Shown: positions 1 to 64,000 of the stretch, piece by piece | Numbering within the stretch: the first letter of the stretch is position 1 | How the letters are laid out: every line of letters starts with the position of its first letter | Assembly (NCBI GenBank): GCA_001777665.1 | Contig: MFEQ01000004.1 | Coordinates: 64,679 to 128,678 of the forward strand | Reading direction: 5' to 3' | DNA from: Candidatus Doudnabacteria bacterium RIFCSPHIGHO2_02_FULL_42_25 | GTDB lineage: Bacteria; Patescibacteriota; Doudnabacteria; UBA920; O2-02-FULL-48-8 | DNA length: 64,000 nt | Translations under genes and position numbers: made by a program | The notes under the pieces: model-generated | The model's database searches: none | The model's input: the letters and a program-made list of their open reading frames with translations, nothing else | What the model was told of the DNA's origin: nothing

Positions 1-385
1 CGGCCCGGACTAAGCCCTCGAAAATTCGGCCATCAGATAAAACGACTCTGACTTGATTACTTTCTCGGATCGAATTGCGTGATGTGAAAATCAAGCCATC
101 AGAACTCATAATCGTTCCCAAACCTTGGAAAATGCTGTCATTATAAATCGAGACTGTGATGCCAGTGAGTTGTTTGCCCAGTTCGACTAAATTTACTCCT
201 TCATTTAACTGAACTTCAGTTGTCCGATTAATTATTATTGGCGAGGACGTAACCAGACGATTTAAAGTCTCCCAACGAGTTACCGAGGCCATCCAAGGAA
301 TAAAAAATCGGCCGAGCAGAATACTACCTAGAGCGCCCACAAAAAATGAGATCAAGATAATATTGAGAGCTTGTTTTTTATTCAT
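1..385 (-). CDS. Membrane-anchored HtrA/trypsin-like domain protein (partial, runs off the window start)
   Basis: Not in ORF track. Hand translation from ATG at 385: MNKKQALNIILISFFVGALGSILLG...GLGTIMSSDGLIFTSRNSI...VRVVLSDGRIFEG, resembling the HtrA GSGFIISxDGYILTN...V.L.DG pattern. Confidence 0.65.
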   Translation of the reverse strand, partial: MNKKQALNIILISFFVGALGSILLGRFFIPWMASVTRWETLNRLVTSSPIIINRTTEVQLNEGVNLVELGKQLTGITVSIYNDSIFQGLGTIMSSDGLIFTSRNSIRESNQVRVVLSDGRIFEGLVRA

Positions 386-662
386 AACGATAACCTTCCT
401 GTTTTAGCAGCTTTAGCTTCTGTTTGAGCCCTCCACGCGCGCTATATCCGCCCATACCATTATAGCCTACAACTCTGTGACACGGGATATATGGCGCATC
501 TTCGTTTCGGGCTAATGCATTCCCCACTGCTCTCGCGGCTTTCGGGTTACCAATCTTTCGGGCAACTTCCGAATACCTCATCACTTTACCAGGGGGAATA
601 GTTAGCGCCACTCGAAAAACTTTTTGCTGGAATGATGTATATTTATCCTAATTGATTGTCAT
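378..662 (-). CDS. ogt: Methylated-DNA--protein-cysteine methyltransferase (MGMT) with an in-frame TAG at codon 5
   Basis: IPPGKVMRYSEVA, ARAVGNA and PCHRVV motifs. The conserved N-terminal TSFQQKV lies upstream of the track start (611). ATG at 662, TAG at 650-648. Confidence 0.8.
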
Positions 663-1366
663 CTTATCGGTCTCCACGGGGCTGTGCTCAAAGTTACGAT
701 AAGAACAATCGCTGCCAATGTTAGCTGCCAATAAACTTTCTGTCTCGTAAGCTTCCCGAAAAATGCTGAAAAAGAGAACAGCCACATGATATAAAAGAAA
801 ACAAATAGTATAACTCCTTGAACGAAAAAGTGCGTCGGCCAAAAACTTAAAGCCCAAGTCACTTCTGCTGTAACTACCGCAATCAAGAGGTGGAAATATT
901 TTTTCGACGGCAAACTAAATCCAGCAAATCCCTGGACTGCTAATAAATAACTAATAAGGAAACTGATCGGGACGATATACCAAACTTTGACATCGAAATA
1001 AAATTCAAAAGCAAACATGGACAGAAAAATCGCGAACACAGAAAGCAAATAAACGTTCTGGAGGAAATGACTTTCTTTGCCAAGCTTTAATTCAAGCAGA
1101 TAAAAAATAACCGAGATGCAGATCAAAAATAGGATTCGGATCGTTAAACTATTGATGATCACAAAAATACTTCCCGTCGCCATTAAATAAATCACCGGCA
1201 GCATCAAATGTGGCCAGGTGAAATTTAGTCTTTTAAAATTGATAGCTAGAGACGCAAAAATCAAAACGACCAGTGAAGCCACAAAAACATATAAATTGGC
1301 AGCGCTTCCTAAGAACACAAAAAACAATAAAATCGCCAATATTAAAGATGAGATTTTCGTGAACAT
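659..1366 (-). CDS. Multi-pass membrane protein, function unknown
   Basis: 235 aa, about 8 hydrophobic segments, directly downstream of lgt. Confidence 0.7.
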   Translation of the reverse strand: MFTKISSLILAILLFFVFLGSAANLYVFVASLVVLIFASLAINFKRLNFTWPHLMLPVIYLMATGSIFVIINSLTIRILFLICISVIFYLLELKLGKESHFLQNVYLLSVFAIFLSMFAFEFYFDVKVWYIVPISFLISYLLAVQGFAGFSLPSKKYFHLLIAVVTAEVTWALSFWPTHFFVQGVILFVFFYIMWLFSFSAFFGKLTRQKVYWQLTLAAIVLIVTLSTAPWRPIR

Positions 1367-1380
1367 GTACAGGTATTTTA

Positions 1381-2199
1381 TCAGTTTTTAGCTACTTTCC
1401 GCAAGATGAAAAAGCCACTGATAACAACCAAACAAAAAGCGATGATTTGGTCTACGCGAAAGTTGCCGACAAAGAAACTGTCTTCACGAATCCCCTCGAT
1501 GAAGAATCTGCCCAATGAATATAGAAAAAGGTAAGATAATCCGATAATTCCACTTTTAACTTTTCCTAAAAGCTTAAACAAAATCAAAAATATCGCTATG
1601 TCTAAAATGGCTTCGTATAAAAAAGCTGGATGATGGTATTGTCGATCTGCAGCGATGTACATTTTCCAAGGCAAATCTGTGACTAAGCCATAGGCTTCTT
1701 GGTTGACGAAATTCCCAAACCGACCGATTGCTTGTCCTAATGGCAAACTCAAAGCGATCAAATCAAACAAATGGAAAAAAGTATAAGCTTTTCGTCGGGC
1801 GTAAAAATATGTAAAAATTAAACAAGATAAAATCGCACCATAAATGGCCAGACCTCCGTGCCATATTTGATAAATCTCTGAAGGATTTTTCGAATAAAAA
1901 TCCCAGTTAAAAATGACTGTATAGACACGGGCTCCGAGTACTCCAATAATTACTAGCCAAAATGCATATTCATCTAAATTTTCCTTGCTGACTCCAAACT
2001 TCCACGAATTTTTTCTCGCAACTAAGTATGCACTAAAAATCGCTCCAGCCAAAATCAAACCGTACCAACGGATTTCGAGATTGCCCAAACTGATCACCGG
2101 GTTAATTACTATCTCACCGGCAAACGCTGGGATGAAAAAGAAAAAAACTGCGAGAGCAGCTAGGACTATGCCGGTTAAAATTAAAATATATTTTTTCAT
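1381..2199 (-). CDS. lgt: Prolipoprotein diacylglyceryl transferase
   Basis: IRWYG, GARVY, WHGGLAIYG, GRFGNFVNQEAYG, HPAFLYE motifs. Confidence 0.95.
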   Translation of the reverse strand: MKKYILILTGIVLAALAVFFFFIPAFAGEIVINPVISLGNLEIRWYGLILAGAIFSAYLVARKNSWKFGVSKENLDEYAFWLVIIGVLGARVYTVIFNWDFYSKNPSEIYQIWHGGLAIYGAILSCLIFTYFYARRKAYTFFHLFDLIALSLPLGQAIGRFGNFVNQEAYGLVTDLPWKMYIAADRQYHHPAFLYEAILDIAIFLILFKLLGKVKSGIIGLSYLFLYSLGRFFIEGIREDSFFVGNFRVDQIIAFCLVVISGFFILRKVAKN

Positions 2200-2214
2200 G
2201 AATAGACGCGAGCC

Positions 2215-2793
2215 TTAAAATAACGCAGCTTGTCTGGCAATTGGTTTTCGCATCATCGGCTCGCTGAAACGCATCTGTAACTCCCTCATCTCAAAATAAT
2301 CCTTATACATACACTTCTCATATCGTAATATATAATCGTAGAGATCTTTGGTGATTCTGACATCATCTAGGCAATATTTTTTCAACTCTTCTATCTGTCC
2401 CAGTTTGTAAAATTTCAAAGCCTGCAATCCATCCCCGCTTTTCCCAACTCCCAAAGTAGATTGAGCTAAATTATCTAGCTTCAATCGACGCCCAAGTAAT
2501 TTTTCGATTTCCTCAAGGATGTCTAAGTAAGGAATGTCAGATAGTTGATAATTCAAATACGGTTGAAGGACTTGAAAATCGAAATTCTTGATATTAAAAC
2601 CGATCACCTGATCAGCTTCTGCGAGCATCTCACCTAACCGATAAAGTTGGTCTTCAGTAAAACATTGATATTTATTAGAAGGATAAGAGTAGACTCCAAC
2701 TACAGAAACTTTAAGTAAGTGATTTTTACCAAACCCCCCAACTTCTTCAAATGATTTTTGTGTCTCTAAATCGAGAACGATTTTGTTTAACAT
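2215..2793 (-). CDS. RNase H-like/DEDD 3'-5' exonuclease domain protein (YprB-like)
   Basis: DLET, GFNIKNFD, LDNLA, YCLDDV motifs. Confidence 0.8.
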   Translation of the reverse strand: MLNKIVLDLETQKSFEEVGGFGKNHLLKVSVVGVYSYPSNKYQCFTEDQLYRLGEMLAEADQVIGFNIKNFDFQVLQPYLNYQLSDIPYLDILEEIEKLLGRRLKLDNLAQSTLGVGKSGDGLQALKFYKLGQIEELKKYCLDDVRITKDLYDYILRYEKCMYKDYFEMRELQMRFSEPMMRKPIARQAALF

Positions 2794-2861
2794 ACATTAA
2801 GCATTATATCACAACCTGCTGCAATTTGGTCAATGCCAACAATTATGGTAAAATAATCAAT

Positions 2862-4298
2862 ATGAATCGCACGCTTATTAAAGATACAATCAACAAAACC
2901 GAGCAGGAAGTTTTAATTAAAGGCTGGGTCAACATCAGAAGAGATCATGGCAAATTGATTTTTTTGGATATCCGGGACCGATCTGGTTTGATTCAAGCCG
3001 TGATCAATCCTAAGGTTTCTGCTGAAGCGCATGCGGTTGCCTCTGAAATCCGCAACGAATATGTAGTCGAGCTGATCGGAAAAATCAATCCACGCGGCGA
3101 AAAACAAATAAATCTAGACCTCGAAACTGGAAAGATCGAAATCGAAGTTACAGGGCTAAAGATAATCAACGGTGCCAAGCCACTCCCCTTTGATATTACT
3201 TCAGACACGAGAACGGTTTCCGAAGAAATACGTCTAAAATACAGGTATTTGGATTTGAGAAATGAGCGAATGAAAAAAAATCTCAAGCTAAGACATAATG
3301 TCATCCAATTCATCAGAAATTATTTGATGGGACTTGATTTCACGGAAATCCAAACACCAATCCTTACTAAATCAACACCTGAAGGAGCAAGAGATTACCT
3401 AGTACCATCGAGGATTTATCCTGGTAATTTTTTTGCATTGCCTCAATCTCCACAACAATACAAACAGTTGTTAATGGTTGGTGGAATAGAACGATACTTT
3501 CAGATAGCTCCGTGTTTTCGTGATGAAGACGCCAGAGCCGATCGAAGTCCGGGAGAATTTTATCAACTCGATCTTGAAATGTCTTTTGTCGAACAGGAAG
3601 ATATTTTAGAGTTGACTGAAAAATTGTTTACCGATTTGGTAAAAACTCTTACTCCAGAAAAACATATAACTTTTTCTCCTTGGCCAAGAATTACCCACAA
3701 AGAAGCAAAAGCGAAATTCGGAAATGACAAACCAGATATGCGTAAAGATAAAAATGATCCGAATGAATTGGCTTTTTGTTGGGTTTTAGATTTTCCTCTT
3801 TTCACTGAACAAACCGAAGAAGATTTCTTTCACGGAGCAGGAGATAAATGGGGGCCTTCGCATCACATGTTTACTGCTCCCAAATCGGAAGATATTCCAT
3901 TACTAGATACAGATCCAGGAAAAGCTAGAGGGTTACAACACGATTTGGCTTTGAATGGTGTGGAAATTGGCGGAGGTAGCATCCGTATTCATGATCCAAA
4001 AATTCAGGAAAAGATTTTTGATTTGATTGGATTTACTAAAAAGCAGAAACAACGATTCAATCACATGCTAGAAGCTTTTGAATATGGCGTTCCCCCTCAT
4101 GGTGGCATAGCTCCAGGAATAGATCGATTAGTTAGAATTTTAGCAGGGGAAGAAAAAATTAGTGAGGTCATCGCTTTTCCTCTCTCTGGATCAGTTCGCG
4201 ACCCTATGATGGGTTCCCCTTCCGACGTGTCAGACAAACAACTCAAAGAATTACACATCAAAGTGGATTTACCAAAGGAGAAAAAAATAGATATTTAA
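2862..4298 (+). CDS. aspS: Aspartate--tRNA ligase, probably non-discriminating, lacking the GAD insertion domain
   Basis: RRDHG, TPEGARDY, LPQSPQQYKQ, PPHGGIAPGIDR. Start placed at ATG 2862, 7 nt after TAAAAT. Confidence 0.95.
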   Translation: MNRTLIKDTINKTEQEVLIKGWVNIRRDHGKLIFLDIRDRSGLIQAVINPKVSAEAHAVASEIRNEYVVELIGKINPRGEKQINLDLETGKIEIEVTGLKIINGAKPLPFDITSDTRTVSEEIRLKYRYLDLRNERMKKNLKLRHNVIQFIRNYLMGLDFTEIQTPILTKSTPEGARDYLVPSRIYPGNFFALPQSPQQYKQLLMVGGIERYFQIAPCFRDEDARADRSPGEFYQLDLEMSFVEQEDILELTEKLFTDLVKTLTPEKHITFSPWPRITHKEAKAKFGNDKPDMRKDKNDPNELAFCWVLDFPLFTEQTEEDFFHGAGDKWGPSHHMFTAPKSEDIPLLDTDPGKARGLQHDLALNGVEIGGGSIRIHDPKIQEKIFDLIGFTKKQKQRFNHMLEAFEYGVPPHGGIAPGIDRLVRILAGEEKISEVIAFPLSGSVRDPMMGSPSDVSDKQLKELHIKVDLPKEKKIDI

Positions 4299-4422
4299 TT
4301 CCCCCTCTTAGAATAAGAGGGGGTTAGGGGGGAGTTAGATCTCAAGCGTTAAACAGCAGCTTAATCCTTAAAGGATATAACCCCTCCTAGCCTCCCCTTA
4401 ATATAAGGGGAGGAACAACAGC
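4297..4422. mobile_element. Empty (non-autonomous) copy of the DUF559-type inverted-repeat element
   Basis: Ends CCCCCTCTTAGAATAAGAGGGGG and CCTCCCCTTAATATAAGGGGAGGAACAAC; near-identical inverted copy at 55137-55255. Confidence 0.8.
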
Positions 4423-4443
4423 ATACACTCACCACCCTCAATC

Positions 4444-4512
4444 CCATCTCGAACAGAGTGAGAGATCCCTCTTAAGAGCGATTTCTCGACTCGTTTCACT
4501 CGCTCGAAATGG
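4444..4512. repeat. Palindromic repeat CCATCTCGA...GAGATCCCTC...GAGCGATTTCTC...CGAAATGG
   Basis: Related copies at 56157-56232 and, inverted, 62604-62645. Confidence 0.75.
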
Positions 4513-4524
4513 TTTACAAATTAT

Positions 4525-4707
4525 ATGCAATATCTTAAATCGGTCATAAATATTCTTTGGATCATAACTCTGATTATTGTAATAATTAATGATATCCAAA
4601 CACCAGGCACTGCACCTATACACTATTGGTATTTTTATGCTGCTTCAGTTATGATAATACTTAGGTTTATTGACGATAAATTTTATAAATCAAATAGTAA
4701 AAAATAA
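4525..4707 (+). CDS. Small 2-TM membrane protein
   Basis: 60 aa, two hydrophobic segments, basic C-terminus. Confidence 0.5.
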   Translation: MQYLKSVINILWIITLIIVIINDIQTPGTAPIHYWYFYAASVMIILRFIDDKFYKSNSKK

Positions 4708-4716
4708 CCGCTTTCC

Positions 4717-5190
4717 ATGGTTAATAAAATGATATCAAAACCTTTAGAAAAACTACTTAAAGCAAATAAAATCAAATACGAAATTGCGGAACACCGAAAA
4801 GTGTTCACGGCTATTGATGCTGCTGCAACGCAAGATTTAAAAACTGCTGAAGTCGCCAAAGCTGTACTTCTCAAGGGCAAAAACAATCTTTATTTGGCAG
4901 TTTTGCCTGCCGGTAACAACTGCGACTTTAAGGCGTTGAGTAAGCTTACCGCGGATAAAGTTTCCATGGCCAAGGAAAAAGATATTTCCAAAAATATCAA
5001 TGCCAAAATTGGTTTAATTCCCCCATTTGGTTCACTTTTCAAACTTCCCGTTTATCTGGATAAAAAATTACTGAAAAATAAAAAAATAAATTTACCAGCT
5101 GGATCATATACTGAATCTGTGGTTTTGAGTGTGAAAGATTATCAAAAACTGGAAAATCCGATTCTGGGAAACTTTAGTATCAAAAAATAA
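4717..5190 (+). CDS. YbaK/ProX family aminoacyl-tRNA deacylase
   Basis: FTAIDAA, AKAVLL, GLIPPFG motifs; start may be 4729. Confidence 0.85.
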   Translation: MVNKMISKPLEKLLKANKIKYEIAEHRKVFTAIDAAATQDLKTAEVAKAVLLKGKNNLYLAVLPAGNNCDFKALSKLTADKVSMAKEKDISKNINAKIGLIPPFGSLFKLPVYLDKKLLKNKKINLPAGSYTESVVLSVKDYQKLENPILGNFSIKK

Positions 5191-5912
5191 TGGTCCAAAT
5201 CAAAACCGATCAATTTGAAGGGCCGCTCGATTTGCTTCTGACACTGATCGAAGAGCAAAAGCTCGATATATCCACTGTAGCATTAGCAAAAGTCACAGAA
5301 CAATTTTTGGATTATGTAAAAAATCTTCAGGTAAAAAATCCAATTAACTTAGCCGACTTTTTAGTCATCGCAGCCAAACTTTTAGTGATCAAATCCAAAT
5401 CGCTTTTACCAACTCTGGAATTGGGAGATGAAGAGGAAGAAGCGGCTTTTGATTTAACTGAAGCTTTGCTGCAATACAAAAAATACAAAGAGGTTGCGAG
5501 GCATTTCAGACGCATTGAACTTCGTCACACTCAATCCTGGACTAGAGATGTTGATTTCTCCGATCGAATCACTTTTGTCCCTGACCCGACCATCACTCCG
5601 CAAATCCTCTCCCAGAGCTTGCAAACACTGGCTATGGAACTGAAAGAGATTATCAAATTCCCTCGCCAAATAATGAAAGAGGTGGTGTCCATCTCTGAAA
5701 AAATCGCCCACATCCAGCAACTAATTTCGTCTCAAATTGAAACTTCGCTCGCTTCCCTCCTTAAAGAAAGTAAAAGCAAAACCGAAGTCATTGTAACTTT
5801 TCTAGCCCTGCTCGAACTGACCAAACAACGGATAATCCAGCTCGAACAAACTGAACATTTCGCCGACATCATTATTAAAAAACATCAGCTCCATGGACCC
5901 AGTCAAGCTTAA
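5190..5912 (+). CDS. scpA: Segregation and condensation protein A
   Basis: FEGPLDLLL, IKSKSLLP, IVTFLALLEL. Confidence 0.95.
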   Translation: MVQIKTDQFEGPLDLLLTLIEEQKLDISTVALAKVTEQFLDYVKNLQVKNPINLADFLVIAAKLLVIKSKSLLPTLELGDEEEEAAFDLTEALLQYKKYKEVARHFRRIELRHTQSWTRDVDFSDRITFVPDPTITPQILSQSLQTLAMELKEIIKFPRQIMKEVVSISEKIAHIQQLISSQIETSLASLLKESKSKTEVIVTFLALLELTKQRIIQLEQTEHFADIIIKKHQLHGPSQA

Positions 5913-6450
5913 ATCCCAAATTCTCTCTATCCTCTTTGTGGCATCCAATCCAGTTTCCATCAAAGAAATTCAAGAATCTTTAGGGGTTAACGAAGACGAA
6001 ATAAAAATAGTCATTGAAGAACTTGTTGCAGCCAATCACAGTTCTGGCATTATTCTTTTGGCGCATAATAACAAATTACAACTGGCTTCCAATCCAGATA
6101 ATACGCAGGTTGTAAAAAAATTCTTGTCGCTGGAATTAAGAGAAAGATTAACTGATTCAGCTCTGGAAACTTTGGCCATCATTACCTACAAACAACCTGT
6201 CTCTAAAGCAGAGGTTGAAAACATTCGAGGGGTAAATTCCCAGTACATTTTGCGCCAACTGCTCATCCGAGGGTTGATTGAAAAAATCCCGTCCTCCTCT
6301 GACAAAAGGATGCAACTTTATAAAACTACTTTGGAATTCATGCAGCATTTGGGGATCAAGAGTCAGAACGAATTGCCAAACTTCGAAGAATTAACTAAAA
6401 ATATTACTCTTACCCCCCAAGCCCCACCCGAAGCCAAAATCGAGATTTAA
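5893..6450 (+). CDS. scpB: Segregation and condensation protein B
   Basis: LETLAIITYKQPVSKAEVENIRGV. Confidence 0.95.
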   Translation: MDPVKLKSQILSILFVASNPVSIKEIQESLGVNEDEIKIVIEELVAANHSSGIILLAHNNKLQLASNPDNTQVVKKFLSLELRERLTDSALETLAIITYKQPVSKAEVENIRGVNSQYILRQLLIRGLIEKIPSSSDKRMQLYKTTLEFMQHLGIKSQNELPNFEELTKNITLTPQAPPEAKIEI

Positions 6451-7915
6451 TCGATTGGCGTTGGGGTTCCAGCATTTCGGTTCCTATCATTTCCAAAAAA
6501 ACTTTTAAAATATCAGGGTCAAAATGTGTTCCGGAAAGTGAAAGCATGTGCTCGATGGCTTCCTTATCATTCAAACTGCTCCTGTACGGTCGATCCGAAC
6601 GCATGGCATCCCAGACATCCGCAATTGCAAATATTCGAGCGCAAATAGGAATATCTTTACCTTTGAGCCCTCGCGGATAGCCTGTGCCGTCAAATTTTTC
6701 ATGATGGCAATAAGGGATGTCTTTAATGGTGTCCGAATATTCAAAACCTTCCAAAAATTGTGTCGCATATAAAGGGTGCTTCCGCATTATAATCCACTCC
6801 TCTTCAGAAAGCGGGCCTGGTTTATACAAAACATTGTCTGGAATTGCCATTTTTCCAATATCATGCAGCAGCGCTCCACGACGAATGTAAGCCTGCTCTC
6901 TTCTACTAACCCCCACTTTCTCTGCTAACTTCACGGTTAATTCTGCTACTCGCAGAGTATGCCCTTCTGTTTCTTTATCCCGAAGGTCCAAAGCTTTTGA
7001 CCATCCCTCCAGCGCATGTTCATACGCCTGCGAGAGTTTAATTTTACTTCGATTTCTTTCAGCAACAGTGGATGCCAGGAATAAAGTAGTTATCGCAATC
7101 ACGATCAAATACCCCAGAAGCATTACATGAGTATCTACAGGATAAGTTTTTACAAATGGACCAAAGCCTTGGTATGTAGCTATAATTGCAATCACGGCAA
7201 TTAAGAGAGTAGAATTTGCAGCTTCACGCTGGGTAAATCGAAGCCCGGCCCAGACTAAAAGCGGGATTAGCAAAAACCCCATGGGATGATTCTCTAGAAC
7301 ATTTCCATATACTAAATAACATACTGTAACAAGGCTGATAATAAATAATAATCTTTCTAAAGCTTGAACACCTCTGTAGATTTTTAATTTGGTATCTGCG
7401 ATCAAGAGCAGCGACGGAGTCAAAATAATTGCTGCCCCTAAATCACCGAGCCACCACCCAAACCACGCTTGCGAAGTCTGCGTCCAGGAATCAAAATCAC
7501 TGGTGGATAAAGCCAAAATTCCCACTGTGGCGCTCACAGCAGTGGCGATAACGCTAAAAAATACGAACATTTTAACGTTGACAGCCCGATCGTAAAAAAA
7601 TCTGCCGCCAGCGAATTTGTTAATTAAAAATGTTGCCAGCAAAGCTTCTGCTGCATTGCCAATTGCAATTATGGCTGATGATGTAATATCACCAGTGGTT
7701 GTAACGTTAACAATAAAAGCACCTATCAAAACGGCCGGCCAGAATTCAATGCCAAAGTATAACAAAGCAGCCAACGCAATTCCGGTCGGTGCCCAAACTG
7801 TGCTTATGCTGGGATTTATTTCAGCAAGCGATAATCCGAACTTACCAGCAGCGATGTAGATTAAAGAAAACAAAACAAAAATGGCACTCTGCTTCCAAGT
7901 AATTCTGTTTATCAT
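6410..7915 (-). CDS. MASE1-domain HD-GYP cyclic dinucleotide phosphodiesterase
   Basis: N-terminal WAPTGIA and WWLGD (MASE1); C-terminal HDIGK and HHEKFDGTGYP. Confidence 0.9.
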   Translation of the reverse strand: MINRITWKQSAIFVLFSLIYIAAGKFGLSLAEINPSISTVWAPTGIALAALLYFGIEFWPAVLIGAFIVNVTTTGDITSSAIIAIGNAAEALLATFLINKFAGGRFFYDRAVNVKMFVFFSVIATAVSATVGILALSTSDFDSWTQTSQAWFGWWLGDLGAAIILTPSLLLIADTKLKIYRGVQALERLLFIISLVTVCYLVYGNVLENHPMGFLLIPLLVWAGLRFTQREAANSTLLIAVIAIIATYQGFGPFVKTYPVDTHVMLLGYLIVIAITTLFLASTVAERNRSKIKLSQAYEHALEGWSKALDLRDKETEGHTLRVAELTVKLAEKVGVSRREQAYIRRGALLHDIGKMAIPDNVLYKPGPLSEEEWIIMRKHPLYATQFLEGFEYSDTIKDIPYCHHEKFDGTGYPRGLKGKDIPICARIFAIADVWDAMRSDRPYRSSLNDKEAIEHMLSLSGTHFDPDILKVFLEMIGTEMLEPQRQSIKSRFWLRVGLGG

Positions 7916-7923
7916 AGACTATT

Positions 7924-8106
7924 TTAGTAGGCGAATTGTTCGCGCAATCGGAATAAATGGATATTGGCTACCTTCTCGATCGCAGTATCTTTGGAATTAA
8001 TAACTATCTGCTTCAGCCATTTTTCAAATTCTTTGAAGGCTTTTTTCGATTTAACCCTGGCGGCTTTATCTGCGATTTCATATAGGACTAGTAAGTTGAC
8101 TGACAT
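7924..8106 (-). CDS. Small hypothetical protein
   Basis: 60 aa ORF ending 8 nt before the HD-GYP start. Confidence 0.5.
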   Translation of the reverse strand: MSVNLLVLYEIADKAARVKSKKAFKEFEKWLKQIVINSKDTAIEKVANIHLFRLREQFAY

Positions 8107-8257
8107 GGTGGTGTGTTTTCCTTTTAATTTTAATTTCTTGACCTAATTCCGCCCAATTTCTCCGAATATCCTCACTAAAAGTGCCGAAAAAATTGCGAAC
8201 TGCTTTTTCAGCTTCATTCTCTAGTGAAGCTATTTTGTTGGTTCTTGGTAGTTTCAT
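8078..8257 (-). CDS. Small hypothetical protein (59 aa, not in ORF track)
   Basis: SD GAGGAGGAG before ATG; MKLPRTNKIASLENEAEKAVRNFFGTFSEDIRRNWAELG... Confidence 0.6.
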   Translation of the reverse strand: MKLPRTNKIASLENEAEKAVRNFFGTFSEDIRRNWAELGQEIKIKRKTHHHVSQLTSPI

Positions 8258-8304
8258 AACTCCTCCTCACCAAGAATGATATACCTAATCGCACCCCGAT
8301 CAAA

Positions 8305-8324
8305 TTATGCAATTCGTACAAAAA
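8305..8324. promoter_or_regulatory. Candidate CdaR/PucR-type operator
   Basis: TTTGTACGAATTGCATAAT on the minus strand, just upstream of a TTGATC-16-TATCAT promoter; similar to the site at 9645-9662. Confidence 0.45.
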
Positions 8325-8333
8325 AGTCCGAAT

Positions 8334-9566
8334 TTAGATTTGCTTTACCGTTGCTTTCTCCAAATATAGCACTTTGTTTAAAATTAGCGCAACTTTCAAT
8401 TCCATCGCATCATTAAATTTTCGTGGGTCCAGTCCTGTGACTTTTTTAATTTTATCCAGTCGATACAAAAGGGTGTTCCTGTGGATACTCAATTCCTTCG
8501 AAGTTTGAGTTAAGCTCATATTTCTATCAAAAAACTTTTCTAGTGTTTCGAGTAGATACTCTTCAGATAACAATTTCAGAAGTAATCGACGGACAAAATT
8601 ATCCTGCCACTTTCGGTTACCTCCAGCTAGTGTGGCTACCATTCCCAAATCATCTATATGATAGAGAATTTTGTTTTCCCCGATACTCAACCCTAAATTC
8701 AATGCACGTCTGGCTTCTTCGTATGCCAAAATCGCACCATCTTTGCCTCTGTAAAAACTTCCGATACTTATCAATAGACGATTATATCCATCTTTTTCGA
8801 ATTGTGAAGCAATTAGTTGATTTAATTCCTGGGCTCGATTGCGTATATTATCCACCATTTCTCGACCTTCCATGCTGTAAAGTTCGTCGAGCAGTACTAC
8901 AAACGTATCAGATCCAAAATAGGACACAGAACAACCCGATAATCTTCCGAAAAATTGACTGAAAGCTTGAAACAACTTTTTCTTATAATTGCTCAAGGCA
9001 GTTTGTTTTTCTTCCTCAGATGCAGTCGAATTTTCTCCAAATAGTGCTGACCAAAATCCTTCCACGGTTATAATTAAAACAACCTTATCGCGATTCAGGT
9101 TAATATCAAACAAATCAGCCTCTTCACGAACCTTACTATCTTCCACTGATAGTTTTCGGTGGAGCAGTCCAAACACAAAGTTATCTTTGATTTTATCTTT
9201 GTAGGGAAAATTATCAATAACCACATTCTGCTGAATCATGAGTTCGGCAGTGGTGCCGATGATGTTGCGATAGTGTTGGTATTCTTCCGAATTGTCTTCA
9301 ATAAATAAAGCTCCTGCGGTGTCCCCTCCATAATTAATAGGTATAGCTATGCCTTGGGCTAAGGTTGTTTTAGTTGCAGGCCCCGCTGTCTCGATTTCCT
9401 TGCTTGTATCGATAACTTTTTTGAGCTGCTCGTAATTCTTACCCGTTTCAGACAAATCAGTCGAGGCGAGGACATCCCCATTCACATCAGCTACAGTAAC
9501 TTTCTTTTTCAGGATGGAAGAAAGTTTATTCACTATACCTTCAGCTATAATTTCGTTAATTGTCAT
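8334..9566 (-). CDS. CdaR/PucR family sugar-diacid-type transcriptional regulator
   Basis: N-terminal diacid-recognition-like domain; C-terminal HTH LSIHRNTLLYRLDKIKKVTGLDPR; start at MTINEII. Confidence 0.9.
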   Translation of the reverse strand: MTINEIIAEGIVNKLSSILKKKVTVADVNGDVLASTDLSETGKNYEQLKKVIDTSKEIETAGPATKTTLAQGIAIPINYGGDTAGALFIEDNSEEYQHYRNIIGTTAELMIQQNVVIDNFPYKDKIKDNFVFGLLHRKLSVEDSKVREEADLFDINLNRDKVVLIITVEGFWSALFGENSTASEEEKQTALSNYKKKLFQAFSQFFGRLSGCSVSYFGSDTFVVLLDELYSMEGREMVDNIRNRAQELNQLIASQFEKDGYNRLLISIGSFYRGKDGAILAYEEARRALNLGLSIGENKILYHIDDLGMVATLAGGNRKWQDNFVRRLLLKLLSEEYLLETLEKFFDRNMSLTQTSKELSIHRNTLLYRLDKIKKVTGLDPRKFNDAMELKVALILNKVLYLEKATVKQI

Positions 9567-9644
9567 ATAGTTAAGCCTTTGTATGTATAAATATACAATC
9601 ATTATATAGAAAAGCAAGCGTCAGCATATAAAAAATGGCTAATT

Positions 9645-9662
9645 TTTGTGCATTAGTACAAA
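9645..9662. promoter_or_regulatory. Candidate CdaR/PucR-type operator (autoregulation)
   Basis: Imperfect palindrome TTTGTGCATTAGTACAAA upstream of the regulator gene. Confidence 0.5.
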
Positions 9663-9748
9663 AATAGGCCCTTTTAACTAGTAGCAATTGTGCAAAAACT
9701 TTTTGCTTTTATACTTATCGACAAATTTAACTGGATAAGTGCATTTCC

Positions 9749-10744
9749 CTAATTGTTAAGTAATTCCTTCGCTTTGGCCCACATACCCCAATCATTATTG
9801 CGTTTGGCCATCCAATACCACCATTCGACCCCCCATAAATAGTTATCCACAAGCCCGACGCTTGAAGCGTAATCTATGTGCTCCTGGAAAATCTTTGGGT
9901 TCATCAGGGTTTTTTGGGTTTCGACATCAGTATTGAGCACACCAGAAAGCAACCAGGGTTCGGCCTGTAATTCAATTCCTACAATTGGAGTCTGGTGAAA
10001 TTTCTGCAAAAAACCAGCTCTGATTTTATAAAACCACGGCCCAATAGGATACTTATAATATCCAAGTTTATCATTATAAACCAACCGATACATGGTTACT
10101 CCTAAAATATCTGCTCCCGAACCCGCAGTATAATTCCAGTTACCTTGTTCACCGCTGTCAGTAAGTATGATCGGTCTGGAATCCAAACTTCTGAGTATCT
10201 CAATCTCTTTCCTCAAACTCTCACGAGTTTGCTTCGGGCAATCAATGCCAAATACAAAATAGGGTTCATTTTCAACTTGCCAGTATTTAATTGCTGAAAA
10301 GTTCCGAAAGTGTTCCACTGTTTTTTGAATCATGTTTAAAAGCGCTTGATCTTTTTTATCTTCATCTAAATTTTTATACCAATCTGGGTAATGGCACTCG
10401 GGCCAGCGCGGCTGTTTCTGCCCGATGACCAAAATCACCTCGACTCCACGATTGGAAGCTTCAGTTAACATCTCATCGATTAGTGCAAAGTCAAACTGTC
10501 CCTGATTTTTTTCAGTTTCGTTCCAATAAGTCATTAATCGGATTTTTTTTGGTTTCAAATCAGTAAGCATATCCAAATAGACCTGTTTCGAATCGAATCC
10601 CAGCGAGGCTGCCACGGTATGCGAAAAAGTTATGCCAAATTCAGGATTAGCAACCGGTTTAAATTGCAAATAAAAATAAAGAACTACACCTATCATTAGC
10701 CCGACAACAATTATTCCTAAACGAAAAGGAGATATAAGCCGCAT
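9749..10744 (-). CDS. Membrane-anchored clan GH-A glycoside hydrolase (GH5/GH42-like)
   Basis: N-terminal TM, KQPRWPECH, WQVENEP acid/base, ELQAEPW nucleophile. Confidence 0.8.
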   Translation of the reverse strand: MRLISPFRLGIIVVGLMIGVVLYFYLQFKPVANPEFGITFSHTVAASLGFDSKQVYLDMLTDLKPKKIRLMTYWNETEKNQGQFDFALIDEMLTEASNRGVEVILVIGQKQPRWPECHYPDWYKNLDEDKKDQALLNMIQKTVEHFRNFSAIKYWQVENEPYFVFGIDCPKQTRESLRKEIEILRSLDSRPIILTDSGEQGNWNYTAGSGADILGVTMYRLVYNDKLGYYKYPIGPWFYKIRAGFLQKFHQTPIVGIELQAEPWLLSGVLNTDVETQKTLMNPKIFQEHIDYASSVGLVDNYLWGVEWWYWMAKRNNDWGMWAKAKELLNN

Positions 10745-11610
10745 GAAATAGTTCCAATTGCTATCAATTTCAAAGTTATTATTTCAGAAGAAATTTTTTC
10801 TTTCAAAACTTTCGGGAAATATAGCGAAAAAAAGCTTGTTAGTATCAACAAAAATACAAATTGTAAACCTTGCAATGCATTCACGACACTTACACTGCCC
10901 AATGATACTGCGTAATTTTGCAAAAAACCGCCAACAGTTCCAGTTGCCCGAGACGAATAATATAAAGCCACGTTTTTTACTCCAGCTTCTTTCGGGGCGC
11001 TAAAAATCGCCGACCGGTTTTTGGCTGACATCAAAATAAATGGGATCGGGAGTAGAAACCCGAGCCTGGTCCAGATCATACCTGAAATAAAGTTACTGTG
11101 ATCAAAAATATACTTAGTCAGTACCGAGGCGGTAGCGAAAAAGAAAGCCGCTGAAATCGCATTGAACAATGCTTTCAATGTCCAAACTCCGTGTTCTTTT
11201 TTTAAAGAGATCATTACTGCCCCCGCAACCAGGAATATAAATCCTATAGTTTGAAAAGTACTTAGACGTTCATTGAGCATAAAAAAGGCCATTCCAAAAG
11301 AAAATAAAGGCACAAATCCTCCTAAAATCGGCACAACCCTGGAAACCGAAGTTAAACTAATCGCCGCATATGTATGATATATAGCCCCGATAAATGCGGC
11401 CCCGGCAATAAGCGCAATAATGAATCCTTGAAGATTTAACATCTGTGCCCCAAACGGGAGAAGTAACAAGGAAAACGGCCCGGTGATGGCAGTGTAGAAT
11501 GCATAGGCAATTGGCGCCTTCACAACTTTTGAAACTAAAAATTTATCGGCGATCCCTGTGAAGGCCAGAAGAAAATACGCACCAGCTGCAATCAGAATCC
11601 AACTAACCAA
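10717..11610 (-). CDS. DMT/EamA family transporter
   Basis: About 10 TM segments in two repeats, LNERLS and VSVVNAL motifs. Confidence 0.8.
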   Translation of the reverse strand: MVSWILIAAGAYFLLAFTGIADKFLVSKVVKAPIAYAFYTAITGPFSLLLLPFGAQMLNLQGFIIALIAGAAFIGAIYHTYAAISLTSVSRVVPILGGFVPLFSFGMAFFMLNERLSTFQTIGFIFLVAGAVMISLKKEHGVWTLKALFNAISAAFFFATASVLTKYIFDHSNFISGMIWTRLGFLLPIPFILMSAKNRSAIFSAPKEAGVKNVALYYSSRATGTVGGFLQNYAVSLGSVSVVNALQGLQFVFLLILTSFFSLYFPKVLKEKISSEIITLKLIAIGTISCGLYLLFV

Positions 11611-12847
11611 TTTGCACCTCCTTCAAGACATCCGCGCTTTTTCTAATTTTTCGCGTTTGCGTCGCATAATCAATTTCCACTAATCCAAATCTCGGGCCAT
11701 ATCCCTCGGTCCACTCATAATTATCAGTCAGCGCCCAGTAACAATACCCTCGGACATCGGCTCCATCAGCGATGGCGTTTGCCACAGCTTGTAAACTATC
11801 TCGAATAAATTTTGGCCTTCGACTATCCACAGCATCTGCAATCCCGTTTTCTGTGACGTAAATTGGTTTTTTATACCACTTGAGATCCTTCAATAAGCGA
11901 TGTAATCCTTCCGGATATAAGACCCATCCCATATCCGATCTTTTATTCTGGTCAGTCAGCTTCATCTGTCCTTTATTAAAATTTTTATTCATTTCTTCGT
12001 AGCCCCGGCGCCAGCTCAATCTAACTTTGTTGTGAAAGTAATAATTAACCCCGATAAAATCCAATTGTTTCTGAATTTTCTCCAAGACATAATGATTGCT
12101 AATACTGTCAGCAAAATACGACAAAATTTTATCCAAAATATTATTTTTTCTATATGGTTGGTAGAATGAACTATTTTTAGCAATCCCAATTTTTGCTTTG
12201 GGTATAGTTCGTTTGATAGCTTTATATGCTGACTTATGTGCTGCAATTAAGTTTCTGATCACAATCCAAGTTTGGATTAAATTTTTTTTAAATGGCGGAT
12301 GCGATCCTTTTTGATGCGATAATCCGGCGTAGATTTCAGGTTCATTTAATGTAATCCAAAGATCGATGTCTTTTCCTAGATTCTGCGCCACAAACCAAGA
12401 ATAACGAGCAAAAGCTTCGACTCCAACATTTGTTTCAAACCCGCCTTTCGCAGCCAGCCACTGCGGCAAGGTCCAGTGCCAGAGAGTGACCATCCGAGTT
12501 AATCCATGATCTTTCATGGATTTTAAAACTTTTTTGTAATGCTCGATAGCGGCTGAATCCCACCGACCTTCTTCTGGTTCTATTCTCGCCCATTCAATCG
12601 AGATCCGCATGGCGTTCAAACCAATCTGTTCGGCTATGCCAAAATCTTCATCATATCTGTGGTAATGATCAGTAGCGATACCAGATTTAGGAACCTGTCC
12701 CAGTTGTTCCTCATGCCACCAATCCGAATTGATGTTGTTACCTTCCACCTGGTGTGCCGACAAGGCTGCTCCCAGCAAAAACCCTGTGGGGAAATGAATC
12801 TTTGTCTGCACTTTTTCCTTGGTTTTGATTTCAACTAATAACGCCAT
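11603..12847 (-). CDS. Glycoside hydrolase family 1 (beta-glucosidase)
   Basis: FPTGFLLGAALSAHQVEG, TLNEP, YVTENG, DNYEW motifs. Confidence 0.95.
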   Translation of the reverse strand: MALLVEIKTKEKVQTKIHFPTGFLLGAALSAHQVEGNNINSDWWHEEQLGQVPKSGIATDHYHRYDEDFGIAEQIGLNAMRISIEWARIEPEEGRWDSAAIEHYKKVLKSMKDHGLTRMVTLWHWTLPQWLAAKGGFETNVGVEAFARYSWFVAQNLGKDIDLWITLNEPEIYAGLSHQKGSHPPFKKNLIQTWIVIRNLIAAHKSAYKAIKRTIPKAKIGIAKNSSFYQPYRKNNILDKILSYFADSISNHYVLEKIQKQLDFIGVNYYFHNKVRLSWRRGYEEMNKNFNKGQMKLTDQNKRSDMGWVLYPEGLHRLLKDLKWYKKPIYVTENGIADAVDSRRPKFIRDSLQAVANAIADGADVRGYCYWALTDNYEWTEGYGPRFGLVEIDYATQTRKIRKSADVLKEVQIG

Positions 12848-12941
12848 ATTTCTTACATTATAGCAAGTTTTTATCTTATTTGCGTTTTATCAAATATGTA
12901 TTATATTAATGACGTAACCAATAAGTTGAAAGGACTAAGAA

Positions 12942-13919
12942 ATGAGAAGATATCTTGCTATAACCTTGGTTTTACTGGGTGTTTTCGTGTTCGTTCCACA
13001 GGCAGAAGCCCAAGGCTTGGTCTTAAGCCAATATTCTGTAAATGTGAATATGGGGCAGTCGCAAACGATAACAGTGACCACACCAGCTGGCCAAATTCCA
13101 AATTTAATCTCTCTGACCAATGGTACAGTGGCTTATGCTACCGTTAATAGCTATCAAATTACGATTTATGGACTCAACAACGGTAGTACGCAGATGACTT
13201 TTTGTACTTATGATAATTCTTGTGCTTCAGTAAGCGTTACAGTTGGTGGAGGTAATACAAATACTTATGGCCAGATTACATTTAGCCAAAATAATCCAAT
13301 CCTGACGGTGGGTCAATCGACGACTGTGAATATTTTTTCCAACATTAGCAATCCCAGTTACTACATCCAAAATAACACCAACTCGGGAATTGTATCCGCT
13401 TCACTCAATGGCTCTACACTATTCATCACAGCACTCAATACAGGTAGCACAAACGTAGTGATCTGTTCTAATAACATTAGCAGATGTGAAAGTGTATTCG
13501 TCATGGTCAGGACTTCGGGAAGTATTGCAGGGGCTTTAGTTTATAACAACGGCACACTGATCAATGACTACGGGACTATCTACATTACTTACAAGAATTC
13601 TAAAAGCGGCTTTACCTCGGCTCAAGCATTCACAAGCCTTGGCTACAAATGGGCAAATATCATTTCAGGCTCTACTGGCAATATTCCACATTCCGGTTAC
13701 AATATTTCTTCTGCTTCTGTAGCGCATCCTTGGGGATCCTGGATTAATAATGCCGGAACGATCTATTTCGTTCATGATTCTGGATTGATCCCAATCCCGA
13801 GCATGGGTATTTTCACCAGTAACGGTGGCGTGCTCAAAAGTGTCGTCGAAGCAAACAGCTACGACTTCAACAGACCAGTCCTGGCCCAAATGGACAACAA
13901 CGACTGGCGATTGAAATAA
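12942..13919 (+). CDS. Secreted protein with tandem Ig-like beta-rich repeats
   Basis: Signal peptide (AEA), two repeats of type GQS.T......G.T....C......C..V.V.V and two GTIY(I/F) repeats. Confidence 0.7.
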   Translation: MRRYLAITLVLLGVFVFVPQAEAQGLVLSQYSVNVNMGQSQTITVTTPAGQIPNLISLTNGTVAYATVNSYQITIYGLNNGSTQMTFCTYDNSCASVSVTVGGGNTNTYGQITFSQNNPILTVGQSTTVNIFSNISNPSYYIQNNTNSGIVSASLNGSTLFITALNTGSTNVVICSNNISRCESVFVMVRTSGSIAGALVYNNGTLINDYGTIYITYKNSKSGFTSAQAFTSLGYKWANIISGSTGNIPHSGYNISSASVAHPWGSWINNAGTIYFVHDSGLIPIPSMGIFTSNGGVLKSVVEANSYDFNRPVLAQMDNNDWRLK

Positions 13920-14015
13920 ACTAAAATAAAAAGAACCGCTAGTTTTACCCAGCGGCGTGAATGTATGGTCGGCGCATACTGATTGTTTGCGCCGACCATT
14001 TCGTGAGGTCCTGTG

Positions 14016-14558
14016 CTACAGCAGGATATGGCAGGCGTCGACTTTGACCGACGACTCCGTGATCTCCTTCACCAGGAACAGGCCGTACTTGCCGGATTCC
14101 GTTGTCACGGCAAGGATCGTTCCCGGCGTCAGCGTCACGATCTGGTCGTTTCTCGAGATCGCGACACGAGCAACGCGTGCCAGCGCTGACCCATCCTTGA
14201 GCTCGCGGAGCTGTTGGAAGGTTTGCTCGGAAATACCCGCCGACGAAATCCATGTCTGGTTGAGCGCCCCGGCGACGACGCGGTCGTCCAGCAACTGGAG
14301 AGAAAGCAGCGCCTTGGGCGAGCAGACGCGCACGCCGTTGCCGAACACGAACGTCAGGTCAATCTCGTTGGCGTTCTGCTCCGCATCGTTGATCGGCCGG
14401 CTCTTGTTAGCCTTGCATTTCATCAGGTAGCACAAGGGCCTTTCACCGGTGAACTCGGCGCTGTAACGGTAAAACACCCCTCGCTCCGACGGAATCACCG
14501 GCTCTGACACCGGATTGGATAGATCTTGCGTTGACTGGTCTCTTGGCTCGACTTGCAC
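14016..14558 (-). CDS. GC-rich hypothetical protein
   Basis: SD AAGGAGG before GTG 14558; TTGCAA-17-TAAACT promoter upstream. Confidence 0.6.
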   Translation of the reverse strand: MQVEPRDQSTQDLSNPVSEPVIPSERGVFYRYSAEFTGERPLCYLMKCKANKSRPINDAEQNANEIDLTFVFGNGVRVCSPKALLSLQLLDDRVVAGALNQTWISSAGISEQTFQQLRELKDGSALARVARVAISRNDQIVTLTPGTILAVTTESGKYGLFLVKEITESSVKVDACHILL

Positions 14559-14691
14559 GATACACCCTCCTTTGGGCTTCGCTGATTTACTGCGGTTAAA
14601 CTGAAAACTAGGGACACACTGAAGTGCCCCTAGTTTACCAAGTATCGGTAGGGCTTGCAACTAGCATATTTTAAACAATTTCGAATCCTAT

Positions 14692-14808
14692 TTAGTCCGC
14701 TGTGTGTTCGATTTTATCCCCAGCTTTTTTAAGGCCGTCTTTTACTTTTTCTTTCGTTTTCTCGTAGCCTTTCTCAATTTTTTCATCAAGATCACTAAAT
14801 GAACCCAT
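14692..14808 (-). CDS. 38-aa charged LEA/CsbD-like peptide (not in ORF track)
   Basis: MGSFSDLDEKIEKGYEKTKEKVKDGLKKAGDKIEHTAD, preceded by AAAGGA. Confidence 0.55.
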   Translation of the reverse strand: MGSFSDLDEKIEKGYEKTKEKVKDGLKKAGDKIEHTAD

Positions 14809-14818
14809 GGAATCCTTT

Positions 14819-14838
14819 CCTGCCTGCCGGCAGGCAGG
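14819..14838. repeat. 20-bp palindrome CCTGCCTGCCGGCAGGCAGG
   Basis: Identical at 29607-29626 and 32015-32034; variant at 35660-35679. Confidence 0.9.
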
Positions 14839-14905
14839 CGTTAATGATGTAAAAGGATTCTATCATTTCAGGCAATTTAGAGAATTGGTATTTAGTCCAA
14901 TGTGA

Positions 14906-16339
14906 TTACCCAACCTCCAAAGAATCCAGAATTGCTTGATTGGTATCAGGAGTATACTTTTTAAGCGGCACTAGATTCTGTCCCCATGCTGTCATGATCG
15001 GATCTATAAATGCCCACATTGCCTTAACTTCAGCGGTTGATACAAACAAAGTTTGATCTCCAACTATACAATCCAGCAATAGTTTTTCGTATTCTTCGAC
15101 ATACTGCACTCGTTGAGCTGAATCACGCAAAATAAAATCAATCGTTCGTGACTCTTTTACCAAAGTAAGCCCGGGTTTCTTTGACCAAAACTCGATTGCA
15201 ATGCCTTCAGTAGGTTCCAGCGAAAAAGTAATCTTATTTTTATAATGTATTCCGCCTGGCGGGCAAAAGCATTCCTTGGGATGTGCGTAAGTGACTATTA
15301 TTTCCTTTCTCTGTTCGTGCATCCGTTTACCGCTTTCGAAAATAACTGGCACGTCTTTCCACCGAGGATCGGTAAGTGTGCCTTTAATCTTAAAATACGT
15401 CTCTGTATTAGAATTCGGGGGAACGAAGGCGATTGTCTGGTATCCCTCATACTGTGCTCGATAAGTTTGTGATTTTATTTCCTCCTGTGTCAAAAGCTTT
15501 AAATTGTTTAAAAGTTGGGCTCTTCTTAAATGGAGAGCGCTAGCTTGAAAGTCTAAAGGGTAATTCATTGTGATAAACGCCAGCATCTGCAACAGATGGT
15601 TTTGTCCCACATCTCTAAGCGCTCCCACACCATCATAAAAACTTCCTCTATGCTCCACTCCCAATGTCTCCCACAGTCTGATCTCGATTTTTTCTATAAA
15701 ATCCTTGTTCCAGGTCTTTTCAAAAATATCATTTGAAAACCGAAAGGTTAAAATATTTTGCACCATTTCTTTAGCCAGATAATGGTCAATCCTATAAATC
15801 TTGTTTTCTGCAAATAGATTTCCTAAAAGACTATCGAGTTTTTCAGCGGTCTCGGAATTTTTGCCAAATGGCTTCTCCACCAAAATTCTGGTTTCTACAT
15901 CTGTATTTTCGGGTCGGTCGCTTAGCCCCGAAAATTTCAACTGTTCGAAGATACTCTGATAAACATCCGGAGGCACGGCCAGATAGAACAGCCTGTTGGT
16001 TTTTGCTTGCCACGGCTCTTGGATTTTATCCAATAATTCTTTCAACGCTTCATACGATTCTTTTGATTCAAACAAACCGTGCTGGTACGAAAACAGTTTT
16101 GAAAATTCTTCAACCCTTTTTAGATCCGCATTTTGGATTTTGGCTCGGATCATTTCTGAGACAAAAGATTGAATGCTTTTGTCATCGAATGGTTTGCGCC
16201 CGAACCCCACGATCCGGAATTTTTCCGGAAGAGCATTTTTTAAATACAAGTTAAAAAGCGCTGGTGCTATTTTCTTTGCAGTTAAATCTCCAGTGATACC
16301 CAGGATTATTAAAATAGTTGGTGTGTGCTTGTCTGTCAT
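14906..16339 (-). CDS. zwf: Glucose-6-phosphate 1-dehydrogenase
   Basis: GITGDL, EKPFG, RIDHYLAKE, DVGQNHLLQ. Start at MTDKH because the track extension overlaps a tRNA. Confidence 0.95.
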   Translation of the reverse strand: MTDKHTPTILIILGITGDLTAKKIAPALFNLYLKNALPEKFRIVGFGRKPFDDKSIQSFVSEMIRAKIQNADLKRVEEFSKLFSYQHGLFESKESYEALKELLDKIQEPWQAKTNRLFYLAVPPDVYQSIFEQLKFSGLSDRPENTDVETRILVEKPFGKNSETAEKLDSLLGNLFAENKIYRIDHYLAKEMVQNILTFRFSNDIFEKTWNKDFIEKIEIRLWETLGVEHRGSFYDGVGALRDVGQNHLLQMLAFITMNYPLDFQASALHLRRAQLLNNLKLLTQEEIKSQTYRAQYEGYQTIAFVPPNSNTETYFKIKGTLTDPRWKDVPVIFESGKRMHEQRKEIIVTYAHPKECFCPPGGIHYKNKITFSLEPTEGIAIEFWSKKPGLTLVKESRTIDFILRDSAQRVQYVEEYEKLLLDCIVGDQTLFVSTAEVKAMWAFIDPIMTAWGQNLVPLKKYTPDTNQAILDSLEVG

Positions 16340-16342
16340 TAT

Positions 16343-16417
16343 TGGCAGCCCCACGGGGAATCGGACCCCGATTTGGTGGATGAGAACCACCTGTCCTAAC
16401 CATTAGACGATAGGGCC
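16343..16417 (-). tRNA. tRNA-Glu(CTC)
   Basis: GGCCCTATCGTCTAATGGTTAGGACAGGTGGTTCTCATCCACCAAATCGGGGTCCGATTCCCCGTGGGGCTGCCA folds as a cloverleaf. Confidence 0.92.
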
Positions 16418-16506
16418 TTGTTTAAACATAATTATAGTTTAATTGTTTTTAAAAATAAAGTCTCAAAGTTGACTCTATGTGTCGTCATCGACTACAGTAT
16501 ATGTAA

Positions 16507-16599
16507 TTACAATGCTTGGTTTTACAGTGTAAAACTGATCCCTTCAGCCGGAAACTGCAGGATTGGGCGGCCGGAAACCGACACTAATCAAGCGTGTAA
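16507..16599 (+). ncRNA. Candidate structured 5' leader RNA with two CCGGAAA-capped hairpins
   Basis: Helices ATGCTTGGTT/AATCAAGCGT, AGTGT/ACACT, TGATCC/GGATTG, CAG-CCGGAAA-CTG, CGG-CCGGAAA-CCG. Confidence 0.4.
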
Positions 16600-16608
16600 G
16601 GAGGGTTT

Positions 16609-17193
16609 ATGTTTTTCGGAAACAGCGGTCAGATTATCAGCATGTCTCATCACCTAACGCTTCCAGCGCAGTTCCGCCCTCAAAGACGTGAAGTGTTCTT
16701 CTGGTGGAGAATGCGCGTTCTCCTCCTATGGGGGATCATTGCTTTGAGTCTCGCAGGAATCTGGTGGTTCGGCCTAACAGGGCTGGAACCTGCCTTCGTA
16801 TTCACTGCAGCTTTTATGTATTCGTTGATCGATTGGCGGATATCAAAAGTTGTGGTTCTTCAACAGGCTGATCATCGTCTGGAACGATATAACCGGATGC
16901 TGAAATTGCTGGGTAACTGGAGTCCCGCTGGCTATGTCGACGCGAGGCAGACTGTAGACTATCCGACTGATCCCTGCAAATCAGCTGAATCCCTACTTTA
17001 CGAACTTGCTGCTGTGCGTCGGAATCTGGAAAAGGAGTGGGTCCAAACACCGTACGAAGAAAGAACGGAAGCTCACGACCACAATCTCTGGAGGTCACGA
17101 GAACGACTCAAAGAAGCGTACGACCTATTCCTCGAGTTCGGGCTCATTAAACCGACCGGTTACCAGAAATACTTCGATAAACCAGCGGCTTAG
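16609..17193 (+). CDS. GC-rich hypothetical 2-TM protein
   Basis: SD AAGGAGG; two TM segments followed by a soluble domain. Confidence 0.65.
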   Translation: MFFGNSGQIISMSHHLTLPAQFRPQRREVFFWWRMRVLLLWGIIALSLAGIWWFGLTGLEPAFVFTAAFMYSLIDWRISKVVVLQQADHRLERYNRMLKLLGNWSPAGYVDARQTVDYPTDPCKSAESLLYELAAVRRNLEKEWVQTPYEERTEAHDHNLWRSRERLKEAYDLFLEFGLIKPTGYQKYFDKPAA

Positions 17194-17295
17194 TCACTAG
17201 CCGCTGTACCCGCCGACCGGTTCTCGGCGATTTTTTTAAACAAAAAACCCGACCTTATGATCGGGCGTTTTTGTATAACTTACTTGGAAGCAGAG

Positions 17296-17955
17296 TTATC
17301 TAAATAAATTTACGATTTTCGCGATCAGGACACCTGCTTGGGTTTTGAATTTCACCCATCCAGAATCACCGACTTGGACATCAGCCATAGTTTTCACTTC
17401 ACCATTGATTTTGACTTTCGTGTCGTCATTAACAGTCAAAGTTTGAGTGGTGTTAGTTAAACTATTCTTAATCGTAATGGAGTTATCAGTCTTCGCTGTA
17501 ACTTCGCCAAACGCCTTGGCTTTCCTGCGAGCTTGTTCTTCAGTTTTCTTATCGACATTGATGTGAACACTGGTCGCAGTGAGAGTAGTTCCACTAACTG
17601 TACCGATAGCAATTACTTTGTCTCCCACAGCGATATCAGCGAGTGTGGAAACTTTGTTGTTGCTGGTAAATTTCGTATCAGCATTTACATTAACTGTCGC
17701 CAAACTATTTACTAGATTTGGGACATTGGCTGTAGTTTTGGCTGTAATCACCAAACTTCCTGAAGTCTTCGATGAAACTGTGCCTAAAACTACAAACTTC
17801 GAATTATCAAGATTGGCATCTAAGAAATGGTCCAATCGAACTCCGAGTTTTGCTCCATGTCTGTTTTCGTTTTCGCCTCCATCATGTGCGAATGCTGGCA
17901 GTGCTACAGCAGCAACAACAGCCGCAATCGAAAAAGCAACTATATACTTTTTCAT
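17296..17955 (-). CDS. Secreted DUF5666-like repeat protein
   Basis: Signal peptide (PAFA); two V...T.......D...GD.V repeats. Confidence 0.7.
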   Translation of the reverse strand: MKKYIVAFSIAAVVAAVALPAFAHDGGENENRHGAKLGVRLDHFLDANLDNSKFVVLGTVSSKTSGSLVITAKTTANVPNLVNSLATVNVNADTKFTSNNKVSTLADIAVGDKVIAIGTVSGTTLTATSVHINVDKKTEEQARRKAKAFGEVTAKTDNSITIKNSLTNTTQTLTVNDDTKVKINGEVKTMADVQVGDSGWVKFKTQAGVLIAKIVNLFR

Positions 17956-18020
17956 GGGTTTTATTCCTTTCTTCCCTCAAATATATTGAACGAAGAAAGA
18001 AAGGTTGTGTTACCACACAT

Positions 18021-19280
18021 TTAAGCCCATTTTTCGCCTTGTCTTACCAATAATTCAGGGGCATGTTCTGGATCAGCCATGATTTCTTTGACGATCTTTT
18101 CCATGCGGGCTGACTGTGACCCTTTGACTAAAATAGTATCCCCTTCGATCAATGCATTTTGGATCGGCAGCCTCGCCATATCAGAATTTTCAAACATAAT
18201 TATTTTCCCTCCAAAGGATTTTTTCTTAAGCTCATTCGCAGTTAATTTAGTTTTCGGACCAACCAAAAAAACTAGATTAACTCCGGCTTCCACAATTTTC
18301 CCAGCAATTTCTCGGTGTCCCCAATCACTTTTAACTCCAAGTTCAGCCATATCTCCGATAGCTGCTAACTTCCGACCGATCGCAATGTTATTTAGGACAT
18401 CTAATGCTGCCTTTACCGAATCCGGTGCGGCATTATAGGTATCGTCAATAATTTTCGTATGCTTGATTCCATCCAATAAACGCAGTCGCCCTGGAGCTGA
18501 CTGATAGTTTTTTAGGGCTTCTGAAATTTGGACCATATTCATGTCCAGTTGTGAACCAACCCCGACTGCGGCCACTGCTGCATAAATCGCTGGCTTACCT
18601 AGGGCGTTTGGCAAAAAAAACGGAACGACATTGCCTTTATAGTGAACTTTAAAATTAGCGCCAATTGATCCTTCGGAGTTGATAATATGAAAATCAGATA
18701 TTAAAAGACTGGCTTGATAATCAAATCCGTAGCCAAGTATTTTTGCATTCGTTACTGATTTGGCTTCGAGTATTTTGGGATTATCAAAGTTAAGGACAGC
18801 CACCGATTCTTGGGTTAGTTTTTTGATCAAACTTAATTTCTCTTTGGCCAAAGATTCCGGATGGGCAAAAAATTCTAAATGTGAAATGCCGATATCAGTC
18901 AGCACCGCAACATCAATTTTGCCGAGTAACCTGACGAGATACGAAATGTCGCCTGGTCTGTCTGTTCCCAATTCCAAAACTAAAACTTTTGGATAATCAT
19001 TAGCAATTAATTTAAAAATTGCTTTAATAAAAATTATGGCCCACAAAACTATATTTCTACCACCGGTCTGTTCTCCGATAATCGTTAGTGGCACCCCGAT
19101 CTCATTGTTGTAATTATCAAAACTCGCCCTAGTCGAATACTTGGATCCCAGGACCGTGGCAATCGCCTCTTTGGTTGAGGTTTTTCCCACGCTACCCGTA
19201 ATAGCAACAACCCTTGGCTGATACCTAGCCAGGGTTAATTTCGCTAACGCTCTTAGAATAGTTTTTAGTGTATTACTCAT
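18021..19280 (-). CDS. murF: UDP-N-acetylmuramoyl-tripeptide--D-Ala-D-Ala ligase
   Basis: ITGSVGKTSTKE, NNEIGVPLT, DDTYNA, GDMAELG, VKGS. Confidence 0.95.
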   Translation of the reverse strand: MSNTLKTILRALAKLTLARYQPRVVAITGSVGKTSTKEAIATVLGSKYSTRASFDNYNNEIGVPLTIIGEQTGGRNIVLWAIIFIKAIFKLIANDYPKVLVLELGTDRPGDISYLVRLLGKIDVAVLTDIGISHLEFFAHPESLAKEKLSLIKKLTQESVAVLNFDNPKILEAKSVTNAKILGYGFDYQASLLISDFHIINSEGSIGANFKVHYKGNVVPFFLPNALGKPAIYAAVAAVGVGSQLDMNMVQISEALKNYQSAPGRLRLLDGIKHTKIIDDTYNAAPDSVKAALDVLNNIAIGRKLAAIGDMAELGVKSDWGHREIAGKIVEAGVNLVFLVGPKTKLTANELKKKSFGGKIIMFENSDMARLPIQNALIEGDTILVKGSQSARMEKIVKEIMADPEHAPELLVRQGEKWA

Positions 19281-21019
19281 TGTCTTGAGGGAGGGATCTG
19301 CATGTAGTTTAGGATAAAGCCGGCTATTTCACCAAACGCCGGGGCCGCAGTCGATTCAGCAAATTTCACACTGGTTGGATTATCTATACGGACTAGCATT
19401 AGGAACCGAGGGTCATCCACAGGACCAAATCCGATAAAAGATCCAATATTCGTGTTCGGATCATAGCCTGAACGATCTTTATAAGCAACCTGGGCTGTCC
19501 CTGTTTTCCCAGCAATATAATATCCAGACACCGCGGCTTTTTTGCCATGGCCACTCTCTACCACTTCGACCATCATGCCTGCGACCTGGACTGCGGTTTG
19601 GGTATCCAGGATCTGCTCTTCTGTGTCTGGCCTTGGTTCATCAATACTGCCGTCAGAATGCACTATTTTTCGCACAACGTACGGAGTCATCATTTTGCCA
19701 CCATTGGCGATGGCTGTAAATGCTTGGATCAATTGAATCGGAGTGACTGTAATCCCTTGACCATAAGACGCGGTGGCAAAGAAAATATCTCCTTTGCGCT
19801 TAAGATTGTCGAGATTTCCTTCAACTTGGCCGGATAAACCCAAATCAACTGATTTACCAAACCCAAACCTCTCCACATACTTTTTAAATTTGTCATTGCC
19901 AATTTGCTGTTGGGCGTACACCGCTCCGGTGTTTAACGATTCGGTCAAAACTTCAATCATATTTTGTTCACCACGAGGAGTTGGGTCAGAATTTTTAATT
20001 AACTTATCATCGATCTGTAATTCCCCTGCATCGACATATGTAGTTTGGGGTGTAACTTTTTTCTCATTGATCGCCGCAGCCATAGTAATTGGTTTAAATA
20101 TTGACCCTGGTTCATAGTCTCCGGAGAGCACCCGATTGTTGAACACTGACTGGTCCACGACCTTCCCGTAGTTGTTTAAATCAAAACCGGGTTCCGAAGC
20201 CATGGCTAATATCGCTCCAGTTTTGGGTTCCACTATCACAATCGATCCTGATGGCGCATCGTGTTCGGCTAAAGTTTTTTTAAGCACCTCTTCGGCTTTG
20301 AACTGAATAGTCCGATCTATGGTCAGATAGATATCATCGCCATCGACAGCAGGCACAAAGCTTCTGGAAGCCGTCGTAATCCACCGACCAGAAGGATCAG
20401 TGTCAGCGTCCAAAATACCAATACTTCCAGCTAACTCTTTTTGATATTTACCTTCTACCCCGTATTGTCCAACCCTGATGTCATCTTTGAAACCTAAAAA
20501 TCCGATAACCTGGCTGGCCAAATCTTTTTCTGGATAAAATCGGACATCTTCGGCCTGCAAATAAATACCTGGAAGATCCATAGCTTTCAGGGTTTTAGAA
20601 ACTTCATCATCCACCTGTTTTTTTATGATGGAAAAATTTCCACTGCCTGCCACTTTGTTTGCAACTTCAGTCAGATCCATCTCCAAGAGCTTGGCCAGCT
20701 TCGCTGCGGTATTCGGTTTATCTGTAACTTCTTTCGGCACGGCAAAAACCATATTTTTCGCAACATTCGTCGCCACTAAAACAGGAACACCATTATTGAT
20801 CGGACTAAAATATATTTCCCCGCGATTCGCATTGATTGCTTGCTGAATCCCATGCTGATTCTCAGCTAGCGCTTTGAAGTAATCCCCTCTCAGAATTTGT
20901 AAATTAAACACCCTAAAAATAATCAAGGCTACAAATAAAGTGATAAAGAGCAACAACAAAAAAATTCTTATAGTGTAAGAATTTTTGTTCGGCTTAGGAT
21001 AAGAGGTTATTGTGTTCAT
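19277..21019 (-). CDS. ftsI: Class B penicillin-binding protein (FtsI)
   Basis: EPGSIFK (SxxK), SLN, KTGTAQ; position in the dcw cluster. Confidence 0.9.
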   Translation of the reverse strand: MNTITSYPKPNKNSYTIRIFLLLLFITLFVALIIFRVFNLQILRGDYFKALAENQHGIQQAINANRGEIYFSPINNGVPVLVATNVAKNMVFAVPKEVTDKPNTAAKLAKLLEMDLTEVANKVAGSGNFSIIKKQVDDEVSKTLKAMDLPGIYLQAEDVRFYPEKDLASQVIGFLGFKDDIRVGQYGVEGKYQKELAGSIGILDADTDPSGRWITTASRSFVPAVDGDDIYLTIDRTIQFKAEEVLKKTLAEHDAPSGSIVIVEPKTGAILAMASEPGFDLNNYGKVVDQSVFNNRVLSGDYEPGSIFKPITMAAAINEKKVTPQTTYVDAGELQIDDKLIKNSDPTPRGEQNMIEVLTESLNTGAVYAQQQIGNDKFKKYVERFGFGKSVDLGLSGQVEGNLDNLKRKGDIFFATASYGQGITVTPIQLIQAFTAIANGGKMMTPYVVRKIVHSDGSIDEPRPDTEEQILDTQTAVQVAGMMVEVVESGHGKKAAVSGYYIAGKTGTAQVAYKDRSGYDPNTNIGSFIGFGPVDDPRFLMLVRIDNPTSVKFAESTAAPAFGEIAGFILNYMQIPPSRQ

Positions 21020-21217
21020 CCCGTTAGAGACAGGGTCCGTTAGAAATCTTTATAACGGAGTTCTTGATTAAATTAATTATTATTCTATTAACAATCACTT
21101 GATAGGTCTTCTTAATTTCTAACGGACCCGTAAAATCACTAGTTCATCCAGTATATAATCTTTTATGTTCTAACTTAGTAATATAAACGCAAGATGTTTA
21201 GTTGTCTCTAACGGGAT
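21018..21217. mobile_element. Nested MITE-like elements with TCTAACGG-type 15-bp inverted repeats
   Basis: Outer IR ATCCCGTTAGAGACA/TGTCTCTAACGGGAT; inner IR GGGTCCGTTAGAAAT/ATTTCTAACGGACCC (21033-21129). Confidence 0.7.
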
Positions 21218-21550
21218 TCATTTCAAAGCCACGTCTGAATCCTTAAGATAAGTGACATTACTTGCCGGAACAAAATTCAGGAGCTGCGCATCAGATTTGA
21301 TGCGATTGATAGATTGTAAATCGGAAACTTGTAATTGCAAGGCTTTTTGCTCTTTTTGTAAGTTGGTCAATTGTTGGTCCAATTTCCGGATCTCATAACC
21401 TTTAGTGCTCAACGCATTCACACTGTACAAATATACGAAACCGATTAAAAAAATAGCCGCGATAGTACTCAAATTTAAAATATAGGTCGAAACAAAAGAT
21501 CTAGATTTCTTTTTGCTAAAAACCGGAATCGCTAACGATAAATCACGCAT
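21218..21550 (-). CDS. ftsL: FtsL-like cell division protein
   Basis: TM plus coiled coil between rsmH and ftsI. Confidence 0.7.
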   Translation of the reverse strand: MRDLSLAIPVFSKKKSRSFVSTYILNLSTIAAIFLIGFVYLYSVNALSTKGYEIRKLDQQLTNLQKEQKALQLQVSDLQSINRIKSDAQLLNFVPASNVTYLKDSDVALK

Positions 21551-21575
21551 TTTTGCCGCCTGCCTTTTTCTTTTT

Positions 21576-21610
21576 ATCCAGCACCACTTTTTTCTAAAGT
21601 GGTGCTGGAT
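21576..21610. repeat. ATCCAGCACC...GGTGCTGGAT palindromic repeat
   Basis: Same arms flank 54357-54456 as a 16-bp perfect inverted repeat. Confidence 0.7.
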
Positions 21611-22543
21611 TTAATTTTTTTCTAAAGCTCTTAATTTAGCTGGCTTACTTCTAGGATTCGCTTCAGTTTCCAAATCTGTCGCTTTGATTACTTTTCGAGT
21701 GAGAATTCTTACTGTCGAAGTTTTACCACAGACACAGGTCGGAAATTCAACAGGACAGATACAATCCTTGGCTTCGGAAACGAAGAATTCTTTAACAATT
21801 CGATCTTCAAGAGAATGGAAGGAAATAATTACCAGTCGTCCGCGTGGGGCTAGCGCTGACACCATCTTCGGTAAAGCAGATTTTAAATTCTCTAACTCAC
21901 GATTGACCTCGATCCGTATTGCCTGAAAAACTCGTCGGATATTATCATTGGCTTTAAATCGGATGGATGATGGGACGGCACTTTTGATAATTTCAACTAG
22001 CTGACTGGTGGTGGTAATTCTTTTTTCTTTACGCGCTGCTACTATTGCTGCGGCGATTCTGCCATTCAATCGTTCTTCGCCATAATTTTCAATTATATCT
22101 TCCAAATCTTTTGGCGAATATTGATTGACTACTGATTCCGCACTCGCCGTCTGCGACCGATCATAGCGCATATCCAGTGGTCCATCAGTGGCAAATGAAA
22201 AACCGCGTGACGAGTCTTCTAACTGTAGAGACGAAAAACCCAGATCCAGAAGAATACCGTCAACTTGATCCCAGCCCACTTGCTGTAAGATTTGATCAAT
22301 GTTTGCATAATTTCCCGAAACCAATTTGGTTTTTTGGCTCAACCCTCCTGCCGTAAGCTCTGCTTCGAGTTTACGTAAGGAGGCTTGATCCAAATCAATC
22401 CCCAATACTTCATTGGATTTGTTCCGAGAAAGAATTGCGCGCAGATGTCCGCCGCCGCCGACAGTGCCATCAACGAACTTCCCACCCTTATCCGCATTCA
22501 AATATTCTAATGTTTCATTTAAAAGAACTGGTATGTGCGCCAT
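21611..22543 (-). CDS. rsmH: 16S rRNA m4C1402 methyltransferase
   Basis: HIPVLL, DGTVGGGGH, DLGFSS, FQAIRIEVN, SFHSLEDR. Confidence 0.97.
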   Translation of the reverse strand: MAHIPVLLNETLEYLNADKGGKFVDGTVGGGGHLRAILSRNKSNEVLGIDLDQASLRKLEAELTAGGLSQKTKLVSGNYANIDQILQQVGWDQVDGILLDLGFSSLQLEDSSRGFSFATDGPLDMRYDRSQTASAESVVNQYSPKDLEDIIENYGEERLNGRIAAAIVAARKEKRITTTSQLVEIIKSAVPSSIRFKANDNIRRVFQAIRIEVNRELENLKSALPKMVSALAPRGRLVIISFHSLEDRIVKEFFVSEAKDCICPVEFPTCVCGKTSTVRILTRKVIKATDLETEANPRSKPAKLRALEKN

Positions 22544-22975
22544 TTAGACCCCAAGTTCTCCGAGTGCTTCTGCGATACTGGTACTTTCACTTTCAGTGGT
22601 TTTCTTGTATGCTTCCCAGGTTTGTGAATCCCAAATTTCAATTCGGTTATATAAACCTGCGACCACAACTTTTTTTCCGAGACTGGCAAACTTTCTCAAA
22701 TATTCTGGGATCATCATTCGTCCTTGCTTGTCTAATTCGGCATCATAAGCCCCGGCCAACATCAATCTGGCAAAAGCTCTGGAATTGGCTTTCGAAAGCG
22801 GTAAAGCTGCCAACTTCGTGGCAATTGCTTCCCATTCGCTTTTCGTGTAAAGGAACAAACTTCGATCTAGTCCCCTCGTTACTACGGCAGCTGCGGAAAG
22901 CTTGGATCGGAATTTAGCCGGAACCGCGATTCTTCCCTTCGCATCCATACTGATTGTATACTCGCCTATAAACAT
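22544..22975 (-). CDS. mraZ: Transcriptional regulator MraZ
   Basis: MFIGEY, DAKGR, DKQGR, IEIWD. Confidence 0.97.
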   Translation of the reverse strand: MFIGEYTISMDAKGRIAVPAKFRSKLSAAAVVTRGLDRSLFLYTKSEWEAIATKLAALPLSKANSRAFARLMLAGAYDAELDKQGRMMIPEYLRKFASLGKKVVVAGLYNRIEIWDSQTWEAYKKTTESESTSIAEALGELGV

Positions 22976-22994
22976 TCTTGTGATCGCGAGTTTC

Positions 22995-23072
22995 CTACGA
23001 AATACGAATTGGTACGAAACTACGAACTGGGCTTAATTCTTTCGTATTTTCGTAGATTTTCGTAGTTCGGAG
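22995..23072. repeat. Inverted array of TACGAA/TTCGTA short repeats
   Basis: Four TACGAA then four TTCG(T)A-like units; same design at 31445, 35119, 61170 and 63134. Confidence 0.85.
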
Positions 23073-23108
23073 AGAAAACTCCATTAATAGCTACAGGAAC
23101 CGAGTTTT

Positions 23109-23173
23109 CCACATTTCCCCACTTTTATCCACAATTCACCACTTACAAGTTAGTATAACCCACCCTAAACCAC
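23109..23173 (-). promoter_or_regulatory. MraZ operator: GTGG-N6 direct repeats
   Basis: CCAC at 23109, 23119, 23129, 23139, then 23160 and 23170 (10-bp period) upstream of mraZ. Confidence 0.75.
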
Positions 23174-23288
23174 CCGTCAAAGCGGTTAAACATAACAAAA
23201 ATAGGCTTAAATAAGCCTATGAAGTTTCACGTTTCCACACAAAGTTTTCCACTAAAAAACTGCCCCAAATAGTGGGCAGTTTATTATG

Positions 23289-23384
23289 CTAAGCAGCAGC
23301 TTCGTCTTTTTCTTCAGCCATATCTCCGCCTTCTGTTGGCATAGCTGGTGTTGCTGGTGTTGTGGCTTCATCATCCATGAACAT
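23289..23384 (-). CDS. 31-aa acidic peptide (not in ORF track)
   Basis: MFMDDEATTPATPAMPTEGGDMAEEKDEAAA, followed by terminator AAAACTGCCC...GGGCAGTTTT at 23256-23282. Confidence 0.55.
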   Translation of the reverse strand: MFMDDEATTPATPAMPTEGGDMAEEKDEAAA

Positions 23385-23574
23385 GTGTTTGTAAGCTTTC
23401 TGTCCTTAGGACCATTAATAGCAGAAACATTATAACGTATTGCTGATACCTGGTCAACCCCTTAATGGCTCGGTATTATTTTGCAAAATTACCGGCCATA
23501 AAATTCTGCTGAATTTTTGGCCTACGCGCTCGGATCGTCATCCTGCGCGAGTTAATTTTACAAAAAATACCTCG

Positions 23575-23811
23575 CTAACCTCTTGATAAGAGGAATTTGA
23601 TAATACCGGAGACACTTTCCCAGACATTTTTTAAAATCGGTATCGAGGCTGGTAAAAGCACAACCAGGAGGATTAGATAAATAAATTCTCTCTTAATAAC
23701 CTTAAATACTCCGATCACGATCAGCACCGCCAGCGCTATCGAAACTATGCCGTGAAGGTTGGAAGGAAAATAACTAAGAAATTGGTTGTAGATTGAATAG
23801 ATTTGATCCAT
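23575..23811 (-). CDS. Small membrane protein
   Basis: 78 aa, 2 TM, starts immediately after the upstream stop. Confidence 0.65.
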   Translation of the reverse strand: MDQIYSIYNQFLSYFPSNLHGIVSIALAVLIVIGVFKVIKREFIYLILLVVLLPASIPILKNVWESVSGIIKFLLSRG

Positions 23812-24402
23812 TTATTTATAAATTAGCCTGGCTAATGGTTTACGTTGTTTGGTTTTATCTATCACTATTAGCGGATTGTTCTCGAGAATGTTTTTCACAA
23901 ACCGATCATTCAAAATCTTTCGGTATTCAAACTCTTGAATCGAAAAAATAGTGTAACTAATTTCTTGCTCGGCAAACTTCTCAGCGAGAGTGATAAAAGT
24001 ATTCAATCGTTTCGTCCCGATTTTACCGACAATCAAAATATCGGTTTCCAGTCTCGGCTTACCGACAAAGACTCCGGTTAAGGCAATCAGCTTCGCGCTT
24101 GTCAGTTTCGATGCAGCTTTGGCTAGATTGTCAGTCGGGATCTGTCTGACCTTTCGCAGCAGCGTGACTAATTCCGGATAGAGAGTAAAATGCTTGTTCA
24201 TCTGGTAGTATCGAACTTTATTTTTTGCAGTCATGTTTATGAACTCAATTTTATCAAGTTCACGGAGAGTCTGCTTTAGAATTTTAGAAGGAGCATTTGA
24301 ATTGACCCGAAGTTCGGTAAATGAAAAACTTCGCACCGGGTGTGCCAGAAATAAATTAATGACGTTGGTTTTGAGCCTGGATGATAATAGTTGGCTTAAC
24401 AT
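23812..24402 (-). CDS. Winged-helix plus degenerate nucleotidyltransferase-fold protein
   Basis: MLSQLLSS...F.L..EL..L; LTGVF...DILIVG...EISYT....EF.YR. Confidence 0.7.
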   Translation of the reverse strand: MLSQLLSSRLKTNVINLFLAHPVRSFSFTELRVNSNAPSKILKQTLRELDKIEFINMTAKNKVRYYQMNKHFTLYPELVTLLRKVRQIPTDNLAKAASKLTSAKLIALTGVFVGKPRLETDILIVGKIGTKRLNTFITLAEKFAEQEISYTIFSIQEFEYRKILNDRFVKNILENNPLIVIDKTKQRKPLARLIYK

Positions 24403-24451
24403 GAACCAAATATAGCATAAAATGATTATATTTGCTATACTAAACAACGTT

Positions 24452-26347
24452 ATGGCCCGACTAGAAACACAAATCAATCAAATTTATCTGATCAACCCCG
24501 AGTCGAAAAAGAACTCGTTAGTCCTCTACGAAGAACAACTTAATAATTCTCTACAGCTCTTTATCGTCGCTGAACTCTGGAACATGACACGCAAAACAGA
24601 GAGCAATGATTTAAAAAAAATCCTGGAAATTATTCTTGGTTCGTTTAAAGAAAACAAAAAGTTACCGGCAGAAACTTTATTCGAAACTTCACTCTCGCAA
24701 ATCAATCAGAATTTAGCCGACCTCGCTCACGAAGGGCGTAAATCTTGGGTCGGCAAATTTTCGTGTGTGATTTGCGCTCATGGCGGCGACAATAACATCT
24801 ATCTGGCCAACAACGGCCAAACCGCGGCGTGGTTAAAACGAAAATCGGAAATGATGGAGATCTTACCCGCAGAAAAGCGTGGAACTCACCCACTCAAAAC
24901 TTTCGTGAATTTTACACAGGGCAAACTCACTGACAAAGATAGTTTAATCCTGACCACTTCCAATATTTTCAATTACATTTCGTTTGGACTGTTTACAAAA
25001 ATCTTAGATCAAAAACCTTTAGACGAAGCCGGTCAGGAAATCACAAAAATTTTACAGGATGCCAAAGCTCCTGACATGGCTTTTTGCAGCTTTATGCTGC
25101 ACTTTGCAAAAGCTATGGAGATCTCACCGCTCTCTACGCCTGCGAAAGATATCTATGCCCCTCTGCCTGAAAACGAGGTAATAGAGGATAAAAAACCTAA
25201 ATTTAAATTAAAACTACCAGCTTTTTCTCTTCCGACTTTTTCTATTCGAAAACCAAATTTTGAATGGTTGCAAAAAATTAAAGGTTTTGGATATTTTAAA
25301 AACTTAAGTAAACCTGGAAAGTTTTTTGTTATTTGCTTCGGAATTTTTTTATTGCTGTTTTTGATTAACCTCAGCATCTACGCCAGTAAAATCCAAGACA
25401 AAAAAACCCAAGTCCAAATCACTCAACTTGTTGAAAAAATTAATCAGGATGTTTCCGCAGCTCAATCCGCTTTGATCTATAAAGATGAAAACCAAGCCAT
25501 CACTTATCTCAATCAAGCGATTGAGGATTACAACCAACTCCTGGCTTTAGATCCAATCAAAGCTCAAGAATTAGATCCAAAAATCGAGCAAGTCAAAACC
25601 GTCATCAATAAAATTAACATCATTGAGAACCCGACAGTTTTTTTGGATTTGAAACACAGTCCTCTCTTTATGTCCAAAACGCCGATTGGATTTTTGTTTG
25701 GCAATCAGGATTCCAATTCGCTTTCACGCTTTGATGAGACCCTTACTGACTATTTTCTCCTCAACAGTCTGACTGATCCGATTACTGCTATTGATCACAC
25801 TCAAACCACGGGCGTGATTGTTTTGGCTGGAAGTAAAATTTATCGGATAGATCCGATTCTCAAACAATTTGAACCAATTGTCAGTGTGGAAAATGGCGAT
25901 CTCACTACGATGCTGGTCGGGAACAGTGCTATCTACACCCTGGACAAAGCCAACGACCAGCTACTAAAAATTCTTTATACCAAGAGCTATCGCAAACAAA
26001 TCAGTGTCTCGGGTAACGTCCGCGATGCCCGCGATTTCGGGATTGATAAAGACATATATATTCTCTATGCAGATAAAATTACTAAATACGTTTCAGGTCA
26101 GCTTCAAGCTTTCCCACTTCCAAACATGTCCGATCCTCTAACTAACGGTGATAAAATTCAAGTGGCATCTAGTCTTTATATTTTGGAAGCAAATAAAAAA
26201 CGCGTACTAATTTTAAACAAGAATGGGACTTTAATAAATCAAATCTATTTCCCAACGACAAATGCGCCCACTGATTTCTATGTCGACGAAGCCTCGAGAA
26301 GTCTCTACCTCCTTGATGGAAATAAACTTTTCAAAGTGACAATCTAG
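24452..26347 (+). CDS. Single-pass membrane protein: degenerate PP2C-like N-domain, TM, helical region, beta-propeller-like C-domain
   Basis: IYLANNG...D.LILTT motifs, TM near the middle, repeated (I/L)Y(I/L)LD blades. Confidence 0.65.
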   Translation: MARLETQINQIYLINPESKKNSLVLYEEQLNNSLQLFIVAELWNMTRKTESNDLKKILEIILGSFKENKKLPAETLFETSLSQINQNLADLAHEGRKSWVGKFSCVICAHGGDNNIYLANNGQTAAWLKRKSEMMEILPAEKRGTHPLKTFVNFTQGKLTDKDSLILTTSNIFNYISFGLFTKILDQKPLDEAGQEITKILQDAKAPDMAFCSFMLHFAKAMEISPLSTPAKDIYAPLPENEVIEDKKPKFKLKLPAFSLPTFSIRKPNFEWLQKIKGFGYFKNLSKPGKFFVICFGIFLLLFLINLSIYASKIQDKKTQVQITQLVEKINQDVSAAQSALIYKDENQAITYLNQAIEDYNQLLALDPIKAQELDPKIEQVKTVINKINIIENPTVFLDLKHSPLFMSKTPIGFLFGNQDSNSLSRFDETLTDYFLLNSLTDPITAIDHTQTTGVIVLAGSKIYRIDPILKQFEPIVSVENGDLTTMLVGNSAIYTLDKANDQLLKILYTKSYRKQISVSGNVRDARDFGIDKDIYILYADKITKYVSGQLQAFPLPNMSDPLTNGDKIQVASSLYILEANKKRVLILNKNGTLINQIYFPTTNAPTDFYVDEASRSLYLLDGNKLFKVTI

Positions 26348-26369
26348 CAGTTACTCTCAAGCACAGAAA

Positions 26370-26488
26370 TGTAGCGTGCCCATTTATGGGCTCGAGCTGA
26401 TAAATCAGCGCGCTACAAAATCTACCCCGCCTAACCTCCAGCCCCCGGCGGCCGATGAGGGATGGAACATCTGTTCCAGGGGAGGAAT
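26370..26488. repeat. GTAG...CTAC REP-like doublet followed by a degenerate DUF559-type terminal repeat
   Basis: TGTAGCGTGCCCATTTATGGGC...GCTGATAAATCAGCGCGCTACA, then TCTACCCCGCCTAACCTCC...GGGGAGGAA. Confidence 0.6.
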
Positions 26489-26553
26489 TTTATAACCCAA
26501 ATAAAAAAGGCGGGTCCGGTGCAGAACCTGCCTGAAGCAAACCACAACGGCTA

Positions 26554-26835
26554 TTACGCCGTTTTTAGTTCAGGGTAAGCCCGAAGTCGGTCGCAGAGAG
26601 CCTGGAACTTATCCCGATCTACCGGAAGTTCCGGGTTCGGAGTGCCAACCGGCTCAACGTCGTTAACGACCCGACGGTACCAGGACAGGAAATCTCGAAT
26701 GATTGAGGTTTCCTTTGTATGACGGCTTGCGACGGGATAGGCCGTCATAAGCGCTTCACGGAGCGCGTAGCAATGCTTCAATGTCGGCTCCTCGATGTTG
26801 ACGACAAGCATTTCCTGCAATTCCTGTATGCTCAC
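26554..26835 (-). CDS. GC-rich hypothetical protein
   Basis: SD GGAGGAGG before GTG. Confidence 0.6.
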   Translation of the reverse strand: MSIQELQEMLVVNIEEPTLKHCYALREALMTAYPVASRHTKETSIIRDFLSWYRRVVNDVEPVGTPNPELPVDRDKFQALCDRLRAYPELKTA

Positions 26836-26890
26836 GAAAATCCTCCTCCCAGAGACGAGTTATTTTAACCTTTTATTAAAAACTGATCAA

Positions 26891-28582
26891 CTATTTAGGC
26901 TTAGTGGATTCCAAAGCCGACCGTCTGGATTCTAATTTTTGAAGATCTGTTCTCATTTTCTGAAGCTCTGTCTGGTTCTTGTTTAGAATGCTACGTTGAA
27001 TTTCCAATCTGTCATCTGCCCGGTAGGAATCACGCATGAGATTACTTCCTAAACCAAGTTTAATTCCTTCCTGTTTTTCTTTTAACGTCGCTAGTACTTG
27101 CTGCTCTTGCGGCAATTCTCGCCCGATGTTTTCAATTTTTTTAGTCAATATCTCTTGTTTTATCTTATCTTTTACCCCGCCGAAAAAACCTTTAGGTAGA
27201 TCCCGCAGTGTTATTTGAGTTTCAGATAATTCTTTTTGAAGTCGGACAATTTTTTCACCTTGCACTGTCACTGCACGACCTGCTTTGTCGTAGTCTAGAT
27301 TCTTTTGCAATATAACAACTTGTTCCTGAGTGCTGACTATCTCCCTTTCTATTTCATCTATTCTTACCACTAAGCCTTCAATTTTCTTCTGGATGTCCTT
27401 CAACTCTCTTTGACGATTAAACTCCCTATCTTCAACCAGAGCATCTTCTTTAATTCTTCCTACGGTTTCTGGATTAAATTTGAACCCTAGCGAGGTTTTC
27501 AACTCTTGCATCGGCATATTGGTATCTTTAATCGCCGCTTCCAATTTTGCTTTTTGTTCATCGGATAACTCCCAAGAATAAGGTAAATGAGGCATTCCCG
27601 CAGCACTAACGTCTTTTGACTCCCATTTCTCAACTCCTCCCCAACCTACTGCACCATTCCAAACTTGAACCTTAACTTGGTCTTTACCTCCTCCAATTAT
27701 AAGATTCAAGCTGCTATTTGCAGCTTTCACAGCTTCTTGTTCATGGTTATCTCCGGGTTGACTGTGGTTGGACGCAAAAGTTTCTTGAATTTTCTTTAAA
27801 ATACCTTCTTTGATTCGCTGTAAAAGTTCGGGATTAGATACGAGTTTCGATGCTGCTTCAGTCGAACCGAACTCTCTAAAATTTAAATCAAGATCATATT
27901 CAAAATCTCTTTTGTCAGACCATTCATTTCGATCTCTTCGACTTCTTTGAGTTCCAGTAATAATTTGAGAATAAATTCTTTCTACGAGTTTATTAATGTC
28001 AAACTGCATCTCAACTTCTTTTGCTTGAGCAGCAATTTCTCTTCGCTTAATCACATACTCTTGAAGAGCCGGAAAAATTTCTTCTTGTCGACGAACTTCA
28101 GGACTCAAGCCCATTATTTTTTCGGCTTCTGCTGTGGTTTGGTCTATCTTTTGTGTTTTTGATGCTACAAGTTCATTCGCTTCTTGGATTGCTTCTCTAG
28201 TTTGTGCAATCTTTTCGTCTATTTGTCTATCATCAACTCCAGCTTGTGTTTGCACTTGACGATACAAAGATTTTACCTCATCAGGAGTCTGCTCATCTGC
28301 TATCGCAGCATCAGCTTCCTTTTTACTTTCGAACACCTGTGTCTTTTGATTATTAAGCGCTCTTATATGTTGCCATTTTAGGTTACTCGCCGTATTGGTA
28401 TTAGATATATCCGAGTTAAGCGCTACCTGTTCTTCACGGTCAGCGTAAAGCTTATCCACTTGTGAAGTAACAGCGGCCTGTTTATCATCCGCGGCTTTTT
28501 GTTCTCGCTCTTGTTGGATAGAAGCCGCTTTATCGCGAGCTTGAGCTAAAAGTTCTTCCATGTTTGGTTGTGATTCGCTCAT
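26891..28582 (-). CDS. Large coiled-coil hypothetical protein
   Basis: 563 aa, Q/E/K-rich heptads at both ends. Confidence 0.75.
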   Translation of the reverse strand: MSESQPNMEELLAQARDKAASIQQEREQKAADDKQAAVTSQVDKLYADREEQVALNSDISNTNTASNLKWQHIRALNNQKTQVFESKKEADAAIADEQTPDEVKSLYRQVQTQAGVDDRQIDEKIAQTREAIQEANELVASKTQKIDQTTAEAEKIMGLSPEVRRQEEIFPALQEYVIKRREIAAQAKEVEMQFDINKLVERIYSQIITGTQRSRRDRNEWSDKRDFEYDLDLNFREFGSTEAASKLVSNPELLQRIKEGILKKIQETFASNHSQPGDNHEQEAVKAANSSLNLIIGGGKDQVKVQVWNGAVGWGGVEKWESKDVSAAGMPHLPYSWELSDEQKAKLEAAIKDTNMPMQELKTSLGFKFNPETVGRIKEDALVEDREFNRQRELKDIQKKIEGLVVRIDEIEREIVSTQEQVVILQKNLDYDKAGRAVTVQGEKIVRLQKELSETQITLRDLPKGFFGGVKDKIKQEILTKKIENIGRELPQEQQVLATLKEKQEGIKLGLGSNLMRDSYRADDRLEIQRSILNKNQTELQKMRTDLQKLESRRSALESTKPK

Positions 28583-28591
28583 AGATATTTA

Positions 28592-29173
28592 TTAATAATA
28601 GCCTTGGGAACTGCAAGTTCCCACGTATTGATTAACTTCTCCATTAAAAATCGCCAAACAGTAGGATTGGCCGGTTACGCCGTCTATGATTGTGCGCCAA
28701 GCTCCAGTCGCACTACCAGCTACCACAGGTGTTTCAATGGTTTTCACTACTTCTCTGTAAGGAATGAGGTTATATAGTGGCTCTTCCGTCATGAAATTAG
28801 GCACAGTTTCTGCTGATGGGAGTGGCCCGTGAGCCAAATTCGAATCGGATTGATCAAAAACGTCGGCAAATATCTGGTAAACAGACCCCCAAACAAAATA
28901 GATATCAGCATCCGCTTCCGAGTCCTCTAGAAACGCAATGGTGGCATCAGCTGATTGAGTATAAAAATTTTGGACTGTATCGTATATAAAAAATACTTCT
29001 TCAAACCAGGCTCGATCTCCGATTGTTTGTTGCCAACCGATATCGAGTCGCTGAACCATATCCTGCTGAACTGATGCAACTTCTGGATTTGAAAGTGGCA
29101 CAAACAGAAAAAACGCTGTCGAAACAACGATCGCCGCCAAACCATAATAAATTGGTTTTGCTTGCGCGTACAT
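28592..29173 (-). CDS. Acidic single-TM protein (paralogue 3)
   Basis: TM, then LD...FY.QSA motif. Confidence 0.7.
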   Translation of the reverse strand: MYAQAKPIYYGLAAIVVSTAFFLFVPLSNPEVASVQQDMVQRLDIGWQQTIGDRAWFEEVFFIYDTVQNFYTQSADATIAFLEDSEADADIYFVWGSVYQIFADVFDQSDSNLAHGPLPSAETVPNFMTEEPLYNLIPYREVVKTIETPVVAGSATGAWRTIIDGVTGQSYCLAIFNGEVNQYVGTCSSQGYY

Positions 29174-29185
29174 TTTTGTTTTTGT

Positions 29186-29593
29186 TTAAAACGTCGAAGC
29201 TCTAGCGAATGAAGACAAATCCAAAAGCGTAGTTAATTCTTCTGCTGCGCTTTCGTAAAAGCTATTCGTGTATTCAGTCAGCTGCAGAATTTGATCGAAA
29301 GGATTTTCTGGGAGTGATAACAGCTCTGTCATCGCCGTGGCTGATTCCTGATAAAAAGTATCGATTGTCTTTATCGCATCAACAACTGGCTGCATGACGA
29401 CGATTGTATCAGTGACTGCTTCAGAAATAGCTGAACTCATGTCCAGCATCGACAGCCCGCTTTGCCAATCTGCAATCTCTGCACTTCCCATCAAAAATCC
29501 TTCGAGCAGCAAAACGACTGCCAAGATGATCAGGAGGTATTGTGGCTCGTATTGTTTTGGTTTTTTTGATTTTGATTTTGATTTTTTTGTCAT
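29186..29593 (-). CDS. Acidic single-TM protein (paralogue 2)
   Basis: TM, then LDM...FYQESA; FYESAA repeated. Confidence 0.7.
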   Translation of the reverse strand: MTKKSKSKSKKPKQYEPQYLLIILAVVLLLEGFLMGSAEIADWQSGLSMLDMSSAISEAVTDTIVVMQPVVDAIKTIDTFYQESATAMTELLSLPENPFDQILQLTEYTNSFYESAAEELTTLLDLSSFARASTF

Positions 29594-29626
29594 ATTTTTT
29601 GTTCTCCCTGCCTGCCGGCAGGCAGG

Positions 29627-30139
29627 TTAGTACGCCTCGACCTTGGCGAAATTATTCAAAAAATTAATATTTGGAGTTTCAAATTTATAAGGCATCTCCA
29701 ACTCCAATTCATAAGTTGGTTCGGTATCTATAGAACCAATCTCTATTATTGCTCCCAAAACCTTTCCTTGTGTATCGTATGAAATCTGTTGTTGCCCCTC
29801 ATAACCCGATCTCACCTGGTCAGTTAAATGATTAATCGCGAGTGAGTAAGCTTCTATTGTTGGTTCGAAATCCTCGAATGGAATTGTTGCAACTTCAGTG
29901 AAGGCCAGATAGAATTGTTCATAAAAATCATTTTGCGCATCCCAAACGAAGGTAACCGTATCGACAACTCCCTGGGCTTGCTGATTCATATCAAGAATCG
30001 TAACTGCCTGCGCTACATCAGACTGCATTTGAGGAGTGAGGCCGGTGAAAAAAACAATTCCAACCACTACCACACCGACAAATCCCCAGGCAACTAATGA
30101 AGTCTCAAACCAATTTAAATTTTGATAATCTGTTTTCAT
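29627..30139 (-). CDS. Acidic single-TM protein (paralogue 1)
   Basis: Start MKTDY; TM, then LDM...FYEQ. Confidence 0.7.
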   Translation of the reverse strand: MKTDYQNLNWFETSLVAWGFVGVVVVGIVFFTGLTPQMQSDVAQAVTILDMNQQAQGVVDTVTFVWDAQNDFYEQFYLAFTEVATIPFEDFEPTIEAYSLAINHLTDQVRSGYEGQQQISYDTQGKVLGAIIEIGSIDTEPTYELELEMPYKFETPNINFLNNFAKVEAY

Positions 30140-30326
30140 AATATGCTTTTTGTTTTTGAAGATAATCAAAAAGATCGGACTTGGTGATTACCCAATCCCG
30201 TCCAATTTTACGCGCTCTGATTTTACCTTTACGCGCTAACAAATTTAAATAGTCCGCGCTGTAAGGACTTAAGCTCGATGCGTCCTTCAAGCTTAAAAGC
30301 TCAAGGTCCGATGCTTGGCTGTTCAT
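30105..30326 (-). CDS. Small helix-turn-helix protein (excisionase/MerR-like, HTH_17 type)
   Basis: LSLKDAS...YSADYLNLLARKGKIRARKIGRDWVI. Confidence 0.8.
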   Translation of the reverse strand: MNSQASDLELLSLKDASSLSPYSADYLNLLARKGKIRARKIGRDWVITKSDLFDYLQKQKAYYENRLSKFKLV

Positions 30327-30521
30327 TTATTTAATTTTCTTTTTGTTTTAGACCCTTTTTGTTTCGATCAGGATCGGCTAGCCGATACTATATCTACTTG
30401 TATTATAGCAAAAAATCGCTCTCTTGTCAACAATTCAGGCTAGTAATAAGTAAGGAGTAATTAGTAAATAGAAAACTGCGGGGTTGGCCGCAGTTTCTTA
30501 TTACTTTTTACTTATTACTAA

Positions 30522-30896
30522 TTACTTGAGCGTGACTTTCGCGCCAGCTTCTTCGAGTTTTTTCTTTAATTCTTCAGCTTCGGCTTTTGCGATATTTTCT
30601 TTAATCGCTTTAGGAGCAGCATCAACTAAGTCTTTCGCTTCTTTCAAACCCTTGCCAGTAGCTTCGCGTACGACTTTGATGACGTTGATCTTGTTGGCCC
30701 CGGCATCGGTAAGCTCAACTGTGAATTCAGTCTTTTCTTCTACAGCAGCAGCTCCACCTGCAGCCGGGCCTGCGGCCATCATCATCGGAGCCGCAGCAGA
30801 AACACCAAACTTTTCTTCCAAAATTTTCACCAATTCAGAAAGCTCGAGGGCCGTTAACTTTTCAATCTCTGAAACGATATTATCAAAATTTGCCAT
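30522..30896 (-). CDS. rplL: 50S ribosomal protein L7/L12
   Basis: [25 protein letters not shown]. Confidence 0.98.
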
Positions 30897-30910
30897 ATGT
30901 GTAATCCTTT

Positions 30911-31435
30911 CTAATTCGACCTTTTGTCCTTAATTGCGTTAAGTACGTTAAGAAGATTTCGAGTATTCCCGAAAAGTACAGTGACTAATCCCCTAGCCGG
31001 ACCCGCGATAACAGAAACTAATTGGCCTAAGAGTTGTTGTTTGGTTGGAAGTGTTGCAAGTCTGCTGACAACTGTTGCGTCAACTAATTCTGAATTGAAA
31101 ATTCCACCATCGAGAATCAACTGCGGATTTTCTTTTGTCATACCTTTGAGAACTCTTGCTGGAGTTGTTTCCTCTTCTTCTGAAACCGCAATCGCGACTG
31201 GTCCTGTATATTTCATTCCGTCAGTTTTAATTCCAAGTGCTTCCATCGCTTTCTTGAGTAGAGTAACTTTTACAACTTGGTACTGCACATTTTCTTTACG
31301 GAGATTTCTTCGTACGAGGTTCATTTGCTTCACAGTCATGCCACGGTATTCCGTGAATACAACACCTCGAGCTTTTTTCAAAAGCTCTGTGAGTGAAGCA
31401 AGTATTGATTCTTTCTCTTTCCTGGTTATAGCCAT
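30911..31435 (-). CDS. rplJ: 50S ribosomal protein L10
   Basis: EYRGMTV, LATLPTK; directly upstream of rplL. Confidence 0.96.
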
Positions 31436-31539
31436 AGTTATTATCTACGAACTTACGAAATTTTTACGAAAGTACGAAGAGCTAATTTTTTTCGTATTTT
31501 CGTACTTGTTCGTACTTTCGTAGCCGTTAATTATATAAA

Positions 31540-31640
31540 ATAAAAACTGTCAGATTCAAAGACAGTGATTGCTTGCCGATTTATCGGCTCTCATCTGCTT
31601 AGCGAATTAAGGCATATAGCCAGCTAAGGTCTTTGAATTA
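31540..31640 (-). ncRNA. L10 leader (rplJL attenuator)
   Basis: AAGAC-CTTAGC...TTAAT...GCTAAG-CAGA core, antiterminator ATTCAAAGAC/GTCTTTGAAT, terminator ACTGTC/GACAGT plus T-run. Confidence 0.75.
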
Positions 31641-31729
31641 AGTTCTCACATAGTATAAATGATTTTCGGCATCAGGTCAAGAGCGCAACCTCGATAAAAA
31701 ATCGGGTCCCATATAGGAACCCGGCGGGT

Positions 31730-31936
31730 CTAGTACCAAGCAGCTCTTCGCTGAAGTGAACCGTAATTGATACGATCCAGCTCCGCGTCAGAGAGTCGCA
31801 GCGCTGGGCCGTGCTGAGCGTCTTTGAGATCGACTTTCTTGTTTTTGATCTCTTTTCGTCGCGCCCGTTCAAGAAGACGCTTGTGTCTTGCTCGCCCCCG
31901 GACTCGTTTCCTCCGTATTCGCCATTGTATACTCAT
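31730..31936 (-). CDS. Arg/Lys-rich small hypothetical protein
   Basis: 68 aa GC-rich ORF followed by a hairpin and T-run. Confidence 0.5.
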   Translation of the reverse strand: MSIQWRIRRKRVRGRARHKRLLERARRKEIKNKKVDLKDAQHGPALRLSDAELDRINYGSLQRRAAWY

Positions 31937-32041
31937 CTTCGCACCCCTGTGGATAACAGCTTAACATAAAAACCCCAGCTTTCGCCAGAGTCCCTTTTTA
32001 CTTATTACTTTTTACCTGCCTGCCGGCAGGCAGGCTTATTA

Positions 32042-33130
32042 CTATCTCAAGTATTTCGCCCTATTCTCCCCATGCTCTTCCAGAGTCTTGGCAAAATATG
32101 CTGTTCCATCAGGTGAATTCAAGAAAAATAAATAATCAGAGTTCGCGGGATAAATTGCTGCTTTGATCGAATCAATTCCTGGATTGCCTATCGGTCCTGG
32201 TGGTAATCCACGATTAGCATAAGTGTTGTAGGGAGATTTAATTTTCGTATCTTCGATGGTTACAGACCGATCGGATTTCCCTGTCACATAATTTATCGTT
32301 GCATCTGATTCTAACGCCATACCAATTTCTAGTCGATTATAAAACACTGATGCGACCAGTTCTCTTTCGTTCTGCATAATTTCCAAATCTTCATCAGTAA
32401 GATTTTCTTTATTCCTTCCGACTTCCTTCTCTATGATAGAAGCTAAAATCAATATTTGTCCGAAATCATAATTTGTTTTCTCCGCATCTTCCACCATTTG
32501 ATCTGTAACCTTACTTTCAAAATTATTTAACATTTTACTAATCAAATCTTCTAGATGATTTTCTTTACTCAAGGTGTAAGTGTCCGGAAATAAAAATCCT
32601 TCGTAGTTAAATTTGTCACCCAAAATTTTAAATTCAAAATCAAAGTTGCCAGCCAAGGCATTATTAAATTCGGTTTCAGAACTGATGATATTTCTGTTAA
32701 CCAAATATTTTCCAATTTGTTTATTACTCCAGCCTTCGATCATGGTCACGTTCCGATTCTCACTCACAACTTTTCCGTGCGTCAGGATGTCGACAATTTC
32801 TGGAATTGCCATGTTGCTGTTTAACACATATTCGCCTGCCTGAATTTTTCCTCCAGCATTGTGAAGCTTAGTATAAATCAAAAAAATATATTTATTGCCT
32901 ATAACTTTTTCTTCCCATAGCAGCTGCCCGGTTTGTTTGGTCGAAAATCCTTTTTCTACAGTGATGTTTATTTCATGACTTTCGTCAGTAGCAGCGGCAT
33001 TAACTTTAGTTAGATAGTAAGTAACCATCACTAACCCTACTACAACAATCAATGCCAACAGCAGTAAAAGGCTTTTGCGCAGCCCTCGCTTTGGATCAAT
33101 TATTTGATATTCGTTCGGATTCATTTGCAT
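32042..33130 (-). CDS. mltG: Endolytic transglycosylase MltG
   Basis: EGFLFPDTY, LASIIEKE, SPYNTY, GLPPGPI. Confidence 0.95.
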   Translation of the reverse strand: MQMNPNEYQIIDPKRGLRKSLLLLLALIVVVGLVMVTYYLTKVNAAATDESHEINITVEKGFSTKQTGQLLWEEKVIGNKYIFLIYTKLHNAGGKIQAGEYVLNSNMAIPEIVDILTHGKVVSENRNVTMIEGWSNKQIGKYLVNRNIISSETEFNNALAGNFDFEFKILGDKFNYEGFLFPDTYTLSKENHLEDLISKMLNNFESKVTDQMVEDAEKTNYDFGQILILASIIEKEVGRNKENLTDEDLEIMQNERELVASVFYNRLEIGMALESDATINYVTGKSDRSVTIEDTKIKSPYNTYANRGLPPGPIGNPGIDSIKAAIYPANSDYLFFLNSPDGTAYFAKTLEEHGENRAKYLR

Positions 33131-33197
33131 AAAACTATTATAACATAAAAACTGCGGTTTCCGCCGCAGCTTCTGTTTACTGTTAACTGATTACTGT

Positions 33198-33677
33198 TTA
33201 CTGACTAAGAGTCAGCTTCTGATCCCGACTACCAAACAATTGGACTACCAAATTTGTGTTGTTGCGAGTGACTATGGCTAGGCCAACGTCAGAATAATAC
33301 GGAGACAAAATGTTTGCGCGGTGAGGTTCGGATTCCATCCAAGATTTTTCTAATTCCAAAGGATCAGAATAACCTTCTGCTAAGTTCTCACCGGCGTATG
33401 TGTAGTCATAACCCATGCTCGTGATCCAATGCCAGGGAGTCTCGCCATCAGGCGAAGTATGGGCAAAGTAATTGTCGGAGGACATGTCCTCGGCTTTAGC
33501 GAGTGCGGCCAAATTCAAAGTTGGATTCAGTGTTAGCTTCGAGAGACCGTGTAGAGAGCGGTCAGCATTTACCAAATCCAAAATAGCACGAGAAGTCAAC
33601 GGTTCTGACTTCATGCTCAAAGACATTGTTAGGGTTAAAAACCCCAATAAAAAACCAAACTTCAATTTGGAATTCAT
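33198..33677 (-). CDS. CAP/SCP domain secreted protein
   Basis: YFAHTSP, AGENLA, WMESEPHRANIL. Confidence 0.9.
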   Translation of the reverse strand: MNSKLKFGFLLGFLTLTMSLSMKSEPLTSRAILDLVNADRSLHGLSKLTLNPTLNLAALAKAEDMSSDNYFAHTSPDGETPWHWITSMGYDYTYAGENLAEGYSDPLELEKSWMESEPHRANILSPYYSDVGLAIVTRNNTNLVVQLFGSRDQKLTLSQ

Positions 33678-33785
33678 GTACCTAATATTCTTTTTTATTT
33701 TTGTTTCTTTAGTAAGACTCTCACCTTACATACATAGTATAGCAAATTTTCCGGATTTTGTAAATAGGTATGAGTAATTTCGCCC

Positions 33786-34254
33786 GCAGTTTTTCCCCTC
33801 CTAGAATAGGAGGGGCTAGGGGTGGTAGAACCTAAGGCAACTCACGAGAAATTTTTTCAATTACACCTTCAATACTTTCCCGAACCTCATCATTCGTAAA
33901 ACGAAGAAGTCGAATTTGATTAGATTCTAAAAAAACTTCTCTTCTCTTGTCATATTCGTTTCCTTTTGGATCTAGAAAATGTGAATCACCATCTACTTCA
34001 ATTCCTAACCTTAATTCATTACAATAAAAATCCAAAATATAATTACCAATTCCATATTGTCGTCTAAATTTATAACCTTTAAGGTTCTTACCTCTTAGAT
34101 AATACCAAAGAATCTGCTCTGCTTGAGGCATATTGTTCCTTAGTTGCTGTCTTCTGCTTTTATATTCTTTTTTGTTGTATAAATAATCCATACTTTATTC
34201 TACCTCACATTCTACCCCACCTAACCTCCCCTATTCTAGGGGAGGAACAACTGC
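33786..34254. mobile_element. DUF559 nuclease cassette bounded by 45-bp imperfect terminal inverted repeats
   Basis: 33786-33830 and 34210-34254 match at 37/45 positions; each contains a hairpin. Confidence 0.75.
33832..34191 (-). CDS. DUF559/Vsr-like PD-(D/E)XK endonuclease
   Basis: LRNNMPQAEQILW, KFRRQ, YILDFYC, IEVDGDSH, LRFTN. Confidence 0.92.
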   Translation of the reverse strand: MDYLYNKKEYKSRRQQLRNNMPQAEQILWYYLRGKNLKGYKFRRQYGIGNYILDFYCNELRLGIEVDGDSHFLDPKGNEYDKRREVFLESNQIRLLRFTNDEVRESIEGVIEKISRELP

Positions 34255-34377
34255 AAGCTTTCGCAAAGGCGATTTCCGGGATGGTTAAAAAACGTTAATT
34301 AATTTTTCTTCAAAAAAATCCACGGCTGAAAAATTGCCGCGGATTTTTATTTTTACGTTGTAGATCTACAACTTAAT

Positions 34378-35061
34378 TTAAGACTTGATGTCTCGTTCAA
34401 TTCGATCGAGCACTTTGCTCGCATGTTCTTTTCCACCCAGACCAAACGCCAGACCACCAGCGATCGCTAACATAGCGATGATACCAGTGAAGAGCGTTGT
34501 CACAAATCCTTCTGCAACTCTAAGTTGATCCAAAGTTGCAAGAACAGTGAAGATCATCACAGCCCAAGTCGTAACTGTTGCCAGAAGATCAGCAGAAACG
34601 AGTCCGGCAGCTTTGACGCTGTGGCGGACCAAGTTTCCCAAAAATCTCGCAAGCATCGTACCAACTAACAGAATCGCAGCGGCAGCGATGACGCTTGGAA
34701 TGTAAAGCAACACTTGATTCAAGAACGCTGAGATTTCTGTAAGATTCAAAATATCAGCTGCAGCGAGGAAGACAGCAATTAACAAAAACCACTTCACGAG
34801 CCAAGCTAGAGTGCCTGACACGCTCATCTTCATTCCAGTGCGGTTTGATATTTCATCCAATCCCAGTTTGTCTCCGATCTCGTCAACTTTTGCAGAATGC
34901 AAAACTTGTCTGATAAGTTTTGCCACAAAGGATGCAACTACCCAGCCAACGACCAGAATAATGACCGCGACTAAGAAGTTTGGCAAAAAATTTATGAAAC
35001 GTGCGTAGAGATTCTGTAACGAATCAGCTACAGTTTGAGAATAAGAATTGTAATCATTCAT
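34378..35061 (-). CDS. TM-helix-repeat membrane protein (CmpX/MscS N-terminal-like)
   Basis: FLPNFLVAVIIL and YIPSVIAAAAIL repeats; GLAFGLGGKE. Confidence 0.85.
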   Translation of the reverse strand: MNDYNSYSQTVADSLQNLYARFINFLPNFLVAVIILVVGWVVASFVAKLIRQVLHSAKVDEIGDKLGLDEISNRTGMKMSVSGTLAWLVKWFLLIAVFLAAADILNLTEISAFLNQVLLYIPSVIAAAAILLVGTMLARFLGNLVRHSVKAAGLVSADLLATVTTWAVMIFTVLATLDQLRVAEGFVTTLFTGIIAMLAIAGGLAFGLGGKEHASKVLDRIERDIKS

Positions 35062-35346
35062 TTTACCAATTCACCCCCTCTCATCCCCTCCCACCCCCAT
35101 TCTCGACCTTTAAGATATCTACGAACTACGAATTTTTACGAATATACGAACTGGGGTTAACCCTTTTCGTAAATTCGTGTTTGTTCGTAAGTTGCCAGCA
35201 CAAAAAAAGCAAAGCCCGAAATTCAGGTTTTACTCGTTTTTTCGCACTACGGATTGTTGTTGGGTTTCCATCAAAAAATCGTATCTATCCACATTATACA
35301 ATATAAAGCCCCCGCTTGTCAACGGGGGCAATATATTTTTGGTTTT

Positions 35347-35631
35347 TTAGAGGATTGCGTCTTTAGCAGCCTTGGCTACTCTGAACTTTACTACAGTCTT
35401 AGCAGGGATTTTGATTTGTTCCCCGGTAGCTGGGTTGCGGCCCATGCGGGCATCGCGGTGCTTCTTTAGAAGCTTACCCAACCCTGGCAGGGTGAATTCA
35501 CCACTATTCTTAGCTTCTGCATACGCTAGATTAGCGACAGCATCTAAGAATTCTGCCACTTCTTTGCGGGTTTTGCCGGTTTTCTCGGCTAGGGCGTTGA
35601 GCACCTCTGACTTGGTCATTCCTTTGGCCAT
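35347..35631 (-). CDS. hup: DNA-binding protein HU
   Basis: MTKSE, ARMGRNPATGEQIKIPAK. Confidence 0.95.
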   Translation of the reverse strand: MAKGMTKSEVLNALAEKTGKTRKEVAEFLDAVANLAYAEAKNSGEFTLPGLGKLLKKHRDARMGRNPATGEQIKIPAKTVVKFRVAKAAKDAIL

Positions 35632-35769
35632 GAACGTACCTTTCTTAATAAATTATTAACCTGCCTACCGTCAGGCAGGCAATCTGAAAACCAGTATAGC
35701 AAATCCTTAACAAATACGCTAGTTGCGGTCAAGGAATAAAAAAAGACCGCGGGTTTTAGTGACCGACGG

Positions 35770-35994
35770 TCAGGTCTGGACAATGTCGCTGGCAGCAGCC
35801 TTGGCCTGTTGTTCGGCGTGCTTCCGAGCGTTCCTGCGTACGCCATTCTGCGCCCAATTGTGCAAAATGCGTTCGGCGAAGGAAAGTTTTCTGTATGGAT
35901 TGTGGCGAAGTTCAAAAAACCACAGCCCAGCGCACGCGAGACTTCCGCCGACGACGATTATCTTCAGCCACTGTTGCCATGTCAAGTCAGCCAT
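35770..35994 (-). CDS. GC-rich small TM protein
   Basis: SD AGGAGG; single TM. Confidence 0.55.
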   Translation of the reverse strand: MADLTWQQWLKIIVVGGSLACAGLWFFELRHNPYRKLSFAERILHNWAQNGVRRNARKHAEQQAKAAASDIVQT

Positions 35995-36006
35995 CGGGAT
36001 TACCTC

Positions 36007-36150
36007 CTAGACTGGAAGTTTGAGGTTTTCCAGAATGTTCTCGCCGTCTGGAACCTTGGCGAGTCGTTCATAGCAGTACACGAGGGCAAAAACGCCAAAG
36101 CAGACAGTGCCCACAGCCACAACGACACCTACAACAACAAGTGTGTGCAT
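36007..36150 (-). CDS. GC-rich 47-aa TM peptide
   Basis: ATG 4 nt after the upstream stop; MHTLVVVGVVVAVG... Confidence 0.5.
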   Translation of the reverse strand: MHTLVVVGVVVAVGTVCFGVFALVYCYERLAKVPDGENILENLKLPV

Positions 36151-36154
36151 GCCC

Positions 36155-36454
36155 CTAGCCCCCTTCGTAGTAGACGCAAGGTAAATCGGTAAATGACGCG
36201 CGCCCTGTCCTGAAGTACTGGAATTCACGGTAGGACTCGAGTCGGCATTCGGGAAGCAATCGCGCCGGAGAACGATGAATCGCGCTTATGACCTCGTCTT
36301 CGAGATCCATGAGAAAAACTACAAGCCCCATGCATTCAGCGCCAATCGTATCGATGATCGTGACCTGATCCGCACCTATTTGCGTCAGTTCGTTGAGAAG
36401 TCCCGCTTTCGCCAGCGGGATCGAAATCGCCAGCTTGAAGTGCGTGACTTCCAT
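36155..36454 (-). CDS. GC-rich hypothetical protein
   Basis: SD-like AAGAGGG; first of three ORFs in tandem. Confidence 0.55.
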   Translation of the reverse strand: MEVTHFKLAISIPLAKAGLLNELTQIGADQVTIIDTIGAECMGLVVFLMDLEDEVISAIHRSPARLLPECRLESYREFQYFRTGRASFTDLPCVYYEGG

Positions 36455-36569
36455 GTGTATACCCTCTTGAAAGTTGAATTCGATAGTAAATAGTGTAGCT
36501 CAATTCTAAGGTTTCAACAAGGACTCTTGATTATTTTGCTATTTTTTGCTATAGTAATTTGGCTTTTTG

Positions 36570-36645
36570 GCCGTTGTAGCTCAGCTGGTAGAGCAACTCC
36601 ATGGTAAGGAGTAGGTCCGCGGTTCAATTCCGCGCAACGGCTCCA
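36570..36645 (+). tRNA. tRNA-Thr(GGT)
   Basis: GCCGTTG...CC-ATGGTAA-GG...GGTTCAATTCC...CAACGGC-T-CCA. Confidence 0.96.
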
Positions 36646-36791
36646 CGAGTCAACTAACCCTTAGGCCTCCGCGTATCCGACATCGTCGAATCCGCTCCGG
36701 CCTTCGGGATTACTGCCTCTCTCAAAACAAAATGTTATAACTAAATCTTAAAGTACATTTTGTTTTGTATTAACTCAAAAGAAAGGGATTC

Positions 36792-36947
36792 ATGTCACAA
36801 GATAATTTAATCAATTTGGAATGCACAGTTTGCCATCGGATCAACTACCATTCCAGAAAAAATAAAAAGCTGAATACTAACCGATTGGTTATTATTAAAT
36901 TTTGTAAGTGGGACAAGAAACGCACGGAACACAAAGAAACTAAGTAG
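36792..36947 (+). CDS. rpmG: 50S ribosomal protein L33 (not in ORF track)
   Basis: MSQDNLINLECTVCHRINYHSRKNKK...KFCKWDKKRTEHKETK, between tRNA-Thr and tRNA-Trp. Confidence 0.95.
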   Translation: MSQDNLINLECTVCHRINYHSRKNKKLNTNRLVIIKFCKWDKKRTEHKETK

Positions 36948-36970
36948 CTTTTCCCGCCAGAAGCGGGCAT

Positions 36971-37044
36971 GGGGGCTTAGTACAATGGTAGTATCTTCCT
37001 CTCCAAAAGGAAAGATGTGGGTTCGATTCCTACAGCCCCTGCCA
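36971..37044 (+). tRNA. tRNA-Trp(CCA)
   Basis: GGGGGCT...TTCCT-CTCCAAA-AGGAA...GGTTCGATTCC...AGCCCCT-G-CCA. Confidence 0.95.
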
Positions 37045-37075
37045 AAAAAGGCCTGACATATGTCAGGCCTTTTTT
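37044..37075. terminator. Bidirectional intrinsic terminator
   Basis: Perfect palindrome AAAAAAGGCCTGACATATGTCAGGCCTTTTTT between convergent units. Confidence 0.85.
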
Positions 37076-37083
37076 GATTTAAT

Positions 37084-37815
37084 TTATTTAGTTCTCACTA
37101 TTGGCAGGGTGAAGAAAAAGGTCGTTCCCTTCCCTAGCTGCGATTCAAACCAAATTTTGCCGCCAGAGCCTTCGATAAAAGCTTTGGCTATGTATAGACC
37201 CAAACCAGTACCCACTGACTCAACTTTCGAAACATTACTACCCCGGAAAAACTTTTCAAAGACATCTCCCGCCTGATCTTTTGGTATCCCTATTCCTGAA
37301 TCTGTAACTGAACAGACCAACATTGTTCGGTCTTCATCTTTAAATCTTAAATCAATCTTAACCTTTCCGTTGTCAGGAGTGTAGCTTACCGCATTCGCTA
37401 TAATATTATGGATTGCCTGTTTAATCTTTATCGGTTCAGTGCGAACGACTGGAAATGGTTCTTGTTCGACGGTGAAGCTGACATTTAAATTCTTTTGCTT
37501 GATCTCTTGCGCTTTGTCCATTAGCAACTGACGGATAATCACGACCATGTCGGTTGGTTGGAGATAAAGTTTGGTATCCCCTGACTCAATTCTGGAGACC
37601 TCCAATAGATCATTGACCAGGGCAATCATTCGTTCATTCAATGCATAAATTTTGAAAATAAAATCTTTTTGCTTTTTATTTAAAGTTCCAGTGTTGGGTT
37701 TTTGGAGTAGCTCCAACATCCACTTCATCCCTGACAATGGAGTACGCAATTGGTGCGATGTTAAATTTGCAAAATCAGCATTAATGCTGTTAAAATCTCT
37801 ATTTTTAGGTGGCAT
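37084..37815 (-). CDS. Sensor-less histidine kinase (HisKA-HATPase)
   Basis: SHQLRTPL, NIIANAVSYT, DSGIGI, GTGLGL. Confidence 0.9.
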   Translation of the reverse strand: MPPKNRDFNSINADFANLTSHQLRTPLSGMKWMLELLQKPNTGTLNKKQKDFIFKIYALNERMIALVNDLLEVSRIESGDTKLYLQPTDMVVIIRQLLMDKAQEIKQKNLNVSFTVEQEPFPVVRTEPIKIKQAIHNIIANAVSYTPDNGKVKIDLRFKDEDRTMLVCSVTDSGIGIPKDQAGDVFEKFFRGSNVSKVESVGTGLGLYIAKAFIEGSGGKIWFESQLGKGTTFFFTLPIVRTK

Positions 37816-39553
37816 TAACTTTTTCCTTGGCTATTGGCAATACACAATAAAAAGTTGACCCCTTACTAACTTCCGAAAATACCCCGACGCTCCCCCCGTG
37901 GGCTTCAGCAATTCCTTTGGAAATAACTAGTCCTAAGCCCGTTCCTTTTTTCTCCGAATGCGCTGATTCTTCGAGTTGGGTAAATTTGTTAAATAATTTA
38001 GAGAGTTGCTCCTCTGCAATCCCCACCCCGCTATCTGTAACACCAAGGATTAGAACATCTTCTTCAAACGTTTTGTCTTTTATACCAGGCCAAATCATTC
38101 CGAGACTACTCACTTTATTTAGAAAACTCTCCCCTTTTTTTACTGTCAAAGCCGAGACTATAATTTTCCCTTCTTTCGTAAATTTAATCGCATTTGATAA
38201 GAAATTATTTAACACCTGGGCAATTTTGTTTTCATCCAAAGAAAAAGTGGCTACGCCTGGTTCGACTTTCGATTCGAGTGTTAAATGATTTTCTTCAGCG
38301 AGCGAAACAAATGATTGGATACGAACCTTAATTACTTCTGGAATATTGGTATCCCTTCGTAGTATTTGAAGTTTCCCTGACTCCAATTTTGCGACGTCCA
38401 GTAAGTCATTCACCAAATCCAACATCGATGAGGAATTCGAAACGATTAATTCGATAAATTCTTGATATTTTTTCTGTTCGTTCTTTATTTTATCTTCACG
38501 GAGTAAGTTGGCAATCGATCGGATTCCAGTTAGAGGACTCCGCAATTCGTGAACCATCATCGAGGTAAAATCTTCGCGCATTTTTTCTATAGATTTTTCT
38601 TTAGTGATATCGTGGAATAGTACGACTGCTCCTAGCGGTTCGTTGGCTGCGTCTTTGACTGGACTGACTAAGACACGCAAAACTTTTTCGTCCAATTTCA
38701 ATTGCTCTTCCACTTCTAATTTATCCTTTCGTAAGCTCTCCTCGATTTTTGTCCTTAAATCCATTTTCGACGATAGTTTTCCTAAAATATCAAAAATCGA
38801 TGGTTGAGCTTTATCGATCCCCAACATTTTTTGCGCAGTCGGGTTGATCACCAATAATCTATTCCTAGTATCCACCATCAAAACTCCATCGGCCATGGAT
38901 TCAACCATGGAATTGAGTTTCCCCTTTTCCAAATTCAAAATATTTTCTAACTTCGAAACCGCAGTTGATGCTTGGTGCATGATTGTATAGAGCAGCATCA
39001 TTTCTTCTTCTTTGTACAATCCTGGTTTGTGCGATGAAACATTGAGTAACCCGACTGGTCGATTATTAATCACTACTGGAATATTGAAAAAAGATTGAAT
39101 CGTGGTTTTATTGGTTTCATCAGTAATTGTGCCGGAAATGCTTTCATCGACTTCGCTTTCTTTAACCTCTCTGTTCAGCAGCGCGGTCAGAGCCGCCAAC
39201 ATGCGTGATTCCACATCTTCAATAAATTTTTTGTTCACAGACTCTTCGACAATACAGTGAAAAATAATACGACCTTCATCGCTTAAAATCAAATACGAAA
39301 CCGTGGAATAATCCAGTAATTTGCGAAGTGACCCCGTCACGACATCAACGATTTTTTGGACATTTAACGAATACCCGATTCTCTCCCCTAACTCTTTCAA
39401 AATCGAAACTTCGTACATGCGCCGTTGCATTTCGTGTTCTTTGCCCAGCAAATTTTTGCGCATCCGTTTGTTTTCAATCCAAACAAAAATAAAGACAATC
39501 ACACTATAGATTGCCAACATAATAAACAGCTGACTGTTATTTAGAGTAACCAT
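37805..39553 (-). CDS. TM-GAF-PAS histidine kinase
   Basis: N-terminal TM, GAF-like region, SMADGV...INP (PAS), HELRSPL, NAIKFT, GTGLGL. Confidence 0.92.
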   Translation of the reverse strand: MVTLNNSQLFIMLAIYSVIVFIFVWIENKRMRKNLLGKEHEMQRRMYEVSILKELGERIGYSLNVQKIVDVVTGSLRKLLDYSTVSYLILSDEGRIIFHCIVEESVNKKFIEDVESRMLAALTALLNREVKESEVDESISGTITDETNKTTIQSFFNIPVVINNRPVGLLNVSSHKPGLYKEEEMMLLYTIMHQASTAVSKLENILNLEKGKLNSMVESMADGVLMVDTRNRLLVINPTAQKMLGIDKAQPSIFDILGKLSSKMDLRTKIEESLRKDKLEVEEQLKLDEKVLRVLVSPVKDAANEPLGAVVLFHDITKEKSIEKMREDFTSMMVHELRSPLTGIRSIANLLREDKIKNEQKKYQEFIELIVSNSSSMLDLVNDLLDVAKLESGKLQILRRDTNIPEVIKVRIQSFVSLAEENHLTLESKVEPGVATFSLDENKIAQVLNNFLSNAIKFTKEGKIIVSALTVKKGESFLNKVSSLGMIWPGIKDKTFEEDVLILGVTDSGVGIAEEQLSKLFNKFTQLEESAHSEKKGTGLGLVISKGIAEAHGGSVGVFSEVSKGSTFYCVLPIAKEKVNAT

Positions 39554-39572
39554 TTTGTTTTGCTACTACTAC

Positions 39573-39878
39573 CTACTGTTTGTTAACTGATCCCAGTTTT
39601 GAAAACGCTATCCCGAGTAAAACTAAACTCACTAAAATAAGCAGGTCTTGAAAAACTGAAGCTGTCAGAGAATGCTCGACAATTTTAAATTTCAAAAGCA
39701 CGTTTTCGATAGAAGCCACGGCAACCAACATCGTCGCCACCCCTATCAGACGAACTGCTTTGCCGATAATTCCGCCATAGAGTTTGGTGCTCATCATTAA
39801 ATTATAAAACACACCTATGATAATTATGGCTATCAGTGATTGAATTAAAATATTAGCTGTGGAATTAAATTCGTACAT
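39573..39878 (-). CDS. 3-TM small membrane protein
   Basis: 101 aa, three hydrophobic segments, YGGIIGK. Confidence 0.7.
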   Translation of the reverse strand: MYEFNSTANILIQSLIAIIIIGVFYNLMMSTKLYGGIIGKAVRLIGVATMLVAVASIENVLLKFKIVEHSLTASVFQDLLILVSLVLLGIAFSKLGSVNKQ

Positions 39879-40131
39879 TGATTTCAGGATATTTCAGCAG
39901 GACCGGATTAAGAATATTTTTGACGATCTGACCTGACAGAGTTACGTATTCATTAATTAAATTTTGTAAAACCTCTTGAGGATCACCATCAATGCTTTCA
40001 ACTTTTCCACCCGAGCTCAAATTTAAACCCTTCACGTTTCTCGCCTTTAATAAAACAATATCCGGTCCTAAAATAATAGTTTGTTTGGCGATAATTTCGT
40101 CGATTAAATTTTGATAATTTTGTGTTTCCAT
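39865..40131 (-). CDS. Small soluble protein in the signalling operon
   Basis: 88 aa, IIAKQTIILGP...ARNVKGL...LQNLINEY..LSG. Confidence 0.7.
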   Translation of the reverse strand: METQNYQNLIDEIIAKQTIILGPDIVLLKARNVKGLNLSSGGKVESIDGDPQEVLQNLINEYVTLSGQIVKNILNPVLLKYPEINVRI

Positions 40132-40140
40132 TTTTTGGGA

Positions 40141-40545
40141 CTAGACTCCCGTAGCTTCAGCTTTATTTCGATCAAGAACAGTTTTGATTTTGCTAACTAA
40201 TTCTTCTAAGCGATAGTTGGCTTTGACTAGATAATCCATGGCTCCGAGGGAGAGTGCGTCCGAAACTTTGTCGTAATCTGATAAATTGGTCAGGATGACT
40301 ACTGGAATATTTTTTGTCTGGTCATTTTCTTTCAATTGCTTAAGTGCTCCGATACCATCCAGTTTCGGCATAACTAAATCCAGTAAAATTAAATCAGGCA
40401 TTTCGGAGGCAGCTTTGGCTACCCCTTCTTCACCATCTTTGGCCCCGACAGCGTCAAATCCCTCTTGTTTTAGCTCTTCTGCTAAAGCAGTAAGCAAAAT
40501 TTCTTCGTCTTCGACTATTAAAATCTTAGTTTTTTTCTCATCCAT
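40141..40545 (-). CDS. Single-domain response regulator
   Basis: ILIVEDE, LLDLVMP, ILTN, DYLVK. Confidence 0.95.
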   Translation of the reverse strand: MDEKKTKILIVEDEEILLTALAEELKQEGFDAVGAKDGEEGVAKAASEMPDLILLDLVMPKLDGIGALKQLKENDQTKNIPVVILTNLSDYDKVSDALSLGAMDYLVKANYRLEELVSKIKTVLDRNKAEATGV

Positions 40546-40665
40546 ATAGTTTTATTTCACTTCTTTTGTGGTTAAATAACTTGGCATTATTATAGCATAA
40601 ACGGTCAAGAATCACTAATCTTGAGTAATTCAGCTAAATTTGCTAAAATTTCCAGGTACAACTCT

Positions 40666-40740
40666 GCCGAGATAGCTCAGTGGTAGAGCAACGCTTTTGT
40701 AAAGCGAAGGTCGGAGGTTCGAATCCTCTTCTCGGCTCCA
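40666..40740 (+). tRNA. tRNA-Thr(TGT)
   Basis: GCCGAGA...TTTGTAA...GGTTCGAATCC...TCTCGGC-T-CCA. Confidence 0.96.
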
Positions 40741-40869
40741 GAGAATTAGTATAGTTACAAACAAAAATAGGGGCGCAGCGAAGCGAGCACGATTTTTGTT
40801 TGAGAGGAGCAACAGAGGACCGTAGCACAATTGCGAGGCAATTTGCGAAGTGTCCGATAGTTGCGACGA

Positions 40870-40956
40870 GGGCAGGTAGCGAAGTGGTCAAACGCGGCTG
40901 ACTGTAAATCAGCTGGCCTTGCGCCTTCACAGGTTCGAATCCTGTCCTGCCCACCA
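40870..40956 (+). tRNA. tRNA-Tyr(GTA)
   Basis: GGGCAGG...GCTGA-CTGTAAA-TCAGC, long variable arm, CCTGCCC-A-CCA. Confidence 0.96.
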
Positions 40957-40957
40957 G

Positions 40958-40988
40958 AAAAAAACCGATTAATTGATCGGTTTTTTTC
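40958..40988. terminator. Intrinsic terminator
   Basis: AAAAAAACCGATTAATTGATCGGTTTTTTT. Confidence 0.75.
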
Positions 40989-41029
40989 TTTTTTCCTATA
41001 ACCACTCACAGAAAAACTGCTGTGGAATT

Positions 41030-41878
41030 TCAAATTCTCAACCGCATCAACTTTTCACGGGCGGATTTATTTGTAGGTTCGTGAGACAATATTTGCTCCA
41101 ATACTTCTTCGGCACGGACACTATTCTCTAGTTTGATGTAAGCATCTGCCAGCAGAGTCATGTAATGAATATTGAGCTTATCCAAGTCCAGTGCTTGTGA
41201 AATTGCTTTGACTGCTTTGGTGTAATCATCCAGAGCCTCAAAGCACAAACCCAAATTTATCCATCTCGTCGGAATTTTATTGTTGATGCTTAGCGCTTTC
41301 TCGTACGCAATCTTCGCTTTCTGATATTCCTTGAGTGAATAATGTGACAAGCCGAGGTTGCTATAGTAAATATCTTTTGTCGGATCAAGTTTAATCAGAT
41401 ATTCATAAATCTGGACCGCATCTGCAAAGTTTTTATTCTGCAGATACAATCGGCCGAGTGCCGCGTAAGCTTCTTTGTCATTCGGATTGCGTTTGATCGC
41501 TTCCAGATATAGATCTTCGGGATTTTGTGTAGCCGTAGGCTTAATCGACAGCTCTGCGGCTTCTGGAAGCCACGCTGGTTCTACTTCCGAAGATCGAATT
41601 CGAATTCGAAAAGCACTTTTAACTTTTTCGTATTGGTTATGAATTGATTTGGTTGTCGAAGGCGTTAGATCTTTAGCTTCGAGAATAAAATGCCAAACTT
41701 TTCTAACGATCGCATTGATTTTCTGTTTGACATAAGGCCAAAGCTCGTGGTGATGATGTTCTGTGTTCAGACGCATCCGCACATGTGGGCGAGAGTTGAG
41801 CTGTCCGATTTTTACCAAAAATAAACTTATCGCCACCAGTACTGCGATCGATAAAATTATGATTGCCGCGATGATCAT
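41030..41878 (-). CDS. Membrane-anchored TPR protein
   Basis: N-terminal TM and 4-5 TPR motifs. Confidence 0.85.
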   Translation of the reverse strand: MIIAAIIILSIAVLVAISLFLVKIGQLNSRPHVRMRLNTEHHHHELWPYVKQKINAIVRKVWHFILEAKDLTPSTTKSIHNQYEKVKSAFRIRIRSSEVEPAWLPEAAELSIKPTATQNPEDLYLEAIKRNPNDKEAYAALGRLYLQNKNFADAVQIYEYLIKLDPTKDIYYSNLGLSHYSLKEYQKAKIAYEKALSINNKIPTRWINLGLCFEALDDYTKAVKAISQALDLDKLNIHYMTLLADAYIKLENSVRAEEVLEQILSHEPTNKSAREKLMRLRI

Positions 41879-42466
41879 TTATTCTGATCCAAGCATAAAG
41901 CGAGTAAACCTTCGAACTTGGATGTTCTCGCCTAATTTACTGACTGATTCCGCAATCAAATCCTTGATTTTCTTTTCAGGCTCGCGGACATAGGGTTGAT
42001 CGAGCAAACAAACCATTTCATAGTATTTTTCCAGTTTACCGGCAATTATCTGGTCCTGCATCGCCACTGGTTTATCTTTGATTTGCTCACGATAAATGTT
42101 CTTTTCATTATCAGCAACCGCTTCGGGAACTTGGTCCCGACTGACATAGATCGGGGCGGCTGCAGCGATATGAAGAGCGATTTCTTGGGCCAGAGCCTGG
42201 AAAGCTTCGTTGCGTGCGACAAAATCTGTCTCGCAATTAAGTTCAATCAACACGCCGACTTTACCACCAGCGTGAATATAAGAAGCAACAATTCCTTCTT
42301 TGGTTGTTCGCTCTGATTTTTTAGCCAGAGAAGCATGACCTTTTTTACGAAGCAGCGCGACTGCTTCATCAAAGTTGCCAGCTTCAAGGAGAGCTTTTTT
42401 GGCATCCATCATACCAGCGCCTGTGGCTTCTCTTAACTTTTTTACATCTTCAGTTGAAATTTGCAT
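41879..42466 (-). CDS. tsf: Elongation factor Ts (short form)
   Basis: VKKLREATGAGMMD, ELNCETDFV. Confidence 0.97.
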   Translation of the reverse strand: MQISTEDVKKLREATGAGMMDAKKALLEAGNFDEAVALLRKKGHASLAKKSERTTKEGIVASYIHAGGKVGVLIELNCETDFVARNEAFQALAQEIALHIAAAAPIYVSRDQVPEAVADNEKNIYREQIKDKPVAMQDQIIAGKLEKYYEMVCLLDQPYVREPEKKIKDLIAESVSKLGENIQVRRFTRFMLGSE

Positions 42467-42558
42467 GTTAATTTTTAATTCTGAATTTTGTATTTCGAAT
42501 AAAATTATTAAATTCTAATTTCGAAATTGAATCAAAATTCTTAATTCTTAATTCAAAA

Positions 42559-43290
42559 TTACTTTGCTATTGCAGCGTCTTCGGTTTGAGTCATCACAGC
42601 CTGCTGCATTTTGCTTTTACCTTCATTAATCGCTTCTGCCATGATGTTGGCCATGAAGCTGATAACTTTTATCGCATCGTCATTTGATGGGATTATATAA
42701 TCAACTTTGGTTGGATCCGAATTGGTATCGACGAGTCCGATAACTTTGACTTTGGACAATCGAGCTTCAGTCACTGGAATGTGGTCGTGCTTGGTATCGA
42801 GAACGAAAATAGCTTCCGGTAATTTCTTCATTTCTTTGATTCCAGAGAAGAAGGTTTTCATTTTCTCAATTTCGCGGGCTGTCATCAACTGTTCTTTTTT
42901 CGTATATTTCTTGATCTCACCAGTCTCAATCATTTTTTCCAAACGTTCCATTTTCTTGATTGTTTTCTGGATTGTACGGAAGTTCGTAAATGTACCACCT
43001 AACCAGCGTTCTACGACGTAAGGCATACCGCATGATTCCGCAGCTTTACGCACTTCATCTTTTGCCTGTCGTTTCGTTCCCACAAACAAAACAGTACCGC
43101 CCTTGGATGCAACTTCTGTTGCGAAGTTTACTGCATCCGACAGTTTGTTTTTGGTTTTTTCCAAATCCAAAATGTGGATGTTGTTGCGCTGGGTGTAAAT
43201 GTATTGCGCCATTTTTGGATTCCACAAAGAAGTTTTGTGGCCAAAATGAACCCCAGCTTTAAGCATCTCCATTAGTTCAATGGACTTCAT
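42559..43290 (-). CDS. rpsB: 30S ribosomal protein S2
   Basis: AGVHFGH, RWLGGTFTN, DTNSDP, NDDAI. Confidence 0.98.
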   Translation of the reverse strand: MKSIELMEMLKAGVHFGHKTSLWNPKMAQYIYTQRNNIHILDLEKTKNKLSDAVNFATEVASKGGTVLFVGTKRQAKDEVRKAAESCGMPYVVERWLGGTFTNFRTIQKTIKKMERLEKMIETGEIKKYTKKEQLMTAREIEKMKTFFSGIKEMKKLPEAIFVLDTKHDHIPVTEARLSKVKVIGLVDTNSDPTKVDYIIPSNDDAIKVISFMANIMAEAINEGKSKMQQAVMTQTEDAAIAK

Positions 43291-43299
43291 GTAATATAA

Positions 43300-43402
43300 T
43301 CCTTTCTTCGGCTACTTTCGTCATTTGAGTTTGGGACCCAGCCCCAGTTAGTTCCCGCTAACTTGGGGCTGGGCAGGACCAAAACCATCAAAAAGTATGA
43401 AT
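43300..43402 (-). ncRNA. Probable rpsB leader (S2-binding, t44-like)
   Basis: GC-rich hairpin CCCAGCCCCA...TGGGGCTGGG in the rpsB 5' UTR. Confidence 0.45.
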
Positions 43403-43569
43403 ATTAATTGCCCAAAGAGTTTAACATATATAGCTTGTCTTGGCAACCCGTCTGCTTTGGAAAAACCAATATTAAGCATTATATATACACATTAAAATTG
43501 CTACGTATTTTATACAAATGTACAAAATAGAGTACAAAAAAAGAAGCCTTCGAGATTGCCTCGTAGGCG

Positions 43570-43773
43570 TTAACGCTTCGTGTAGGGTACGATACATCCA
43601 ATCGCGCCCAACAACAGTGCTAGAAAGACCAATCCAAGGATTAAGATTGACCCTGCATCGCCCACATACGGAACGAGTTTCGCCTCAAGTGGCGAAACGC
43701 TTTGCGAAGGTCCAGTGAAGTAAAGAAGCACTCCGGCAAGTCCCAGTAAAGTCCAACCAATCGTTTTCCTCAT
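43570..43773 (-). CDS. Small 2-TM protein
   Basis: SD GAGGAG; 67 aa. Confidence 0.55.
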   Translation of the reverse strand: MRKTIGWTLLGLAGVLLYFTGPSQSVSPLEAKLVPYVGDAGSILILGLVFLALLLGAIGCIVPYTKR

Positions 43774-43966
43774 GATCTCCTCTTCCTAATTTTCCGTTGA
43801 CTTCTTCTCTTCATCGACATCTGAATCCCGAAGACGAAAGAGAAGACGAATGCCGCTAGCAGTATAAAAATAGTCCAACTGTCCAACTCGTATCCCCCTT
43901 TCGATTTTACACCACATACTACCCTGTCTTGACGAACGTGTCAATCTATGCTAATATTTCGGAGAT

Positions 43967-44215
43967 ATGAAGAACGAGATTCACCCACAATATTTCACAG
44001 CTGCTAAGGTTGTTTGTGCATGTGGCAACTCCTTTATTACGGGCTCTACCCAACAAGAGCTCCATGTTGAAATTTGTTACAACTGCCATCCTTTCTATAC
44101 TGGTAAACAAAACCTGATCGATACTTCAGGTACCATTGATAGATTCAAAAAACGTTCATCTAAAGCTGCTGAACTCAAGTCCAAACGGATTACGAAAAAA
44201 TTAGCTAAAGCTTAA
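43967..44215 (+). CDS. rpmE: 50S ribosomal protein L31
   Basis: [23 protein letters not shown]; TTGACG-17-TAATAT promoter. Confidence 0.97.
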
Positions 44216-44269
44216 CCACTCCAAAGACACGCCATCTAAGAAACATCTTTAGGCGTGTTTTTAAATTAT

Positions 44270-45340
44270 ATGGGACTGAATTACTCTGCAATCAAAAAAG
44301 AATACGAACAGATAAGTGAGAAGCTCTCTCAAACTACTGATTCGCAAGAACTGGCTAAACTTGGCAAACGCCAGCGAGAACTTTTGCCTATGGTTACAGA
44401 TATCGAAAAATTGGAGAACGTAGAGAGAGAAATTCTTGAACACGAAAAAATGATTGCAGATAAATCTGAATTAGCCGAAGTGGCCGCGACTGAACTCCCC
44501 GCGCTCAAATCCGAACAAGAAAAGCTTTTGGAACAGCTCAAAATCGCGATGTTACCGAAAGATCCTTATGATGAGAAAAATATTATTATTGAAATTAGAG
44601 CGGGAGCTGGTGGTGACGAGTCTGGCTTGTTTGCTGCAGAACTATTTCGTATGTACTCCAAATACGCAGAAAAGCTTGGATACAAAGTTCACATTCTTAC
44701 CACGAATCGCACATCCATTGGCGGCTACAAAGAAGTAATTTTTGAAATTGTTGGTCCGCCAACTGGCGGAGGTGCTTATTCCAAATTCAAATACGAGTCA
44801 GGAGTACACCGGGTACAAAGAGTCCCTGAAACTGAAAAATCAGGACGTGTGCATACTTCCACTGTGACCGTCGCGGTCATGCCGGAAATTGAAGAAGTTG
44901 ATTTTAAAATCGATCCAAAAGACTTAAAATTTGAAGCGACCACCTCTTCTGGTCATGGGGGTCAATCCGTAAACACTACCTATTCTGCTGCGAGAATCAC
45001 CCACATCCCCACCGGGATCATGGTCATCATTCAAGACGAACGGTCTTTATCCCAAAACAAAGAAAAAGCCATGAATGTTATGCGCGCGCGGTTGCTGGCC
45101 ATCGAAGAAGAGCGAAAGCGGAAAGAGTTAAGCGATAAACGTAAATCCCAAATCGGTACGGGCGATCGTTCTGAAAAAATCCGAACATATAATTTTCCTC
45201 AAGATCGAATTACAGATCATCGAATCAATACGAATTGGAATCAAATCGGTTTGATTATGGATGGCAACATGGGGCAAATCACAGACGCCATGATCGCCGA
45301 AGATCAAAAAAGACAACTGGAGAAAGCGTCGAGCGTTTAA
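44270..45340 (+). CDS. prfA: Peptide chain release factor 1
   Basis: [35 protein letters not shown]. Confidence 0.97.
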
Positions 45341-45408
45341 CGTCAGTGCCGCGCGTATCGGTTAACGTCTGACGATACGCGTTGCGCAGACGAATAACCC
45401 TAACCGTC

Positions 45409-46248
45409 ATGACCATTCACCAACTTATAAATTTAGGAATCAAAAAACTCAACAAAACCTCCCCATCAGCAGCCCTCGATTCGGAGGTTCTTTTGTCTTA
45501 TGTGTTGAAAAAACCGAAAGAGTACCTAGTTGTCCATATGGGCAACTACGTCAGTCCGAAACAGGAAAAAAGATTTTTAACATTTATCAATCGCAGGTTA
45601 CTCGGCTGGCCCGTGGCTTATCTGACGAAGTCTAAAGAATTTTATAAACTCAATCTCTACGTCGACAAGCATGTGCTGATCCCCCGCCCCGAGACTGAAG
45701 GACTTGTAGAATTAGTCCTGAATTACCTAAAAGTACGATCGGACCAAATAGGTAAAATTAACATTTTAGATATTGGGACGGGCTCTGGAAATATTATCAT
45801 CTCCCTCGCTAAAAAACTCGGGACCAAGCACAATTACTTCGCCTCCGACATTTCACCAAAAGCTATCGCTGTGGCTAAGAAAAATGCTAAGCGCCAGAAA
45901 GTCAAAATCAAATTTGTGGATGGCAATTTACTCGAACCGTGGGGCAAACAGCATTTTGATTTAATCGTGGCCAATCTTCCCTACCTAGCAAAGCTCGTGG
46001 ATCCATCGACAAAGTTTGAACCGAGAGGCGCTTTGGTCGCTGCGAAAAAAGGGCTAAAACTCTATGAGGAATTATTCAAGCAAATCTACAACCTACAACC
46101 TAAATCCTACAACCTCTTTTTGGAAATCGGCCACGACCAGGCACCAGCAATAAAAAAACTGGCCAAAAAATTCTGGCCAGTTTCGAAAACGAAAATATAT
46201 AAGGATTTATTTGGACGACAGCGCTACGCGGTGATTACTCTTCTTTAG
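45409..46248 (+). CDS. prmC: Release factor glutamine methyltransferase
   Basis: LIPRPETE, DIGTGSG, ANLPY, LEIG. Confidence 0.95.
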   Translation: MTIHQLINLGIKKLNKTSPSAALDSEVLLSYVLKKPKEYLVVHMGNYVSPKQEKRFLTFINRRLLGWPVAYLTKSKEFYKLNLYVDKHVLIPRPETEGLVELVLNYLKVRSDQIGKINILDIGTGSGNIIISLAKKLGTKHNYFASDISPKAIAVAKKNAKRQKVKIKFVDGNLLEPWGKQHFDLIVANLPYLAKLVDPSTKFEPRGALVAAKKGLKLYEELFKQIYNLQPKSYNLFLEIGHDQAPAIKKLAKKFWPVSKTKIYKDLFGRQRYAVITLL

Positions 46249-46927
46249 TTTTCTTATCCTCTGTGGCAGGTACCGCGGCATCATCAGTAACTCCAGGTTC
46301 GGGTTTAATCACACCTTCCACAGCTGTGACGTCTTCCACAACTTTTTCTTCCAAAGACTTCATTTCTTCTTCAGTTCGAGGTTTAGCGACATTGGCTATC
46401 ACTTCTTCTGGAGATGCTGAGATTGTAACTTTATCACCGACATTCAAACTGGAGACGCGAATCGCATCTTCAAATGTATTCAGTGAAGAAATATCAATTT
46501 CAAAGGCTTGAGGGATATCCCCTGGCAAACATTCCACCTCGACTTCAGAAAGATTTTTCACCAGAGTTCCACCCAAATTCTTTACTGCTGGAGATTCACC
46601 ACTAAAGTGAATAGGAACGTGAACTTTAACTTTTTCCGCCATGTTTACGGCATAGAAATCAACGTGAATTGGTTTACCTTTCAAATAATGGTTCTGAACT
46701 TCATGAATTAACACGGGTCGGGTCTGGCCATCTACCACTAAATTGACGATTGTAGATTCACCGGCTTTTCGAAAAGCCATGGCAAACTCACGTTCAGAGA
46801 TTTCAATTTGTGTCGTATCTACTTTGTGACCATACAAAACAGCTGGCAGTTTTCCTGCATTGCGTAGATTCTTTACTCGTTTGCCAGAAACTTCACGCTT
46901 CGTGGCGATAATTGAAATATTTTGCAT
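46235..46927 (-). CDS. rplY: 50S ribosomal protein L25/CTC
   Basis: LRNAGKLPAVLYG, IHVDF, CLPGDIP. Confidence 0.95.
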   Translation of the reverse strand: MQNISIIATKREVSGKRVKNLRNAGKLPAVLYGHKVDTTQIEISEREFAMAFRKAGESTIVNLVVDGQTRPVLIHEVQNHYLKGKPIHVDFYAVNMAEKVKVHVPIHFSGESPAVKNLGGTLVKNLSEVEVECLPGDIPQAFEIDISSLNTFEDAIRVSSLNVGDKVTISASPEEVIANVAKPRTEEEMKSLEEKVVEDVTAVEGVIKPEPGVTDDAAVPATEDKKTKEE

Positions 46928-46978
46928 AAATTAAAATAGCTGTCATATCCTAACACTTTTGTGTGCCTAAGTCAACAG

Positions 46979-47338
46979 CTATTTTCGTAAGGCTGATTTG
47001 AAGTCACCATCAAAAGTTCGAAGGAACTCATGAGTAGCCAAGACTTCATCAGATGTAATGGGTTCACGATTTTTGAATTTGCTGGTATCTTGGCTGGTTA
47101 GATCAGTGACCATACCGATAGAAAAAATTTCTGGACCATCGATGGCGATTGAAAACACAACGGAACTTTTACATCGCTCGCAATCCGTATGCACTAGTAA
47201 ACTTCGGCTATTAACCGGTTTATCCTCACCCGAATCAATAACCTTGGTCTGGTCAGCGTTATATTTTTGTCCACATACAGGACACTTTAGTATATATGCC
47301 AACCACTGGAGAATTTTGTTGTAATCAAACTTGGCCAT
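46979..47338 (-). CDS. Zinc-ribbon hypothetical protein
   Basis: CPVC...H..CERC; C-terminal ITSDEVL..H..L..FDGDF. Confidence 0.75.
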   Translation of the reverse strand: MAKFDYNKILQWLAYILKCPVCGQKYNADQTKVIDSGEDKPVNSRSLLVHTDCERCKSSVVFSIAIDGPEIFSIGMVTDLTSQDTSKFKNREPITSDEVLATHEFLRTFDGDFKSALRK

Positions 47339-47396
47339 ATCTTCTTTGTCTAACTATATTTTAAAACTCTAGAATGCAGTCGTCAATCAACAGTCA

Positions 47397-48512
47397 TTAC
47401 TGGCTGAATCTAAGGGCTTTTTGGCGAGCGATTATGCTCTGTACTAATCCTAAAGCAAAAAGACTAGTCAAAAGCGAACTGCCGCCATAACTCACAAACG
47501 GTAGTGGAATTCCTGTTACAGGCGCAAGTTTAATATTCATGCCGATGTTAATCACCATTTGGGATAAAAACATTATCAACACACCGAGTGACAAATACAT
47601 GCCGAAGTTATCCCGGGCATGTTTCGTCGCTTGAACCAATCGATAAAAAATAACACCAAACATTCCCAAGACAAACATACTGCCCAAAAATCCCAGTTCT
47701 TCAGCTATCGCGGCAAAAATAAAATCAGTTTGCCGAGCTGGTAAAAAATTTAGTTGCGATTGATATCCTCTGCCTACGCCCCGTCCCGTTATTTCTCCAG
47801 AACCGACGGCAATTTCTGACTGAATAACATTGTAACCCGTCCCCAGCGGATCGCTTTCTGGATTGAAGAAAGTATGAATTCGATCCTTCTGATAATCTTG
47901 AAGGACAAAAAACCAGCTTAATGAGGCTGCGACCAAAAATGCTGCAAATAAAATCATCAGGTGACGTTTGTTAACATTACTGGCGAGGAGCATTCCCAGC
48001 CAAATGAGAAAGATAACAATCGAAGAGCCCAAGTCTGGTTCTATAAAAATTAGCACTGCTGGAATACCTGCGTAAATCGCAAACATTGCGACATAACGGA
48101 AATCTTTTATTCGCTCAAGGTTTCGATCCAAAAACTTCGCCATGACGATGACCATCCCTAGTTTCGCGAATTCGCTCGGTTGGATCAAAAAAAATCCAAC
48201 GTCAAACCAACGAGTCGAGCCCTGAATGGTTTCCCCAAATAGCCAAACTGATATCAAACTTAGCACAACTCCTAAGTAAACAACCCAGCTGGCGTTTTTC
48301 AGTTTACGATAATCAAAAAACGCCAGAGCAAAAAGACCGACATAACCAGCAATTGCAAATGCTAATTGTCTCCACATGAGATTAGAGGCATCTTCCAGAG
48401 TTGTCGAATAAATCATAAGCAAACCCAAAACAAGCAGCAAAGTGCTGCTTGTGGCGATATATACATCGAAGTAACGAAAATTATTTAACCAATTACGCAT
48501 GAGTTTACTCAT
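47397..48512 (-). CDS. rodA: SEDS peptidoglycan polymerase RodA
   Basis: QPSEFAK, EPDLG, YQKDRI, TGIPLPFVSYGGS; start 48512 or 48500. Confidence 0.92.
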   Translation of the reverse strand: MSKLMRNWLNNFRYFDVYIATSSTLLLVLGLLMIYSTTLEDASNLMWRQLAFAIAGYVGLFALAFFDYRKLKNASWVVYLGVVLSLISVWLFGETIQGSTRWFDVGFFLIQPSEFAKLGMVIVMAKFLDRNLERIKDFRYVAMFAIYAGIPAVLIFIEPDLGSSIVIFLIWLGMLLASNVNKRHLMILFAAFLVAASLSWFFVLQDYQKDRIHTFFNPESDPLGTGYNVIQSEIAVGSGEITGRGVGRGYQSQLNFLPARQTDFIFAAIAEELGFLGSMFVLGMFGVIFYRLVQATKHARDNFGMYLSLGVLIMFLSQMVINIGMNIKLAPVTGIPLPFVSYGGSSLLTSLFALGLVQSIIARQKALRFSQ

Positions 48513-49329
48513 CTCGTCCATCTATGGGCGACGATTCCGGCGGCAAGCCAAAAATTTCTCGATCAAAAACATTAACTTCATAGGAAATTTCTGCTCTGAC
48601 TACACCCTGCAGCCTGGATGGCCAAGAATATTGAAAAGTTCTGGTCTCGTTCGATACAAGGTCGTTAATAATGGTCGAACCCACACCCAGCACCTGATTA
48701 TTATTACCGTAGAGAATAACAGGTAGGTCTACTCGCTTTAACGTATAAGGACTATTGTTTTTTACTCCAGCGTAGACAATCGTCCCACTTGCGGGATGCG
48801 TAATTTCAGTTCGTTGGATATCTAGGTCGACATTAATTTCAGGGGCATGAGAAAACTTCGTTTCACCTAGTCGAAATACAATTTCTTGCGGTGTTTGTTC
48901 ATGCGTGAAGCGAGAGAACACAATTATTTTATCCGAGCTGGGAAGAATAAAAGTCGACCCGTCAACTCTGGTCAAAACAGTGCCTCCGACAGTTTTAAAT
49001 TCTGCCGTGTATTCTTGGCGCCTGACCCCCCATTCGTATTCTATATTCCTTATCTTAACATACCCTGCATAAGTATTCGGCGCAAGTGTAAAAATTTTTG
49101 ATTCTAAAACTTCCAGCGGCTGCTTATCCTCATCGCTGTAAATTACCTGTGGCTCACGATGGGTCTGCATCATGATCGATATAAACCCAAATTTCAATAA
49201 ATAGTAAGCGGGAACCATGGCAACTATTGTTATCCCCAAGGCATACCAAACTTTCGTACCAACTGCTTGGGTTTTCTCTTGAGCCATGAGAACTACTTCC
49301 TGAATTCGTTCGTTATCATTTAAAGCCAT
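48505..49329 (-). CDS. Single-TM protein with Ig-like (FxLYD-like) domains
   Basis: GVKNNS...VILYG....LG...L...ETR.F pattern. Confidence 0.65.
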   Translation of the reverse strand: MALNDNERIQEVVLMAQEKTQAVGTKVWYALGITIVAMVPAYYLLKFGFISIMMQTHREPQVIYSDEDKQPLEVLESKIFTLAPNTYAGYVKIRNIEYEWGVRRQEYTAEFKTVGGTVLTRVDGSTFILPSSDKIIVFSRFTHEQTPQEIVFRLGETKFSHAPEINVDLDIQRTEITHPASGTIVYAGVKNNSPYTLKRVDLPVILYGNNNQVLGVGSTIINDLVSNETRTFQYSWPSRLQGVVRAEISYEVNVFDREIFGLPPESSPIDGRDE

Positions 49330-49383
49330 TTGATTTGAGTTTTTCTATTAAGCAAATTATATCATTTTTCATACCCATAGTCA

Positions 49384-49452
49384 CCCATCCCAGACGCCAC
49401 GAAGGGCGATCCGGGATCCACTTTATTGGACCCCGGATCAAGTCCGGGGTGG
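49384..49452. repeat. Palindromic element CCATCCC...GATCCGGGATCC...GGACCCCGGATCAAGTCCGGGGTGG
   Basis: Related copies at 56237-56367 and a half copy at 62169-62194. Confidence 0.75.
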
Positions 49453-49484
49453 TTTTTGCTCTCTGGCTTGGCTATAATGCAAAC

Positions 49485-52400
49485 ATGGCTAAAAAGTTTA
49501 CGCATTTACATGTTCATTCGCATTATTCCCTACTCGATGGCCTTTCAAAAATCGATGCGCTAGTTAATCGCGCGAAAGAACTGGGTATGGAAGCCCTGTC
49601 TCTGACTGATCATGGTGTCATGTATGGCATAATTGAATTTTATAATGCCTGCCTGGATGCTGGAATTAAACCGATAGTCGGAATCGAAGCCTATATCGCC
49701 CCTAGAACGCTCCAGGACAAAGAAGGTAAAATCGATTCTGATTATTTTCATTTAACTCTGCTGGCCAAAAATGATGCGGGCTATAAAAATTTGCTGAAAC
49801 TGACAACTATCGCTCACATTGACGGTTTTTACTACAAACCGCGGATTGATTTGGAAACTTTAAAGCAGCATTCGGAAGGTTTGATTTGTCTTTCCGGTTG
49901 TATGCGGGGAGAACTTTCCCGAGCTGTCATGAACAAATCCGAGACAGAAATTCAATCTGTTTTAAAAAAACATTTAGATATTTTTGGCCCGGATAATTAT
50001 TACATCGAGATTCAGCGAAATGGTAAAGGCTCAAACACCCAAGACGAGCGAGACAAAGAAAAACAAACGCAGAAACTGATCACTCTTGCGAAAAAAGAAA
50101 ATTTAAAACTAGTGGCGACAGCGGATTGTCATTATTTATACCCGGAAGATAGTGAAGCCCAGGATGTCTTGATTTGTATTGGAACCGGCAAAACCATCAA
50201 TGATCCAGATCGGCTGGACATGCGGGGCTGGGATCTGTCATTAAAATCTGAAGAAGAAATGCTAGAGCATTTCCAGGATATTCCCGAAGCTGTTTTGAAT
50301 ACTGTGGAAGTCGCTGAAAAATGTGATTTAAAACTCCTTCTCAATCAGCGATACTTTCCACAAGTCGAACTTCCGGCTGGCAAAACCTCTGCCGAACATT
50401 TACGAGACCTGACTTATGCGAAAGCAATTCCTTTCTATAGTAAAGATGGAGTCATTCCTGAAGAAATTCAAAAACGCATCGACTACGAACTCGATATTAT
50501 TATCAAAAAAGGTTTTGATACTTATTTTTTGATGGTAGCTGATGTCGTCGAAGGCGCTCATAAAATTGGGGCGATTACAAATACCAGGGGGAGTGCTGCT
50601 GGTAGTATTGTCGGTCGTATTTTAGGAATTACTAATGTCGACCCTTTATATTATGAACTGCCTTTTGAGCGATTTTTAACGGAACACAGACCGACTCCTC
50701 CTGATATTGATTTGGATATTGCTGACAATCATCGCGATGAGGCTATTGAATACATCACGAAAAGATACGGCCAAGATAAAGTTGCCCAAATCATTACGTT
50801 TGGAACGATGATGGCCAGGGCTGCTATCCGCGATGTCGGTCGTGCTCTAGGTGTTCCATACAGTAAATGTGATCAGATCGCCAAAATGATTCCTTTCGGG
50901 AAACAAGGATTCCACATGACGCTAGACAAAGCCGTGGATATTAACCCTGATTTGAAAGCAGCCTACGATAAAGACCCAGAAACGAAAAGAATTTTAGACA
51001 TTGCCAAAAGATTAGAAGGATGCGCCAGACACGCATCAGTCCATGCTGCGGGAATTGTTATCACACCTACGGCTTTGACTGACTATATTCCTCTACAATT
51101 TGAACCCGATGGCAATCGTACTATTACTCAATACGACATGTACGCTTTGGATTTGAATGCCAATGCCAAAGCAATTGGTGTGGTCAAATTGGATCTTTTG
51201 GGAATTCGCAACCTTTCTATTTTGGAAGCTGCGGTGCGGATAGCGCAGAAGCGCCATGATGTCACGATAGATATTTATAATCTCCCCCACCCGGATAAAA
51301 AAACTTTTAAACTACTTTCTGAAGGTCATACTTTTGGCGTGTTCCAAATGGGATCATCAGGCATGACTCGTTATCTGATGGAACTCCGGCCGAACAGTAT
51401 TTTCGATATCATGGCCATGATTGCCCTTTATCGACCAGGGCCGATGCAATTTATCCCCGACTATATCAAACGCAAACATAATCCACGACTGGTCAGTTAC
51501 ATGGATCCAGCACTCGAGAAAATTTTACATCGAACTTACGGAATTTTGGTTTATCAGGACGATCTCCTGACGATTGCTCATGATTTGGCCGGCTATTCGT
51601 GGGAAGAAGTTGATAAATTCCGTAAAGCTGTCGGTAAAAAAATTCCCGCCGAAATGGCCAAGCAAAAAGAAAAATTTATCAACGGTTGTATGCAAACTGT
51701 GAATTGGAGCAAAGATAAAGCTGCTGAAATTTGGGCTTGGATTGAGCCCTTCGCTGCATATGGTTTCAATAAATCACACTCCGCTTCCTACTGTGTCGTC
51801 AGTTATCAAACCGCTTACATGAAAGCCAACTATACTGTGGAATTTATGGCTGCTCTCATGACCGCTGAATCCGGCGATCTTCCCACAATATCCGAAGCTG
51901 TGGAAGAATGTAAAAAATTAAATATTGAAGTACTTCCTCCTGATGTCAATGAAAGTTTGGCCAATTTTACTGTAGTAGATGAGAGTCACATTCGGTTCGG
52001 ATTGTCTGCAATTAAAAATTTGGGTTCTGATGTGGTTGGGATTATTATTGAACAACGGAAACAATCTGGAAAATTCACCTCGATTGAAGACTTCGTCAAA
52101 AGAATTCAGACCCGCAATTTCAACAAAAAATCCTGGGAAGCCTTGGCCAAATCAGGAGCCTTGGATTCATTGGGCGAACGCAATCAATTATTAGCCAATA
52201 CTGAAGTTCTCCTAGAATTTGCCCGAAGCTTTGGGAAAACCGAAAACCAAGCATCTTTGTTCGGGGCTGAACTCATGCCTGCATCTGCACTCAAGCTTCG
52301 CGAAGTGGAAGCCGCGACCAAAAAAGAAATGCTTGGCTGGGAAAAAGAATTACTCGGCCTCTATGTCAGCGCTCACCCGATGGAAGAATATGTAGAACAA

Positions 52401-52916
52401 CTGAAAAAAATCGCCAAACCGATCAAAGAAGTGATAGAAAATAAAATCGCGAATACTACTATCGGTGGCATCGTAACTAGAGTTCAGAAAATCTTGACCA
52501 GAAAAGGCGAACAGATGGCATTCATCGATTTGGAAGATTTGGGAGGCCTCATCGAACTCGTTGTCTTCCCCGGGATCTATAACAAACACAATGACCTTTT
52601 AGTCGAAGGTAAAATTGTGCTGGCCACTGGAAAACTTTCTGACAAAGATGGAGAGCCTAAATTCCTAGTGGATGATATGCGAGAATTTGGACAGCAATCA
52701 ATTCCACAAGAACCACAGTCTGTGACTATCAAAATCCCAGAAGCTGCGACTGATGAATTATTTGCCCAACTAAAAACACTTTTTGAATCTGCTCCAGGTG
52801 ACATGAGCGTAAATCTCATGATCCGAGAGCAAAAAGTCAAAACACCTTTTCGAATCAACCTTGACGATGAGCTTAAGGTTAAAATCAAGGCACTGCTCGG
52901 GAACAATTTGCAATAA
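49485..52916 (+). CDS. dnaE: DNA polymerase III alpha subunit
   Basis: HLHVHSHYSLLDG, RGSAAGS, PDIDLD, YGFNKSH; ATG 6 nt after TATAAT. Confidence 0.97.
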   Translation: MAKKFTHLHVHSHYSLLDGLSKIDALVNRAKELGMEALSLTDHGVMYGIIEFYNACLDAGIKPIVGIEAYIAPRTLQDKEGKIDSDYFHLTLLAKNDAGYKNLLKLTTIAHIDGFYYKPRIDLETLKQHSEGLICLSGCMRGELSRAVMNKSETEIQSVLKKHLDIFGPDNYYIEIQRNGKGSNTQDERDKEKQTQKLITLAKKENLKLVATADCHYLYPEDSEAQDVLICIGTGKTINDPDRLDMRGWDLSLKSEEEMLEHFQDIPEAVLNTVEVAEKCDLKLLLNQRYFPQVELPAGKTSAEHLRDLTYAKAIPFYSKDGVIPEEIQKRIDYELDIIIKKGFDTYFLMVADVVEGAHKIGAITNTRGSAAGSIVGRILGITNVDPLYYELPFERFLTEHRPTPPDIDLDIADNHRDEAIEYITKRYGQDKVAQIITFGTMMARAAIRDVGRALGVPYSKCDQIAKMIPFGKQGFHMTLDKAVDINPDLKAAYDKDPETKRILDIAKRLEGCARHASVHAAGIVITPTALTDYIPLQFEPDGNRTITQYDMYALDLNANAKAIGVVKLDLLGIRNLSILEAAVRIAQKRHDVTIDIYNLPHPDKKTFKLLSEGHTFGVFQMGSSGMTRYLMELRPNSIFDIMAMIALYRPGPMQFIPDYIKRKHNPRLVSYMDPALEKILHRTYGILVYQDDLLTIAHDLAGYSWEEVDKFRKAVGKKIPAEMAKQKEKFINGCMQTVNWSKDKAAEIWAWIEPFAAYGFNKSHSASYCVVSYQTAYMKANYTVEFMAALMTAESGDLPTISEAVEECKKLNIEVLPPDVNESLANFTVVDESHIRFGLSAIKNLGSDVVGIIIEQRKQSGKFTSIEDFVKRIQTRNFNKKSWEALAKSGALDSLGERNQLLANTEVLLEFARSFGKTENQASLFGAELMPASALKLREVEAATKKEMLGWEKELLGLYVSAHPMEEYVEQLKKIAKPIKEVIENKIANTTIGGIVTRVQKILTRKGEQMAFIDLEDLGGLIELVVFPGIYNKHNDLLVEGKIVLATGKLSDKDGEPKFLVDDMREFGQQSIPQEPQSVTIKIPEAATDELFAQLKTLFESAPGDMSVNLMIREQKVKTPFRINLDDELKVKIKALLGNNLQ

Positions 52917-52936
52917 CCAATCTGAAGTCCTATAAT
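52908..52936 (+). promoter_or_regulatory. Sigma70 promoter of thrS
   Basis: TTGCAA-17-TATAAT. Confidence 0.8.
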
Positions 52937-52951
52937 AATCTTAAGTTTTTG

Positions 52952-53110
52952 AAAGCGATGCTTGTCCGCCGTAGCCTTGGCGGAGGCGGAAAACGGCTAC
53001 CAACCGTGGAGCTTTCTCGAGAACTTGCCTCGTTATGCAAGAAATGAAGATAAAGTTTTGGGTGGAAACGTCCTCCTGGACCCCAAGCATCAGTGCTTGG
53101 ATTTTTTATT
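52952..53110 (+). ncRNA. Thr T-box riboswitch (transcriptional, short Stem I)
   Basis: ACC specifier at 52999-53001; antiterminator TTGGG-TGGAAAC-GTCC/GGAC-CCCAA; terminator CCAAGCA/TGCTTGG plus T-run. Confidence 0.78.
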
Positions 53111-53123
53111 AACCTATATAACT

Positions 53124-54356
53124 ATGAGCGAACAAGAACACGATCACAAAATTTTAGGACCGAAACTCGACCTGTTTACCTTTTCAGATGCAGTAGGCAA
53201 AGGGTTGCCGCTGTTTACAGCCAAAGGTGCCACAGTTCGACGGGAATTGGAACGCTTTATAGTCGATGAAGAAATCAAACGCGGCTACCAACACGTTATA
53301 ACTCCCGACATCGCAAAGCTGGATCTCTACCGTAAATCCGGACATTATCCGCATTACAAAGATTCCATGTACGCCCCGATCAAAGTCGAAGATGAAGAGT
53401 TTATGCTACGCCCTATGACCTGTCCTCACCACTTTGAACTTTATCTTCGCAAACCGGTAAGCTACCGAGAGCTTCCTATGAGGATCGCGGAGGTGGCAAA
53501 ACTTTATCGCTTTGAGCAATCTGGTGAGCTTATGGGTTTGCAGCGCGTTCGTAGTTTTTGTTTGTCTGATGCACATATTATTTGCGCGAGCGAAGAACAA
53601 GCTACTGATGAAGCTTCTCAAGCTCTAGATTTGATTGAATACGTAACGGGAGTGCTTGGTTTAACTCATGGGAAAGACTATTGGTACAGACTTTCTCTGG
53701 GTGATCGAAGTAACAAAGAAAAATATTATAAAAATGACGCGGCTTGGGAAAAGGGTGAGGAGTTGCTTCGACAAATGCTTCAAAAACGAGGTCAAAAATT
53801 TGATGAAGCTAAAGACGAGGCGGCTTTCTACGGTCCGAAAATCGATGTCCAGATGAGAAACGCAAATGGTAAAGAAGATACCGCTTTTACAGTCCAGTAC
53901 GACTTCTGCATGCCTGATCGATTTGATCTAACTTACGTAGGTCCAGACGGCGAATCGAAACGAGCATTTGTAGTTCACCGCTCCTCCATTGGCGCGATTG
54001 AACGAATCATGGCATTTTTGATTGAACGGTATGCCGGCGCTTTTCCGGTTTGGCTGTCCCCTATACAAGCCAAAATCCTGCCGATCTCGGATAAGCTAAA
54101 TAAATATGCTCAAGAGTTAACTCTAGAGTTAAAAAAACATGATATCCGGGTAGAACTTGATGATCGATCAGAATCAGTGGGCAAAAAAATCCGTGACGCG
54201 GAAATGGAAAAAGTTCCTTATATGCTAATCATCGGTGAAAAAGAAGCTAAAGCAAAAACTGTTTCTATCCGTGGCCGCAATCAAAGGGATCTGGGAACTA
54301 TGAAACTCGAGAACTTTATCAAAAAGATTTCAGACGAGATCGCAAACCGAGCATAA
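53124..54356 (+). CDS. thrS: Threonine--tRNA ligase lacking the N-terminal TGS/editing domains
   Basis: Begins at HDHKILG; LRPMTCPHH, FYGPKID, HRSSIGAIER; 410 aa. Confidence 0.95.
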   Translation: MSEQEHDHKILGPKLDLFTFSDAVGKGLPLFTAKGATVRRELERFIVDEEIKRGYQHVITPDIAKLDLYRKSGHYPHYKDSMYAPIKVEDEEFMLRPMTCPHHFELYLRKPVSYRELPMRIAEVAKLYRFEQSGELMGLQRVRSFCLSDAHIICASEEQATDEASQALDLIEYVTGVLGLTHGKDYWYRLSLGDRSNKEKYYKNDAAWEKGEELLRQMLQKRGQKFDEAKDEAAFYGPKIDVQMRNANGKEDTAFTVQYDFCMPDRFDLTYVGPDGESKRAFVVHRSSIGAIERIMAFLIERYAGAFPVWLSPIQAKILPISDKLNKYAQELTLELKKHDIRVELDDRSESVGKKIRDAEMEKVPYMLIIGEKEAKAKTVSIRGRNQRDLGTMKLENFIKKISDEIANRA

Positions 54357-54480
54357 ATCCAGCACCAGTTTTGACTGGTGTAGGTATGTGGAAAATTTTT
54401 AATAATTAAAAAGACGAAGTATTATCTCTATCCTAACAAAAAAACTGGTGCTGGATAAAAAAAGCGCCTTCCCTAAGGGG

Positions 54481-54936
54481 TCAGCGCGGCTTGGTCGCGA
54501 TCAACTTCGCAGGATCATGCATGCGAGTGAACGTTCCAACGAACAGTTCAGAAAGCGGTTTCCCTCTATCTACTCGTTGCATTTCTTCTTCTAGTCTTTC
54601 GTAGCCCTCCTTCATGATTGCCTCGTGAGCTGCACTGTCCTCACCATTGTGACTCTGGGCTTTCTCGATCTCTCGTTTGATCTCAAAAACAAGCTCTTGT
54701 CTCCGCACATCCATTGTCTGAATAACACGACCACCGCCCAGCTTAACTTTCGCTAACGCTAGGTAGACGGCACGAATATGCTGACCCATTGGATCAGTAG
54801 ATCTCGGGTCAAAGCGCGGTACCTGGATCAGGCCCGATAACCCGTCACTCATTTCCTGCGACGCCAAGTACCAGCCGTTGCCCTCCGCTTGTTCATACGT
54901 TAACTTGATGATCTTACGGTCACTGCTGTTAACCAA
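54481..54936 (-). CDS. GC-rich hypothetical protein
   Basis: SD GAGGTG before TTG; 151 aa. Confidence 0.6.
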   Translation of the reverse strand: MVNSSDRKIIKLTYEQAEGNGWYLASQEMSDGLSGLIQVPRFDPRSTDPMGQHIRAVYLALAKVKLGGGRVIQTMDVRRQELVFEIKREIEKAQSHNGEDSAAHEAIMKEGYERLEEEMQRVDRGKPLSELFVGTFTRMHDPAKLIATKPR

Positions 54937-55136
54937 GGGTTCACCTCAATTCAATCATAACAAATTAAATCCTGTGGATAACACAACGATGCCAAAAATT
55001 GAAAATAACCTCAAAGCAGAGCGCCGAGAAGTCAAAAAACGCCCCCGAATGAAAGTCCACGGAGCCTCTTTGAAACGGCCATCTAAATTTGCGGGTCTAA
55101 AAATTGTAAAGAAGAAAAGTTAACTTGATGTTGCCA

Positions 55137-55255
55137 GCAGTTGTTCCTCCCCTTAATATAAGGGGAGCTAGGAGGGGTTATCCTTAAGCGTTAAGCTGCT
55201 GTTTAACTCTTGGAATCAACTCCCCCTAACCCCCTCTTATTCTAAGAGGGGGAAT
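55137..55255. mobile_element. Empty copy of the DUF559-type inverted-repeat element
   Basis: Inverted near-copy of 4297-4422, including the internal TTAAGCTGCTGTTTAA. Confidence 0.8.
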
Positions 55256-55268
55256 TTACAGCAAACTT

Positions 55269-56201
55269 ATGTCTAACAAACTAATAGTAATTTTAGGCCC
55301 TACCACCTCGGGGAAATCATCACTCGCTATCAATCTCGCCCAAAAATTCAATGGCGAGATTATTTCTGCTGACTCCAGGCAAGTCTACAAAGGCATGGAT
55401 ATCGGCACTGGTAAAGTTACTAAAGCAGAACAAAAACTAATCAAACATTATCTTCTCGACGTCTCCTCCCCAAAAAAGCAATTCACTGTTTCGGATTTTA
55501 AGCGTCTTCTAATTTCAGCGATCGCTCAAATTAGAGGAAAAGACAAATTGCCTTTCTTAGTTGGTGGCTCGCCTTTTTATATTTATGCGGCCATAGATAA
55601 TCTACAAATTCCAGAAGTCACACCCAATCAAAAACTACGTAATCAACTACGTAGAAAAACTACTACCCAACTTTTTGCCATGCTTAAAAAACTTGACCCA
55701 GTTCGAGCAAAAAATATTGATAAAAATAATCCTCGGAGATTGATAAGAGCTATTGAAATAGTAAAAGCGACGGGAAAGCCGGTACCACCCCCACCTAACC
55801 TCCCCCTGGCAGGGGGAGGTGCCTTGATCATTGGGATCAAGAAGTCTCGTAAACAGCTCTACAAGCTTATCGATCAACGACTTGAGCAAAGACTCAATCA
55901 AGGAATGGTTAATGAAGTCAAAAAACTTCTGAAACAAAAAATCAGCCACAAACGGCTGCAAGAAATGGGATTAGAGTATCGCTTTATTTCTCTTTATCTG
56001 CAAGATCATCTCACCTATGAGCAAATGGTTGAACAATTGAAAAGCGCTATTCACAAATTCAGCAAACGCCAAATGACTTGGTTCCAAACCGACAAACGTA
56101 TCAAATGGATCTCTTCAGAAAAACAAGCAGAACGACTAATTAAGGACTATATAAAACCATCTCGACCCCGGACTACGATCCGGGGGAGAGATCCCTCCTG
56201 A
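55269..56201 (+). CDS. miaA: tRNA dimethylallyltransferase
   Basis: GPTTSGKS, ISADSRQVYKGMDIGTGK, KRQMTWF. Confidence 0.96.
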   Translation: MSNKLIVILGPTTSGKSSLAINLAQKFNGEIISADSRQVYKGMDIGTGKVTKAEQKLIKHYLLDVSSPKKQFTVSDFKRLLISAIAQIRGKDKLPFLVGGSPFYIYAAIDNLQIPEVTPNQKLRNQLRRKTTTQLFAMLKKLDPVRAKNIDKNNPRRLIRAIEIVKATGKPVPPPPNLPLAGGGALIIGIKKSRKQLYKLIDQRLEQRLNQGMVNEVKKLLKQKISHKRLQEMGLEYRFISLYLQDHLTYEQMVEQLKSAIHKFSKRQMTWFQTDKRIKWISSEKQAERLIKDYIKPSRPRTTIRGRDPS

Positions 56202-56352
56202 GAGCGATTTCTCACTAATCGTTCGAAATGGGTAATCCCATCCCGGACGCTACAAGCGAAGCGCGGGCGATCCGGGATCCACTACACTAATTAATATCAA
56301 ATGATTCTTATTTGAAATGGACCCCGGATCGGCTTGATCGCCGGAGAGACGA

Positions 56353-56706
56353 TCAAGTCCGGGGTGGATTATTTACAAAAATTCTTTCTACTGCTTTTGC
56401 TGAAATGAATCCAAGTATAATAAATAGCACTAAATCTAACCCTAGCGCTAAATAATTTTTTCTAATTATAGTGTCTTCACAATATGTTTTTTTAGTCACG
56501 TAAGATCCATTGGAAAACTCGAACGGCCAACCTATGGGACGTTGTAATCCAACGCCTACAGGATTACAGAGGGTGTACAGGTCACTCTTTCTTATCTGTC
56601 TTTCATTTTGCCCTAACGCTATCTGATAAGATTTGTCTCCGAATCGCATAGATAGAAATCCGAACAATAAAAGAGATAAAATTATACAAATAATCTTTAT
56701 TATCAT
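56353..56706 (-). CDS. 2-TM protein with GWPF motif
   Basis: C...GWPF...C between two TM segments. Confidence 0.6.
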   Translation of the reverse strand: MIIKIICIILSLLLFGFLSMRFGDKSYQIALGQNERQIRKSDLYTLCNPVGVGLQRPIGWPFEFSNGSYVTKKTYCEDTIIRKNYLALGLDLVLFIILGFISAKAVERIFVNNPPRT

Positions 56707-56996
56707 TAAGTTCTTTTTATAGCTAACTTCCCAATAATTAATGCCGACACAAGAAAAACAGCTATATTAATTCCAAAGGAAATTATATTAATATAATCCA
56801 CTCCGCACATCGAATTATAGTAAAAATCAAAAGGCCAACCGTAGTAAACCCCACCAATCGCAGCACACGTAGGACCATAGAGCTCCTCTAAATAAAGAGT
56901 TCCAAATTGGAGATGGAATCTTATCGGAATTAACTGAATAAACGTAAAGGCTAAGATTAGTATTACTATAACAAATAATACTCGTAAACTCTTCAT
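56706..56996 (-). CDS. 2-TM protein with GWPF motif
   Basis: C...YGWPF...C between two TM segments. Confidence 0.6.
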   Translation of the reverse strand: MKSLRVLFVIVILILAFTFIQLIPIRFHLQFGTLYLEELYGPTCAAIGGVYYGWPFDFYYNSMCGVDYINIISFGINIAVFLVSALIIGKLAIKRT

Positions 56997-58441
56997 AATC
57001 CCAACTCTTTCTTTACCAAATCATTCAAGATTTGAGGGTTGCCTTTACCTTTGAGTTCTTTCATGGCTTGACCGACTAAGAAGCCAAGTGCTCTCTCGTT
57101 TTTCTTGGCATCTTCAACACCCTTAGGATTTGCAGCAACTACTTTCTTCACTACTTCTAGCAGTTCGCCTTGATCTGATACTTGATGTAATCCTAACTGA
57201 TCCAAAATATTCGATGGGTCCTCACCAGACTCAAACATATTTGCAAACACATCTTTAGCCGCCAGATTGGAAACTTTTCCGTCCAAAATAAGCTTCATCA
57301 ATTCTGCAAAATTTTCTTCAGTAACTTTTGATTCTTCTGGAAAGATTTTCTTTTCGTTGATTGCCGCAAGAAAGGGACCTAGGATCCAACTCGCTACCAT
57401 GGATCCTTTCTTGTCAGTTGAGCCAGTCCATTCTGCTAATTCTGACATGACATGCTCAAAGTACTCTGATAATTCTTTATACGAAACCAAGGTTTGGGCA
57501 TCCTTATCGACTAAAGCATATTCTTTCATCAATCTTTCTTTACGGACTTTCGGTAGCTCTGGTAATTCTTTTTGTAAATCTGCTAACCAAGTTTTAGTGA
57601 AATGTAGAACAGGTAAATCCGGTTCAGGGAAATACCGATAATCTTGTGATTCTTCTTTTGATCTCTGCGAAACAGTAATTCCTTTGTCATCTATCCAGCC
57701 ACGGGTTTCTGAAGGAAGTTTTTCGCCAGTTTCCAGAGCTTGTGTCTGACGCTTGATTTCAAATTCAATCGCGTTGGCTACAGCGCGAAACGAATTCATG
57801 TTTTTGACTTCGACTTTGTACGGCGGCAGTCCACTCTCGCCTACTTTACGCAAACTAATATTCGCATCACAACGGAGATGGCCTTTTTCCATATCAGCAT
57901 CAGATACACCTAGATAGCGCATGATATTTTGCAATTCCTGCAAATACTGCTTGGCTTCTTCTGATGATCGAATATCTGGCTCTGAAACTATCTCTAATAA
58001 AGGCGTTCCGGCTCGGTTATAGTCAACGAGGCTAAAACCTTTGCCATGCATAAGTTTGCCAGCATCCTCTTCCAAATGCGCTCGAGTGATTCCGATTGTC
58101 CGCGTCTGTCCGTTTACTGTCAGTTCCATTTGTCCGCGTCCGTTTATCGGCATATCAAATTGGGAGATCTGATAACCTTTGGGTAAATCAGGATAAAAAT
58201 AGTTCTTTCGGTCAAATTTTGAATATTCAGCAACTTGACAATTCAAAGCCAGCCCGACCAAAACGGACTTTCTCACAGCTTCTTTGTTGATGACCGGTAG
58301 AGTTCCTGGCTGGCCAGTACAAACTTCGCAGATGTGAACGTTCGGTTTGGAACTTTCAGCATTCCTACTGGAACAGAACATCTTGCTATTCGTCTTTAAC
58401 TGGACATGGACTTCCAGACCAATGATCGGTTCGTATTTCAT
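56993..58441 (-). CDS. gatB: Asp/Glu-tRNA amidotransferase subunit B
   Basis: IGLEVHVQL, YFYPDLPKGYQISQ, DYRYFPEPDL. Confidence 0.98.
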   Translation of the reverse strand: MKYEPIIGLEVHVQLKTNSKMFCSSRNAESSKPNVHICEVCTGQPGTLPVINKEAVRKSVLVGLALNCQVAEYSKFDRKNYFYPDLPKGYQISQFDMPINGRGQMELTVNGQTRTIGITRAHLEEDAGKLMHGKGFSLVDYNRAGTPLLEIVSEPDIRSSEEAKQYLQELQNIMRYLGVSDADMEKGHLRCDANISLRKVGESGLPPYKVEVKNMNSFRAVANAIEFEIKRQTQALETGEKLPSETRGWIDDKGITVSQRSKEESQDYRYFPEPDLPVLHFTKTWLADLQKELPELPKVRKERLMKEYALVDKDAQTLVSYKELSEYFEHVMSELAEWTGSTDKKGSMVASWILGPFLAAINEKKIFPEESKVTEENFAELMKLILDGKVSNLAAKDVFANMFESGEDPSNILDQLGLHQVSDQGELLEVVKKVVAANPKGVEDAKKNERALGFLVGQAMKELKGKGNPQILNDLVKKELGL

Positions 58442-58836
58442 TTCTTGTTCAAACCGTTCAGTGAATCAAGATTAAAGTTCACTAAATCAGGATTAATTTG
58501 GTTCAAAAGGATATAAGCTGTAAACAAAATAACTATCCCGATCAAAGCTCCGGTAATGTATTCTTTTCCTTTTGCTGCCTGTTCGGCGTTACCAGAAGAA
58601 GTCATATAATAATACCCGCCAACCACGATCATCAATAATGCCAAAAGTACGGCAACTCCCAATGACCAGACATAAATTTGGTTAACACATCGAGGCAATG
58701 TCGATGCCGCACCGCCAGTTTGGGTTTTAATTCCTGCTAACGAACAAGGATTTCCCGGGGCAGTTGTCTGGGCTAAAGCAACAGTTGGTAAAAGCACTAA
58801 CACTAAAAGCAAAATAGCTAAATATTTTTTTATCAT
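58438..58836 (-). CDS. VirB2/TrbC-like pilin
   Basis: Signal peptide; MIVVGGYYYMTSSGN....KGK..IT.ALIG...INPDL. Confidence 0.8.
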   Translation of the reverse strand: MIKKYLAILLLVLVLLPTVALAQTTAPGNPCSLAGIKTQTGGAASTLPRCVNQIYVWSLGVAVLLALLMIVVGGYYYMTSSGNAEQAAKGKEYITGALIGIVILFTAYILLNQINPDLVNFNLDSLNGLNKK

Positions 58837-60284
58837 AGGTTTGGTTTTAATTTTAAATTTAATGATTTTTCCAAAGCATGACCGGCTTGGAATAATTTTT
58901 CCTCTGCAAAATGGTTGGCAATTAGCTGTACTCCGACTGGTAATCCGCTCTTTGTTAAACCACCTGGGACGGACATCGCAGGCACTCCAGCAAGATTAAT
59001 AGGGCCCGTAAACACATCTTCCAAATACATAGATACCGGATCTTTTTTCTCATCTATTTTAAATGCTGGTTTTGGTGAAACTGGCGTTAACAGTAAATCA
59101 AATTTATCGAATGCCGATTTAAAATCTTGTTGGACCAATGATTCAATTTGTTTGGCTTTTTTGTAATATGCATCATAATATCCGGCAGACGAAGCATAAG
59201 TCCCGATCATAATTCTTCTTTTGACCTCGGCTCCCAATCCTTGGGACCTGGAATTATAATAAACTTCTTCCAAAGTTTTTCCAGGCACTGATAACCCATA
59301 ACGGATTCCGTCATACCTGGAAAGATTGGCAGAAATTTCTACTGGTGCAATGATATAATACGCCGGAACTGAATATGGAACATTCGGCAAACTGACTTCT
59401 GATACTTCAGCTCCCAGTGCTTCTACTTGTTTGATTGCATTCTCAACTATCGCTCTAACCTCTGGATCAATACCTTCTACAAAAAATTCTTTTGGGATAC
59501 CGATTTTCATGCCCTTTAAATCTTCGGATAGTGCTGCTGAATAATCCGGAACAAGTTTAGGTAAACTCGTACTGTCTTTGACGTCTTGTCCGACAATCAT
59601 TTGCAGAGCCAACGCTGCGTCTTCTACTGTTCTCGTAAATACTCCGATCTGGTCCATCGATGAACACATGGCTATCAAACCAAATCTGGATACTCGGCCA
59701 TAGGTCGGTTTCATACCTACGACACCACAAAACGATGCTGGCTGTCGGATCGAACCAAATGTATCGGATCCAATACTAAAAATTACTTCGCCAGAGGCAA
59801 CCGATGCAGCAGAACCTCCAGAAGATCCACCTGGCACCCTAGACAAATCGTATGGATTTTTGGTCGGGCCATAAGCAGAATATAGAGTCGATGCTCCCAT
59901 GGCGAATTCATCCAAATTCGTTTTCCCCATCATCACAGGAGAAACTTTTTTTAATTTTTCAATAACTGTCGCGTCATATGGTGCGACATAATTTTCCAAA
60001 ATTTTTGAAGCTGCTGTAGCTTTCATGCCTTTGACTAAAATACAATCTTTCACCGAATAAGGAATCCCAGTTAACGCAAAATTTTCATTGTCAGCAATGA
60101 TCATTCGGTCGACTTCATCCGCTTGCTCCATCGCCTCTTTTTCCGCTACATACAAAAAAGCATGAACTTTATCATCCACTTCTTTGATTCGTTCCAAAGA
60201 CATCTCTGCCAGTTCTTTCGCAGAAACTTCTTTTTTCGCAATCAACTCTGATGCAGATTTAATTGTAAGGTCTGTAAAATTCAT
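58833..60284 (-). CDS. gatA: Asp/Glu-tRNA amidotransferase subunit A
   Basis: GKTNLDEFAMG, PGGSSGGSAA, GSIRQPA. Confidence 0.98.
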   Translation of the reverse strand: MNFTDLTIKSASELIAKKEVSAKELAEMSLERIKEVDDKVHAFLYVAEKEAMEQADEVDRMIIADNENFALTGIPYSVKDCILVKGMKATAASKILENYVAPYDATVIEKLKKVSPVMMGKTNLDEFAMGASTLYSAYGPTKNPYDLSRVPGGSSGGSAASVASGEVIFSIGSDTFGSIRQPASFCGVVGMKPTYGRVSRFGLIAMCSSMDQIGVFTRTVEDAALALQMIVGQDVKDSTSLPKLVPDYSAALSEDLKGMKIGIPKEFFVEGIDPEVRAIVENAIKQVEALGAEVSEVSLPNVPYSVPAYYIIAPVEISANLSRYDGIRYGLSVPGKTLEEVYYNSRSQGLGAEVKRRIMIGTYASSAGYYDAYYKKAKQIESLVQQDFKSAFDKFDLLLTPVSPKPAFKIDEKKDPVSMYLEDVFTGPINLAGVPAMSVPGGLTKSGLPVGVQLIANHFAEEKLFQAGHALEKSLNLKLKPNL

Positions 60285-60565
60285 TCCAGTATACTTTTAA
60301 CTTTAATATAATCATCATGACGTGAAGGCACTTGATCTAAAAATAATTTCGGATCAGCGCTCTCGATTGCGACATCGTCTCGCATTAAATTCAATGCATC
60401 TTTATCATACTCTTCCCCTAGCACTTTACTTTGAATTGCTTTGAGCTGATCCACGTAATCCAAAATGGCTGACAATTCAGTTTGTAGTTTTTGTTTCTCT
60501 TCTTCTTCGAAGGAAAGTCTGGCTAATTTGGCGATACGATTGACTTCGTCGAGGGAAATAGACAT
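60281..60565 (-). CDS. gatC: Asp/Glu-tRNA amidotransferase subunit C
   Basis: IAKLARL, ILDYVDQL, MRDD. Confidence 0.93.
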   Translation of the reverse strand: MSISLDEVNRIAKLARLSFEEEEKQKLQTELSAILDYVDQLKAIQSKVLGEEYDKDALNLMRDDVAIESADPKLFLDQVPSRHDDYIKVKSILE

Positions 60566-60591
60566 AATATTAGTAATTAATTATAACATAT

Positions 60592-61167
60592 ATGCTCATT
60601 TTTTGGATAGTTCTCGGTTTACTGGTACTTGGGTTTATAGGTATTTACAACAGTTTAATCCATTCCCGCAACAGAGTGGATGAAGCTTGGTCAGATATTG
60701 AAGTTCAGCTCAAACGTAGATATGACTTGATCCCGAACTTAGTCAATACGGTCAAAGGTTACGCACAGCATGAACAAGGGACTCTGACGAAAGTCACTGA
60801 AGCGAGAGCCAAAGCTACGGCTATTACCATGGATCCGACCAAGCTCAACGTGGAACAGATGGCCAAATTCCAAGCTGCGCAGGGTGAATTGTCTCAAGCG
60901 ATCGGCCGACTCTTTGCACTGTCCGAACAGTATCCAGATTTGAAAGCCAATCAAAATTTCATGCAGTTACAGTCTGATCTAACTGACACGGAAGATAAAA
61001 TTCAGGCATCCAGACGTTTCTACAATGGTAATGTCCGCGACTTCAATACTAAACTGCAAACATTCCCAACCAACTTGTTTGCTAGTATGCTTGGGTTTAC
61101 TGCCAGAGCCTTCTTCGATATCGATGAAAAAGGTGTGATCGGCCAAACTCCAAACGTTCAGTTCTAA
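60592..61167 (+). CDS. lemA: LemA family protein
   Basis: AWSDIEVQLKRRYDLIPNLV, YPDLKANQNF. Confidence 0.95.
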   Translation: MLIFWIVLGLLVLGFIGIYNSLIHSRNRVDEAWSDIEVQLKRRYDLIPNLVNTVKGYAQHEQGTLTKVTEARAKATAITMDPTKLNVEQMAKFQAAQGELSQAIGRLFALSEQYPDLKANQNFMQLQSDLTDTEDKIQASRRFYNGNVRDFNTKLQTFPTNLFASMLGFTARAFFDIDEKGVIGQTPNVQF

Positions 61168-61269
61168 GCCTACGAAAGTACGAATTCTCGAATTACGAAC
61201 TGTTCGCCCGCCTGCCATGACGGCATGTCGGGCAGGTAGTTTCGCAATTTCGTATTTCGTAGAAATACC

Positions 61270-62154
61270 ATGATCTACACCGAGATCTCGAAAAACAAAC
61301 GTAATACAGCATTGCTAATAACTTTTTTCCTAGTCCTCATAGTCGGGCTTGGATATGTCTTTTCGCTTTATGTGGATGAACCCCTACTGCTGCCAATTGC
61401 TGTCGGGTTCTCCATCCTTATGAGTTTCTTTAGCTATTATTTTTCTGACACAATAGTGCTCAAAATGTCGCATGCGAAAGAAATAAAACGAATTGATGAT
61501 CAAGAGCTTTATCGATCAGTTGAAAACTTAGCGATTACCGCAGGATTGCCCACGCCGAAAATTTACTTAATCGAAGATACCGCACCCAACGCATTTGCGA
61601 CAGGCCGAGACCCGAAACATGCAGTGGTCGCCATTACTACTGGGCTTCGCCAAAAGTTAACCAAGCAGGAACTGGATGGGGTCATGGCTCATGAGCTATC
61701 CCACATTGGCAACTATGACATCCGCCTCACCACAATTATTGTCGTCTTAGTTGGAGTCGTGACATTGCTGGCTGATTGGATGCTCCGGATATCATTTCAT
61801 GGTCGAAGACGAGAAGGTGGCGGTTTGATTATGCTCATCGGATTGGTCTTAGCACTTCTCTCACCTATTGCTGCCACGATTATCCAATTGGCTATTTCCA
61901 GAAAACGAGAATACCTGGCTGATGCTTCAGGAGCTCTACTCACTCGATATCCCAAAGGATTAGCGGATGCGCTTCGAAAAATATCCCATGATCATGAGCC
62001 TCTGGAAGTGGCCAACAAAGCGACAGCGCATCTCTACATCGTCAATCCACTCAAAGAACATTTAGACCAAAAAGATCGGATCGGTCGGTTTGCTTCACTC
62101 TTCCAGACCCATCCCCCACTCCAGGACCGCATCGAGCGTCTAGAAAAGATGTAA
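61270..62154 (+). CDS. htpX: M48 zinc metalloprotease HtpX
   Basis: PNAFATG, HELSH, SRKREYLADA, THPP. Confidence 0.93.
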   Translation: MIYTEISKNKRNTALLITFFLVLIVGLGYVFSLYVDEPLLLPIAVGFSILMSFFSYYFSDTIVLKMSHAKEIKRIDDQELYRSVENLAITAGLPTPKIYLIEDTAPNAFATGRDPKHAVVAITTGLRQKLTKQELDGVMAHELSHIGNYDIRLTTIIVVLVGVVTLLADWMLRISFHGRRREGGGLIMLIGLVLALLSPIAATIIQLAISRKREYLADASGALLTRYPKGLADALRKISHDHEPLEVANKATAHLYIVNPLKEHLDQKDRIGRFASLFQTHPPLQDRIERLEKM

Positions 62155-62233
62155 CCATATTGACCTAACCCATCCCGAACTTGATCCGGGATCTTTTTCA
62201 TGCTAAAATCCTCCTACTGAATCAGGAGGAAAC

Positions 62234-62512
62234 GTGCTTACACATCGCATTCACGAAAACCGCAGAGGCTTAGGTAACGCCCAGAGTCTGTACTTCCAAG
62301 ACTCCTCGGATCGGTTCAGCGTCGGAATCGTTGCCCCAGGACGATACCCTTTCAAGAAGCAACCTGCTCAGAGCATAAAGGTCGTCCGCGGCGCGCTTGA
62401 AATCAACGGCATCAACTTCACACCTGAATCTGGTCCCTGCATTATTGAAGGGGGTCAGAACGCAACTGTAGTTGCGACTCAACCGTCGGCCTACATCTGC
62501 GAAGGCGACTAA
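62234..62512 (+). CDS. Divergent PpnP-like (pyrimidine/purine nucleoside phosphorylase) cupin protein
   Basis: SVGIVAPGRYPF, VVRGAL, SAYIC; SD AGGAGG. Confidence 0.6.
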   Translation: MLTHRIHENRRGLGNAQSLYFQDSSDRFSVGIVAPGRYPFKKQPAQSIKVVRGALEINGINFTPESGPCIIEGGQNATVVATQPSAYICEGD

Positions 62513-62645
62513 TAATCGCCTGAACTTCAATTTACAGAGCCTGACTCGTTCGGCTCTTTCTTTTTTTAAAACATTAGCGAAAAATCACTTCTTAAGGCTC
62601 TGAAGAGGGATCTCTCCCCCGGATCGGAGTCCGGGGTCGAGATGG

Positions 62646-62678
62646 TTACCTATTTGGTCCGATCGTACAAATAGGTAA
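62646..62678. repeat. 33-bp palindromic element TTACCTATTTGGTCCGATCGTACAAATAGGTAA
   Basis: Inverted copy (30/33) inside prmC at 45723-45755. Confidence 0.75.
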
Positions 62679-62679
62679 T

Positions 62680-63105
62680 TCAGCAAAAATCCTGAAGAAT
62701 TGTTCTGATCACATCATTTCGAAAACCCTTACTCGACAGTCGTTGGGCAATTTTTGGTTTCGGTAAATTTCCTGATTTGTTTAAAACCTTTTTGGCGAGT
62801 TCTAACTCGAGTTCAAAAGTTAAATTTGCTTTCAGTGCTGCTTCCGCTTCATTGCTTGCAATCCCCCGCTGCATTAACTTACTCTTAAGGCCATAGAAGC
62901 CATAAGTTTTATTTCTAAGTAATTCGTCCAAATAGAGTTGGACAAACCGATCATTGTCGATAAGGTTTTCTTCCTGTAATTTCTGAATTACACCCTCAAC
63001 TTCCTCACGACTAAAACCTCTCATCAACAGCTTTTTGGTTAATTCGCCTGAATGATGAGGCCTGATTTTCAACAGTTTTATGGCTTTATCGTAAACGCTT
63101 GACAT
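62680..63105 (-). CDS. recX: Regulatory protein RecX
   Basis: AIKLL..R.H...EL..KL, IDNDRF, L.QRGI, L.SKGF. Confidence 0.85.
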   Translation of the reverse strand: MSSVYDKAIKLLKIRPHHSGELTKKLLMRGFSREEVEGVIQKLQEENLIDNDRFVQLYLDELLRNKTYGFYGLKSKLMQRGIASNEAEAALKANLTFELELELAKKVLNKSGNLPKPKIAQRLSSKGFRNDVIRTILQDFC

Positions 63106-63284
63106 ATCTGCTATAATATTAGTATAGTACTGCCTACGAAAGTACGAAAGGATTACCTGCCCGACATGCCAGTCATGGCAGGCGGGCGAAAATACGAAAG
63201 GTTTTCACACATGTTCGTATTTCGAACAAATTCGTAGTTCGTAGAAGAATTTTAACCATTTGCTTTAGGCATCAAAATTCAAAT

Positions 63285-64000
63285 ATGAACCACTTTTCAT
63301 TCATTTTAGAACGATTATCGTCCAGAGCCAAGAACGCTTTGATCACTTCACAGCGAATTTCTGAAGATTTGCATCATGACCACATCGGCACGGAGCATTT
63401 ACTTTATGGAATCGTCGAAGAAAAAGCGTCTTTCGCTGCGGAAATTTTACTTAAAAACAAAGTCACTCCAGAAACCGTAAAGAATGAGATAATCCACATG
63501 AATCAAACTCATGTTTCTGATAAATGGCAGCCAAAATTGTCCAACAATCTTCGTGAAGTCATAGAGAAAGCTGCCATTATCGCTAGCCGCTATCAATACC
63601 AATTTATCGGCACGGAACATTTTCTCTACGGCATTACAGATATGGACAGCGATGAAGCCAAAGGTATGCTTCTAGGAATGAAAGTTTCTGTCACTGAACT
63701 TCGAAAAAATCTGCTCTCTATTTTTGAAAATGTTTCTCGCTTCCCTGACTTACTCAATGTCGATGAGCAGCCAGAACTCGCTATGCCTACAGAAAAAAAT
63801 TCCAAAACGCCGGCGCTCGATTATTTCACTACTGATCTTTCTAAAAAAGCACATAAAGGAAAAATCGATCCTGTGATCGGACGCAAAAGCGAAATCGAAC
63901 GGTTGATTTCCATTCTGAATCGACGCACAAAAAATAATCCGGTTTTGATTGGCGAACCAGGAGTCGGTAAAACTGCAATTGTAGAAGGTCTAGCCCTCGC
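63285..64000 (+). CDS. clpC: Clp protease ATP-binding subunit (partial, runs off the window end)
   Basis: Two Clp-N repeats (IGTEHL, IGTEHF), [24 protein letters not shown]. Confidence 0.9.

Follow-up and report, generated by a model that had tools for sequence, protein, structure and literature searches.

As a rule, a T-box that acts on transcription needs the elbow platform of its long Stem I (PMC7583486, in the sections available), and the published T-boxes with a short Stem I require Stem II (PMC10482949, likewise in part). Can an RNA that has neither of these elements switch a gene in response to a tRNA? This question is raised by the leader of thrS in a CPR bacterium with a 0.85 Mb, 98%-complete genome. 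In the stretch of 64,000 nucleotides that was analysed (the window), the leader occupies positions 52951-53110, between dnaE (end at 52916) and thrS (ATG at 53124). An initial annotation had described it as a threonine-sensing T-box that joins an ultra-short Stem I to a terminator platform. Our work leads us to a similar view: we consider it likely, with a probability of about three in four, that the leader works as a minimal T-box riboswitch and regulates thrS through transcription antitermination.

The leader and its gene

The features of the locus are as follows.

36570..36645, + strand: tRNA-Thr(GGT), the predicted ligand, with discriminator U (tRNA gene calls)
52908..52936, + strand: sigma-70-type promoter TTGCAA-17-TATAAT (sequence); its -35 box overlaps the dnaE stop codon
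52951..52956, + strand: Stem I base helix (K-turn C-stem), pairs with 53011-53016 (helix 1 of the covariation set; 5 of 6 pairs vary on both sides)
52957..52960, + strand: K-turn bulge and first G of the G-A pair, split from the remaining motif by a repeat (family consensus, sequence)
52961..52990, + strand: 30-nt dispersed hairpin repeat (REP-like), inserted in the K-turn and outside the family consensus (genome copies, 5'-domain fold)
52993..53007, + strand: ultra-short Stem I top, 4-bp stem with 7-nt apical loop (helix 2; 4 of 4 pairs vary on both sides)
53008..53016, + strand: K-turn 3' strand (GGA) and 3' strand of the base helix (covariation, family consensus)
53018..53041, + strand: Stem IIA/B pseudoknot (helices 3 and 4, 84% and 71% paired; 2 of 4 and 4 of 5 pairs vary on both sides)
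53042..53057, + strand: purine-rich linker (sequence); at most three weak Stem III pairs in the window copy
53058..53086, + strand: antiterminator (helices 5 and 6; in A2, 6 of 6 pairs vary on both sides)
53083..53110, + strand: intrinsic terminator, 7-bp hairpin at 53083-53100 and U run (sequence, folding)
53124..54356, + strand: thrS, threonyl-tRNA synthetase, short form of 410 aa (TIGR00418, 489 bits, profile positions 169-564 of 565)

The promoter proposed earlier is found in the sequence at 52908-52936, and transcription would start near 52943. Taken alone, this promoter-like site is weak evidence, since the region contains four sites of this kind as compared to 1.6 +/- 1.0 in shuffled sequences; a -10-like hexamer is present just upstream of 18 of 24 leaders versus 1 of 24 control windows. 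The element lies 3' of this site and precedes an amino-acid-related gene: the downstream reading frame is indeed thrS (TIGR00418, over the cut-off). An upstream TTG start at 52962, from which the frame would run through the leader and the terminator, was dropped, and ATG 53124 was preferred because it agrees with the start sites of the short ThrRS relatives.

The encoded ThrRS does not have the N-terminal 170-200 residues or so, the region that we take to be the site of the TGS and editing domains. Its closest named relatives are Patescibacteria records, which makes an assignment to the CPR reasonable; it is 64-78% identical to the short ThrRSs of other CPR genomes (79 of 80 are also short), whereas its identity to most family relatives is only 42-52%. 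A tree of 49 rows, which included 20 of the 80 short ThrRSs, places it among the short forms (100/99), and the thrS gene behind a resident leader may have been exchanged. Convergent with thrS, at 54481-54936 on the minus strand, lies a 151-aa open reading frame that has no NCBIfam match.

The 5' domain contains a base helix (AAAGC/GCTTT) and a specifier hairpin (ACGG/CCGT, 52993-52996/53004-53007), both recognized by the initial annotation and both present in the sequence. The apical loop reads CU-ACC-AA, with the threonine codon ACC at 52999-53001 followed by A. We discarded CCA (Pro) and CAA (Gln) as readings of this loop, since the gene encodes ThrRS, the ACU variants among distant leaders keep threonine, and the variable bulge base suits U73 but would not suit tRNA-Pro/Gln, which have A73/G73. 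A repeat (52961-52990) that had been overlooked separates the base helix from the specifier hairpin; without this insert, Stem I would measure about 30 nt. The 26-nt core of the repeat is present in six genome copies at up to five mismatches, several of them sharing its left end. Short hairpin repeats with TCCGCC/GGCGGA inverted ends are dispersed over 26 sites in the genome, one of them in the tmRNA gene, and T-box leaders of relatives such as L020, L034 and L089 also contain similar repeats. When the 5' domain is folded alone, a three-way junction is predicted, in which the base helix has a probability of 0.78 and the specifier hairpin of 0.49. In the full-length equilibrium fold both are at about 0.05, and whole-leader folding is not unusual relative to shuffles (z -1.25), in a calculation that cannot model K-turns, pseudoknots, tRNA or co-transcriptional order. 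An alternative base helix via the repeat, which the model alignment had suggested, was discarded at a pairing probability of at most 0.01.

In the window copy, Stem IIA begins 1 nt past Stem I, and this leaves no room for a Stem II. The helix CTTGC/GCAAG, previously likened to Stem IIA, does exist, and only its identity has to be revised: it is Stem IIB (53024-53028/53037-53041) of a IIA/B pseudoknot whose Stem IIA is CGAG/CTCG (53018-53021/53029-53032). The pseudoknot includes an F-box-like CUCGUUA at 53029-53035; both F-box and pseudoknot were identified following PMC7583486 (sections available). As to Stem III, this element ranges from absent to a long hairpin across the relatives, and the window copy has no Stem III with an RRRxG...AA purine string together with a G-U pair at the base of A2.

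The antiterminator reported earlier, with its 7-nt bulge UGGAAAC at 53063-53069, is formed by A1 (53058-53062/53082-53086) and A2 (53070-53073/53078-53081). The terminator, which had also been seen to overlap it, uses the 3' strand of A1 and thus excludes the antiterminator. The calculated energies in the window are -15.4 kcal/mol for the terminator state and -9.9 kcal/mol for the antiterminator; being more stable by 5.5 kcal/mol in this calculation, the terminator would be the default, i. e. the switch would be off. A2 can persist in both states, unlike with the extended terminator described in the available sections of PMC7583486.

Conservation of the element and natural specifier swaps

We inspected 30 thrS loci, i. 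e. that of the window and 29 relatives, for the T-box sequence without requiring a terminator. The element precedes thrS at 25 of them (24 of the 29 relatives); of the five relatives without it, two are cut by contig ends, and in three (L010, L011, L027) thrS is located directly behind the preceding gene. For the alignment we used 18 of the 24 relatives and left the window copy out; L006 and L019 (long inserts), L014, L018 and L020 (unparsed or cut) and the near-duplicate L029 were also kept outside. In this alignment, 91.6% of the cells of the named structure are paired and 21 of 30 pairs vary on both sides, figures that lean upward because the alignment was already known when the structure was chosen and because kin are not independent. 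None of 500 shuffles paired as highly, and slid partners reached at most 49.8%. The alignment of thrS leaders that had been proposed as a check thus reveals covarying helices. The K-turn at the base of Stem I is present as a consensus across the family (5' side: G 17/18, A 18/18; 3' side: G 17/18, A 17/18) and is split by the repeat in the window copy.

A covariance model built from the 18 relatives, without the window, gives the window leader a score of 72.7 bits (E 2.6e-14), as compared to 13.8 bits for the second-best site of the 64 kb. The model matches 109 of 146 genomes of its class and 28 of 150 genomes of the phylum, and 21 of 143 outside the order. Most of the matches that were read adjoin ThrRS-like genes on their 5' side, and a match lies just upstream at 11 of the 80 loci of the closest short ThrRSs. 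An Rfam scan of 52000-54000 with E values up to 10 returned no T-box but three chance matches, and with RF00230 (score over 93 bits), 13 of 61 genomes gave weak matches, none of them over the cut-off and none in the genome of the window. A simple T-box pattern scan of this genome found the leader and one site within the miaA coding region and missed the T-box of valS. In the same order, longer T-boxes with weak RF00230 scores (50-70 bits) and variable Stem I lengths (L031-L037) precede, as judged by eye, proC-like, proB-like, trpB-like and aspS-like genes. At eight loci (L078, L080, L094, L097, L103, L111, L113 and L178), an unrelated open reading frame separates the terminator of the T-box from the synthetase gene or takes the place of the latter as the first gene; such intervening frames in relatives are nuclease-like or of no recognised kind.

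Loss of the ACC loop and the UGGN bulge in related leaders was one finding that the initial annotation had named as speaking against its own claim; both are kept, the bulge as UGGA. All 25 leaders contain a hairpin that overlaps with the 3' strand of A1 and precedes a U run, often far from the start codon (in L004, L013 and L019 it was read by eye, the automated pick being a wrong, longer hairpin). The conserved ACC and UGGA, the covariation and the ubiquitous terminators support, at the level of sequence, the proposed threonine-sensing leader in which a short Stem I would be joined to a terminator platform.

The strongest support for the idea that the apical loop is the tRNA-reading element comes from natural specifier swaps. 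We fetched 30 ileS and 30 valS loci and scored the 16 C-ending codons in hairpin loops by one rule. Antiterminators were found at 25 of 30 thrS, 16 of 30 ileS (one of them, L116, probably spurious) and 19 of 30 valS loci. The top loop codon was ACC in 17 of the 25 thrS leaders (next codon: 6), AUC in 13 of the 16 ileS leaders (next: 3) and GUC in all 19 valS leaders (next: 5); most thrS leaders missed by the rule have an ACC loop closed by a G-U or mismatched pair, which the rule excludes. Inspection by eye added GGC loops before glycyl-tRNA synthetase-like genes (L039, L083, L201) and the synonymous ACU in place of ACC in three distant thrS leaders (L176, L178, L180). The fourth bulge base follows the gene as well: all 25 thrS leaders have A at this position, and U is found in 13 of 16 ileS and 15 of 19 valS leaders. 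These bases match the discriminators in this genome, where tRNA-Thr has U73 and both tRNA-Ile and tRNA-Val have A73. The bulge UGGA was said to be complementary to the U-CCA end of both tRNA-Thr genes of the window, and this holds for all three tRNA-Thr of the genome; likewise, the gene for the tRNA-Thr(GGT) that ACC was said to match is confirmed at 36570..36645. A tRNA-Ile with a TAT anticodon is called at 58305-58379 of contig C3 of the same genome. This anticodon is unusual for a bacterial tRNA-Ile.

The valS gene of this genome has a T-box of its own (contig C8, about 16020-16235, L169) with a GUC apical loop, a UGGU bulge, a Stem II with S-turn motifs, a terminator, a repeat hairpin inserted in Stem I and imperfect antiterminator pairs.

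The variant bulge UGGAAAC is present as described; as a feature of a class it has to be given up, since 22 of the 25 close thrS leaders have UGGAACC and UGGAAAC is private to the window copy among them. Bulges that end in AAC are also found in 8 of 41 further thrS leaders (two of the 41 bulge picks, L091 and L097, are wrong sites) and in 4 of 19 valS leaders. Judging from these sequences, UGGAAAC appears to be a tolerated, recurring variant. In another group of thrS T-boxes, most of them in family f3, an 8-nt bulge starts with A-CGGA, the C of which cannot pair with A76 of the tRNA (L021, L022, L081, L087, L088, L093, L095-L096, L099-L101, L103-L105, L110-L113); CGGA is found in 17 of the 41 further leaders.

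A candidate mechanism and its alternatives

Based on established T-box chemistry (PMC7583486, sections available), the leader may work as follows: (i) the anticodon of uncharged tRNA-Thr(GGU) would pair with ACC in the apical loop. (ii) The free U-CCA end would pair with the UGGA bulge, and the tRNA would stack on A1. (iii) This pairing would stabilise the antiterminator and block the terminator, and RNA polymerase would read into thrS. With no tRNA or with charged tRNA, the terminator would form and transcription would end about 15 nt before the start codon. We infer tRNA binding, the sensing of charge and a grip at these two points from the anatomy described above, and we presume that the window copy works in spite of its repeat hairpin.

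It is this repeat that brings up an unlikely alternative, namely that the window copy is a decaying relic, its K-turn broken, that serves as a fixed leaky attenuator before a possibly replaced thrS. The 30-nt repeat sits inside the G-A motif of the K-turn; the AAC end of the bulge is unique among the 23 close leaders of the UGGA type; the encoded ThrRS clusters (100/99) with short ThrRSs from other CPR genomes; the three relatives mentioned above live without any leader; and the T-box of valS in the same genome has suffered a repeat insert and imperfect antiterminator pairs, too. However, the helices 3' of the insert (IIA, IIB and A2) are perfectly paired with sequence private to this copy, and the 5' domain is still predicted to fold into base helix and specifier hairpin. 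Moreover, AAC-ending bulges are found elsewhere, as counted above, and hairpin inserts at the K-turn position recur: L088 and L094 carry unrelated hairpins there (seen by eye). We consider it more probable that the window copy is a working T-box.

Is RNA alone sufficient? Stem II is missing from the family at large: S-turn motif pairs are found in none of the 17 thrS leaders with a parsed loop, as compared to 8 of 13 ileS and 17 of 19 valS leaders, and the earlier statement that no clear Stem II is seen stands. The IIA/B pseudoknot is absent from 5 of the 18 aligned thrS leaders, and in the shortest ones the specifier lies 38-40 nt from the bulge. Since Stem II and the elbow platform are both lacking, the affinity for the tRNA may be too low without a helper, and a protein such as an L7Ae-type K-turn binder, a Nus factor or ThrRS might replace them in sensing tRNA-Thr. 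Both known RNA reinforcements are absent (as listed in the sections at hand of PMC10482949), L7Ae-family proteins can stabilise T-box K-turns (PMC7583486, in part), and 17 of 18 aligned leaders preserve the K-turn even though there is no Stem II to position. We nevertheless regard such a helper as improbable: the K-turn is split in the window copy, in L088 and in L094, and no conserved helper gene adjoins the element among the loci that were read. In Escherichia coli, ThrRS autoregulates thrS by binding the leader via an anticodon mimic. The loop studied here displays the codon and not an anticodon mimic, which argues against binding of ThrRS in the E. coli manner.

Finally, the leader might respond to the amount of tRNA-Thr or to free CCA ends and not to charging, or it might act on translation. 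The G-U pair at the base of A2, which is the primary steric sensor according to Table 1 of PMC7583486 (source available in part), is present in only 3 of 25 leaders and replaced by G-C in the window copy; Stem III is reduced; one family has the 8-nt ACGGA-starting bulge that is unable to pair with A76; and the published short-Stem-I T-boxes are mostly translational (PMC10482949, in part). Against this, the partner of the UGGA bulge would be the 3' end of the tRNA, where the amino acid is attached, 25 of 25 leaders end in a hairpin with a U run, and no Shine-Dalgarno-like sequence was seen before ATG 53124, all of which makes this possibility very improbable as compared to charge-dependent antitermination.

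A possible fifth class of T-boxes

We cautiously favour the idea that the thrS leaders constitute a fifth T-box class in CPR bacteria, i. e. a protein-free transcriptional sensor whose contacts to the tRNA would be confined to anticodon and CCA end. Elbow platform and Stem II are lacking in this class, and the smallest members do without the pseudoknot, too. These smallest members measure about 90 nt to the end of the antiterminator. If true, they would be among the smallest natural sensors of tRNA charge, and the stated need for a platform or Stem II would be overturned. A widespread family that has neither makes this published rule directly testable, and the ileS and valS leaders of the same lineage, which keep Stem II, are ready-made natural controls. 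The element would also provide amino-acid-responsive gene control in CPR bacteria, regulation in which is described as almost unknown in the available sections of PMC11665869. That RF00230 misses it reveals a blind spot in Rfam-based annotation, and synthetic biology would gain a compact building block in a tRNA sensor of about 90-120 nt. No T-box of CPR bacteria has been reported in the literature that we found (subscription papers, the primary 2008 and 2015 papers and the data of TBDB were outside this search, and TBDB may hold such sequences), and the portions available of TBDB and of the main text of PMC12452182 do not mention Candidatus lineages.

Four T-box classes are distinguished in the accessible part of PMC10482949, and the thrS form fits none of them as described there, in agreement with the minimal new subclass that had been suggested. 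With class III, the actinobacterial ileS type of Nocardia farcinica and Mycobacterium tuberculosis, it shares a short Stem I without elbow platform, the specifier in the apical loop, the K-turn at the base (in the family consensus; split in the window copy), the IIA/B pseudoknot with the F-box and an antiterminator-type core (PMC10482949 and PMC7583486, sections of each). In the same sections, class III requires a Stem II with an S-turn, is mostly translational and has a loop of 5-6 nt, whereas the thrS form has no Stem II, ends in an intrinsic terminator and has a threonine specifier in a loop of 7-9 nt. The Shine-Dalgarno sequestrator of class III is absent as well, its place being taken by the terminator with U run. 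The ileS and valS leaders of CPR bacteria, with their Stem II motifs, are nearer to class III but have terminators. Class II, i. e. Bacillus subtilis glyQS, is transcriptional, lacks Stem II and has a K-turn at the base of Stem I, as does the thrS form (the K-turn in its family consensus); however, its long Stem I with platform and its glycine specifier are not found here, and the IIA/B pseudoknot is, unlike in class II, often kept without Stem II. Class I, the B. subtilis tyrS type represented by RF00230, has in common the T-box sequence, the antiterminator/terminator switch, the C-ending specifier and the aminoacyl-tRNA synthetase gene, whereas its long Stem I, double T-loop platform, internal specifier loop and Stem II are all absent, Stem III is rudimentary, the G-U pair is mostly missing and the terminator takes the A1 3' strand only. 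By analogy with these systems, the CPR thrS leader is best viewed as a combination of a transcriptional mode of working like that of classes I and II with a Stem I like that of class III.
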